Shown here: one piece after another, positions 1-64,000 of the stretch | Layout of the letters: every line of letters starts with the position of its first letter | Numbering within the stretch: the first letter of the stretch is position 1 | Source of the DNA: Alloascoidea hylecoeti | Taxonomy: Eukaryota | Direction: 5' to 3' | DNA length: 64,000 nucleotides | Assembly (NCBI GenBank): GCA_001600815.1 | Contig: BCKZ01000001.1 | Location: 2,018,804 to 2,082,803, forward strand | The notes under the pieces: generated by a model | Database searches by the model: none | What the model saw: the letters and a program-made list of their open reading frames with translations, nothing else | Told to the model about the DNA's origin: nothing | Position numbers and translations under genes: made by a program

Positions 1-389
1 CAATAGAAGCTAGACAGTGGATGATCAGAGAAGGTTCAACAGCACCTCAGGCAGCTGGGGTAATTCATTCAAGTAAGACCTATTTTGAAAATTCCGTTAT
101 TGATTTTCTTATTTATAATTCTAATCGTTTATCATAAATATAGCCCTCGAAGATACCTTCATTTCAGCCGATGTGATTAAATATGATGATTTGAAACCGC
201 TTAAGACATTTGATGAGGCAAAGTTCAAATCGACTGGGAAGGTGAGAAAGACAGGGAAAACTTATAATGTAGAAGATGGAGACATTATTTTGTTTAAGGT
301 ATGTACTGATTATAAGTGAAGACCAAGGAAAGTAATGGAAAACTAATACCTTTTTTAACATATAGGCTGCTGGCGCCAAAGCAAGATAA
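1..389 (+). CDS. YLF2: 3' end of Obg/YchF-family (OLA1-like) ATPase/GTPase, mitochondrial Ylf2 type; partial, exons <1-72, 144-298, 366-389
   Basis: Spliced translation is EARQWMIREGSTAPQAAGVIHS-TLEDTFISADVIKYDDLK...VEDGDIILFK-AAGAKAR*. Introns GTAAGA..TAG (73-143) and GTATGT..TAG (299-365). TFISADVIKYDDLK and FKAAG fit Ylf2 better than Ola1. Confidence 0.8.
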
Positions 390-2199
390 GCTTAGGTGTT
401 ATCATCAACGTTAAGAAAGGTTATCCCTCGAATGTATATAGAATTAATTAAGTCAATATTCTTGACTGTGAGTTTTCGTTTATAGACTAGTAACTTTACA
501 TTATACAGCTACTACGATTATTCCGGCTCAATTTAGTTCTGGTATCTCTCATAGCATAATATATTGATTATCCTTCCCGGATTATCCACTACTTTTGAGA
601 AGGCTAAAGATTATAATATTTATAAGCTGTATCTAATGCTATCTATAAGGCCTAGGTAGATCAGCATATTATACATTCTAGATCATCCAGTAAATACTGG
701 ACAAATGAAATAAAAGTAATAGACTGACAATCATATATTAAATTAACACTATGTATACCTAAGTTCCATATTGATTATGAATAGCAATGAACTAAATAAT
801 TATAATGTTAGATTATATTCAAAGTAAGCTTCAATAACCCTTAAGCATTTGATATTGTCATATATCAGAGTAATAAACTGTTGTTCTCATTAGGAAATAA
901 TCGACGAGCTGGGTTTAATAGCGTGAGTCGTTAAGACTCAAATATCATCATTATGACAATAGCAAATTTGGAGAGTTTAATGATTAAAAACCAACTTACA
1001 TTATCAGTACTGAAACTAAAATTTTTTTAATGTTTTTCTTGCTCAATTAAGTGAATTGGGGGTGAAATTTTTCTTTTAGAAGGGAAGTGTCATTATCCGG
1101 GTAAATAATATAAAGTTAGGGCTTCCAAAATTCAAGGAGCAATTTTGTCTGCATAATGCCAGAAAGCTCTAAATATGGAATCCAAAAGCTACAAGTTTGT
1201 AGCTATAAGGTTTTCATATTAACGGTTCCATTAGCACTCGACAATAAATAGTTGCTGTAATTAACGGGTCCACACTGTTACAGTTGCTAGTTATGTAAGC
1301 GTCTCCCTGACTTAAATAAGAATATAATTAACTAATAATATATTAATATAAATTCTAGATCACATATCATTGGTTATCCCATTAATTGAGAAGATTTTAA
1401 TCTTTTGTTTATTGTTCATAATTTAATTGCGATGCAACTTATAAGTTACAATGACATGATTCATGTCATGATGTGGATCGAAGAAGATTAAGATGATTCA
1501 ATGATTCATATCCTTGGACCTTGACTCATATACCCGCGACTGGCGCGGCAGTGGTGCCTAAGATAATAATTATAAATATACTAGATAGAATCGGCAGTGC
1601 ATAATTCTCCCACTTCCGTTATAAAAACGAATACGGGTTATTATGCATGGTACTACGTATATACAAGTCTATATATGTGCCTGGATGGAGGGTTTATCTG
1701 GATATATATATATGTGTAAAATGCCTTAAGAATGAAGGGAGTTATTCTCTCAGGAGTTCTTCTCCATTTTAACTGAAATTATAATGTATTATTAGTATAC
1801 ATAAAGTAATCTCAATTTCTATTGGGCTTGAAACAATAAATATAAGCGCTTAGCTTAAACAGAGAATAATGGTAAATTTAAATCTAACATAACCATTCTG
1901 TCGAAGATTAGACTCCAAATCAAAACATTTTGGGCAACTTTAGTAATGTTTTTCATTGCAATTGACGTGAAACAAAAATAGAATAAAATTTTGCAACTAA
2001 TGTGAAATAAAGTGAAATATAGTAGTTCAAATTTATCTATATAAATCAGTTATATAGTACTAACTAATTATAATTATTTGTAAGGAGATATATAGTAATC
2101 GTAGTTTGGTTAGGCTTAGTAGTACCTTTAAAATTCAGAATAAAAAGAAAAGATTGTCTTTGTCTTTTTTAAGGCTAGCGCTTGTAGTTGCAATTGATT

Positions 2200-3618
2200 T
2201 CACATTGATTCATCATTATTATCCGCAGAAGTTATCCCTGAATATTCGGATCCAGTAGAAGGGGGTGAACAATTATAATTATTATTATTATTATTATTAT
2301 TATTATTTCCAGTTTGAAGAGACTCTGAATCTAAATCACTTGAATTATTATAATCAATAACAATGGATTTGGATTTAGGTGATTTGGGTGATATCCTTCT
2401 TAGTTTCTCCTTTAAGGATACATTTTCAGATTGCATTTTCGCGTTTAATTCTTTCAGGTATAAAATATAGGATGTCGCCTTTTCCAAAATAATACTCTTA
2501 TTTAATCGTAAAGGACCGCCTTCATCACTACTCTTTTTATTAATATTATTTAACTTATTGCTGTTCTCTTCCCTCTTATCGTCTTTAGTACTAGTACTAG
2601 TGATATTTGGGCTGTTACTTTTAGAACTGTTAACTGTTTCAAAAGCTGTAGATTCGTTGGTTAGCCAGGGAATTATATCTTTTAAACCAGCTATCTTATC
2701 ATTAATATTAGTTCGATACCTCTTCTCTATTTTGTTATGGGCGTGTTTTTGATGTTGAGTTAATCGCTTTCTGGGTGATCTCTTCTTTTTTGTCTTACCT
2801 GTCACAGCTTTACTTCTTGCTCGCATTGGCGCCAAATTTAAAGGGTCTGTCTTTATTATAGAAGGCTCTAGAATTACGCAGTTATCAACCGACTGCGCTG
2901 TTTTACATGTAACTTTTTTAGAAGTAGGTTCCCCTGCATTTTCTGGGGCTTTGGTAATCGTCGGAAAAGAAAATCTTTGAGGGCTTTTCTGTTCTATTTT
3001 TATTTGTGTATCCGAATTATGAAGATCGATTGACATGGGTAGAGACAAAGAGTGCCAATTGGAATAGTTGTCCTGTTTACTACAATCTGGTGTGGATAAT
3101 TGCGAAGATAATTGTGATGGGGATCTAGAAGCTGGGGTCAATGATGCCTGAGGGGATACATCCAATGATTGATATTGATCCAATGAATCAATTGAAGAGC
3201 TAGATTTGTGAATTTTTGAGAGCTGAGGCTTATAAAATTCATTATCAGTGGTAAATATAGGTTCTAAGTTGAATGTATTCGCTAATTGCATATTATCAGC
3301 TGTATAACTTTGTTGGTGTGAGTCAAGAAATGCACTAAATAATAAATTGTCAGATGGGTTCGAGATGTCACCTGTGATGCTATTATTGTTTAACAATGTA
3401 TCAATTCTGTTAATATTAAGATGATAATCTGATACTCCATTCATGGTAAGATTGCAATTGATTGATGATATCTGGTTTTCATGATCAATTGGTGTTGTAG
3501 TGGGAATACTTTTTGGTGAAACAAGTTCCTCATGAACAGTATTGGAATTAAAATTCTGTTTTGATTCCATCCATTTACAATTGGAAAAATTAAAAGGACC
3601 TGAAGAAATAGATGTCAT
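2200..3618 (-). CDS. TYE7: bHLH transcription factor with SREBP-type Tyr basic region, Tye7/Sgc1-like
   Basis: 472-aa ORF. RLTQHQKHAHNKIEKRYRTNINDKIAGLKDIIPW...TAFE and LNKSIILEKATSYILYL match the Tye7 bHLH. Confidence 0.85.
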   Translation of the reverse strand: MTSISSGPFNFSNCKWMESKQNFNSNTVHEELVSPKSIPTTTPIDHENQISSINCNLTMNGVSDYHLNINRIDTLLNNNSITGDISNPSDNLLFSAFLDSHQQSYTADNMQLANTFNLEPIFTTDNEFYKPQLSKIHKSSSSIDSLDQYQSLDVSPQASLTPASRSPSQLSSQLSTPDCSKQDNYSNWHSLSLPMSIDLHNSDTQIKIEQKSPQRFSFPTITKAPENAGEPTSKKVTCKTAQSVDNCVILEPSIIKTDPLNLAPMRARSKAVTGKTKKKRSPRKRLTQHQKHAHNKIEKRYRTNINDKIAGLKDIIPWLTNESTAFETVNSSKSNSPNITSTSTKDDKREENSNKLNNINKKSSDEGGPLRLNKSIILEKATSYILYLKELNAKMQSENVSLKEKLRRISPKSPKSKSIVIDYNNSSDLDSESLQTGNNNNNNNNNNYNCSPPSTGSEYSGITSADNNDESM

Positions 3619-6600
3619 TTCAAATGTAATATTGGATAATTAATAGTGTTGCTTATGTCAATTGTCTAGAGATTTTGAGAAATATGTTTAAAGAGGAAAT
3701 TGCTTTGTTAAATAGAAATTGAGAAGAAAGGGGTGATAATATATCAAATTAAAAACGAGTGTCCTCTTCTATCATTTAATAGGCCTTTGCAATTGGAATA
3801 TTAGGTTTTGCTGCATCAAGCAATGAGATCATTGGAAACAAAGAGTCGATCAAAAAATAAAATATTAGCATATATTATTTAGGACAAGGGAATTATTGGT
3901 CGGAATTCTCTTGAAAAGTTTCAAGTCTCGGCAATATCTAACTATAATGCTCAAATTGCGAGAATACAGCTGCTCTATATATAATTAGACCTGCAATACA
4001 AAATATTTCTCCATTTAGATTTCTGTCTTATAACACTATAAATGCTGACAGTTAGAAAATATTATATATTCAAATACAATTGTAGTTTCTTTTGGCCTCA
4101 TAATAATAATAGTGTTATGTTTTAAAGTCATTTCGGAATGATCGATTAACAAATATATTGCAATTGAGTTATAGAATGGCAAACTGAGCTCAAGCTCAAG
4201 TGTGATTAGCATCAACATACACGTTTTACGCTACATTCAATTGTAATATATAACGTCCTATTATTAAAATTTTTTCAAACCATACTATAATACGAATCTC
4301 AACATATTCCAACTATAACTATAAAGCTATGTCCCACTGCTCTTCTTAATTCAGTTCATTCTATAATATGGCACCAACTTAATTATGTCTGAGGAATCAG
4401 TGGAGATGATATAACCTTATAACGAATATTAATATTATAAATATGTTGCCAATTTGTTGCCAATGACTACTGGCTCTTGGAATTCATTATAGATCTAGTA
4501 TAATCATGCAGAATTTTAATAATAGTAATTATAATTGTTCTACATAATTAGGCTCCAATTCTCCATGGTGTTCCGACAAGGTTATCGGAAATCGTATATA
4601 TACAGGGGAAAATATGAAACTGTAAAGGGAGTCTTATAATCAGATCTAAGATTAGAATTAATATTACAATATCAAAACCAATCTTTAATGGTATATGCAT
4701 GATTATGATCTAACTGATGAATTATATGCTATCAGTTTGTAATCTTTCATGCATATGAAGCTGACAAACTTGACCTCACAATCGAATGCTCTTTCTATAG
4801 CTATCAAACTATATATCTATATCGATTGATTTATTTTCTTTATGGTCAGATATCTACGTCGAATATATATAAAATTCTGTAGATATATTTTATCAATATA
4901 TAAGTGCAGCCATTCAAAAGACTATTGGTTGATCAAGGTTCCTCGTTTTAGATAAGATGACTACAACTTCTGCAATTGCATTAGATAAAACTGATTTTGG
5001 GGACCTGAAATCAAATGAATGCAATCGTGAGCTTAAGATAAAGACCATTGCTCGAGAAAAAAAGATCAGCGATGTGAAGTTTGACATATAGTTGTCATAT
5101 ACTATATAAAACCTATAATATAATATATATATATCAGTTCTTACATGTATGTACAAATCTAGCCAGATACATGATATCTGCTGCAACTATGCAGTTTCCC
5201 ACATCTCATCTCTTTGAGCTCATTTTGAGATTTGGAATTTCTAAAGTAAAATTATTTTAAATTGAAAAGTGTGGATTTCTCAATTGAAATTTTGAAGTTT
5301 TTTAAATGCTTCTCACAACAGCCCTACATAGAACTAAAATATCGAAGCAATGAAGAATAAGGTAGCCATGGAAACTTATACACCGTATGTACAGTACTAT
5401 ATTGTATAAGTTAATACATGTAGAATCGTTTTTGTGGACCAATAATTAATAGAGAAGGAACAAGATTTGATTGGAATCATTTGATAAAGATCTTTTTAAT
5501 AGATGTACGATGAGGTTATTAAAACCAATATACTTCGCGATCAATATCGTAGATACTGCGCCAATTAAATCAATTCTAGACTAAGGATGTTACATGGCAT
5601 TTCTTTGTCTCGTTATATTATTGTATAAGACGTTTACAGATATAATGGGGAAAACACATGTTTTATTGAATATCAGTGCTAGCTAGAGTAGTAGATCATT
5701 TGAAAGATGCTCAAACATATACCAATTGCAAACAAATTAAAACCTCAAGCTCCTTGTTTACCGAACACATAAAAAAGAGAGAACTCACTATTATATAGTT
5801 TATATTCGTCTAGATTTATTATAATAAGAAGTTGGAGACATTTAAGAGGCTAGAGAAATTGGTAATTATATATCGATATCAATGGTATGATAACTGCGAG
5901 TGAAAAAGCGTGTATAAAATATAAAAATATTTTAATTAAGCATGGATATGAACTTGCGGCCTCCAATATCTACGTACAGTGTATTTAAAATATTAACGTT
6001 CACGTTCCAATTTCAACCTTCATACATAAATATAAGCTTAAGCGCTACAGCTGCCATATAATTACTCTGTATATCAATATATATATTCTTCTTACACTAT
6101 AGTTTGTTTGTTATATATATTTATATAACAATAATATACCCTATAGCTGTAATACTAGCGCTAAGGGTATAGTACTGTAATATACCACCACGAAGCTTCA
6201 GAATCTACTTATGGCTATAGGCGCGGCCTAACGATAAATATATATCAACATAACCTTTTGAGTCTTTTTATTCATTGAAAGCGTCAATGATTGTATCTGC
6301 TGAATATATAAACAACAATTGGGGTCAATATTGCAAGAAAAAACAGTATCCTAAAAAGCCACGCAGTCAGAACCTCTGAATCCGAATAATATTAATATTA
6401 ATTACAATTGCAACTTATAACACATTCGACAATTCAATTAGCATAATACATATATAGGCCTAGAAACCTATATATATACCCATAAATGTTGATTAATAAC
6501 CTAGAACTACTGCTTAGGTTATTACAATATACAGCTATCTATCATATGCGTTTTTCTTGCAAGTTTAAGTTTATATTTAAATAATAGTACTATTAATATT

Positions 6601-8070
6601 AATTGGATTTCCTTTTTCTTTAACCTTTCAATTACAAACCATCCACATTTATAGATTTCATGACGTGTAATTAAGAAATCAGCCTTTTATATATATATTA
6701 AACTTTAAAAGTGTTTCTCCTGGGTCTCATTTTGTGTTATTTTTGAAGATGATCAACCATAATTGCATATTTAGCTATATTTAGCTATATCTTATTCCTT
6801 ATAGCCCCCCTGTTCGGTACCTGGCAACTGTAAAGATACTAGTACGTAGTACTAGTGTGATCGCATGTGGATCTTCAATATATGTTTCCAATTAAATTGA
6901 GATCCCCTAGGCCTGGGGTTTGAGTTATATAAACCAGGTATATAGCTATAGATACTTGCAATTGTACAGCTTCCTATTATTATCGAATTTCAACATCCAC
7001 CGACCTTTCGTTTTTTTAATTCCCAAAAAGGTTTAACTATAAAATACGTATTAACTCAATTATATAAATGCAACTGTAACTACAATAGCTGTAGAATAAT
7101 TCCCGATGGACAAGTCAATCCCTAGATGCTTTACAGAAGATGAGAAGACATACATATATATGACACAGTGTGATAGAAAACGTTCGCAGCGCAATCGCCA
7201 GATTTTTGAAATCTTTAAACCCGGTGTATTTGGTTCAAATGCAGTTGGTTCAGAACATTTAGCAATTCTAGCCACTCCGATCCTTGATTCAGGATGCCTT
7301 GGGTTTTTTTCCTCATTACTATTTTCAGGGGTTGTGATCTGGAGAAATAATATTCGGGGTATTGCAGATTTAGGTATAACTAGTATTAACCACCTACAAA
7401 CGTAGTATGGATATTTTATTTTATATTAATCGATAGCATTGATAGCTGAAACATATGCTCCAAAGGCACTATAGATCTAGAGAAAACGCGCTCTTCTAAC
7501 TATTCTTCTCAGGGCTATAATATAACTCTTTGCAATAGATTGGAGATTTCAATGTATCAAAATGAGATACTTACCCGGCTATTCTGCTCTGACTTCCTTT
7601 AAAGTACCTATCTAAATTAACCAGATCTGATCCCCTTTTTTAAATCATTTTTCAAGACACAAAAAGAAATTCATCAACACATTTTTAAACTTAAGAAGAT
7701 ATTCATTGTCTCAAGAGTTTTTTTTAAGTTTTTTTCTTCTCTGTTTTTCGTTCTTTTGCTTTTTTCAATTATTTTGCGTTTTACACAAATAGAAGAGAGA
7801 AGCTTTTTTTAATTTTCTACTTTTTATCTTACACACAAATTCATTTTATTAATATTCCTTTTTCTACCCTTTTTTAAAGTGTTACTTAGCAAAAGGATCA
7901 AAAATTTGAAATATTGCTATATTGAAATTACGGGAAAAGCATATCATTGTTAAAGAAGGAATAAGCAGAACAAGAAGACTTTAAATTCATATTTCCAACA
8001 ATTATACAGTTTACGACCCAACGAGATAGGAACAAAAACCGAAGATTATAAGAGATACAACCATAATAAA

Positions 8071-8740
8071 ATGACTTCAAGCAGAAAACCACGATATTTA
8101 TTAGCTGCTGAACGCGCAAGATTAGCTGAATTTCAGGATTCAATTCATTACTCCCCAAGGTAAGTCACTTGTTTATTATGACCGGCCTCGTCCAGCAAAA
8201 TTTTATGATTTTTTCAGAAAACGCGTAATAGTGATTTGTTTTGAGTATTTATATTAATATATGTTTACTTAATAGATACTCGGATGATGAATATGAATAC
8301 AGGTATGTGATATTTTGATTCTTTTCATTTCTTGGGACCATACTAATTAGAGAGATAGACACGTTATGTTACCGAAAGGGATGTTAAAGGTTATCCCACG
8401 CGACTATTTCAATCCCGAAACTGGAACATTACGGATTCTACTAGAAGAAGAATGGAGAGGATTAGGAATAACTCAAAGTCTAGGTTGGGAACATTATGAA
8501 ACTCATGGTATGTGAACTTTTTTGTACAGGTAATCATGTTTAGGTTACGTGGAAGGAGGTTGTGAATATCATTTGTCACTAACTGAGCTAATCATATTTA
8601 ATAGCACCGGAACCACACATTTTACTATTCAAGTATGTATTGATCTATCAATCTCCCTGTATTTTTTTTATTTCTCCTCTTCTAACAAAATGGTAACAAA
8701 TAGGAGACCAAAGGACTTCGATTCAAGAAGAAACAACTAA
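8071..8740 (+). CDS. CKS1: Cyclin-dependent kinase regulatory subunit Cks1; 5 exons (8071-8159, 8276-8302, 8359-8507, 8605-8632, 8704-8740)
   Basis: Not found intact in the ORF track. Splicing four GT-AG introns gives [21 protein letters not shown]...[38 protein letters not shown], the canonical CKS sequence. Confidence 0.95.
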
Positions 8741-11700
8741 AGCTGAAAACGCCACAATTTCTTTTATTTTCACCCCTTTTTATTCTTTTTATTAATTATG
8801 AAAAATGAAATAAAAACTTTTGGCATCCATTCATTAATTGTAATCACTATAATTTATAAGTTATAATTAGTAGATCTGGTTAGATTTGATGTTTTTGTTT
8901 ATCTTTTACTTCGATGTGTTGCCAGGACATTGTATAATTTTCGATAACACGTGAACATTATTTATTATTAGACTCTGTCATGATCAAGCAAAGCAATAAA
9001 TTTAGACTTATTCACTAATATTTAATCCCCAATTGTAATTAGAATGGTTGTACTTACCGCTTGTAGATTCCAGATCTGACAATAACGAAGATAATTATAA
9101 TTAATGATGACTATGTCCTATATAAGGTTTGCAGTTGACTAACGCTATCATTACCAACGATAAATATAGTTTACGATCCTTACATGGATATCAAACACAC
9201 TTCAGTTGAAACCCGAATGTTAATTTCATGGGACAGTAGGATATTTACATATGTGCAGGTATTCAGTAAATATTTTTGATTTAATGTAGATTCATAAGTA
9301 TTCAAAAAGTATCCCTTTAAGGCATCAAAACTTCAGAAGTGTTTATCAAAAAAGCATTCAAAAAGACATTATAACGGCGTTTCTTCAAGCCTTTAAAGTT
9401 GGTAATTTTAAACAGAACAACGCTTCAATTCACAAATTGAGTCTTTGAGTATTATTAAAGATTTAAGATTTAGTGGAGGTTTGAAATGAACATGTAGCTT
9501 AGGTTATTAACCGCTATCCTTTTCTTTTTGATTTAAATTCTCTTCTTTTACACAATTTCAGTTTTATAAATAGAATTTTACTTTATTTAAGTTCAATCCT
9601 ATAGCTACAATTTTATCTTACGAACGGTTATAATAAATACAGAAACATACAATAACTTTAACTTACGAATAGTTATTAATATAAGGTATATATATATAAG
9701 AATAAAGCTTATATCGCGATTCAGATCTTCAAGATAAAAAAAAAAAAAAAAAAAACAGGAGAAAAATCAAGTGGAACAGCTGTGTTGGTCTACAAAGTCA
9801 CCAAACCTGAAAACGGATGGCACAAGCCCAAAATTGACCCCAGAAATAAGTATCCAAAGTTAGCTCCAATGAAATGTGGTGTTAAGAAGGTCAATAATTG
9901 TCTTTTAGAAGTATTGCTGGAGTCATATATGAAGTCAGTTAGATCAATACCCTCATCATATACACGCCAAAGCGACTACGACTAGTTATCGCAGCAAGAT
10001 GAAGTCTATATTTACCACTAGACTTTTCCTCAGTGATACTTAGACAAGTTAGGGAACGAGATTTATATTTGGTCTGGTAATATTTCCTATAGAATTCGTC
10101 CTTTAAACATGATTTTTTGTTTACGCATTGTATGTTTTTCAGAGTGAAACAACGTCTGTCAAAATAATGTGTAGAGACTAAGTGATTCCAAACTTGAACA
10201 CTTTACTGTCATTAAAAATAAACAATTTTTTCTTTGTTGTTGATCATAGAGAATTCACCTCAAATACTAAAGATTGTTATTGAATCATAATATTGATCGA
10301 TGATTTTAAATTCACAACCAACTGTAGCTGGCAGCTGCAGGAATATTAGAATATTAGTTATGGGAACAAGATTACTAACAATGGGGACACCATAAGTTTA
10401 ATACCCAATCATATAATTATAAAATTATCATCATATTAGTAATTAGATTATTATCTTGATAGACTATCGGTTTTGCCGTGTGATATGCATACATATAACA
10501 AAACTAGCTAACGTTAATTATACATTAATTTTATTATTTTGTTAGACTAAAGGTTAACAGCCTTAACTTAATTCATATCGCAAACTCTACATATAATTAT
10601 ACTCTGTTTTAGATATAATAAAATAATAAACAAGAAAAAAATCTTCTAGATCAGTAAAGAAACAAATGTGATGAAACCCGCGGCTATATTAACTTGAATT
10701 GTACTTAAGGAACATTTTCATGCATATGTTCCCTGAAGAGCTTTAAGTTCTCATATGCCTACAACTATAATTACAAGCTTAAGGTAGTGTTTTTATAAAT
10801 TTGAGTAAAATTTAAATAACTATCAATATCAAACTGGTCTCTCTTATTGTTGACGAGTTAGTGTATTAAGATTTTGGCTAGAGAAGTATAGTATAGCCAC
10901 TTTTTATATTGATCATAAGTTCAATATCATTAGTTGATATTTCTATTTGTATATGCATACATATACATATTACTACTTCTATAAGGCCTTATAATAATAG
11001 TCGTCATACTAATTTTGTTATGAGCGTTAACTGCATGCCTATACGCAGTAATTCATAAAAATCAGATCCTCCTACACATATACTGCATCCAAATTAAGAA
11101 AATGATCTACTTTCGCGATAAGCAAGATCAACAACAACTCTAGACACGTTGTCATATCAATCAACTTAACAAACTTAGGAGAAAGTAGAATACCGGCAGA
11201 TCAACTAGTTCAGACACGAAATCGGATTAGACAACACTTGCAACATCTTTTAACCCAGGATTCTGTTAAAGTTCATACTAGCGTGTGATACTTTGTTAAC
11301 CGCGCTATTAATATCCTCAAAAGTAGTTTAAATTTAGATACTTTGTCTGCCAAATAAATAACAGAAAAACCACCAACCCTTAGAACTCTACTTAATAGAC
11401 GGTAGTTTACGGTTTATTTCAGGAACAACCTTGTCAACAGCCTTAGCCGCACCAGATGAAATGAAGTTAATGAACTGTTGTTCTTCAATCCCCAATGTGC
11501 CATATGCATTGACTAATTGGGGCATTCTGTGGCACTATTAATAATAATGCCTGAAGTATACTTTTTCTCATTAATACCAAAGACAAAAATTGTGATGATA
11601 AAATATATGATCTCATGAAAGGATTTCAATTTACTGTTGCCGAAATTCGATAGCCTTAACATATAGTATAAGTTATAAACCTATATCTTTAATTTTATCC

Positions 11701-12241
11701 AAAACCGTATGCCTTTGTGTTGCATTTAGTTACAAATTAGGGTTTACAGTGCTGCAACAACCTTTAATTTATTTAATTTGATATACGGCACGTGATAAAC
11801 AGATGGACTTAGATCTACTTGCAAGCAATTCTAAAAAACATTAACTAGCTGTCTAATCTTGAATGTTATTGTGTGGCAACTGCTATTGTATTAATAGTGA
11901 TATATATATCCCAATTCTAATGATCTTTATTACCATTAACACAATTGATGTCTGTACTATCCAGGCTCAGCAAGAAGTCTTAAAAATTGTTTAAATATAG
12001 AAAGAAAAAAAAAAGGGGAAAGGTATTTAAAAACAAGGCCGAAAAAGTTATGAAATATTAGACCTCAAAAAAAAAGCAAAAGGTTTCCGACAAATTTATT
12101 GAATTATAGAGTAAGATAAATCTGTAATCTGTATATTAAAATCAAACAATTTCCATAAACACCAAGTATTTGATTAATCATATTTATAAAAGTTTATTGT
12201 TTTTATCAAAAAAAAAAATTTTTTTTGATAATGTAATACAA

Positions 12242-13279
12242 TTAACAATTACAACCAGCTGATGAATTAATGTTATTTGGTTTTGATAAATCAACACCTT
12301 TCAAAGTTTGTCTTTGTTGCCGAGAAGTTGCTTCTTGTATAGGTAGCTTCTTAGCAATTGCAGTGAAGATTTCAGTTACATTTTCTCCCGTCTTGGCTGA
12401 TGTTTCAAAAAACAATAAACCTGATTCATTAGCATAGGTTTCAGCGACCTAATTTGATTGATTTTTAAAAGGTTAATATATGTTCTTTAAGTTTAGATAT
12501 ATTGCTATTACATACACTTTTCTCAACTTCTCTGGTATCATCAAGATCAAGTTTATTTCCTGCTAAAGCAATGATGATATTTTCATTGGCTTGTCGTTGT
12601 AATTCTTTAACCCAGGCTTTTGCTCTATCCAAAGATGCCTACATGATATCGAAAACCAAAATAGTTAGTTATTTATCGCACAACATTTAAGTTTTAAAAC
12701 ACTTACAGATTGTGTAATATCATACACTACCACGGCACAATTTGCATTCCGATAATACATTGGAGCCAAAGATTTATAACGTTCTTGTCCAGCAGTATCC
12801 CTATAATGAAATTAGTTTCATGCTAATTAAAAACTACTGATAAACTTATCCTACCATATTTCGAATTTGACTGTAGTACGCTCGTCCAAAGCGATAGTTT
12901 GTGTTAAGAAAGCGGCGCCAATAGTTGATTCTCTAAATTCATCAAATTGGTCCTAAAATATATAAATGTGAGATATATTTTCGTTTTTTATTTAGTTGAG
13001 TCTGATAATGTGCATACCTTAACAAATCTATGAACAATCGAACTCTGATTGTAAGTATAATTGTTAATTTTGTATCCCGATTAAAAAGTTTATAACGTTC
13101 ATGATTGTTTTTTCATAGGTAGAGCATACTTTTCCGACAGCAGATTCACCTTCAAATTTAATGTTAGATTTATAATTTGAAATTCACTGTGATGGCGTTA
13201 TCATAGCCCACATACCTAACAACACCAGTTTAAACTGAGCGAATCTTGCAATAGATGAAGAACCACGTGGATTACTCAT
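12242..13279 (-). CDS. YPT52: Rab5-family GTPase, Ypt52-like; 7 exons, introns 13150-13215, 13045-13129, 12953-13017, 12801-12854, 12639-12706, 12449-12515
   Basis: Spliced translation contains [61 protein letters not shown] and a C-terminal CNC prenylation motif. Confidence 0.9.
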
Positions 13280-13538
13280 TATGTTATAAATATAAGATAA
13301 TATTAATGAAAATTCTGAATAATGAAAGAGTTTGGCAAAAAGGTCCAATAATAATTGATCTGGTATTAAAGATCCGAGAGAGAAAAGGCCATTTGTTGAA
13401 AGACTGAGAGAGCGGACGGAAATTTACTATGGGAAGGTACAGAAATTACACACAACAGTAATGATTCATATATTTGAGATCCAGACTATATACAAATATA
13501 TATGATCCTTTATATTAAGACATAAGTTATTTACAAAT

Positions 13539-13928
13539 TTAATTCTTAATCTTAGCAAGAATTTCACTGTCTCTGAATAAGAGGAATTCCTAAAAAATGT
13601 CATGTTTTGTTAGTGATACGATTTTAGACTCACAATGATGGTGGGAATAAGTACTTACTTCATCCGATGAACCAACTTTAATGGGGGATCCTCCAAAATT
13701 TGGAAGGAGAACTAAATCACCTTCTTTAACAGCTGGGGCAATGAGTTTACCATCTTGAGCTGTCAATCCAGGGCCAACAGAAATAACAGTACCCTGGTTT
13801 AATTTTTCGACATTCTTTTCTGGGATATAGATACCTGAAGAAGTCTGAGTAACAGGCTTTAGTCTCTGAACGAGAACTCTGTCGAAGAGAGGAATTATGG
13901 ATTTAGCAGTTTTCAAAAGAGTAGACAT
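13539..13928 (-). CDS. HSP10: Mitochondrial co-chaperonin Hsp10; intron 13590-13658
   Basis: MSTLLKTAKSIIPLFDRVLVQR...SGIYIPEKN...VGPG. Splicing GTAAGT..TAG adds the conserved EFLLFRDSEILAKI*. Confidence 0.95.
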
Positions 13929-14171
13929 TTTGGTTTTGTTATTTTCAAGCTTAAATGATGACAATTGAAGGAAAATTGACTGTATTTATAATTCTTTCTT
14001 TCAAAGGAGAAAAGGAATTTTCTGGAAAGAGCCGGGTAACTGTTCAATTGCTGAGTCAGCGCTGACAGATCTGATGAGGTGTACGGCTGTTTGGAAGTGA
14101 AAAAAAAAAAGAAGAAAACTGAAATTTTTCTTTAAGCAGAAGAAACAAAACCTCCGGATATCTTTTACAAA
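13929..14171. promoter_or_regulatory. Bidirectional HSP10/UTP10 promoter with TATA, HSE, Reb1-type site, PAC-like and RRPE-like motifs
   Basis: TATAAATA on the minus strand at 13983-13990; GAAttTTCtgGAA at 14015-14027; CCGGGTAA at 14032-14039; GATGAG at 14073-14078; TGAAATTTTT at 14120-14129. Confidence 0.7.
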
Positions 14172-17100
14172 ATGTCGTCTTTGGCCTCACAATTAGCCAA
14201 TATCGCCTCCTCCGGTGTCTCTGTTGTTGATAGAAAACAAAGACAAAAGCTGCATTCTGTTTCACTAGTCTATGAGCATAATATAGCCGCTGCTCAAGAT
14301 TATGAGACGATATATTCTGCTAGTTTGGATGCTTTAAGAGACTTAGAGCAAATTGATCCTAGATTCTCCGTCTTTGAGAATAATTTATTTTCAGAAACTT
14401 CTATATCCGTAGATAGATTTGTTCAAGTAAGTGACTTCTTTTTTCTTCTTCCAGAAGTTGACCCCATTTTTTTTCATTTTTCAGAGATACTAATCAAAAT
14501 TTTCAGACCGCAGAACAAAATGAAGGATTAAATAAAGGTATCTCAAGCTTTTTATCATTAATTGCACCTCGATTACACTTAAAACCTGCTTTATATGCTC
14601 TTGAATGGCTAGTTAGACGGTTTCAAATCCATTCTCAAAATTCAGAAGAATTTTTATTAGCAGCTTTACCATATTTTTCAACATCAATTTTTGTTAGATT
14701 TTTAGATATTGTTCCGTATAAAAATTTCCCATCATTATTCGAATTTTTAATTCCATTTAAAAAAATTGCAAAATCTCCTTCAAAAGATGTAATGATCAAG
14801 GTATTTTCAACTGATAATACTTTTTATGAACTAGTATCTTCATTTATCATTAAACAAATTGTTCAGAATCGGGATTATAATCAATTATTAGTATTTTGGT
14901 CTTCTTTAACTGTTTGGTCAATTACTTCAATGAAAAACTATCAAAAATTTGACGATGAAACTATAATTGGTAAAATCCTTCCACATATCTCATCAATAAT
15001 TAATAAAGAGACAAGTACAAATTCTAAAATCTCTGCTTACATGATTCTGGCTGTTCTAAGTTCTCAATCCTTAATATCAAAAGATGTTAATACCGCTGCA
15101 ATTGAAAGTATCGCATCAACTTGGGATACTGAAACTGTCAAAAGTGGTTTAGCTTGTATATCACAATTAATTCAAAACCAACCTGGTAATCCTGATATTT
15201 TTTCAAAGGATATTTGGTTACAATTATCAAAAATTGAATCTATGAGAGAAATTTTATTATCAATGGATAAATCATATAAAATTAGTAAATTTATTACATC
15301 TTTCTCAATTTCTCTAGTGGAATACCAACCAGAAGAATTTCAAAATGTTATTGATTTAATTAATCAAGTTAACCTTCCAATTTCGAGATTATCATCAATT
15401 ATTGATTCGGTTGTTAAAGTTACTCAAAAGCTAAACGATTTAAATATTGAAAATTTACAGTCTCAATTAACGTGTATTTTTAATAAATGGTTATCTGATC
15501 CTAAAACAAGTTTTTTAGTATTAAAATCCTTGAAAATAAATGAAACAAACATTGATGAGTTAGAATTGTTATTGCAAGCATCTCTCAATACAACTATAGA
15601 AGAAGATAAAAATGAAGATGAAGAAATGGTTGATGCTACAAATGACCAAACATCAAGTAAAGCTAAGAAATCCAATAAAGCTGAAGCCGAACAACTTATT
15701 CAACAGTTTCACCCAACGGAACAACCAACATCATATCTTACCCCAGAATCTAATACAGCTTATAATGAATTATTTTTAGTTTTTTCAAAACTTGTTATTT
15801 TAAATGCTCAAGAAGCTCAATTTGATCAATTATTTTCAAAAGTTTCAGAAAATGTTACATTACATTTAACATTTTTGGCAAGAGTTTTCACAACTCCAAA
15901 TGTTGCATCTTTAATTAAATTATCTTCATTATTTTGTTTCAACAATTTTTTAGATAAAATTGAACCAAGATCAATTGGTTTACAAAGTTTTTTAGTTTCA
16001 TTATTATGTTCATTATCTGATTCAAATAGGAAATGCCGTATTTTAGTTGGTGATATTTTAAAAAAATTATCAGAATCTCATTTACCAAAAATTAAAAAAT
16101 CAAGTGAACCCGAATTATTTGGTGGTAAATTTTTATATGGTTCAAATAATAATAAAACAGATATCTGGATTTCAGGTTTTGATACAAAATTATTTATCGA
16201 CAATTATATTTTAACAAATCTCGAAGAAATTATTATAAATCCATCATCATTATTTTCAACGATTCATGATTTATTTGATGAAACAACTTCAAAATCGATT
16301 AAAGCATTTGCATCCTTAATTTTTACATTTTTATCAACTCAAGCTTTAACTATTGAATTACCATCATTAAAAATGTTATCATTAAAATTAATTAATAATT
16401 CTGGTGTTAATACAAAACTTGCAAATTCAAGAACAAAAATGTTTTCATCATTAATTGATAATTATATTATTGAAAGATTAATAAAATGGAAAAAGTTATG
16501 TCAAGATGATTCATGTAAAATTAATTTTGAAGAATTTGAATTTGAAATTATTAATATTATTTCTTTTAATGAAAAGGAACAACCTGGTATTACATTCTTA
16601 GAAAATGCTTTTTCAATTGGTGATGAAAAGTTATGCGATATAATTGCAACAAAAATTTTAGAAATCTGGGATAGCTTAAAACCTCATGTTCAATTAAGTC
16701 TTTTTAGATTTTTAATTGATTCATCATTAAATGAAAAATTCGAATATGATATCAATGGTGAATTACTGTTAAAATTAAATATTTCAATTGAACTATTTAT
16801 CAATATTTTAAATGATTATAAATTGAGTGACAGTACTTCTGATACAGTTGTTGATGGTACTAGTAGTCCACAAACAGGTATCGCAAAAAGAAGAAGAAGA
16901 AGTAGTACATCAGCAAAAAATAAATTTAAAAAAGGTGATTTTATTCCTCAAATTGCAAAAACTCATTTACAAAAAGTTAGTTTAACGTTAGAATTATTAG
17001 AACATATTACTTCTTCAACAAATTCAAATGATTTTTTCAAAAATGTGAAAGATAACTCTAAATTTGTTGAATTATTAGGACAATTATTTACAATTTTAAA

Positions 17101-19918
17101 TGAAATTGCAACATTAGGAAATGAACTAAAAATGCCAATTCTTTATATCCAAGAATTATTAGCCAATATAATGATTTCAGTAATGAAAGAATTAAGAAAT
17201 ATTATTAAATCTGATGATTTAGCAAATAAATTACGGTTAGATTCAAATGCAACAAGAACTGATTTATTAGTTACATGTATTCGAGAATCCGAAAGTCCCC
17301 AATTACAAAATAAATTACTATTATTAATTTCAATTATCGCTGAATTGGCACCGGAAAATGTTTTCCATTCTTTAATGCCTATTTTCACATTTATGGGAAC
17401 AAGATCTATCAAACAAGATGATGCCTATAGTAATTTTGTTGTTGATGAAACAATTTCAAAAGTTGTACCAGCAATAGCCAAATCTGGTAAAGAAAATATG
17501 ACAGAAGAAGCAGAATTTATATTAAAAAGTTTTATGGTTCCTTTTATTCATATTCCAAGTCATAGAAGAGTTAATATTTTCCTTCAATTATCAAATACAT
17601 TGAAAACTTTAGATGGTCAAAGTTCTCTTGGAAAAATATTTTTCCTAATGGGACAAAAATATAGTAAATTACCTATTGAGAAATTAAAAGAAGGTGATGA
17701 AAATACTATTTTAGAATTTTCTGAACTTTTTGGTCGTCATTTCACAGTAGCTGAACAATTTCAATCGTTACTAGAATACATTAAATTATGGAGAATAATT
17801 CCTTTTAAATCGTTCCCAGCTAACGAATCCCTTGTCAAGGATGAAGTTGCAAAATTAATATACAAGAGACATGTTTTTGATAATAGCTTATTAGAATTAT
17901 CTCAGCAACGTTTAATTGAAACCAAAGCTGAATTATTACAGTTTATTAATAATGTTGTGATTGGTGGTGATATTGTGTCTGAGATTAAATCATTAAGATT
18001 AAGAGTTGCAATATTTTTTGCCAATCCCAATACCAAGGCTAACGAAATCGAAGAGATCTTAAGTATATTCTCAGAAATTGTACACATTTTAATTTTATGC
18101 CTTGATGATGTTAAAACCGCTTCATCTGTTGTTTCTGATGTCAAAGAACAACATGTTGTTATAAATGACGCAATATTTAAATTGCTAGGTTCAACCTTAG
18201 ACTTATTGCCAATTGGAAGGTTTGTAAAAGCTCTTTGTGATTTATCTACAGCTGCACATGGTGAAGTAATCAAAAGAAGAGTTATTTCATTAATTAAGAG
18301 TAAATTCGCACTTGAATCACCTGAAAATCAAGAAGCTGTCACAGCAGCAGAGATTGCTGTTCCATTTTTACTTGAGAGCCTTAAATCAACATCTCAAAAC
18401 AAAGATGATATTTCTTTAGCACAAACTTCAATTGATGGGTTACAAGTAGTTGTTTCTAGATTCGGCGCTAAATTAGAACCCAAATTGTTAACAAGTGTTT
18501 TGGATTTATTAGTTGAAGAATATGGTCTTAAAAATTCACAAACTGAAATTATTATTTCATCTATGGCTTGCATTGGGTCAATTTGTTCAATATTAGGTAT
18601 TCGTATGATTGGATACTTTTCAAAGATTGTCCCCACTATTATTGGATTATTTGAAACCACTGTTGAAACAGAAGCGGAACAAAAAGTCGAAGATAACACT
18701 GATGATGGAGAAGAAGATGATTCAGATTCCGATGATGACGATGATGACGAAGAAGATAGTGAAAAGGAGTCTAAAAAATTGATCCAAACAACCATTTTGA
18801 TTCTTATTGCTGGGTTGATCAAAAGAATCCCAAGCTTCATGATTACGTCTTTGAATTCTATCTTATCAATAATATACAGAGCTTCAGTCTCAGATGATCT
18901 CAAGAAACAAGTAATTGATGTTATGGTTCAACGTATTGATCTTAATGAAGTTATTCCTTCATTTACTTCCTCTTGGAAAGATGCTGTCAAGAGTGGTGAT
19001 GCCTCAATAGAGTTATATCTTCATGGTATTAATGTTTCAATAGAAATCTGTGATAGAAAGACAGCTATTAAATTAGCACCAATTTTTGTGAAATTTTTAT
19101 TAGAGACATTTGAGCTCCGTGGTATAAATAACACACAAACAAGACAATTTGATTTTAACGCTTTGAACAGAATTGAAGCAAGCGTTGCTAAAACAGGTAT
19201 TGAGTATATTGGTAAGCTTAATGACGGAAGGTTTAGACCGTTATTCACTACTATGGTTAACTGGGCCGTAGACGGTGATGGAGTGGTTGCATCTATTCCT
19301 GAAGAGTACCGTTTGATTTCTTTTTTCAAATTCTTCGGTAAATTGCAAGAACATCTAAAAGGCCTTGTTACAGATTATTATAAATATATTTTTGAATCGG
19401 CAGCATCGGTCCTAGAGCGTCTTTCCAGTGGTGAATTTAAATCAAATGGACAAGCTAATCTTTTGACACGTGTTGTGCTTAAATCATTGAACTTATCATT
19501 TAGATATGATTCTGATGAGTTCTGGAAGTCTGAATCGAGATACGCTTTAATATCAGAAGCTTTACTAGGACAATTACAATCTATTGAAGCTTCTAATCTA
19601 TCAAAATTGATAATTCGAACAATTGTTACATTTGAAGGTTGCACGTCATCAGAAGAGAATAATGCAAGATTGGCAGACGGTCTTACCAAACATTTGTCAT
19701 CTTCATGCTCCTCAGAAGAAAAGATAATGACTATCAGAATTTTAAGATCGATATATCGTAAAAATGGTGATGCTTGGATGAGTCTCGTGTTGCCAATGAT
19801 CCCAACAATTACAGAACTTCTAGAAGATGATGATGAAGAAGTGATACTAGAAGTGAAGCAACAGTTGATTCCTACCATTGAAGATGTTTCAGGAGAATCA
19901 TTTGAATCACATATGTAA
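14172..19918 (+). CDS. UTP10: U3 snoRNA-associated HEAT-repeat protein Utp10; intron 14427-14506
   Basis: The N-terminus [12 protein letters not shown]...[13 protein letters not shown] joins via GTAAGT..CAG to the long ORF. Contains [20 protein letters not shown] and BP28CT-like [11 protein letters not shown]. Confidence 0.95.
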
Positions 19919-20125
19919 AACGGACGTTAATTAAGCATTTATATATGTATATATAAGGGTATTTTTATAATATATTTATCTTCAAGATTACTATTAAATA
20001 GTGTAAGCAATAAGGTTATAGTAACTGATACATCCGTACAACACACATTAATATTGTAAAGTTTTGTAACAAACACGCTGGAGGAGCATCACCAACAAAA
20101 TTTCATTGTTGTGTTAAAAAGACAA

Positions 20126-21538
20126 ATGTCTCGGAGATCATATACTCCAATAAACATGGCAGCATTATCAAATGAAAACCTACTTCCCATGACGGTTAAC
20201 GACCTGACCCCAGCAGAACAGCATGAACCAGATACGCTGGCTATTCCTACAGAATTACGTGCAAGCAGAAGCTCTCCTTCATTGCGATCCGGAAGCTCGC
20301 GACTATTTGACGAACCGTTTAATCGTCACCATGGACGAACAGGGAAGTTTAGAAGATTCGGACCGTTCAAAAATAGCAGAAGATGGAGAATATCAAGGTA
20401 AGCTCAACAAATCATTCAACTCTCTAATAATATTATGGGGAGAAAGTTCGTTTGATAATATATTAACCCATTATTTTTAGAATACTGAAGCCGCCGACTC
20501 TAGATTTTGAAACAGCTATTTGGGAAATATTCTACTTGGTGGTTTCACCCCGAAGAGTATACCGATCGTTATATTACCATGTAAGTAACGTGGCACATAA
20601 GTACACCATTACGAACTTTCAGCAACTAACCGAATATCCTTTCTAGAAACGTATGTCCGCCTCAATTGATGCATTTTAAACGGACTTACTAACCTTTTTA
20701 CTACAGAGACGAAAAACACCTGGGCAAGAGATGACCCATCCTTCATGATTCTTTTAACTTTTTTCCTTGTTCTATCCGCTGTGGCATGGGGTTTAGCATA
20801 TTCGCCGGGATTTATTTCAATCATCAAACTAATTTTATATATGGTTGTTGTTGATTTTCTAATAGTGGGTGTTGTGATAGCTACAATTGAATGGTTTATA
20901 GCAAACAAATTTTTCAAAACGAAAAACTCAAATGCAGGAAGAATTGGAATGAACAACACAGGTAGCTCTCGTGTAAGTGGCATGAGCGTGGGGAGTTCTG
21001 ATTCTGAATTAGAGTGGGGATACTGTTTCGATGTTCATTGTAACTCTTTCTTAATTATTTGGATATGCTTATATTTTATTCAATTTATCCTATTGCCAAT
21101 CATAACACTCGATAATTGGTATGTTAAGTTTTCTACATCTATATTCATATGGACTTTCACTAACATGTTTATAATTCATCCAACCTAGGTTTTCCAGTTT
21201 TATTGGGAATACCTTATATGCCATCGCCCTTGGATATTACTTCGTAATAACATTTTACGGTTACAATGGTACGCATGCATATTCATATGAATATTATTAT
21301 GTTTCGAAAACCAGAAATTCATGATGCTAACATTTTTTTAAATAGCCATGCCATTCCTTGAACATACTGAGCTTATTCTGTTCCCAATTCCGTTAATAGC
21401 GGTATGTATTCTTTATATTATAACAAGAAAAAATAAAATCAAATCATCGGGATTAATTGTAATTTTTTCTAGGTATTTTATTTCTTAAGCTTATTCGGAT
21501 TCAATATCTCAAAAACAATGGTTGATTATTACTTCTGA
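20126..21538 (+). CDS. GMH1: UNC-50 family Golgi membrane protein Gmh1; exons 20126-20397, 20481-20580, 20647-20650, 20707-21118, 21189-21268, 21346-21401, 21473-21538
   Basis: Spliced product contains TLDFETAIWEIFYLVVSPRRVYRSLYYH-KQ-TKNTWARDDPSF, LEWGYCFDVHCNSF and TFYGYNAMPFLEHTE. Confidence 0.92.
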
Positions 21539-22843
21539 TAAGTTATATCAATATTCTCAACCATAACCAATAATGATGAATCTGTAACTATATGTTGAGT
21601 GCGAAATTGGGAGAATTTTCAAAAAGCATCCAATTAAAAGAAGTATATAATATTAAATACAAGAAATGAACAACAATTGCAATAAGAGCGCGTATATAAT
21701 ATATATGTAAATTTTATTATAGCGTATATGTTTCAATGCTCAATTGGCACTATTAATAAAATATTGGTATTAACATATGACAAATTGAGAAAGATTAATA
21801 CGTTTCTATTGTATTACTTCTTAGTTGTATTATGGTAAAAGTTTTGGTATTTATTTTTTAAATTGAAAATGCTATTTTGTATTAATATTAATATTTATAT
21901 TATTAGCTGGCTAAATTCATCATTCTTTTAGAACTAAAAAAAAAGGGAAAAGTCTTGATCTAGTAAATCACAGAGTCCTGATTGCCACTAATATATTGCA
22001 ATTGGACAAATATTAGTTAACGTTGAAGTCAAAAAAAAAAAAAAGAAAAAAAAAAAAACATAAAGCAAAATTCCATGAAAAAATAAGATTATATATAAGC
22101 TCGTAATAACCATAATAGCAATAATATAATAAGCTTTAAATTTGCTAAATTTCATATAATTCAATGAAAAAAAAAAAAAGAGCACCAAAGGTTAGCTATT
22201 AGCATTAACATTAACGGTGTAACAATTAATCCTATTGGATTCTCAATTATAAATGACAGAACTGAATAGATTCATTAAGAAATATTAAGATTAAAAGAAA
22301 CGAATAAACAAAGACAAAGACAAATTTTTAAGCCTAATATACAACTACATAAAGTACAGAATAGATACAACAACAATAAGTTGAAATTTTTGTGGTGAAG
22401 GGAGTTGAGGTGACGAGGAAAAATAGGTGATATGATTATAAGTTTGATATAATAGATATAAAAGGAAGCTTTTTGAGGGTAAAAAAATATGCTGAACAAA
22501 TCATGGATTCAGAGGACGTATAAACAAGCAAAACATTAAAAGAAAAAGGATAAAATAAAATATATGCTGAAACCTAAACATATAAATAAAATGAAATTAT
22601 AAGAAAGTTTTTTATAAAGGAAATTTAACCAGAAATGAACATTTTGTAATTTCGAATAAAGCTCAGAATATTTTGATTTTTTGCCCAGTAAGGCCAATAA
22701 TTTATGATTATAATTGATATGTTCTGGTAACTGTTCTGTAAGTACCGAATGGCTCAGTTTTATTGAGATATTATGATAAAATAGATCATGATGGGTGGCT
22801 CCTGTTTTTTGAATTTTTCGTTAATCATACATTTCCCTGTGGA

Positions 22844-23659
22844 TTAGCTAAAGGAGCACAATCCAATAAAAGAGGTATTCATGGATTGACAATCCGCAGG
22901 ACATGGGCCTCTAAACACAGCTTTTGGTGTTTCACTTTTACTTCGAGCATTCATTGCCTGTTGAGCACTCCTGCTATTAGGATTTGCATCCACTGGGAAT
23001 TGAACCAAAAAAAAGTCAATCCGTAGAGTTCCGTGGCTCATTAAACTCTGGATTCGATATTGTTTTCCAACCAGATCAGACTTATGATTATAATGTATTG
23101 TGCCGGAGATTTTACCACTAAATTTCGATACAGATGATCCTAGACCTTTGATATGTGTTCCTTTAACATCAACCTAATAAATAACAATTAAATGTCAGTC
23201 ACGAAAAGTTTCATCCAGAAGGAGCAATATCAATTCCAAAAATGGCATATGCAATAAAAATATATTAGGAATATGTTAGTGGGGGTGAATGAAGAGGTTG
23301 CTGATTTTTTAATATTTTTCAATCAAAATTATAATTGATGAAAAGAAGTGATGAAAAATAATGAAAAATAATAAAAACAAGGAAATGCACATGAGAAATA
23401 TAGTGCGACAAAAGTGACATTAAAAAGTAAAAGACGCTTCCGACAGGTCATTACTTCATTAAAACAAGAAATTAAATAAGGACACAGCTTTTTATTTTTA
23501 AGGAATTTTGACATTTCATTTTTATTGATATTGCTCCTCCAATTATTAAAAGATACTTACTCTGAAACTCGTCAGACCAAAAGATGAGCTGTGTATTTCC
23601 ACTGTGCACTCACTTGTGTACATATACGTGTATGAGCCTGAAGCACCTCGAGAACTCAT
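22844..23659 (-). CDS. Unannotated 142-aa orphan protein, 2 exons (23561-23659, 22844-23173); possible Vap-like beta-barrel
   Basis: ATG at 23659, a 33-codon exon, GTAAGT donor at 23560, GACTGAC branch-like motif and TTAG acceptor at 23174. Exon 2 stays open for 109 codons in frame. A TATATATAAA box lies about 170 bp upstream on the same strand. Confidence 0.75.
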
Positions 23660-26600
23660 AGATTAAAACTGGGTGAAGATTCGAAGAAGTATGGTGTACA
23701 ATGTGTTTTGTAAATAAGAAGATCGAGATGTCGGGACTAGAACGAAAAATGATGGTTGATTTTTTGTTGAGTAGAAAAGAGTTATTGGCGTTGAATATTA
23801 GTCGGGTTGAAAGAATAAGAGTGCCCTTTATATATATCGCGATCTTTACCTTTTTGAGAACGTGCTTCAAAATCAATAGCAAACAAACCAAAACCTTTTT
23901 AATTTGTTAGGGAGAAAAGGTCTTTTCTTTTAGCTATAGTGTTTAAATTGCGAAGATGCGAAGAAAATGAATTGAATTGAAAAATAGAGATTCTGCTTCT
24001 TGTTTTTGTTCGTCACTAAAATTATAGTATAGGGTGACTGTGTAATTATAACTTTTATGTGTGAAAAATACAATATAAGAATATAGTTGATGCTTGTAAT
24101 TATAACAATAGCAATATAACAATGATATTTATTATTATTATTATTATTATTATATTGATTTATTTATTTATTTGCTTATTGAAAATTCACAAAAAAATTT
24201 GAAAGCAGAAGTAAAAAGAAGGAAGAGGAGAAGGAAATATATATTTGGCCCGACATAAGAATGGAATATATACTAAAACATCAAATGATTATTATAAATG
24301 ATTGTTAGTTTTTCTATAGCAAAATTTAATTAAACTCAACGGGCATTTATCCATGCTTGTGCCTAAATACACATCTTCCAATAATTAAATAAATAATTTC
24401 TTATTATTATTCTGTGGATTATATTAATATTTGCAAATATTATAATTGGTATATGTTCTTCTTTCAGTCCGAGACAATTCAATTCTAACGTAAGATAAAA
24501 TATGATGATCAAATATTGAAATATATGAATGAATAATTAATAATGTATGTAGAAGTAGAGGGCTTCAATATTCAACCTTGAAACTGGCCACCAGTAATAA
24601 AAGCTTAAGAACAGCGTATAGCCAAAAGAATAATTATAACCTCCAGGCCTAGGCCTAGATAAGGGGCTTCCAATTATAATTCAGGCTGATTTCTTGATCA
24701 ATCATAAAAACTGGAGGTTGACTTTTTCTTCGGTATACAACCTATTGTACCATATATAATTATATAGTGTGTAAATCTTAACGGCTGAAAGGAAGAAACT
24801 CCTTATGAAGCTACGTACACAATTCATCTACCGCCCATTTCTTTTCTTTTGTAGTAGAGCCTGTTTTGGATTATTAACACAAATAACAATTGAAGAGGTT
24901 GAAATTTTTCACTGCTAATGATCAGTTTTATGAAATATATTCCTAATTGAGATTTCTGTTGAATGAACTCCAGCATAAATTATGTGTCAAACAAGCCACA
25001 GATTTCAACGCTACTGCTACGACTAAAGTACTCGACATATATGAGTATACATAGTAACAGCTCGATATCAATGTATACAAATATATCCAAGTAAAAATAC
25101 CCTGAACAAAAAGATTTCCGTGTGATAAAAGATTATATTATCGGGGAAAGTTATATTTAGTGTGAATTGTCAAGATCCTTTCACATCCAGATTTCTGGAC
25201 ATTACACCTAATGTGAAGAAGTAGTTAGCGTTATGTTTTTGGGCGAAAGATTGTCTTTTTATATTGTTTCAGTTTCAGCTTTTTACATTCGATGAACGTT
25301 CCATATGTCTTCTTTATAAGCAAAATTTATACACTCGGAAGCGTTTCTGAGGTGGTGTCGCGACCCGATCCAACGTGTTTCCATATAGGTACACATACAT
25401 ATATATGAAGATGAAGTCAAGTCCTTCACTAGTACTGTCGATCAAATTATAATTGTTTTCTCTAAAGAGATGCAATTAATTCCATTTTCGTAAGGATACG
25501 TTACTTAGCTATATAGCTATGATGACATGTATTTAACAAAGCTTAAGAAGTTGGCTAGATCTTCACACGCTAAACAAACGTGGGTCAAAAACACTGGTAA
25601 CCATTGAGATGGTTAAGCCATAGTTGTTGTGTGGTAAGATAATGTGTACATCGGTCTTCTGTCCTCCTTAAAGACTATTTGATGATCTCTAGCGGACTGC
25701 AGATGAGATATTTGCAATTTACAAATTAATAGAAGTTTCTTCACAGATTCTACCATCCTTTCTTATCTTCATTGTATAACCTTAAGGTTGTCGATGTAAT
25801 TCTCTCGGTTCTGACCCCGAATTCCGTAGCCAATCTGCGAAAAGTTGCAAGGTTTTGTTTGGTAGATATAGGTGAAATCTACTAAAATTTTCATATTCTT
25901 ATTTATAAAAGCGGAGCAAAGAAAAAATCTGATATTCCAATCAACTAGAAAATTCTTTGACCTATATTAATGGATTTCTGTCTGATTTCTCATGACCAGA
26001 GGTTTAGAACCGAAATATTTCAATAATCCTTTAAAAAGAAATGGCTAAAAGCGTTAGCTTTATATAATTATAAGTCTATAGCTGACTACACAAGCTTATA
26101 TACATTTATGTAATACCGATATATAATGCCACAACGCCATATATAATTTATATGTTTTTATCATTATTAAAAGCTGAAGAAAGTTGTGCGCTTCTTTTAT
26201 TGCTACCTGTTAATTCAGTTCCACATTTAATACATTTTCTTATTATTATTGTGCTTTTTTCATTTTGCTGCGTCATATTATCATAATAGTATTAGTCCAA
26301 TTATATCACGTTTATACTAATTTCAGGGTTTAAATTCCTTTTCAGAAATCAGAATTCATTCCTATTTTTGAATAAGTTAGATATTATCATATATATATAA
26401 TAATAATACATCACAGAAGTGTGATTACATTGTGAATTGTATAGATATATTTAAGTACGTATTCACTTTTAGATTTCATGATTTTAATTATACGGTCAAA
26501 ATGGATACACAATTACTACCAATTAGTATGGTAAAATCGTTGTTCCACACGTATGTCTCTTTGTGTCAGCCACCCGTCCATCTTTGACTATTCAATATTG

Positions 26601-28716
26601 TAATTGAGCATCTGAATCTAGCAGTATTAGTATCTAATTACTGTTTTGATTATAGGAATCATTAGATCCTTCAATATTAATACATGCCATCCTTATCAGA
26701 AGATATAATAGAAAATCACCCAAGCCTATATGTAGGTTTTAAGATCATGGTTTTTTATCAAACATTAATTAATAGTTTATTTACTCCTCATTATAATCTA
26801 AGATTATAATAATGCTATATAATAGCTATAGGTTCCTCAGTTTAAGCTACCGGATTACCAAATATAAACTACACATTATACATAACCTGCAAATGCGAAT
26901 GAGAGAATGCATGTATGACTTTAGTTGAGAACAGAATCCACGATCGAATGTTTTATTTTAAATCTACTCAATGTTACAATTGTACATGTATAGATCTTTA
27001 ATATATTACAATTGATCATATCATAACTGTTAGTAATTAATTCCAATCGCAAACAATAACGTCTACTTTACAATTACATATAGAATGAATATCGATATCA
27101 CAGAAGTAATTATATATTAAATTTACCCAATTAATGTATATTATTACATATTTATAGGTATTTATAGGCCCATATATAATGTTATCACATAATTAAAACC
27201 TTTTTCGAATTAAGTATATGCACAATTGATATATATTTTCTTAGCTGTATTTTGAACAGTAGAAAAGAGGTCGTGCGACTTTTTGGTGTAACTGTTTCTA
27301 ACATGGTGGCGGCGTCTCTATTTATACCCCCATCTAGATCAACTGCAGGTTTAAGGGCGATGAGCAAGGCTTTTTGATACATCTCAGCTTTGTTAAAGCT
27401 TAGAACAGATATAATATTTATATAGGAGTTTTGAGCCAATCTTTTCCAATACTGATTATTATTAATTTATCCTAAAAAGGATATTTAAAAGCGTTTACCC
27501 GTTAATTCTAGAAAACATACCCACGATCGTACGTTTTGTTTCATAAGTTATAATTAGATGTTTTGGATATTTCACAAACGTTAACGTTATAATTACAGAT
27601 AGAGTAATAAATTATTAATATAATTAACGGTACATTTAGCTATATTTATATCATATGTTAACTAGTAACTATACCGTTGACTGCCAGTCCTTAGATATTC
27701 ATTACTATGTTTATGAAAATGTTGTTACTATGGTCAAATAATTATACGAGGTATCTCGTACATTATTTCTGCTACCTGTACTCGCAACCTTATACTTCTC
27801 CATGCGTCTAGATACAGTTTCGATAACAAAAGTCATATGAATGACAGGCTATATTGTGTTACTTCTTTATATTAATAATAATTTACTTTACTGTTAAGCT
27901 TGACGGCATTTACTTTGAATTTAAAATTTGGAACAAAATTATTAATCTTCATGCTCTTATATATATCAGATTTTTATCAATAGATGTATTTATTTCTAGA
28001 AGCTCGAGGAAGGAAGAATACTCAAATTTCGCTGGATCGGAATCTTATAATTATAAGAACGACGAGGCTTAAATCCAATAGAAGATCTATAAAGGCGAAA
28101 TGCTCATCTTTTAATAGAGTTTCAAATTAAATGATTGTAATGCTAATATATTATGAATTTGCAGTTATTATATAATAATATATAATAATCGGATAAGCTG
28201 ATATCAAAAATGATGATGCATCCCCATTAATATTAAAATGTCATGGGTCAATCATAGTTAACCTGCACACCTATGCTCAAGGGAATCAAACAACACACCA
28301 CAACATGTACAACAAAAGGATCAGTTGATCATGATGAGAGAAGATGCATTATAATATTGGAATTGTCATCTTCATATCAAATGATTTTTAAAATTAGGAA
28401 ATTCGGATCTTGAGGAAATTTATTTAAAGGTGAATCCGCATTTATTATTTGCATAATAAGCATGCAATAACAACATATTTTAATATGATGTAGATATTAA
28501 TTAATTATGTATATGTTTCTGCTTAAACATATTTTTGAAACATTACCTTAAATTTTAATTAGTATATTAATCTTTACTTTATATAATAATCCACTCGCGA
28601 TTAATTCATATTAAATATAAATTATAATCAAAATCTGTTGTAATCATAAATATACAATGTCATTTTTTTGTATATATACTCCAAAAAAATAAAGTGAATG
28701 AATACAGAAACACACC

Positions 28717-31700
28717 CTAATCATATATTTCGACTGGTGGTACTCTATCAATGTTATAAAACCAATTTTGAGACTCCATCTCTTTAAAAAGCCAATCCAC
28801 AGGAAACATCACTAAATGTCCTTGTATTTCATGTAACAAAAGTTCTGAAGAATATTGATCGTATATCTTATTTTCAAACCCCCTGAAACGCCGTTTTCTT
28901 CTCATTGTATGCCGTTTTCTGAAATTTGCTTCGGTGTAATCTTCATTTCCTTGCAGATTGTTGCCTTGTCTCTCTTCTTCATCGTCTTCTTCTGTAGAAT
29001 TTTTTGCTGCATTCTCACTGTCTTCTTTTAGATCAGGAGGTACCCCCAAAGGTCCTCGTTCTTCTAATTGCCTGACCGAAGAAGAACTGACAACTGAGCG
29101 CGCACCGCCTGTATACTTGGTCTCTTTATCAGCCAATGTATCTTGATACTCACCAAATCCGGAGTAGAGCTTTGTAAACTCCTTGTAGTCCTTCCACACA
29201 GTCACCTGATCATCTGGCTGGCATTTGAAAACTGAGCGATATATGGCTGTATTTCGAACACCAACTTCGAACCAAACATCCTCGTAGAACTCATCATCCA
29301 ATGGATCGTTTAAACCATATGGATCAATAAAAGGTTTAGCACCTCTACCTCCAATATCATTGAAATGATCAACCATGTCTTTATAATCCAAATCATCAAG
29401 TGAAACTACCTTAACTTCATCCTCGCCAAATGTACTAACAGTGAAAGTAGTTGTTCCAACTCTTTTCAAATCTAGATTTGTTTGAGAATCTTTACCAGGG
29501 GCTTTAGGGAACTTTTTAGTTATTCGTTTATAATATGCCACTTTTTTCAATACATCAAGTTGACACTTATAATAAAATTCTTCCCCAAATATTGCTCCTT
29601 TGTCCGAATTGAGAAATTCATGAATTATATCATCATTAGCCTCTGACAAAAAATTTTCATTACAAGAATCTCCCATCATGTTTTTAGACCATTCTATTAG
29701 TAATTTTTTAATTTTTGCTTGATACTCTTTTTTCTCCTTCATATGGTCAAGACCATTACCATCCACATCAGACTTGTGTTTTTCATTTCCTTGGACTCTT
29801 GAATCATTACTAATAGGTTTCTTTTCTCTTAAGCCTTTGTTTTCATCTCCTGCTCTTGTATTAAATGAATGAACCAATCTTTTCAGATATACATTTCTTT
29901 GTGATGATAGTTTATGTTCATATCTAGTTTCAGTTGGAACAGTTTCACTAATATCAAGGTCGTTATTTTGCAATTGTGCGGTGGTTAACTCATCTAAAAT
30001 ATGTTTAGATATCGATTTAATAACAGAAGAGGAATATTCTACTCTCCCATTGTTAACTTTCAAGCTGGAAATGAATTCATTAAATTGTATTTCGACTATA
30101 TCTAATTCATCAACATCAATTCCAAGATGTTCTCTCATCAATCGTAATCTTAAGGAGTGTGCAAATTTTGCTGCTTTATATGGTTTGCCATTCATGACAC
30201 TGTCTATTAGACAATGATCCCTGATAATTGCACAAATTTCAGAATCTCTACTACCTCTCATTGATCTCTCATTAATATTTGCAGAACCAATAATCACCGT
30301 TCTATCATCAGCAATAAGACATTTACTATGAATGTATAATTGTTCAGTTATCAATTTTTGTTTGGGTCCAATTTTACCCCATTTTCTTAAGGAGAAAAAT
30401 TGGATATATTCTTCTGCTTGAATGCCTAGTTGTTTTAATTTTCCGAAAATACTATTATTCCCTCTACTAATTGACATATACTGACATTGCATAATAACAC
30501 GAATACTCGAACCTTCAATGACATCAACTTCCTTTTCAAACCCAGGAAATAATGGTATAACAATAATTGCTTTCCATTTTTCTTTGCTTGCGTGGGCTCT
30601 AACAATTCGTTCAACCAATGCATCACCAATTCTATTTTTAATAATAGTTCCATCAACAGCTGTTGAAGTTATAAAAAATTGGTTTTCAATATAAACATAA
30701 TGTTCTGATGTTTCGATTACTTTTAAATAAGCATTTTGAATACTTTGTTCATATTTAATTAAGCCTGTTGACCATGAATTAGCGGACCTTAATAATTGCA
30801 TCTCACAAGTACCAGATAGTCCTGAATCTTCAGCATCTTCTTCTGTGATTTCAGATGGTGGGACTAAAAAGGGTGTTAGTCGTGAGGGCCTTTTCTGTCT
30901 TAATAGATAATTCCACCTCTGAACAAAATGTCGTTCTAAATCTCTTGCTATACTTCCAGAACTCATGAGGTGAATGTCATGCCAGGGCATTCTTGCTATA
31001 TTTTGCCTATCATACATATCTTCAAATGGTTTGTCAAGAGCAGAGAAATCTTTTATTCTTGGATTTGAATAATCTTTTCCTGGCCAAATTTGTGTTTTAT
31101 TAGCAGGAGGATATTTTGAATCATCAATATTAATTGGTATATCATTACTACTACGACTACTGATAATATTATTGGGATTTGAAGTAATAATTGTTGCAGA
31201 GCTTGAATTTGGATTATTAGTGAAAGGAACAGGTGAATCATCCACAAGAACATGATCAGGAGTATCAAAACGACCATAACAAAGATCAATACCACCGAGA
31301 AAGCATATTTTATGATCAATTAATACTAATTTTTCATGATGAGCCCAAAAAAAAGTATTTTGTAATAATTGATTTGGTGATCTCATTACAAATATGTTTG
31401 GATGAAGATCAAGTAATGAATATTTTGAATATTGTGAATCAATTGGTACAAAATTACCATAATTTCGATACATTACAATGAATATTTTTAACCCTTCTTC
31501 AGCTTTTCTTTTTAGTAATCTATCAAGTCTCCATTGTTCATTGCCTTCTGGTGGTCTTCTTAAATATAATTCAGGACTAATCCACCATCCATGAATATAT
31601 ATTATTTCTTTTGCCCTATCAATGGCAGCGCTAACTGCCCAATAATAATCTTTTGCGTCAACAAACCATTGAGCAAAAACATTAGATCGTATTGGAGCAA

Positions 31701-33759
31701 AACTACCAAATCGATTTGGTTTACTCCATATAGTTTTCATTGACATTGATCTAATTGCTTTAACCCATTCGGATACATCATACTCTGATTTACCAACAAT
31801 TTTCATACTTCTTTCTTTATTTTCAATCTCAAAATTTAAATGAACTTTTGGATGAGATGTTTCAAGCTTTTTTGGATTTTTGTTATGAGGATAAGTAATA
31901 TGAAATTCCGAATCAACAAGGAAAACATCTAATGGTGTTGTTGAATGAATATCCTTAACATATAATATATAAGAATCTCTTAAAATGAACCATTTCAAAG
32001 TATGTCTCTTAATCATGTCTTGAATATCAATTGGTTTTAAATGTGATACTTTCCAACCTTGTGTTTTTGATGACGAACCAATTAATAGATAACCTTCTTT
32101 TAATTTCATATTTTTTTCATCAAATAATAATAAACTCATACTTGAAATTTCTAAAAATTGTAATAAACGATTTGCAAATGGTCTTATCATTAATGCTCTC
32201 GAGACTTGTTGTAAATAATCTTCTATTGATTTTCTTAAAATTTCAATCTTGTCACTGTCTGTATCTTTCTTTTTATAGTACCCTGTTACTCTACTGAAAA
32301 GCTTTGGTTTGTAATAGTGACTAGCATTGTGATTTTGATTTTGATTTTGATTTTGATTTTGATTTTGATTTTGATTTTGATTTTGATTTTGATTTTGACT
32401 TTGATTTTGATTTTGATTTTGATTNNNNNNNNNNNNNNNNNNNNNNNNNNNNNNNNNNNNNNNNNNNNNNNNNNNNNNNNNNNNNNNNNTTTGATTTTGA
32501 TTTTGATTTTGATTTTGATTTTGACTTTGATCATCATTATTAATATTATTGTTATAATTTGAAGCTTCTATAAAACTGCTTACATTTTTATGTTTATGTG
32601 AAGTTTGATCATTGTTAGTATCTCTAGGAGATAAGCGATGTGTAGGATGAGATTGTGATGTCACAAAGGAACCTTCGGGGAATATAGAGCCATCATCAAC
32701 AGATGCATATGGTGTTGGTGAATCCATATATGGTGCCTGTAAAACTTGTAATCGTGGTCTTTCTGAAGTCGTCTCTGGAGAATTTGAAAGTTCATAAATT
32801 TTTGGATTATTGTTATTTTCATTTCCTTCTGAATGTAATCTTGGAAATTTTGGTAATTTTAATTCACCAGTTGATCCATTACCACCTTTTCTTAACTTAT
32901 TTGCTTGAAAAATAGCAACCTTCAACTTTGTATGAAAATTCAATAAATCATTATAACTTTTTAAAACGTACCATTTTACACAATAATCACCAGAACCATA
33001 TTCCAATTCAATTTTATATGTTGGATTACGATCATTTAGTGTATAAATATCAATAACATCAAATTTTAATTGTTGTAGTAATATTGGAGCACGCCGTATA
33101 TTATGTTCATCCCTTTGAAAAGCAGAAGCTAAAATTAAAGCAGCTGGAGTACCTATTGATAATTCAGATATTAATTCAGATGATTTCTTTTCATCTTTTA
33201 AAATTTTGGTTGTTTTTTTCTTTCTTTTGATTTTTAAGCCATGTTTCAGATCCCGAAACTTGTTAAAATGGGGACTTTCCGGGGTATTAAACATTGAAAG
33301 TCTCCGTCTCCAACTAGGTTGATCATCTATCGTTGATTTTTTACTAGACTCCGGTTTTTTATCTGAAGCTATAGTACTAGAAGTTGGTGGTTCCAATGCT
33401 TTACCATCATCGTTATTATGTCCTTGATTGCTAATGTCCTTTGACTTTAATGATCGATTCCGAAACAATTCCGACCATCTTTTTGCAGATGTCCCATCTA
33501 TAGAGTAATGTTTGGAAATTTTAGCCGAAATATTTGGTTCATATTTATTAAGGCTTCCATTTAAATCATTTGTCTTTAATAACGAGTCAATATCGAAGGT
33601 GTTAATGTCTCTATTAACGGCCGGAGGTGATGAATGTAGCGACAACTTCGCACTGAGATTACTTTTATCCTTGCTTTTTGATAAAAGATCATTTTCATGT
33701 GATGAACTCAGAGATGCAACCGGTTGGCCGTTTTGGTCCGAAAAGGCCGGTGGGTTCAT
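28717..33759 (-). CDS. SPO14: Phospholipase D1 (PX, PH and two HKD domains); spans an assembly gap
   Basis: 1680-aa ORF with HHEKLVLID, HSKCLIADD, WWISPELYLRRP, RMPWHD and YIENQFF. Confidence 0.95.
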   Translation of the reverse strand: MNPPAFSDQNGQPVASLSSSHENDLLSKSKDKSNLSAKLSLHSSPPAVNRDINTFDIDSLLKTNDLNGSLNKYEPNISAKISKHYSIDGTSAKRWSELFRNRSLKSKDISNQGHNNDDGKALEPPTSSTIASDKKPESSKKSTIDDQPSWRRRLSMFNTPESPHFNKFRDLKHGLKIKRKKKTTKILKDEKKSSELISELSIGTPAALILASAFQRDEHNIRRAPILLQQLKFDVIDIYTLNDRNPTYKIELEYGSGDYCVKWYVLKSYNDLLNFHTKLKVAIFQANKLRKGGNGSTGELKLPKFPRLHSEGNENNNNPKIYELSNSPETTSERPRLQVLQAPYMDSPTPYASVDDGSIFPEGSFVTSQSHPTHRLSPRDTNNDQTSHKHKNVSSFIEASNYNNNINNDDQSQNQNQNQNQNQXXXXXXXXXXXXXXXXXXXXXXNQNQNQNQSQNQNQNQNQNQNQNQNQNQNQNHNASHYYKPKLFSRVTGYYKKKDTDSDKIEILRKSIEDYLQQVSRALMIRPFANRLLQFLEISSMSLLLFDEKNMKLKEGYLLIGSSSKTQGWKVSHLKPIDIQDMIKRHTLKWFILRDSYILYVKDIHSTTPLDVFLVDSEFHITYPHNKNPKKLETSHPKVHLNFEIENKERSMKIVGKSEYDVSEWVKAIRSMSMKTIWSKPNRFGSFAPIRSNVFAQWFVDAKDYYWAVSAAIDRAKEIIYIHGWWISPELYLRRPPEGNEQWRLDRLLKRKAEEGLKIFIVMYRNYGNFVPIDSQYSKYSLLDLHPNIFVMRSPNQLLQNTFFWAHHEKLVLIDHKICFLGGIDLCYGRFDTPDHVLVDDSPVPFTNNPNSSSATIITSNPNNIISSRSSNDIPINIDDSKYPPANKTQIWPGKDYSNPRIKDFSALDKPFEDMYDRQNIARMPWHDIHLMSSGSIARDLERHFVQRWNYLLRQKRPSRLTPFLVPPSEITEEDAEDSGLSGTCEMQLLRSANSWSTGLIKYEQSIQNAYLKVIETSEHYVYIENQFFITSTAVDGTIIKNRIGDALVERIVRAHASKEKWKAIIVIPLFPGFEKEVDVIEGSSIRVIMQCQYMSISRGNNSIFGKLKQLGIQAEEYIQFFSLRKWGKIGPKQKLITEQLYIHSKCLIADDRTVIIGSANINERSMRGSRDSEICAIIRDHCLIDSVMNGKPYKAAKFAHSLRLRLMREHLGIDVDELDIVEIQFNEFISSLKVNNGRVEYSSSVIKSISKHILDELTTAQLQNNDLDISETVPTETRYEHKLSSQRNVYLKRLVHSFNTRAGDENKGLREKKPISNDSRVQGNEKHKSDVDGNGLDHMKEKKEYQAKIKKLLIEWSKNMMGDSCNENFLSEANDDIIHEFLNSDKGAIFGEEFYYKCQLDVLKKVAYYKRITKKFPKAPGKDSQTNLDLKRVGTTTFTVSTFGEDEVKVVSLDDLDYKDMVDHFNDIGGRGAKPFIDPYGLNDPLDDEFYEDVWFEVGVRNTAIYRSVFKCQPDDQVTVWKDYKEFTKLYSGFGEYQDTLADKETKYTGGARSVVSSSSVRQLEERGPLGVPPDLKEDSENAAKNSTEEDDEEERQGNNLQGNEDYTEANFRKRHTMRRKRRFRGFENKIYDQYSSELLLHEIQGHLVMFPVDWLFKEMESQNWFYNIDRVPPVEIYD
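32330..32526 (-). repeat. (AATCAA)n hexamer microsatellite encoding (NQ)n within SPO14; contains an N-gap
   Basis: Direct (gatttt)n run on the plus strand on both sides of the Ns at about 32425-32488. Confidence 0.95.
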
Positions 33760-34959
33760 AATAATCGACGGGCTGAGGAGTAAATTAAAAGTTGAGAATT
33801 AATTTTGATGGTTTGTTTTTGTTACCATAACCAAAAAAATATATATATATATATAAAGTTTTTCTAAACCTCACAAGATGATAAAGAAAAATAGCTGAAG
33901 TCCACAAACTTTAATAATATAAACATGAGAGTACACTATTGTCTGTTCTAGACATGCAAAATATGTACATATGCTACTCTCTAGGAATAAATACCAATTT
34001 CCAACCTTCGATTGTTTAAAAACACAGGGTTGAAAAGTAATCAACATAAAAATATAACATATCCAGGAAGTTTTCATTATCTAAATAGACTTGGTGTAAT
34101 CAAACAAGGATTGCTATAATTCCTCGGATTTGGTATTCTGAACTAAATTTTGTATGCATATGAACCCAATTCTTCCTAATTAGTTTCTGAGCCAATTTCT
34201 ATACCATTTCATTGTCTATTTTGTGAATTATTAGTAGAAATAAATAGAATAGTGATTTTATCAGTCATATTGTAATTGAAGCTGATACAGAGATTTTATT
34301 ACCAATTATATGTCCAAAGTGTTAAGAGGTGACTTGTAGAAACTCATCAGAAAATTCCATATAGGACACTTTTTACAACCGGGTAAAGCCAAAAGTTGCA
34401 AAGCTTTTTTGGATGTTATAACCACTGAATTTTATACAAGGTCTTAATCACAATAATATAATAGTTTACATGTATAAGATATATATTCTGAAAATTCTAT
34501 AGAATCTATTAGTGTATAAAACCAAACTTTAGATCTAGATCTATTATTTATTATTGGCGCTCTTAAGTCCTTAAAGGGACATGGGTGGGAATCAGATTAT
34601 CAATGAGATCACAGACTCAGATTATTTTGATAAAGTGAAGTCGCTAAACGTTCAAAAATATAATTGCACACCTTTTTCACTTAATTTAGGCCTATGTGTC
34701 ATTCTAAAGGTTTGTAGCGCTTTCACTTTATTTAATTTTAGCGATTAAATAGTAATTTATATTGTAGTAAATATTTACTAGGTTTTTACCTGATGATAAT
34801 AACAATTAGTAGAATGACAAGCAAAGCTAGATGAGAAAGACGAAAAAAAATACATCAATATTAATATTAATATTAAATATTAAACTTTAAGAACAATCAA
34901 CTTTTCAATTCAACCCTATATAATAATAATAAAATTTTTTAGCTATATAATATAATCAA

Positions 34960-37346
34960 TTATTCGGATTCAAAATCATAATATAAATTTAAAAAATCTA
35001 AATTTGAATCCATTAATTCAACAATTCCTTCATTTTGCTCAAATTGTGAATCTAAATTTGTACTACTAGTACTATTACCATAATGATGAGATTTTGAACG
35101 TGAATGTTTATGTTTATGTAAATTATTACCATTATTTTCAGTTCCATTATTATTTGTTAATTCAGGTATTGAAAATGAATAATTTGCACTTATTGTAGTT
35201 TTAATTTTAGTTAAACCTTCTTCTTTAATTAATGATTTTAAAGTATTTAAAATAATTGGAGAAAATTGAGAATACCAACGATGATTCCATGAAGATAATT
35301 TAACTATTTGATCTAATAATTGATAATTTATTTGATTTAATCTATTATTAATTGTTGTTATATCATTTAAATTATTTTGTGTTAATTGTTTTAATTTTAT
35401 TTCATTTTTTTCATCATTTAAAATTAAAATTAATTTTAAAGTTGATCTTGGACTAAAAACACCATTTTTTAAAGATTTAAAAAAAGCATCTTTTGATTCT
35501 TTTTTATATTGTAAACGTAATGAAATAATACCTAATATTTCCCATTCAATTGAAGATTTATTATAAGGTAATTGTTTTGATTTATAATGTACATATTCCG
35601 ATTGCCAAAATGTGAAAATTCTTAAATCTTCATATAAAATCATAAATAAATTATCTAACCATCTTTCACATAATCTTTTTTTTTTAAAATCATTATTTTG
35701 TTCTTTTTCTAAAATATTTAAATTTGAATGAGTAATATTTGTATTTTTTTTAATGTGATGTGATAATGTATTTGATTTATTATTTATTGTAAGTAATGAT
35801 AAAGATTTTTCTTTTTTATATTCTTCTTGCATTACAAAAACATTTGCTCTAAATTTTAATAATTTATCCCATCCAATTTTTAAACAAATTTTTGTTAATA
35901 AATTATATGCTTTTAAATAAGTTGATTTTAAATTATTTGCAGGTAAATTTAATAAATTTGAATCAATTTTTTTCTTTTTATTTTTATTTTTAAAATCATT
36001 ATCATTATCATTATAATTTGAACCATTCGAATTTAAAATATCATATAATATACCAGTTTTAGGAATTGGTAAATGAGGTGGTGATGAACTTAATAATGAT
36101 AAAGATTTTGGTATAAATTTTTCACGATTTGGTATCATTGGACATGAATTTAAAGTAGTTAAAGCTTCTTCAAATTTTTCCAATTGAATATAAATTTCAA
36201 CTAAATTTGACCATGATTTAAATTCAGATGGTTGTGATTCAATTGCTTTTATACCTAACATTAAAGCATAGTCATTTTTACCTTTTTTTAAACAAAATTC
36301 AGATTCAAGTATTAATGAATGATAATTTCTTGGATTTAATTTTAATGTTTTATAAATTATATTAATTCCTAAAAATTCATCATTTTTTAAAAATTGGATT
36401 TTTGAAATTAAATATAGTATATCACTTTCATTTGAATTATCATTTGAATTTTCATTTTTATCTACTTGTGATTCATTTTTTAAATCTAATAAAATATCAA
36501 TTGCCATTTTATAAATATCATTACCAGTTATTTCAATTAATTTAAATAATGCATCAACCATAAAATTATTAACAATACATGGAGATTGAACAATTGATTC
36601 ACAACCTAAATCAGGACCTTTATAAAATAATTGTTTAAAAATTTGTAAGAATTTAATTGAATATTCGGTAAAACTTAAAGGATTTAATTTTTTACAATGA
36701 ATTGTTAGATAAGAATCATCATCAGAATATAATAAACTTCTAATCATTGAAGATTGAAAAGTTTCCAACCATTGAATATCAGTAATTTTATTTCTAACTT
36801 CATTTTTAGAACTTGAAATTGATATTGAATTTGAGTTTGAAATTGATGACAAAGAATAAGAATCCATTGAACCGGGGATATTAACAACCACTCGGATATC
36901 TTGTTTTGAAAAAGCATTATATGCAGAATAAGTTGCGGTTTGAACTTTCCAAGTTCTGTGTTTACCAAACCATATTTGATTTTGACCAAGAGGAACAGTT
37001 AAGGAGTTTAAATAAGCGGCAATTGAGGCAGATGAAGAACTATCTACACCGGAAATATAAAAGTAAGTAGCAGACTATAAAGATTGAAGGTTAGAAATGT
37101 ATTTAAATAAGAAAAATAGTTGACAATGTACCTCTTTCCCAGAACTGGAACGTTTGACGATATCAATGAGGTCAGGGGGTCCCAAGTCATGATAAGTTTG
37201 TAGGGATTTTGTTCTCAACACAGTGGCCTCGTTGAGGTTTCGCTGCAGCACTCTAATAATAGCACTCATTAACCTACGAATACACGAGTTCGGCAATGGA
37301 AATAGACAACATACTCAGGAAAGACCTCTTCAGCTTTGGCAGTCAT
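34960..37346 (-). CDS. BCH1: ChAPs-family exomer cargo adaptor (Bch1/Bud7-like); introns 37253-37314 and 37075-37131
   Basis: Spliced N-terminus MTAKAEEVFPE-VLQR...DLGPPDL...-SATYFYISGVDSSSSASIAAYL runs into the ORF with ALTTLNSCPM, GWDKLLKFRANVFVM and KRLCERWLDNLFMILYEDLR. Confidence 0.85.
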
Positions 37347-37421
37347 TTGGTGCTAAAATACAAATTGAGGAGGTTTATTAAATATTAATAGTACACAGAG
37401 GAACGGGTGTTTAACTTTGTG

Positions 37422-37982
37422 CTACACGTCAAGATCCATCTCCATTTCGTCAGCATCCACGTTTTTCATTTCTTCTTCTTCTTCTGCTTGTTCAGCCAGA
37501 GTCCAGTCTTTGCTGGTCAAGCAGTACTTCTCGGGAGGCAGCCGCAACCCCCACCCGGCCATCACCGCCGGGAGTGCTTTTTTGTTCTTCTCGGCCGCAA
37601 CCTCCAGCAGCAAAGCCTTGGGAGGTGCTGGTTTAAACTGGTAATTGGTCCTGGCTGCCACGGCCAGCCGGATATCCTCCACCGTCAGTGGGTATGTCTT
37701 TAAGTTGTTTGTGCCCAGCGACCCCGCGTGGTCGTGGTACAGCACCGCGTCCTGTAGAACCCCGTAGGAGTACCGGTATGCAAAGTCCATCAGCTGTAAC
37801 GGAACATGATCCTGATACTGTGTGATTCCCAGCGACGCCAGAATCAAATGGAGTAAGCGAACGTCCCGAGGAACGGCCAGGTGATCTGGCGATGAGTCCA
37901 GCATGGCGTCCGGCGCAATTGTGCCTGCAGACACCCCGGGAACTTTTGTGTTGGTCAGTCCTCCGTTCGCGTTGGTGTCCAT
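37422..37982 (-). CDS. TAF9: TFIID/SAGA histone-fold subunit Taf9
   Basis: PRDVRLLHLILASLG, VPLQLMDFAYRY, EDIRLAVAARTNYQF and GLRLPPEKYCLT. The first ATG is at 37982. Confidence 0.95.
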   Translation of the reverse strand: MDTNANGGLTNTKVPGVSAGTIAPDAMLDSSPDHLAVPRDVRLLHLILASLGITQYQDHVPLQLMDFAYRYSYGVLQDAVLYHDHAGSLGTNNLKTYPLTVEDIRLAVAARTNYQFKPAPPKALLLEVAAEKNKKALPAVMAGWGLRLPPEKYCLTSKDWTLAEQAEEEEEMKNVDADEMEMDLDV

Positions 37983-38119
37983 TTTGGTGTTGTGAAGTTG
38001 AGTTTGCACGAGTGAGATAAGTTAGTGTGTGTATGGGTGTACTCCCCATGATTGTTTGTTTACGTTTACGATCTTTTTGATCCTTTTGAGTGATATCATT
38101 TTTGATAACTACACAAAAA

Positions 38120-38998
38120 ATGGCAAAACAGATCATTTTAAATATGGAAAAGGAAAAGGAAAAGGAAAAGGATTACGAAAAAGAACAACTGGAATTAGAA
38201 AAAGAAATTGCTTATTTACAAGATCAAAACCGTTGGTCCCCTTCTTTATCCCGTTCCCCAAGTTCCATTAGTTCTGCAACTTCCGCTTCATGCCTATCAA
38301 CAAACACTTCTGAATATGATAAATTAGATAAATATGAAATTGCAATAAAACAAATAGCTCAACTTGAAACCGAACTTTCGGAATTCCAATCTTCTTCAAG
38401 AGAATTAGAATCTGAATTAGAAAATGAATTAATAGAATCTGAAAATAGATATTCTTTGTTAGAATCAAAATGCTCAAAAGCAATTAATGAAAAAGATTCT
38501 TGGAAAAAAAAATTTATTGAATTACAACAAGAATCTTCAAGAAATGAATTAAATTCTCAATTAGAAATTAAAAAATTAAAAGATTCTTTAAATTTAGCAA
38601 ATGATAAATTAAGAGATGTTGAAATTACAAATGATGATTTAGAACAACATGAAAGAATTGCAAAATTTACTGTTGAAGATTTAGAAATTAAATATAATAA
38701 AACGTTAGAAGATTTAACTTTACTAGAATCAGAGTTAATTATTAAAACTCAATCAATTAAAGAATATGAAGATAATATACAAAGATTAAAAGATGAATTA
38801 CGGGATATAAGAGAAGAATTAGATATTATAAATGAAAAATTAAGAAAATCTGAAGATGATAGATTATCTTTAATTGATGAATTTACTAGAAAGTCTCAAA
38901 ATGCCAATCAAACTGTAATTCAACAACAAAATTTAAAATCAAAATTAACAACTCCTAAACTTACAAAGTTTATTCCACCTCCTACAATCATGACCCCC

Positions 38999-39039
<41 letters not shown>

Positions 39040-40372
39040 CAATTCCAATTCCAATTCCAATTCCAATTCCAATTCCAATTCCAATACCGATACCGATACC
39101 GATACCAATACAACAATCAGCTCAAACAATATTACATTGAAATCATCTCCAACAACTCAAAGCACTATACAAAACGTTAAACTTAGAATGCCAACAAGTA
39201 ATAGTATGATTGCATTACATGGAATAATAGCACATGCGAAAGATATTGAAGTTCGTATGGGTTCAATTAGATCTTCTTTATACGCTGCTGAAAAGGAAAA
39301 ATCTGAACAGATAAAAACTAAAAGACAAAATCAAAAATCAAAATCAAAATCAAAATTAAAATCAACAACTTCAAAATCAAAATCAACTAATAATAATAAT
39401 AATAATAATAATTTAAATAATAATCATAATCAAAATAATGATTCACCTATAATAAATATTCAAGCTCATAGAAGAAAATTAAATCAAGATAGAGTATTAC
39501 GGGTTTTAAGTGGTACTCATAATAGAGATAATAACATTGAACAACAACAATTACAATTACCAACAATTGAAAATATTAATAATAATGAAATCCAATTACA
39601 AAATATTAAAAAATCTCAATTATCAAGAATTAATAAATTCAATAAACCATTTGGTGATTTAGAAACAATCCCTGCATCACCATCACCATCAAAAGTACCA
39701 ACATCATTAACAAATTCAATTACAAAATCAATTAATAGAAGTGTTTCTCCTAGTAAATTATCTACATCCACACGACAAGGAAATTCAGCGTTTACCCTTA
39801 TCCCATTATCATCAAATTCAAAATCAAAATCAAATACCATTAATGAACCTGAATCTCCAACACTTCGAAAATCTCAATTACGTATTCCTAAAACATCATC
39901 AGTTTTCAATTTAAAAGATTTAGCTATAAATACAACAAATGATAATAACAATACTGGCGGTACATGTAAAATATTACAACAAACTTCAATATCTTCATCA
40001 GATATAAGAAATCGAAGAAAAACTTTACAATTTTCAAATTATCGACAATCTAATATTACTTTTAATAGACCACAATCTGAATTAACATCAAGAAGAAAAT
40101 CAACAAATATATTTTATAGATCAAAATCAACAGCACCTGATTCTAGAACTCCTCGACCTTTGGATCATACTCATACTAATTTTATTAATAATAATGAAAA
40201 TATAAATTTAAATAAATCAAGAGATAGTTTAAACACACCAACATCGGTTTATTCTTCAATTACTAATGATAAAAAAGATTCAAGATTTTTACATGCAAAA
40301 ACAAATTCTTTACCAATGCTTGGTTTTGGATTAAGACAAAGTGAAAGTTTAGGACATGGGAAACCAATTTAA
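38120..40372 (+). CDS. NudE/Ndl1-family nuclear distribution coiled-coil protein with a long low-complexity tail
   Basis: LETELSEFQSSSRELESELENEL and KLRDVEITNDDLEQHER are NudE coiled-coil motifs. First ATG at 38120. Confidence 0.85.
38999..39107 (+). repeat. Compound microsatellite (AAT)n-(TCCAAT)n-(ACCGAT)n encoding poly-N, (SN)n and (TD)n in the NudE gene
   Basis: Seen directly in the sequence. Confidence 0.9.
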
Positions 40373-40833
40373 TTATATGTTTAAAATTATATAAATGTAT
40401 AAGTTAATGCATATTATAATGAATAAAAATAGGTTTGGCTTTCTTTTTGTACCACATGTTAGCGTTGTTAAATATCATAGTATTCACCTGTACCAAATGA
40501 TATTTGCCTAAGGATCACATACCAGATAATCATGATTAAAACATTCTTTTATACGGGCACATATAGAGCAACTCATTCAACACTTCCTATAACGTTTGGT
40601 CGACTGGATATTCCTTGATTAAATGTTCAACTGATTCCTCCTCGGAACCCAGCAACAGATCAGCTGTTGTATTACCCGGATTGTAATTTATCTAGTGGTA
40701 GGTTTAAATTTACGATGGGTAGCTCCTGTCAACTACAACGTATAAAATATATTACCGGTATAAGATAACCTTTTTTCGTAAATATTAATTTTATATTTGA
40801 AATTGGTAATTACATATATATATATGAAATTAT

Positions 40834-42747
40834 TTAAATCAAAAAGGCAGCAATAACACTAATAACTATAAAAGTTGAAAGATATTTAGCATTGATCGAT
40901 ACTCCAGAATTTGAACTCTCCACCAAAGGAGTTGTTACATTACTTGAAATACTAAGACCATTGTTATTGATAGTAGAACTGGATGGATATAAAGAAGCGC
41001 TTGCAATTGAAGTAGGAACAGTTTTTGTTAATGTTAATGTTAATGAAGTTTCAATAGATGAGTGTCCATTATGAGAATGTGGAGCTGATGGAGTAGCACT
41101 TTCAATTGAAGTAGTACATGGAACAATTCTTGTTAATGTGATTGTTCCAATTGTAATATACTCAGTTGTTAAACTATTATCTATGGTTGAAATGGATGGA
41201 TTCTCATTATGAGTATTTGGAATTTCTGCTGATACTGGTGATGGAGAAGTGCTTGCAGTTGAAGTAGTACATGGAACAGTTGTTGTTAATGTTACTAAAG
41301 TTTCAATAGTAGTTGTTAAAGTAGTATAAGTTGAAATCAAGGTAGTTGGAATTCCAGTACAATGATGATCTTTACAACTAGTTATAGTACTAACAGTTGT
41401 TGTAATCGCTTCAATAGTAACAAGTCTAGTTACAGTATTTGATATCAAAGTTGGAATTAGTACCGCATCATTAGTAGTAGTTGTGGCATTACCATAGCTA
41501 GATGTATATATGGCAATTGATATTGGTTGCAAAGTTGAGATTGATGAATAAGCAACAGTATTTGAAGTAGCTGGATCAGCTGAAATTGATTGTGGTGTGG
41601 AGATTGATGAAGAAACAATAGTACTAGGAGTAACTGAAGCACTTGAAATTGAATCCAAAGTCGAAATTGATGAAGAAACAACAGTATTTGAAGTAGCTGG
41701 ATCAGCTGAAATTGATTGCGGTGTTGAGATTGATAAAGAAACAATAGTACTAGAAGTAGCTGAAGCGGAGCCCGAGGAAATTGGAGAGCAAACTGGATTC
41801 ACAGGAGCTGAAAGCAATATATTTTTTATTTTTGAAGCAAATGAACTTCCATCAATAACATTAGAAAAGGCCTGACTTGCATCCCATTGAGAAATACCAC
41901 CAAATGAACAATTCGATGATATTTGATCAACTGTGCTTTTAATAACAGATGGCTCAACATATCCAGAACCGGCAGCAGATGAAGAACCAGCAACACCAAG
42001 ATATAGTTTCACATCTTTATTTTTTGACACTGTTTTGGCATAATTAGACCACGTATTCCAATTAAATCCAGTTCCAATTGAGCAAGCATTATTATAAAAT
42101 TGAATGAAAATCCAATCAAGAATAGAATTTTCTAAAACATCACTGAGACTTGAATCAGGATAAACACATTGTGGAGAAGCACTAATAAAATATTGTTTCG
42201 ATGTAGGGGAAGTTTTGAATAGGTCTCTTAATTTTGAAACAAGTGAAACATAACCAGTTTGACTTCCATTTTCGATATCTAAATCGAATCCATCAACAAC
42301 AGCATCATCAAAAGGTCGTGTTGTACCATTGCCTTCACCAACAAGGTTCCAAAGAGTTTCTGCAAATGTTGTAGCTTCTGTATTACTTGAAAATCCATAA
42401 TCTCCAATAGCACCACCTAATGATAACAAAACTCTCTTACCAAGTGACTGACAGGTTTTAATGTCATTTGCAATATTTGGACAATGTAACAATGATTTGG
42501 TACCTGGGTAAACATTTCCACAGGCATTAGCGAAATTAAGCCCTGGAACGCCGTCTACACCAGGAAAAACATTCATAAATGATAATATAACAATATCAAC
42601 GTTGTCTGTACAGTAAGAAGCAAGGCTACCTTGATTTAAAGCAGAATTCTGACCCCAATAAACAACACTATTTTTGCTACTCAAAGGATCAAAAGCTGCT
42701 TGAATTGATGAAGCTGCAATCAATAATAATAACAAAGAAGAAAACAT
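40834..42747 (-). CDS. Secreted GH18 class III chitinase with Ser/Thr stalk and probable GPI signal (Cts1/Cht2-like)
   Basis: Signal peptide MFSSLLLLLIAASSIQA, VVYWGQNS, LLSLGGA, catalytic DGFDLDIE, APQC and FIQFYNN. ITSCKDHHC flocculin-like motif and a hydrophobic C-terminus. Confidence 0.92.
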   Translation of the reverse strand: MFSSLLLLLIAASSIQAAFDPLSSKNSVVYWGQNSALNQGSLASYCTDNVDIVILSFMNVFPGVDGVPGLNFANACGNVYPGTKSLLHCPNIANDIKTCQSLGKRVLLSLGGAIGDYGFSSNTEATTFAETLWNLVGEGNGTTRPFDDAVVDGFDLDIENGSQTGYVSLVSKLRDLFKTSPTSKQYFISASPQCVYPDSSLSDVLENSILDWIFIQFYNNACSIGTGFNWNTWSNYAKTVSKNKDVKLYLGVAGSSSAAGSGYVEPSVIKSTVDQISSNCSFGGISQWDASQAFSNVIDGSSFASKIKNILLSAPVNPVCSPISSGSASATSSTIVSLSISTPQSISADPATSNTVVSSSISTLDSISSASVTPSTIVSSSISTPQSISADPATSNTVAYSSISTLQPISIAIYTSSYGNATTTTNDAVLIPTLISNTVTRLVTIEAITTTVSTITSCKDHHCTGIPTTLISTYTTLTTTIETLVTLTTTVPCTTSTASTSPSPVSAEIPNTHNENPSISTIDNSLTTEYITIGTITLTRIVPCTTSIESATPSAPHSHNGHSSIETSLTLTLTKTVPTSIASASLYPSSSTINNNGLSISSNVTTPLVESSNSGVSINAKYLSTFIVISVIAAFLI

Positions 42748-44045
42748 TTTACGAGACGAATTGAAAATAATAATTAAATGAATGTAGACAATAATATTAA
42801 TAGGGATTTTAAAGGAGAGTAATCTATTAATTAATTGTAGTTGTAATAAAACGTATATTATTTTGTCTTTTTGGCTTTTTATTGAAATCGAAATTAACAA
42901 GGCTTTATATATTTTATTTATTTATAAGCAAAACCAATATAGGTTCTCCGACATATTAATAAGGCATTCAAAAGTTTAAACTACACTGCAAGGAAAGTTT
43001 AAATATAAAGCTTACACACTCTCTACAAATAGAAATTGCAATACTTTGTACAAATCAATTTGAAGTATACATGTATGTAAAGAGATCAATATTAGTTGCA
43101 AGATTTATTTCCAAGTTCTGCGACATGAAGAAGAGCCATTGAAAAGGAACAAATAATTGGTAATAATAATAAATTTGGTATGAAAGATGTAAAGCCGTTG
43201 CAGTTTTTTTAAAGTTTATTTTATGTAACTTCCACTTCCCAGAAGATGGGCGGCTAAAGTAAATGATAATACATTTTTCCAGTTATGAGTCATTTTGCCA
43301 ACTAAATTGGAGGTCTCGGCTGTCAAAATGAATTTAAAGTAAATATCAGGTATGTTAATTGTAATGATAAACCCTGATGAACAATCTTCTTATACACGTG
43401 ATACTTTAAATTTCACGCTATATAAATCATTTAATTTGGTAAATAAAAAAATAAGGCCTTATAACAGTAGAATCACGATTGGTTTTATTATCGTTATCGT
43501 TATCAGATATTACCATTATAGAAGATGATTTAAATAAATTGAAGAAAAACAATATATAATTGTGATTAGAATTCCGTAACTGTCTCAAATACGAGACTGC
43601 ATAATCAAACCCTTACATAAGGTTAACTGCGCCATTCGATCGTCAAACTTCACCGATGTGATAAACTGGATATAATTGGAAAGACAAAGGAATATATTAG
43701 TGTGCCACTTATGTAGTCGTCAAGCAGAGATGATTTTCTAAACCACGTTTGTGATTTCACGGAGTAACAGTAAACGAATTAGGCAGCGAATGTTATTGTA
43801 AAATTAGTTGAATAAAATTAGTTTCATAAGACTAATTCATTTTATATTTTCGAGGTATATTTTTCACATAATATTCACTAAATCCAATGCAACCAACGAA
43901 TTGAAGTATGCGATTGAGGATTATCTTTTTTACTGGAAATATTATATATCGAAATCAGCATTAAGCAAAGAGCACTCATTTATTTATTACACTTGTAGAA
44001 AACAAACAAAAAATTGACTTTTAAATTTATATAATAATTAATGAA

Positions 44046-46073
44046 TTATGTCATGTAATATTTTGGACCATCTCCACCTTCTGGTACAGACCAATTTATA
44101 TCCTGATCTGGTGTTTTTATATCACAAGTTTTACAATGTATACAATTTTGTGAATTAATTTGAAATTTAACACCTTCTTTTGCAGTGCTATCTTCAAGAT
44201 ATTCATAAACACCAGCGGGACAAAACCTTTGTTCAATACCTTTATATTTTGGAAATGATGTTGTTGTATGTTTAATTAAATGTGAATCTGTATTGACATT
44301 TAATGAATTTATCTCTTCTGATTGTTTTGGCAAATTTGTTAATTTCAAATGACATGGTTCATCTTCATCATGATTTGTACCTGTTCTTGATACAGAAGTT
44401 AAGATATCAAATGATAATATACCATCAGGTTTTGGATATTCAATTTTATTAAATGATGATGCTAATTTTGTTATACCTGCATCACCGGTACTTGGTAATT
44501 TATGTTTCAAAGTCCATGGTTCTTTACCTCTAGTTAAAAATGTTGCAAATCCAGAATATGCTAATCCTCCATATAATTTTAGTGGATTATGAAATGATGG
44601 TCTAACATTACGAACTGAATGAAGTTCTTTATATGCCCAAGATTTTTCAAAATTTTCTTCATAAGCTTTTAAAACTGGTGGAGTTGTAATTTCATCAATT
44701 GATTGTTCTGATACTGTACCTAAGTATTTAAAGATTTCTTCAGCTGCTAATAAACCTGATTTCATTGCAGTATGTGAACCTTTAACTTTTGGAACATTCA
44801 TAAATCCAGCAGAAGCACCAACTAATACACCACCTGGGAAATATAGTTTTGGAATTGATTGTAAACCACCTTCATTTAAAGCTCTAGCTCCATAACTAAT
44901 ACATTTACCACCTTTTAGAGCTTTTGCAAATAAAGGATGATGCTTTAATTTTTGAAATTCCTGATATGGTGAAACCCAAGGATTTGTATAGTCTAATCCA
45001 ACAACTAAACCAACTGTAATTAAACCATCACCAAAATGATATTGAAAAGCACCACCATAAACTGAAGGAGATAATGGATAACCCATTGTATGTATAACAG
45101 TTCCATTTTTAAAATTTTCTTTTGGAACTTCCCAAACTTCTTTTATACCTAAGCCATAAGTTTGTGGATTTTTACCTTCTCTTAAATTATATTTTTTAAT
45201 AATTTGTTTTGAGCATGATCCATGACAACCTTCAGCAAAAACAGTTACTTTAGCGTGAAATTCCATACCTCTTTGAAAAGAATCTTTTGGTAATCCATCT
45301 TTCCCGATACCCATATCATTTGTTGCAATACCTTTCACAGCATCATTTTCATCATAAATAATTTCAGAAGCAGATATACCAGGATAAACTTCAACACCCA
45401 ACTCCTCTGCTTTTTCAGCTAAATATTTTGTAACTTGATTTAAAGATACAATATAATTATTTCCTTTATTTATCATTTGTGGTGGTTCAGGAACTGGTAT
45501 ACTAAACCGTTTAGTTAAAAATTTCATATGGTCATGTTGAACTAAAGTTTTATATTCATCAGGTAGCGGAATATCAACTGGATCATCTGGATCACAGTCA
45601 TTTGGAAATAATTCTCTTAAAGCAATTGGTTCAATCACAGCACCCGATAAAACATGATTCCCCATATCTGGAGCTTTTTCTAAAACAACGATTCGTAATT
45701 CACCAGTGCCATGTTCTTCATCTAATTGTTTGAGCTTTATAGCAGTTGTTAAGCCAGCAGGACCGCCACCAACTATAACTACATCAACCTCATCGGCTTC
45801 ACGTGGTTCTCTGAGTAGACTTAATAATTCTTCATCATGATCTTGCTGATGGGGGATCAATGAAGTGGAAAATAATCTCCGGGAAACAGGAAAACAATTA
45901 TACTGAGCACGAGTATTATTTAGAAGTGGTTTCCATTGGGAATTGAGGACTGAGCTGGATGGTTGAGGACAGAGACGAAAAGCTGTGTATACTGGTGAAT
46001 GACTCAACTTCCATGGGCATAAACGGGTGCCAATTGCCGAAGTCTTCCCAGCTATCAATCTGGATCTATACAT
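44046..46073 (-). CDS. CIR2: Electron transfer flavoprotein-ubiquinone oxidoreductase
   Basis: DVVIVGGGPAG FAD motif, HVLSGAVIEP, NVPKVKGSHTAMKSG, and 4Fe-4S motifs RFCPAGVYE and NCIHCKTCDIK. N-terminal mitochondrial presequence. Confidence 0.95.
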   Translation of the reverse strand: MYRSRLIAGKTSAIGTRLCPWKLSHSPVYTAFRLCPQPSSSVLNSQWKPLLNNTRAQYNCFPVSRRLFSTSLIPHQQDHDEELLSLLREPREADEVDVVIVGGGPAGLTTAIKLKQLDEEHGTGELRIVVLEKAPDMGNHVLSGAVIEPIALRELFPNDCDPDDPVDIPLPDEYKTLVQHDHMKFLTKRFSIPVPEPPQMINKGNNYIVSLNQVTKYLAEKAEELGVEVYPGISASEIIYDENDAVKGIATNDMGIGKDGLPKDSFQRGMEFHAKVTVFAEGCHGSCSKQIIKKYNLREGKNPQTYGLGIKEVWEVPKENFKNGTVIHTMGYPLSPSVYGGAFQYHFGDGLITVGLVVGLDYTNPWVSPYQEFQKLKHHPLFAKALKGGKCISYGARALNEGGLQSIPKLYFPGGVLVGASAGFMNVPKVKGSHTAMKSGLLAAEEIFKYLGTVSEQSIDEITTPPVLKAYEENFEKSWAYKELHSVRNVRPSFHNPLKLYGGLAYSGFATFLTRGKEPWTLKHKLPSTGDAGITKLASSFNKIEYPKPDGILSFDILTSVSRTGTNHDEDEPCHLKLTNLPKQSEEINSLNVNTDSHLIKHTTTSFPKYKGIEQRFCPAGVYEYLEDSTAKEGVKFQINSQNCIHCKTCDIKTPDQDINWSVPEGGDGPKYYMT

Positions 46074-47559
46074 CGGTCATAAAACAGATATAATTTACAG
46101 GAAAGGCTATTTTGCTTCTAAGATTCTAGGAGCTCTTGTTTATATAGATTCTGGGAAGTTGCGGAAGTTTGCGGGTCTGGAAAAAAATAAGTAGAGCCTT
46201 TACTCCAGAAAATACGAAAACTGGAGGTGTGGGAGCCCGGCCAATCAGCACTCACTATTTGTAAGACAAGGCCGCTCACCACCTCAAACATAGCCGGTGA
46301 GGCTGCCGTCCCGGGCTCCCGAGGTTCCCCTCAGACCTCATGATCCTCATGTGATCCTCCACTGGCTCTTGTTTTTTTTGGCTGTATCCTGCTCCCACGT
46401 CTTTAGCGGTACCCTTTTAATTTGGAACTCCAAACTCCTTGTTCATTGGTAACGTGTGGGTTGGGCCCAAGCAATATTATAATGTATACTCTTGTCTGAT
46501 ATTCATTTACAGATATATTACAATAGTAACAAAAACTCTCTACTAAAGGATGATCATGATAGTATTTATTGAATATAATATGAATTGGGGCTTGGACTAA
46601 ATACTAAATTTGATTAATATGTGGGTGAGGGTCACCTAGGCGGACCGTGGTAATTAATAATCACATGCTTGATCTCATAAACTCATATGACACGAAAAAT
46701 TCTGATGTTGACATAGGACCTCACTGCCTCACGCATTCTACATTCTCTTCTTATAATATTGTCGTAGGAAAACGCATAGCTACTCCCGGAAGTTTAGTAG
46801 GTAAACACCCATACACTCATCATAAAAAAATGTTACAGTGCTTGATCAAGCTAGAAGATATAATATATAATTGCTCTTATTGGTTTTTGCCAGGATTATG
46901 CATATGAAGAAAATTTAGTGTTTATATATTCTGCTTACTCTTCATGATAATATGCATAATTATCCTTATTTTATAAATAAACTATTTAAATATTTTTTAG
47001 CCGTATATTTATAATATATCATTTTCAATATATCAAAATATATCAAAACAAGAAATAACTTTCAATTGTAATCGCAATTATTGATAGAAAACGAAAAGTT
47101 AATTATATAATTATAACTTTAATTAACACATTCAACATAAAATTAAAGTACTTTTTCCTATAAAATATATATCAATTGCAATTTCGACAAGTCATATGAA
47201 ATAAACAAATAAAATGATGAAAGCATATGTATAGGTGAAAAATATGAAATGTAACCAATAATTTATAAATATAAAAACAATTTTAATTTGAAAAAAAAAA
47301 AATTCAAATGATTAATGCATATGATATTTGATAATGATAAGCAATAATAATAAGCAATGGTAATAAGCCAGAATGAATAATTATTTTAAACAAGAATAAG
47401 GAATAATAATAAGCAATAGTAATAAGCAAAATTAATTTATAATATATATATGAGTAGTAATAATATTAATAAGGTGAAAAAATGTGGTTCTAATTGCTCT
47501 ACCAGAGAACAATATCATTAAAATTGAAAATTTGAAAAGAAAAAGTTTTGTCACTTTTT

Positions 47560-50316
47560 CTATGAATATAAAATTGTTAAAATAGGTTCTCCAGTAGGAG
47601 CTCTTTCACAACCATTATCAATAGGTATACCATTTTCTTCTTCAACATTTTCATCAACAATATCATCATATCTCCAATCTCTAATTAAATCAAATGCCAT
47701 TTCAACATCTTCTTCAGATTGTAAATTAATTAAATCACCATCTTCATCTTTATATCTAATCAATGGATCATTTGGTAAATTATTTGATCTTCTTTTAATT
47801 TTTGTTTCTAATTTTGTTTTTAATTGTTGAAATGTTGTATCTGGTGATACAATTAATGTGAAAGAATCTTTTTGATATAATAATTTAATTCTAATTTTAT
47901 CATCAATTATTGTTGATGATGATGATTGTGATGGTGATTGTAAATTACTTGCATTTGATGGTTTTATATTATGTGCTGTTGAATGATCTAAATTAGATGT
48001 TGAAAATGATGAAGAAGGAGTTGATATTGTTGTTGATTTGAATGATGCTGATGAAATTGATGATGGATATTGTTCAGTAATATTACCATTATGATCATAT
48101 GAATTAACTCTTGATCTTGAATGAATTGAATTTAAATCATTAACTGATTTTTTATGTATTGGAACAGGTGGTAAATCATTTGGTAATGGTGGTAAAGCAG
48201 GATAACCAAAATTATGATTTGGTGTTGAAGGTGTTAATGGGGTATCTAAAATATTTGGTGTACTAACTGATCTATTTCTTAAATCTTGATTAATATCATT
48301 ATTACCAATTCCAATATTTGTATTTGATCCTTTTCTTAAATCTAAATTACTTATTGTTGACATTGCTCTTCCAATAGATGATAAATTTCTATTGGGACGA
48401 ACTTTATCAACAGGTAAACTTAAATGATTCCTATTGAAATTATTATCAAAATGTATAGAAGATTGTTGTGGTGTAGTTGAAGTTGAAGTTGTTGTTGTTG
48501 ATGGAGAAAAATCATCTTTTAAAGCAATAACTAATCTTTTTAAAGATTCACTCCATTGTTGATACATTTCTTCAGTTCTAAATCTTAAATTAAATTCACC
48601 AACATCATGATAACCAGACCATAAAATAGTTAAGGTATATAATTTTTCAGATGATGTTAAAATATCAGTAATTCTTGCAATAAATATACGACCCATTAAT
48701 TCATATGATGAAGAATTTAATTTCTTATTTTTTTTATTATTTGATGATGATTTTTTATTTGTATTATTTATATTATTTAATGTTGATGACATTGTTAAAG
48801 AAGTTGAATTATTTGTAGTTGTTGATGAAATTGATATTGGTAATGAAGTTGTTGAATTATTAATATTTGAATTTAAATTTGAATTTGAATTTGAATTTGA
48901 ATTTGAATTTGAATTTTTAATAGATGAATCTTTTTTTTGAAAAAATAATATAATTGTTTGAAATAAATAAGCATCAAAATTATTTTCTAAACTATCTTGT
49001 TCAGATGAAACACTTATAACACCATGATGTAATAAATCACCAAAACTTTCTAATTTATAACCTTTCCAATCAGTTACTTTTTCTTCTAATTCTTTCATTG
49101 TTGAAATATTTTCTAATTTTCTTTGAGTTTCATTAACATTTTTTGTTACTTTTTTAACAAGTTCTAAACTTTGTAATAATTCTTCATAATAATAATATTG
49201 ATCATTATCATTATCATTATCATTATCATTAACATTAACATTTTCATTTATAGATGATTCTTCTTTAATATTAGAATATTTTATTAATTCTTTTAAAAGT
49301 AATGGATATTTACATAATCTTTGAACAGGTTTAATTAAAAAAGATTGTAATTCATATTTTGAATCAATTAAAGTTGAAGAAGCTTTTAATTTAGCAGATT
49401 GATTTGTTATAATTTCAATTGCATCTCTTTGATTCATTGCAAAAGAATCATACATTGTAAAAAATGGAGCACCTTGTATAAATAATGAGCCAAATCTTTG
49501 TAAATGTGGAGGTAAAGAAGCTTGTAATTCAACACCAATTAAGAATTTTTGTTGAAAATCAACAATATCATTTAAATTTGGAAATAAAGTATTAATTGAA
49601 AATGAATCAATAAATTCTTTTGATTGTAATTCAATTTTATAATCAAGCATAACTTTTAAATCTTGAACATATTTTCTCTCAGTTTCTAATAATTCTCTAA
49701 TAACTTTTGATTTTGGAGTTTTTGTTTCAATTTCTTTTTCATCCATTTCTAAATCTTTGGTATTATTATTTTCAATTAATAAATTTTTAAATTCCATTTT
49801 ATCAAGTAATAAATTAATTGTTGCAATAACTCTAATTAAACCAAAAGTATCAATCATACCAGTTGAAAAAATATTTGAAATTGTAAATAATTGAGAATCT
49901 TTATAACCTAATTCAGTTTTACAAGCTTGAACAAAATTATAAACACTTCTTTTACAAATTCTAATATCATCACTTATTATAACAGGTAATTTTTTAATTT
50001 TAATTTGATTGATTTTTTCATTTTCAATTAAAACATTGAATAAAGTACATAAACCAGCACCCATTTGAGAAAACCTTGAAATTTGGGTAACAACATCAAC
50101 ACCAATGGATTCAGGTACAGCACCAATTGCAAGGATTGGAGTAGCCGGAATAGTTTTAGCAGTTCGAACATATGGTTCTAAACCAGGAACTCTTAATAAT
50201 CTTGATCGCATATTTAAACAAATTTGATAAAGAGATTTTGAAGCACTTGCAGGTCTATTCATTGCCAATGGGGCGGCAGCTACAGGAGCTGAAGGAGAAG
50301 GTTTTGGTTGAGACAT
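47560..50316 (-). CDS. CDC24: Cdc42 guanine nucleotide exchange factor (CH-DH-PH-PB1)
   Basis: SLYQICLNMRSRL, FTISNIFS, ELLETERKYVQDL, FLIKPVQRLCKYPLLLKEL and PB1 IRYKDEDGDLI. Confidence 0.93.
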   Translation of the reverse strand: MSQPKPSPSAPVAAAPLAMNRPASASKSLYQICLNMRSRLLRVPGLEPYVRTAKTIPATPILAIGAVPESIGVDVVTQISRFSQMGAGLCTLFNVLIENEKINQIKIKKLPVIISDDIRICKRSVYNFVQACKTELGYKDSQLFTISNIFSTGMIDTFGLIRVIATINLLLDKMEFKNLLIENNNTKDLEMDEKEIETKTPKSKVIRELLETERKYVQDLKVMLDYKIELQSKEFIDSFSINTLFPNLNDIVDFQQKFLIGVELQASLPPHLQRFGSLFIQGAPFFTMYDSFAMNQRDAIEIITNQSAKLKASSTLIDSKYELQSFLIKPVQRLCKYPLLLKELIKYSNIKEESSINENVNVNDNDNDNDNDQYYYYEELLQSLELVKKVTKNVNETQRKLENISTMKELEEKVTDWKGYKLESFGDLLHHGVISVSSEQDSLENNFDAYLFQTIILFFQKKDSSIKNSNSNSNSNSNSNLNSNINNSTTSLPISISSTTTNNSTSLTMSSTLNNINNTNKKSSSNNKKNKKLNSSSYELMGRIFIARITDILTSSEKLYTLTILWSGYHDVGEFNLRFRTEEMYQQWSESLKRLVIALKDDFSPSTTTTSTSTTPQQSSIHFDNNFNRNHLSLPVDKVRPNRNLSSIGRAMSTISNLDLRKGSNTNIGIGNNDINQDLRNRSVSTPNILDTPLTPSTPNHNFGYPALPPLPNDLPPVPIHKKSVNDLNSIHSRSRVNSYDHNGNITEQYPSSISSASFKSTTISTPSSSFSTSNLDHSTAHNIKPSNASNLQSPSQSSSSTIIDDKIRIKLLYQKDSFTLIVSPDTTFQQLKTKLETKIKRRSNNLPNDPLIRYKDEDGDLINLQSEEDVEMAFDLIRDWRYDDIVDENVEEENGIPIDNGCERAPTGEPILTILYS

Positions 50317-50616
50317 TTTTTGATAATTTTAGATAATACTAAAGGTACTAAAGAAATGCTTTAGCTCGAGCCCGTTTGAGTGTTGAGCAAAGAACTTGGA
50401 GGTTTTGAAATAGTAAATTGGGTATTTATTAGGTTTTCAGGCGTAAAGAAGGAAATTTGCAATTTGCGGCTCACCATGATACATAGAAGGTTTGCACATG
50501 ATATAAATATTGGTTACTTTCATCATAATTATTCGTTTATTTTTCAAATAATTTTTAAATATTTTAGATCTATTATCAAATGCTACTTAATTTTTTTTTT
50601 ATATGATATGATATAT

Positions 50617-51855
50617 TTAAAGAGATTTTTTCCGTCGTAAAGCTTTATCAGCTTCCCAAACACCTTTATCAATAATTGCACCAACAGTTAAAACACCTCC
50701 AACAATTGAACAAAAACCTAATAAAAAACTACCAAAAGTTCTATTATGAACTTCTCTATTAATAATTTTCATTGCAGAAATATCATAATTAAAAAAAACA
50801 CCAGGTAATCCACCTCTTGAATGGAAAGTATTTGGATGATCTTCATCTCTACCACCTTGTAATGGTCTTGCATGACATGTAGCACTATATTGATTTGTTT
50901 CAATGATATTACCAGATAATTTTTCTAATCTTGTTGCAACAACTTTTAAATAATAACTATAGGCAAAATATTTATTTTTTTCTTCACCTTGTTCAATACC
51001 ATTTAAAGGATTTGAAAATTTATCAACAACATTATTATTATCAATTGAAATTTCTTGTGGTGGAGGACCAAAAGATAAATTATTAATTCTATGGGCTAAT
51101 GAGAAAGGAGATTCATTTCTATCATAAAAAGATAAATCATGAACATGATTTGTTAATTTTGTATGAGATTTACCAGGAGCAAAATGGAAATTTCCAGCAA
51201 CTTTATTAACATTTGCAATACCTTTTATACGACAACCTTCTTGTTCAATTTTTGCCAATTTTTCTTTAAAATGTTCTCTTTCACATTGTTCAACATTTGT
51301 ACCATCATAAAAAGCCCAACCTTTATTTGCATAAGCTTCTCTTACATCAGAACAAGAATTGCAACAAATTCTATCTTTTAAATTTTCAATATTTTCATTT
51401 ACTGATTGATCTAAAGCACCATAACATGGACCACAATAATCTTTTGGTAAAACAATTGCTTCATCTTCTTCATCACCATCAACTTCACCCATATTCATTT
51501 TAATTGAAGATAATTCATTACCTTTTTCATCTAATCTAATTTTAACAATTCCATGATTTATATCACCTTGAATTTCACCGGAAATATCCATTATATCCAT
51601 TGTTAATAAATCACAAGGTATATGTGGGAAAGTAATATCTAAATTAATATTTAATCTTTCACTTCTTGCTTTATCAACAATTAATTCAGGACGATAAACA
51701 ATTTTTTTATAATCAATAAATTCAGAAATTATTAACCAAATTGCAGTTATTATTGTTATAATTGTAACTATACCACCAGAGGTTGTTTTAATACGAGCAT
51801 CTTCAACAGTTTTAGAGAAAACATCTAAATTTAGTAATTTATTTTGAGGTGGCAT
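50617..51855 (-). CDS. ERV46: COPII vesicle protein Erv46 (ERGIC3)
   Basis: DVFSKTVEDARIKTTSGG, YCGPCYGA, CCNSCSDVREAY, VNKVAGNFHFAPG and GGLPGVFFNYDIS, with a C-terminal TM segment and KK motif. Confidence 0.95.
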   Translation of the reverse strand: MPPQNKLLNLDVFSKTVEDARIKTTSGGIVTIITIITAIWLIISEFIDYKKIVYRPELIVDKARSERLNINLDITFPHIPCDLLTMDIMDISGEIQGDINHGIVKIRLDEKGNELSSIKMNMGEVDGDEEDEAIVLPKDYCGPCYGALDQSVNENIENLKDRICCNSCSDVREAYANKGWAFYDGTNVEQCEREHFKEKLAKIEQEGCRIKGIANVNKVAGNFHFAPGKSHTKLTNHVHDLSFYDRNESPFSLAHRINNLSFGPPPQEISIDNNNVVDKFSNPLNGIEQGEEKNKYFAYSYYLKVVATRLEKLSGNIIETNQYSATCHARPLQGGRDEDHPNTFHSRGGLPGVFFNYDISAMKIINREVHNRTFGSFLLGFCSIVGGVLTVGAIIDKGVWEADKALRRKKSL

Positions 51856-52058
51856 TACTGTCAATATCAATATTTGTTGAAGAAATGAAGTGAGGTGAAG
51901 AGGAGTGAAACTAAAATATATGATGAGTTGTTACTATGCAAACATGTTTAGGTCCGCCCGTTGCTCCACACAAACACACAGAAAGGGAGGGAGGGTAACC
52001 CCATCTTTCAATTTTTATTGAAAAGTTTGAAAGTCCAATTATTAATATGAAATGAACA

Positions 52059-53384
52059 ATGAAAAATAATTATCGAGGATACATTCCTTCTAATGGTTCA
52101 ACAATTGAAACTATTAACATAGATGATATAACACCATTAGAATTCTTCAATAGATATATTTCACAAAGAAAGCCAGTTATTTTAAATAAATCAAATGGAA
52201 ATGGAAATGGAAATGGAAATGGAAATGAAAATTTAAAAGGATTTGACTATAATATATGGGATTTAAAAAAATTATCAAAAATTTTAAAAGAAGAGAATGG
52301 AGATGAAGATATAACATTACAAATTGAAAAAAAATCAGTTAAAGGTACATTTGGATCATCAGAAAAGAGAAGTTTAATGAAATTTGAAGATTTTATAAAA
52401 GAAATTGAAGATGGTAATACAGATTTATATTTAACTACACAATATAGAAATACGATTACATCTGCCTTTCCAACATCAGAAGATGAAGATGAAGATATTG
52501 AGATGGAGGTGGAAAGTGTTGATTCAGAAGAAAGATTCCTAGAATATTGTCAGCCACCACTAACACACTTACGAAAATATTTCCCTATTCATCCCCGAAT
52601 TTTAGGGAATTTAATTCCCCAACAAGTCAACCTCTGGATTGGATCAACAGCCGAACAAACATCAAGTGGATTACATCATGATCATGCAGACAATTTGTAT
52701 ATTTTGTTAGAAGGAGAAAAGACATTTAAACTGTTTCCGCCGAGTGACGCACCACGTTTAGACTTATACGGCAAAATCAAAGAAATATGCGGGAATGGGT
52801 TTATAAATTACGAGGATGAAAGATGGCGAGACGCACGTGAGGACGGGGCGATTGTGGGGAACGTCCTGGAGTGGGAGCTGGGGAAAATCGAGGGGGAGCT
52901 GGAAGCGGCCGAGGACCGCGGGGACTCCGGGGACCGCGGGGCCGCGAGGGTGGCTGAGTTGGGGGAGAGGATGGACGAGGTGCTGGCCAGGATTGGGGCT
53001 TCGTACGGAGCAGACACCGGGGAGGCAGGCACGGGGGAGGCAGGCACGGGGGAACCTCTCTCGTTCAGCAGGATCAGCCCGTCAGCCCTCGGCACGTGCG
53101 CACCCGCATGCCTCCCGCACATGCTGGTGGCGGACCTGCAGCCCGGGCAGATGCTGTACCTGCCCACGGGCTGGTTCCACGAGGTGTCGTCCGTGGGCCG
53201 CCCGCACGTCGCCTTCAACTACTGGATGGCGCCCCCGTCCGGCCCCGTGGGTGCGGGCGAGGGCGAGGGCGAGGGCGCGGGCGCGGGCGCGGGCGCGATG
53301 GAGTACAGTCTCCCGTACCCAGACGAGTACTGGCTGGACGACTGGAAACGCACAAATGAGATTCTAGCAAACAAAACCACATAA
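52059..53384 (+). CDS. JmjC/cupin-like-8 Fe(II)/2-oxoglutarate oxygenase
   Basis: FFNRYISQRKPVI, LYLTTQY, QQVNLWIG, SSGLHHDHADNLY (HxD) and MLYLPTGWFHEV (distal His). Confidence 0.9.
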   Translation: MKNNYRGYIPSNGSTIETINIDDITPLEFFNRYISQRKPVILNKSNGNGNGNGNGNENLKGFDYNIWDLKKLSKILKEENGDEDITLQIEKKSVKGTFGSSEKRSLMKFEDFIKEIEDGNTDLYLTTQYRNTITSAFPTSEDEDEDIEMEVESVDSEERFLEYCQPPLTHLRKYFPIHPRILGNLIPQQVNLWIGSTAEQTSSGLHHDHADNLYILLEGEKTFKLFPPSDAPRLDLYGKIKEICGNGFINYEDERWRDAREDGAIVGNVLEWELGKIEGELEAAEDRGDSGDRGAARVAELGERMDEVLARIGASYGADTGEAGTGEAGTGEPLSFSRISPSALGTCAPACLPHMLVADLQPGQMLYLPTGWFHEVSSVGRPHVAFNYWMAPPSGPVGAGEGEGEGAGAGAGAMEYSLPYPDEYWLDDWKRTNEILANKTT

Positions 53385-53600
53385 ACGTGCGTCCGTAAAC
53401 CGCATTGGGTGCATGACGCACTCTTTCCGCTGCTATCTAACTATAAAAATTTTAGAGTTTGTGATTAAAGTTGGCTTCTGCAACTAAAAAGTCATTGTTT
53501 TTGTTTTATTTTATTTAAAAATGTGTGTTTTTCCTTTTTCCTCATCATCTTTTTTTTAATTCTTTTTAAATTTATTTTCATTTACATCCATACACACAAC

Positions 53601-54872
53601 ATGGACTCAAGACCAGAACCAGATTTTTCTCATCATTCTTTATCTGATAAAGTTCTAAATGCCATCTTTTTGATCTTGTATACCAATGATCAGCAAGCAA
53701 TTGGTCTCACTGTAAAACAAATTTGTGATGTTTTAATAACGCAACATCCTGAAATGGATAAACTAAGTACAAAAACAAGTAATTTAGTATCTGCTAAGTT
53801 AAATGCTTATATCAAAAAAATTGAAAAAGGTGAAGTTGGTTTAATTTATGAAATGACTAGAGAATGGAAAGATGCAAGTCCAAAACGTATGGTTTACTGT
53901 TATAAAGGTATGCTTGGTGATAAATATGATGAAAAAGTCAAAAATAAAGCTTTAAAAGAAAATGAATTGAAAGATAAGAAGAAGAATAAGAAAAATTTAA
54001 GATCTAGATCTAGATCAAGATCAAGATCTCACTCATTAATACATTCTGATGATGATGAAGAAGAAGATGAAGAAGAAGAAGAAGAAGATGATGATGGTTA
54101 TATTTCTGCAAAAGAAGGACCTACTATAAATACAAGTTCAATTCATTCATTTATATCACCAAGAAATTCAAGAATATCGACAAATCCAAGATTTGAATAT
54201 AAACCAAGATATGAAATATCAAGATCAAATTCACCGTTATCTTCATTAACATCAGCATCAGATTATGAAGATTTTGATGAATTTGATGCTTTAGATAATG
54301 ATTCAGATACAAGTATTTGTGATGAAGACGATAATTCTAGTAGTTCAATTGATAATAAAAAAAGACAAAATGAAATAAATTTAATAGCACCTAAATCATC
54401 AAATAAAAAACAACGATTATCATCTCATGATTTTAACGTACAATCAAAAGAAATACAAAGACAAATACAATTACAAAAACAAAAGCAAAAACAAATACAT
54501 GAAAAGGAACAATATCAATTACAAAGACAGAAACAAAAACAATATCAATATCAATTACAATTACAATCACAATCACAAAAACGATCACAGCAACAACAAC
54601 AAAAACAAGAATCAATGATGAAAAATAAAAATTTAAGTACAAGACAATTACAACAAATACATTTACAAACACAACAAAGACAAACACAACAAGCATTGAG
54701 TTTATTAATTGGACCATTAACAATTGATTCAAATATGTTAAAATCAGGATTAAATGATATAAACTCTTTTAGTGAACAATGGTTAGAAGATGTTAGAAAC
54801 GGATTTTTAAACCAAGATATTGAATGTCCTGAAGATGTTTCATTTGATGAGATTGGAGGATTATTTGATTAA
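53601..54872 (+). CDS. GDS1: Gds1-like protein with a winged-helix-type N-terminal domain
   Basis: DKVLNAIFLIL, GLTVKQICDVL, LSTKTSNLVSAKLNAY and REWKDASPKRMVY. ATG in good context at 53601. Confidence 0.8.
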   Translation: MDSRPEPDFSHHSLSDKVLNAIFLILYTNDQQAIGLTVKQICDVLITQHPEMDKLSTKTSNLVSAKLNAYIKKIEKGEVGLIYEMTREWKDASPKRMVYCYKGMLGDKYDEKVKNKALKENELKDKKKNKKNLRSRSRSRSRSHSLIHSDDDEEEDEEEEEEDDDGYISAKEGPTINTSSIHSFISPRNSRISTNPRFEYKPRYEISRSNSPLSSLTSASDYEDFDEFDALDNDSDTSICDEDDNSSSSIDNKKRQNEINLIAPKSSNKKQRLSSHDFNVQSKEIQRQIQLQKQKQKQIHEKEQYQLQRQKQKQYQYQLQLQSQSQKRSQQQQQKQESMMKNKNLSTRQLQQIHLQTQQRQTQQALSLLIGPLTIDSNMLKSGLNDINSFSEQWLEDVRNGFLNQDIECPEDVSFDEIGGLFD

Positions 54873-55032
54873 CACTTATATTATATTATATTGTTATTAA
54901 TTGACAAATAACTACAGGATAGTTATCTTTAAATTTTTTTGAATTGAATGACATGTTTTGTTTTGTATATTAAACACCAAAAACACTATCACTTAAACAT
55001 TCCTTTATAATGACACTACAAACATTTTATAC

Positions 55033-55036
55033 AAGC

Positions 55037-55067
<31 letters not shown>

Positions 55068-55122
55068 TAAATATAAATAACTAAATAAATAAGTAAATAA
55101 CTAAATAAATAAATAAATAAAT
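55033..55122. repeat. (AAGT)n/(AAAT)n microsatellite between the convergent GDS1 and NAT2 genes
   Basis: Seen directly in the sequence. Confidence 0.85.
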
Positions 55123-55456
55123 ACCCTGCTCAATTAATGTTAACGGAAAAAGAAAAAGAAAAGAAGCTGTAAAATAAAATTGCATCAAATTTCTTTCAAG
55201 CAGTGAGTCACATTTGCATTTCAGTGCACAGTAAATGTGCATATTCCACAGAAGTGCACAGCCCAACTTCCCGAAACGGACGGGTGATTAGAGTTTGTGT
55301 CAATAAGTCACCAAAAGCATTCCAAATTATAATTATAAACTGTTAAAAATAGTCGTCTGATGATTTATTACATGCCCGTCACGTGTGCGTGCCGCGTACC
55401 TTGGGGTTACGTAATCAGACGTATACGTCATGTTTCGATCTCAATTTTTCTATTTA

Positions 55457-56167
55457 TCATTTCTTACTACGTAAAACTGTCGATTTTTCATTAGCTTCTT
55501 TTAAAATATTCTTCACTCCTTTTTCAGAAACAACGTGTTTTATACCTGAATCTTTCAGCGAACTTTTAGTCGCATTTGCAACCGTGCTTAATTTTGTGTG
55601 CCCAATGTGAAACCCCCATTTACGTAACATCCCAACTATTCCTGGCGTTATTGCTGCTGTAATTGGTACTCTTATAAAAATAAGTGATTTATGAATCCCA
55701 TAAGCAACTGCAAATTCCGTCCAAAATGTTGATGCTACTTCTTTTGACTCTTCTTCTTCTTTTTCATCCTCTGTTTTACCAAATCCAAAGAAGCTTTTAA
55801 CGGATTCCTGCAATTGACTGATTTTTTCTTGTCCTAAACTATGAACCAATAAATAACATAATGGTAAATCAATACAACTCAATCCTAGATAAACTCCTAA
55901 TGCTGAATATCCATATTCTTGCATTAATTTTTTTAATCCTGTTGGTGCTTTTGCTTTTTTATCTTTTGTTGTATTTGTGGCAAATTTTCGAAAATTTATC
56001 TTGTTTTTCAAATTCTTTAATATATTTGATGCTTTATTAAATCTAAACATTATTATGTTCCATTGATTAATATTACTACCATTTCTATTTGTGTATAAAA
56101 ACCGTCGATTAATTGTTCCTGTTTTGGAAATCCAATTGAATGTTCGAGGAATTCCTGTACTAAACAT
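55457..56167 (-). CDS. NAT2: Mitochondrial DUF1279/FAM210-family protein (Nat2-like)
   Basis: LKKLMQEYGYSALGVYLGLSCIDLPLCYLLVHSLG and EFAVAYGIHKSLIFIRVPITAAITP. Confidence 0.85.
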   Translation of the reverse strand: MFSTGIPRTFNWISKTGTINRRFLYTNRNGSNINQWNIIMFRFNKASNILKNLKNKINFRKFATNTTKDKKAKAPTGLKKLMQEYGYSALGVYLGLSCIDLPLCYLLVHSLGQEKISQLQESVKSFFGFGKTEDEKEEEESKEVASTFWTEFAVAYGIHKSLIFIRVPITAAITPGIVGMLRKWGFHIGHTKLSTVANATKSSLKDSGIKHVVSEKGVKNILKEANEKSTVLRSKK

Positions 56168-56322
56168 TATTGTTTTGTAAGTAAATCTTTATTTTACCTC
56201 TTGTTTTCTTGTTTTCTTGTTTTCTTGTTATACGCGTTTATATGATACCGGCCTGCATATTACGCTCGGGAGGTTTTAAAGAAACCCGAGGAGACTTATA
56301 AATTATTATTTATATTTTTAAC

Positions 56323-57520
56323 ATGGGACTGGAGAGTTTTTCAAACCAAAAAAAAACTGATAAACAATCTTTAAATTATGTTATAAAAAGTGGAATATCT
56401 GGTGGAATCGCTGGTTGTGCTGTATGATCAATATCTTTCTCATATAACTTATAATGTATATTATATAATTATAATATATCTAATTTTTTTTTTTTTTTTT
56501 TTTTTTTATCTATTTTTATTGATATAGGCTAAAACATTAATAGCTCCACTTGATAGAGTTAAAATCTTATTTCAAACTTCAAATCCTGAATATAAACAAT
56601 ATTCAGGTTCTTTTTTTGGGTTTTTAAAAGCTTCTAAAAAAATTTATAAATCTGATGGTATATTTGGTTTATTTCAAGGTCATTCTGCAACAATTTTAAG
56701 AATTTTCCCTTATGCTGCAATTAAATTTATAGCTTATGAACAAATTAGATCAATATTAATACCAAATAAATCAAAAGAAACAAACTTAAGAAGATTTTTA
56801 TCTGGTTCAATAAGTGGTTTAGCAAGTGTTTTTGCAACTTATCCTTTAGATTTAATTCGTGTTAGATTAGCTTTTGAAACAAGAAAAAATTTTAAATTAA
56901 TTGAAAATGGGAAAATTCCTCATGGTAATCATTATCATAAAGGTGGTAGATTAATTCAAACAATAATTGAAATATCACAAGAAAAACCAAATTTTAAAAA
57001 TATTAATAATGATTCATTAATTATTAAAAAATTTAGATTATTAAATTTAAATCAAATTACTAATTTTTATAGAGGTTTTACTCCAACTATTATTGGAATG
57101 ATTCCTTATGCTGGTGTTTCATTTTGGACTCATGATTTTATTCATGATATATTTAGATCAAAATCATTTTCTCCTTATACATTATTACCAATAGAAAATG
57201 ATTTCAACAATAATGATACAAAACAACGAACAAGAACACCATTAAAAGCTTGGGCACAATTAATAGCTGGTGGAATAGCAGGAATGGTATCTCAAACATC
57301 ATCATATCCATTTGAAGTAATTAGAAGAAGAATGCAAGTTGGTGGTGTTACAAATAATGGAGCTTATTTTGGAATTTTAAAAACTGCTGAAAAAATTTAT
57401 AAAGATCGTGGTTTAAAAGGTTTTTATATTGGTTTAACAATTGGTTATATAAAAGTTATACCAATGGCTGCTTGTTCATTTTTTGTTTATGAAAGAATGA
57501 AACATTATTTAAAAATATAA
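56323..57520 (+). CDS. LEU5: Mitochondrial CoA carrier (SLC25A16/42-like); intron 56422-56527
   Basis: [70 protein letters not shown] and YPFEVIRRRMQV give three carrier repeats. Confidence 0.92.
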
Positions 57521-57624
57521 AAAAAAAAAGTTATAAAAAAAAAAGTTATAAAAAAAAAAGTTATAAAAAAAAAAGTTATAAAAAAAAAAGTTATAAAAAA
57601 AAAAGTTATAAAAAAAAAAGTTAT
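57516..57624 (+). repeat. 15-bp tandem repeat (GTTAT-A10), about 7 copies, starting at the LEU5 stop codon
   Basis: A G recurs every 15 bp at 57530, 57545, 57560, 57575, 57590, 57605 and 57620. Confidence 0.95.
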
Positions 57625-57767
57625 TATAAAATGATAAATTAAAACTTTTATTTATAGAGGAAAGGAAAAGAAAAATATATTACAATTGCAATATTGTAAT
57701 CATGATATTTATTTATAAATATAATATTAATTAATTTTATTGTATATATTAATATTATTTTATATTG

Positions 57768-57893
57768 TTCATTTATTCATTTATTCATTTATTCATTTAT
57801 TCATTTATTCATTTATTCATTTATTCATTTATTCATTTATTCATTTATTCATTTATTCATTTATTCATTTATTCATTTATTCATTTATTCATT
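57768..57893. repeat. (TTCATTTA)n octamer microsatellite, about 15-16 perfect copies
   Basis: Seen directly; it explains the spurious (YSFIHLFI)n ORF. Confidence 0.95.
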
Positions 57894-60482
57894 ATTAATA
57901 TATATAAAATTGAAATAATAATTGTAATTGTGTCAATTTTATATTGTTTTATTTTTTTTTCTACTGATGGATTTCGCCAAATTTAACTAAAGAAGTTTGG
58001 CCGTTTCAAGAATAATAATTGGTGAGATTTGCTAAATATTTACCTATTCCTCGAGTAACTTGATAGGGGGTAATTAATTTTCATGCAGTATTTCCATTTA
58101 ATTTTCATTCATTTTCATATCGGTTCATAATTAGTGCCTTATAGTTACCTATGGGTACTTCTGAGAAAGGGATTTAGGATACAAATCATGCACTGTTTAG
58201 AATTTGATCAGAAGAATTATTAAGGGCTAGGGTTAGTCTAAGAATTAGCCATAATTATAAGTTTAGATTTAGCTTATTTTTCATAATACCAATTCAAAAC
58301 CATTCAAATTTTTAAATAGAAGGCACGCACATAAGATCTTAATCTTACGCCCAAGCCCATTATTTTAAATATAAAATAAGGTTAAATAAATCCTGATACG
58401 GCTAATTCTGGGTGGAAAAAAATGGTATTCTATTCTGGTTGTCGTGTTGGAATAAAATATAGAGTACAGTGCTTCCACTTATTTTAGTCCACGCTAACTA
58501 CTAATTATAAATATTGGACAGATATATTCAATGGACTCAAATTAAACTATAATTGGTAGTAATTCACCGAGCTTTGGACCAATTCCTAGGTTCAAGTAGT
58601 ACCGTAGGTTCTCCCTGTTAACATGTGCTCGTAGTCTATTTCTTTAGCGCTAACTGATCATAATTAACTAGCTCAAGCTCGAATATATTATCTTAAAGAC
58701 TACCAGTAGTTTTCTAGGTTACGCTAGTTGATTAATATTTGTTTAAACATCATCATCTTACCCCTTATTAGTTCCCAACAGTGGGCCAACACAAACCTTT
58801 AATATGCTTCCTTCAAAAATAACCCTACGAATATGTAAGCTTTATCACAGCTTATAGCTAATTGTAGGGATCATTCAGGCATAAATATTCTAGTTAATTA
58901 AGACATAATATAATCATACATAATCAAAGAGCTAGAGAAATTTTAAGCGAGAGAATTTAGGTAGGAAATTAAACTTTTAAAGTACCATCAATAAATTCTC
59001 TTTGGTTCCATTAGAATTCTTTTAATAGAATCCATACATGTAATAATGTAAGCTTATATGATATTCAATTCCAATTAAGTCAGAGCCACAACTAGTTTCC
59101 ATCACATATAAAAAAAAATATGACAAAATCCCTATTCTTTGTGTTTTCACCGTCATGTTGTGATCATATACAAACTATAGAAAGTAAAAGATATAGGCAA
59201 GAGTTGTATCGTAAAAAGCTTAATTAAGGGTAGAAAGTTAAACCACAAGAAGGCTGACTGTATTAACAAGGGTTAATCAATTGCATTAACACGATTGAAT
59301 AGTGATTTCTTTCTAATTTAGTTCTCAAGTAATTAAACAACAAAGACTACGAAGTTTAGATAATTTAAATATCAGTACCTTTCCTTGTAACGTTAACCGA
59401 TTTCAATGAAATATCCACCGAAAACTGCAACTACTCATTTACCATTTGTCAATTCTAGAACTTTTTGATGGGGTATCTTCATTCGAATAAATTTATAATA
59501 TAATCAGCATCGTTCTTTTTGGTAAATTTTTCCTTTTATGGTGCTGAAAATATTCCAATGACATGAGGACGTAATTAAAGAGTTCAATTGATTAAATATT
59601 AAACCAGCTCCACTAGCAGCGACGTGAACCAAAATATAATTATCTTTCTTACCATTATAAAACTTGTTCATAAGAAATAAGTGCTCAATATATCACCATA
59701 TAATTTAAGAGTTCAAAATCTTTGATTTTTGGAATAGAGTTGTCTTCGTATTTTATGAAGATTTTTAGTAACAATTCTCAAAACATGATTAATATACATA
59801 TTAATATGATTCCGATTAGTAATGCAATTATATGTTTTGATATGTAAAAGTTGATCAGTCTTCCAATTTAAGACAAGTAATACAAGTATCAATCGAAGAG
59901 TGGAAGTAACAGAATCTGCCTCTCTTATACGAATGCGGAGAATGTAATGTAACCCCACATTATCCAAGATCGCGAAATTTATAATGATGTACTTAAAGCG
60001 CAAGTGATATTTCAAACTACAACTTCCCTACCCCAATCCACATAGAAATAATAAGGGCTGCATAGACTACGGCGGTTTATTTAAGATAATATATAACAAT
60101 ATAATGCAAATTCAACAATTTGATTAGACCGGTTCAAATGACTGGGTAATTATCCAATATTCAGAAAATGCGTGCTCAACAATGTGCACGGGTGATCGAC
60201 CAATCTATAAGTTATATCATGATCATGAAACGAAAAAGTTTTACTCCACCAGCTGATCGGCCTCTTGAGGGAATGAGGGAACATCAAATAATGCGATGAT
60301 CTTATGACCAAATGCGACTAATATTATAGCTGGAAAAAACCATCATCATCACACGCAAAACCGTGGTTTGGTATATTATATTCTTACAACATCTAATTTA
60401 ATATTTGTTTCCCATAAAGACATAGGTAATATATTAACTTATAAACAGGTATTTATAACAGATCTCTGAGCCTGTTTTGTAT

Positions 60483-62921
60483 TTAACTTTGATTAAAAAC
60501 ACTAGAACTTAGATCAAGATTCCACTCGTCGAACCATTGTATATTAGCACCCCCTAGTCCCGAATCAAAGTTAGTTGAGGCGAAGTCAGAATCTTGATAA
60601 TTTTCGAGAAATGGAACGGAATCAGAGGCTGTAATGGGGGGATTGCCTGAATTATCAGAGTTACGAGAAGTATGAGGACCCATATTAGATGTGATAACTA
60701 CTGGATAAACAGATGACATTGGTTCAGCAATATTACCATTACTATTATTAGCATTGTCTGACAGCCCTAATTGTGAATTTTGTATTTGAGTTCTGTTGCC
60801 AGAGGTTATATTTTCTGTTTCCATGGAATCAGCAACTTTTTCGATCAGTCCGTCTTTACCATATGACCCCCTCTCATGGAAATTTTCCTTGTTGACTTCA
60901 TTAGATTCAGCTTCTTCTATTCCAGCACCTTCAAGGTAACTAGCGGATTCTTTCAATCGTATTACTAGCATCTTATTAAGTGTCTTGACTGCCCATTCGC
61001 ACTCTCGGGCCATCCCAAACATTGGGGTTTGTTGTTCATTAGTAGCTGAATTCACAACTTGGTTTAGCCTACAACCACTGTAGAATGTTATAATTTTAAT
61101 TCCCCTTTGAACTAAGAGGTTTGCTTTGATACCATATATGTTTGCACTTGCTAATGTTAATGCAACAACAGTTTCTGCATAAATAAAAGCACTAAAAATA
61201 CCCCAAGGTGCTAAAATATAATTTGAATCCAACTTTTGCAAATGTTCCATTACCGTAATAGTACCATCGGCTGCCTGATAACATCTTTCAATGCTTCTTC
61301 CGGAATGACTTTCTGGTATATCATGAGAAAACAATGGAAATAATGTTCGTAAATGAAGAGTGGATATCACATTATTATAATATAACCGTATGCAGGCAAC
61401 TATAGTTGGATGAACTCCTGGTGTATTATCAAGAATTGTATCTGAATGCATATTGAATTTCCTCAGCCAAATATCCAATTCTTTTAATTGAGTTTCAATA
61501 GAATGCAATTCTTTACCAGAATAATCATCGTTATCAGTCAAAGGTCGAAGTTTACGCATTAAATATGATAACTGAAGCATTGCAAAAGATGCTACGCTAA
61601 ACCATCCATATTTGAATTCCTTCTCCCAGTCATTCAGAGAAGGAAACGGTATTGTGATGAAATTTTCAACTAGTGTTGGCATGCGACCACTCAGCAAAGA
61701 AAATTCAATATCACAGATATAGCAGATCCAAAACACATTTCTCATCTTGAAGGCATGATAAGGTGGGAACTTAGTTAAGGTGGCATCAACACAAAGAGAA
61801 AGACCTTGGCATATTCTTAATGCCCTACCTAGAGCATTGAAACATGAAACTTGCCTATGGCATGTTCGAAGATAAAGGGAAACTAACAGCCATCCTTGAA
61901 CTAATTCAGCAGATTCCCACTCGAATGATAAATTTTGAAGAACATTATAAGCCTCTTCAAAAAATTGTTCTTCTAATCCATGTCTATAAATATTACGGAA
62001 ACGTGTTTCAGAGAATCTCATTGAAATTGCACATATAAGAGCAGTTATGGAATAAAATAAGACTTCCTTATCTTTAATTATGGGAGGGTATTGTTCAATA
62101 ACTCGATCATATTGAATCTTAAAGGCATCTTTATGAATTATTGTATAAATAGGATTTATCTCATCGAAGAAATATGCCAGGAGCCCATCGACTTGTTTCT
62201 GTATTATGAAATTGAAGGCTGTGATGATACCAACAGGTCGAGGTTTCAAATAATGTCTCCCTCCAAGATTGAACCCATATGTTTGTAATCGAGGGACTTT
62301 GATCTGGCTTTTGAATTCATCGGGCAAAGACTCATGTAAATTCTTTCCAAGTGCAGGCGTAAGTAACATGTGAGGTCTTCTTAAAACCCGTGCTTTGGAG
62401 GTTGATAAAAATATTTGTTTAGCTAGTTGTATTTCTTCTTCAGATTTTGCTGAGCCATTAAAACCCGTACGTGTATTCTCAGTAGCCCTCGAGTTTGAAT
62501 ATCGTAATTCTTCTTCTAATTGCGAGACTCTGTTTTCTAACATGTGAACATATGAAGGAGGAGGACCTTGTGTAAGATATGGGCCAGTGATTATAGGATT
62601 ATTTGTGTATAACGGCGTCCTGGATTGATCTTGAATTGGTGGAGGAGGCGGCTGTAGCTGATAATTCATAAGATGACTTGGGGTGGTTGTCACTATAAAC
62701 TCTTGTTTGTTCATAAAACCTTTAACCTCATGGTATTGGCATAACTGGTGGTGTTTGTCACATGGCTTACATGGTAAGCATCCATCACATTTGATCTTGT
62801 GTCGTTTACATCGATTGCAAGCACGAGCTACTCGTTGTCGTTTTGTTCGATTTATTTGTTTATCTGGAGTACTTCTATTTTCATTTTCATCGTGTGGACT
62901 TTCAGCTGAATACATTGACAT
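60483..62921 (-). CDS. Zn(II)2Cys6 transcription factor with fungal-specific TF domain, possibly Stb4-like
   Basis: RACNRCKRHKIKCDGCLPCKPC...C zinc cluster; middle homology region VQGWLLVSLYL and RNVFWICYICD. PRLQTYGFNLGGRHYL recalls the Stb4 family. Confidence 0.88.
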   Translation of the reverse strand: MSMYSAESPHDENENRSTPDKQINRTKRQRVARACNRCKRHKIKCDGCLPCKPCDKHHQLCQYHEVKGFMNKQEFIVTTTPSHLMNYQLQPPPPPIQDQSRTPLYTNNPIITGPYLTQGPPPSYVHMLENRVSQLEEELRYSNSRATENTRTGFNGSAKSEEEIQLAKQIFLSTSKARVLRRPHMLLTPALGKNLHESLPDEFKSQIKVPRLQTYGFNLGGRHYLKPRPVGIITAFNFIIQKQVDGLLAYFFDEINPIYTIIHKDAFKIQYDRVIEQYPPIIKDKEVLFYSITALICAISMRFSETRFRNIYRHGLEEQFFEEAYNVLQNLSFEWESAELVQGWLLVSLYLRTCHRQVSCFNALGRALRICQGLSLCVDATLTKFPPYHAFKMRNVFWICYICDIEFSLLSGRMPTLVENFITIPFPSLNDWEKEFKYGWFSVASFAMLQLSYLMRKLRPLTDNDDYSGKELHSIETQLKELDIWLRKFNMHSDTILDNTPGVHPTIVACIRLYYNNVISTLHLRTLFPLFSHDIPESHSGRSIERCYQAADGTITVMEHLQKLDSNYILAPWGIFSAFIYAETVVALTLASANIYGIKANLLVQRGIKIITFYSGCRLNQVVNSATNEQQTPMFGMARECEWAVKTLNKMLVIRLKESASYLEGAGIEEAESNEVNKENFHERGSYGKDGLIEKVADSMETENITSGNRTQIQNSQLGLSDNANNSNGNIAEPMSSVYPVVITSNMGPHTSRNSDNSGNPPITASDSVPFLENYQDSDFASTNFDSGLGGANIQWFDEWNLDLSSSVFNQS

Positions 62922-63194
62922 TTTAAGTCTGAGTGCATGTCAGAGTTATTACTTCATTCTACTAAGAGAAAGTGAGAAAAACGAATAAAGGTTCATTACG
63001 TAATATCTTAATTATAATTAACAGCATATTATTATAAATCGTGGATCCTTTAAATTTCTCTTAAATTAAAAACCAGTAACATTAATTATTATAACATATT
63101 CAATAATTCAAATCAACAAGCTTAAATGTCTTAATATAAACATATACTAATTTTGATATGGATATGTTTAGATAAAAGCAAAAACAATTTTTAA

Positions 63195-64000
63195 TCAAAA
63201 TTTCTCTATAAACTGACTCTTCCTGGCATCATCTACCTTAGATTCATAATCACTTTCATCATCAGTTTTGGGATGAAGAGATTCTTCTTCATCTTCTCCT
63301 GCAATGTCTGTAGTAAATACGGTTGCTGGTTGAGTAGAATCGGAGTTATTATGGGTTACTTCAATATTAAGGGGATCTGTGTTAGAAATAATCCCGGCAT
63401 CGACAGCTGCTCTAATTGCGACTACAGCAGCCTGCTGATCTGTTTGGCCTTCGATAGGTTCAACCGTCAATTTAGTACTGGCTTCTGGGTTGATAGTTTG
63501 GGCTGTGTCCTTTATTCCATTTAAGGTAGTTGCTTTTTTAGGATTTGCAGCATAAATCTTTTTGGCACTACTAAACCCTTTAAAAAATGACTTGAGTTTT
63601 GAAGGTGAGGTTGAACTGCTTGTGGAGGCAGACGTTGAAGCTATGGGTGATGATGGAATACCACTATTTATGCTTTCAAGTCTTTGATTAGAGTTTGTTG
63701 AATCAGATGTGTTGGTTCCGTTTGAAGAAGACGCAACACTTTCCTCTTGTTTAGATGCAACAAAATTTCTTGAAAGTTCGGGAATATCATTTTTCTCTTG
63801 TTCCAAGTTTTTCAATTTCTGTTCTATGTCCTTGATATACTCCTCGGTCTTAATCTTTTTGGTCTGTCCTTCAGTGAGTTTATCCAATGAAGTCTTGTAT
63901 GAAACTTTAGCATCTTTAAGTCCACCTTCCAAGTTTTTTATATCTGATTCGACCTTTAAAACTTCCTCATCATCTTTCTCTTGTATTTTAGGGGATTCCG
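63195..64000 (-). CDS. 3' part of a coiled-coil/low-complexity protein running off the window; possibly eisosome protein Eis1-like
   Basis: The frame is open to the window edge. Coiled coil followed by a Ser/Thr/acidic tail. The terminal KSQFIEKF* resembles the Eis1-type F-x-E-x-F end. Identity is tentative. Confidence 0.6.
   Translation of the reverse strand, partial: ESPKIQEKDDEEVLKVESDIKNLEGGLKDAKVSYKTSLDKLTEGQTKKIKTEEYIKDIEQKLKNLEQEKNDIPELSRNFVASKQEESVASSSNGTNTSDSTNSNQRLESINSGIPSSPIASTSASTSSSTSPSKLKSFFKGFSSAKKIYAANPKKATTLNGIKDTAQTINPEASTKLTVEPIEGQTDQQAAVVAIRAAVDAGIISNTDPLNIEVTHNNSDSTQPATVFTTDIAGEDEEESLHPKTDDESDYESKVDDARKSQFIEKF

What the first reader, a model, noticed from the sequence alone, without database searches (positions are those of the whole stretch)
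22844..23659. Hidden spliced orphan gene whose product resembles the Vap (Rhodococcus VapA-type) beta-barrel
Seen: one GT-AG intron joins two frames into MSSRGASGSYTYMYTSECTVEIHSSSFGLTSFRVDVKGTHIKGLGSSVSKFSGKISGTIHYNHKSDLVGKQYRIQSLMSHGTLRIDFFLVQFPVDANPNSRSAQQAMNARSKSETPKAVFRGPCPADCQSMNTSFIGLCSFS (142 aa). It has a TATA box, no signal peptide, and about 5 kb of gene-free upstream DNA. It is not a yeast gene I recognise. Inference: its pattern follows the 4-strand/helix/4-strand Vap core as I recall it. SFRVDVKGTHIKG ~ RFHVFGPEGKVFDG; GKISGTIHYNHKSDL ~ GAFWGTLFTNDLQRL; TLRIDFF ~ YLNINFF; terminal GLCSFS ~ GSGSWH; with a loop insertion before strand 7. Vap proteins are bacterial membrane/lysosome-active virulence factors, so a cytosolic yeast version, possibly an old horizontal acquisition, would be novel.
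Basis: partly seen in the sequence, partly recalled or inferred. Interest (0 to 1): 0.75.

Follow-up and report, generated by a model that had tools for sequence, protein, structure and literature searches.

The report
Conserved yeast protein with Vap barrel
A small spliced yeast gene belongs to an unnamed family found in many budding yeasts, including Candida albicans, whose predicted shape matches the unusual barrel of the Rhodococcus equi Vap virulence proteins, although it lacks their sequence hallmarks and its function is untested.

The parts
23827..23836 (-). TATA-like box, TATATATAAA, 177 nt before the ATG
   Evidence: the paralog has TATATAAA 141 nt before its ATG; function not tested
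23561..23659 (-). Exon 1, 33 codons: short leader, strand 1 and first half of strand 2 of the barrel
   Evidence: 17.8 bits on positions 5-27 of a family profile built without it; 15 of 35 identical to the paralog's exon 1
23174..23560 (-). GT-AG intron, 387 nt, phase 0, 13 in-frame stops
   Evidence: same position and phase as the 95-nt GTAAGT...TACTAAC...TAG intron of the C18 paralog
23275..23281 (-). Candidate branch point CACTAAC (distal)
   Evidence: which branch point is used is not known
23194..23200 (-). Candidate branch point GACTGAC (proximal)
   Evidence: which branch point is used is not known
22844..23173 (-). Exon 2, 109 codons plus stop: rest of strand 2, strands 3-4, helix, strands 5-6, variable loop, strands 7-8
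28717..33759 (-). Upstream neighbour, phospholipase D (SPO14/PLD1 type); duplicated together with the gene
   Evidence: Pfam PLDc, PH; a second PLD, 51% identical, ends 3.1 kb upstream of the C18 paralog on the same strand

Best explanation
The locus is a working two-exon gene for a 142-aa soluble protein of an old, unnamed budding-yeast family. SHOWN by computation: the gene structure, the family membership, and a predicted closed eight-stranded barrel whose only close solved relatives are the R. equi Vap proteins (about 0.9). INFERRED: the shared fold reflects remote common descent (about 0.8), with an invariant Phe filling the core position of the Vap Trp. INFERRED, weakest step: the protein stays in the cytosol and acts without catalysis as a peripheral binder of lipid surfaces (membranes rich in anionic lipid such as phosphatidic acid, or lipid stores) through the short-turn apolar end of the barrel, in a lipid-metabolism setting. 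It is a housekeeping-type yeast protein, not a virulence factor. The confidence given is for the whole chain including the functional step.
Against: No sequence signal: PF05526 matches 0 of 34 family rows; hhalign probability 0.2-0.4%; 73 of 100 column-shuffled Vap profiles score as high; family profile on 135 Vaps gives at best 5.5 bits against 3.4 for reversed sequences; identity in the structural alignments is 10-16%. The glycine-rich last strand is lost (1 Gly in 30 of 31 yeast rows against 5-6 in 134 of 135 Vaps) and the 'bald spot' glycine of strand 8 maps to an invariant Ile if that strand aligns without gaps, so the surface proposed for lipid binding in Vaps is not kept. All 32 family members are net acidic (-7 to -19), which does not favour anionic membranes; the window's protein (+7) is the exception. 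The PLD adjacency is one duplicated event and PLD lies within 5 kb in 0 of 6 other loci; neighbours in eukaryotes often share no function, and co-induction with POT1 may be a neighbour effect. No PTS1 or PTS2 pattern in 32 members. The full 142-aa window protein was not modelled.
Confidence: 0.45

Rival explanations
1. Vap-type barrel used as a protein-binding adaptor, chaperone or inhibitor with no lipid role; the conserved polar residues form the partner surface.
For: Strongly kept polar residues Glu30, His32, Lys44, Asn71, Lys80, Lys82, Arg94, Asp96, Glu143 (29-32 of 32; their outward facing is inferred from strand alternation only); glycine-rich surface lost; family net acidic; an enzyme-inhibitor role was also proposed for Vaps (PMC4118825).
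Against: No partner is suggested by any data here; the weak context clues (PLD, POT1, beta-oxidation co-induction) point to lipids.
Confidence: 0.3
2. A small metal-binding or redox protein that uses the Cys-x-x-Glu-x-His-Cys stretch of strand 1.
For: Cys27 29 of 32, Glu30 32 of 32, His32 29 of 32, Cys33 30 of 32; the window's protein keeps the first Cys, the Glu and the His.
Against: The second Cys is Ser in the window's protein and Gly in its paralog; the P0007 group lacks both Cys and the His; no enzymatic activity is reported for Vaps in the passages read.
Confidence: 0.1
3. The fold is the same by convergence and the family has no common ancestry with Vaps (this concerns origin and is compatible with either function above).
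Against: Rare crossover topology, rmsd 2.0-2.5 A over 104-106 residues, helix and terminal aromatic in the same places; Z gap of more than 6 to the next fold.
Confidence: 0.15
4. A VapA-like membrane-permeabilising effector that acts on vacuoles, host phagosomes or competing microbes.
For: Fold identity with VapA's family; orf19.7519 (inferred) is raised early in phagocytosed C. albicans.
Against: No signal-peptide-like N-terminus in 8 of 8 yeast sequences checked; kept in food and environmental yeasts; Vap hallmarks lost; even VapB, very close to VapA, does not neutralise phagosomes (PMC10100859).
Confidence: 0.07
5. This particular copy is a decaying duplicate that is no longer expressed.
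For: Long branch; several family-invariant residues changed; non-canonical branch point.
Against: Both exons open, splice signals and TATA kept in both paralogs, third codon positions far more diverged than first and second.
Confidence: 0.05

Closest known systems
R. equi Vap proteins VapB (PDB 4cv7, 7b1z), VapD (4csb), VapG (5aeo); Pfam PF05526 R_equi_Vir
   Different: 10-16% identity; no PF05526 match; no signal peptide; Phe for the terminal Trp; one Gly instead of 5-6 before it; long variable low-confidence loop between strands 6 and 7; nuclear gene, here with an intron; not in a plasmid island.
Chromosomal 'VapA/VapB family' proteins of other bacteria (Xenorhabdus, Halomonas, Flavobacterium, Nostoc, Labrys and others)
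   Same: Same fold family, similar size (144-155 aa for most); described as single-copy, without signal peptide and of unknown function (PMC4118825; PMC4518536). The likeliest kind of donor if there was a transfer.
   Different: They keep the glycine-rich strand and the Trp (135 of 135 Vap rows have the terminal Trp) and score on PF05526; no yeast protein is among the 120 listed of 515 hits.
Unnamed Saccharomycotina family of C. albicans CAALFM_CR00160CA (probably orf19.7519) and D. hansenii DEHA2E18260p
   Same: True sequence homologue over both exons; shared LRIDF and FIG-x-x-x-F motifs.
   Different: The window's gene and its paralog form a long separate branch, carry an intron (absent in 6 of 6 other loci seen), sit behind PLD rather than before POT1, and the window's copy is basic where the family is acidic.
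UniProt Q677V4 (lymphocystis disease virus-China, predicted structure) and PDB 5uc0 (Brucella COG5400 protein)
   Different: Weaker than the Vap matches; no sequence link tested or found; both uncharacterised in the library titles.

Membership tests
Vap family (PF05526) | Score at or above the Pfam cut-off (25 bits) | tested here: not met
   0 of 34 rows of A4 match at E up to 10; exons alone none; three bacterial controls score 110-138 bits
Vap family (PF05526) | Detectable profile-profile similarity to Vaps | tested here: not met
   hhalign 0.4% and 0.2%; 73 of 100 (local) and 28 of 100 (global) shuffles as high. Both profiles are shallow (Neff 2.3-3.2), so sensitivity is limited
Vap fold | Eight-stranded closed barrel with a helix between strands 4 and 5 | tested here: met
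   Predicted, not solved: C. albicans member; window exon 2 alone
Vap fold | Strand order 1-2-3-8-5-6-7-4 | tested here: inconclusive
   [not shown]
Vap family (PF05526) | C-terminal core Trp | tested here: not met
   Phe in 32 of 32 family rows and in both copies here; Trp in 135 of 135 Vap rows. Position kept according to alignment end points
Vap family (PF05526) | Glycine-rich last strand and 'bald spot' glycine pair | tested here: not met
   1 Gly (30 of 31) or 2 (1 of 31) in the nine residues before the terminal aromatic, against 4-6 in Vaps; mapping of the strand-8 spot glycine to Ile137 assumes no gap in that strand
R. equi Vaps proper | N-terminal secretion signal | tested here: not met
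   Hydropathy proxy -0.04 to 1.37 in 8 yeast sequences against 2.07-2.94 in VapA, C, D; non-R. equi Vaps also lack it (PMC4118825)
VapA-type activity | Binds and permeabilises membranes, raises phagosome pH | not testable with these tools
   Bench assay needed; the activity differs even among Vaps (PMC10100859)
Unnamed yeast family of CAALFM_CR00160CA | Colinear match to a profile built without the window's proteins | tested here: met
   Exon 1 17.8 bits on positions 5-27, exon 2 69.8 bits on positions 30-151 of 156 (27 homologues)

The most novel reading that the evidence does not exclude
An early budding-yeast ancestor took up a bacterial cytoplasmic Vap-type gene and kept it as a conserved intracellular sensor or remodeller of phosphatidic-acid-rich membranes, working downstream of phospholipase D and alongside fatty-acid breakdown. 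It would be the first eukaryotic cellular Vap-fold protein and a genetically tractable, harmless model for what the Vap barrel does to membranes, with a member in C. albicans that is switched on inside macrophages.
Probability: 0.15. Interest if true: 0.85.

Novelty: new variant of a known kind. Interest (0 to 1): 0.62.

Why it matters
The Vap barrel was described as a unique topology confined to bacteria, and how VapA acts on membranes is still unsettled in the papers read. A conserved budding-yeast family with this fold widens its range to eukaryotes, gives a first structural handle on an uncharacterised gene of C. albicans and many industrial yeasts, and offers yeast genetics for asking what the barrel does once the glycine-rich surface is gone. 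The iridovirus match suggests a wider, unrecognised fold superfamily. The limit: a fold is not a function, and automated AlphaFold-based domain catalogues, which were not available here, may already list the assignment.

Tried and rejected
RNA evidence: no RNA holder listed; three same-study RNA runs laid on the locus gave only two short low-identity pieces in the intron and no joints; no evidence either way. Single-sequence word search with exon 2 found nothing; PDB sequence searches found nothing. ESM Atlas: no usable hit for exon 2; for the W. mucosus member only feature scores of 0.80-0.82 and a poor Atlas model (pLDDT 0.31), with no Vap hit. PF05526 on the own genome gave 0 matches, but its controls also gave none, so it is uninformative. 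NCBIfam: no meaningful family in 34 rows. Yeast-family patterns found no relative in bacterial and archaeal genomes (166 candidates), viral contigs (29), or, with the two-paralog alignment, metagenomes (288); these scans find close relatives only. P0010 and P0011, 2 of the 8 hits, were dropped as repeat-rich chance matches. A third genome match on C3 (E 0.26) covers only the paralog's low-complexity loop and was dropped. A snoRNA or other RNA in the intron or upstream gap: none found. A larger duplicated block or linkage to POT1 in this genome: only PLD and the gene are shared between C18:32000-81999 and the window; the best POT1 match is on C10. Peroxisomal targeting: no PTS1 or PTS2 pattern. 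A tree joining yeast and Vap sequences was not built because they do not align. Essentiality: the held supplements of PMC6212825 (5 files, 24,374 characters) do not hold the gene id; the main tables may not be among them. Earlier scan notes: nothing by sequence or words; 8 of 38 same-genome notes were shown and none concerns this gene.

Full report
1. The observation. On the minus strand, exon 1 runs 23659-23561 and gives 33 residues; exon 2 runs 23173-22844 and gives 109 residues and a stop. Between them lie 387 nt that begin GTAAGT and end TTTATTAG, hold 13 in-frame stops and have GC 0.27 against 0.44 and 0.39 in the exons. There is no TACTAAC; CACTAAC and GACTGAC lie about 106 and 25 nt before the acceptor, and no other AG lies within the last 128 nt. 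TATATATAAA starts 177 nt before the ATG, and 5,057 nt separate the ATG from the next upstream gene. That gap holds no ATG ORF of 100 aa, no tRNA and no Rfam match. The neighbours are ordinary yeast genes: U3 snoRNP10, UNC-50, phospholipase D, ChAPs, TFIID-31kDa, CDC24 and others (gene names inferred from the Pfam families). The two CTG codons in the gene fall on columns where the family has Leu, so the standard code fits.

2. The gene is real. The genome holds a paralog on C18. Its first exon ends at the same codon, followed by GTAAGT, a canonical TACTAAC and TAG after 95 nt. Compared exon by exon over 142 codons, identity by codon position is 0.56, 0.65 and 0.37, and only 29 of 69 identical residues use identical codons; the two introns are no more alike than shuffles (139 of 200 score as high). 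This is the pattern of a protein under constraint. No RNA run holding the locus was listed, so splicing is inferred, not observed.

3. It is not an orphan. A profile of the two second exons found 8 proteins among 1.84 billion; 6 are family members and 2 were dropped as repeat-rich chance hits. A wider profile found 28. Named members are from Candida albicans (CAALFM_CR00160CA), C. tropicalis, C. maltosa, C. viswanathii, [Candida] jaroonii, Debaryomyces hansenii (DEHA2E18260p), Hyphopichia burtonii, Scheffersomyces spartinae, four Wickerhamomyces and two Cyberlindnera species; all are called hypothetical or uncharacterised. A profile of 27 homologues built without the window's proteins places exon 1 on positions 5-27 (17.8 bits) and exon 2 on 30-151 (69.8 bits) of 156, and 6 of 6 metagenome loci encode the protein as one ORF: independent support for the junction. 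A midpoint-rooted tree of the exon-2 part separates a Candida/Debaryomyces group (99/93) from a Wickerhamomyces group (93/83) and puts the two copies of this genome together on a long branch. That fits old vertical inheritance, though long branches are unsure.

5. It is not a PF05526 member by sequence. PF05526 matches 0 of 34 rows while bacterial controls score 110-138 bits. Profile-profile comparisons give 0.2-0.4%, and 73 of 100 shuffled profiles do as well. The family profile scores 135 Vaps at best 5.5 bits against 3.4 reversed; the means are -0.1 (131 scored) and -1.1 (135 scored), a faint trend among related sequences that proves nothing. All 135 Vap rows end in Trp after 4-6 glycines; the yeast rows have Phe after one glycine in 30 of 31. 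The kept glycine maps to a structural kink, and the 'bald spot' glycine to an invariant Ile, if strand 8 aligns without gaps. A Vap search returned 515 proteins; the 120 listed all carry PF05526 and the named ones are bacterial; 395 were not seen.

6. How it most likely works. Shown: a small soluble barrel with no signal-like N-terminus and no peroxisomal targeting pattern. Inferred: a cytosolic, non-catalytic surface binder. I favour lipid surfaces at about 0.45. Phosphatidic acid stimulates VapA and VapB binding to liposomes (PMC10100859). Both copies here lie just downstream of a phospholipase D gene on the same strand. In 5 of 6 other yeast loci the next gene is the thiolase POT1. POT1 is orf19.7520 and CR_00150C, so CR_00160C is probably orf19.7519 (inferred from numbering and order; first recalled). 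That gene is among 80 raised with beta-oxidation genes in phagocytosed C. albicans at nominal P 0.008 (PMC6453965) and about twofold changed in spaceflight, so the family is expressed there. Against this: the PLD link is one duplicated event and is absent in 6 of 6 other loci within 5 kb; the family is acidic (32 of 32); the glycine surface is gone; co-induction with POT1 may be a neighbour effect. A protein-adaptor role (0.3), a Cys/His metal site (0.1) and a VapA-like effector (0.07) are the rivals.

7. Origin. Common descent with Vaps is likely (about 0.8) from the rare topology, but its direction cannot be tested without alignable sequence. Transfer from a signal-less bacterial Vap into an early budding yeast is plausible (about 0.45, my estimate), because Vaps are widespread in bacteria and all named eukaryotic members are budding yeasts (one record labelled 'Asgard group archaeon' sits in the C. 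tropicalis cluster and looks like contamination). An iridovirus protein with the same predicted fold shows that the fold has other, unmapped branches.

8. Novelty. Searches for the gene ids, VapA with R. equi, yeast and Foldseek, VapA/PF05526 with fungi, Vap structure and homologues, Vap-like with fungal terms, transfer into Saccharomycotina, lymphocystis with VapA and structure-based annotation in Candida gave no report of a fungal Vap-fold protein; most of these were judged from listings only. The library lacks most subscription papers, bioRxiv supplements are closed, and AlphaFold-based domain catalogues were not available. Papers seen: PMC4118825 passages and section 3.4; PMC4518536 passages; PMC10100859 abstract, one results section and the discussion; PMC6453965 passages, two supplement searches and part 1 of 2 of one supplement; PMC3851762, PMC4863630, PMC10234403, PMC3828140 and PMC8624827 passages (the last two irrelevant); PMC6212825 a supplement search only.

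9. Verdict. A real spliced gene, a conserved unnamed yeast family, and a well-supported predicted Vap fold without Vap sequence hallmarks: a new variant of a known kind, interest 0.62.

Noticed in passing
window 28717-33759 and G000:C18:53085-58472 (L029:1086-6473); third copy on G000:C15 near 360400-362250: Two full-length SPO14/PLD1-type phospholipase D paralogs (51% identical), each followed by a Vap-fold gene, plus a shorter third PLD-like gene. The shared block extends no further in the 50 kb of C18 compared.
   Followed up: partly
BFVD entry Q677V4: An uncharacterised 121-aa protein of lymphocystis disease virus-China matches the yeast model (E 4.4e-4, TM 0.53/0.62), a possible viral Vap-fold protein; no paper found.
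   Followed up: partly
[not shown]
   Followed up: no
P0072: A 153-aa protein labelled 'Asgard group archaeon' lies in the Candida tropicalis 90% cluster, probably yeast contamination of a metagenome-assembled genome.
   Followed up: no
L012-L014, L016, L017: The family gene lies directly upstream of the thiolase POT1 on the same strand in 5 of 6 loci.
   Followed up: yes
G000:C18:66644-71143 (L030) and C18:74133-79975 (L033): Two adjacent large ORFs, the one scanned being a ferric reductase, and two 603-codon frames with near-identical starts, about 4 kb apart, downstream of the paralog.
   Followed up: no
window 20670-21188 and onward: The UNC-50/GMH1-like ORF covers only profile positions 52-168 of 221, so it probably has further exons.
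   Followed up: no
L019, L020: In both Herpetosiphonaceae loci the Vap match spans 750-840 nt, about twice one gene, suggesting tandem Vap-like genes outside R. equi.
   Followed up: no
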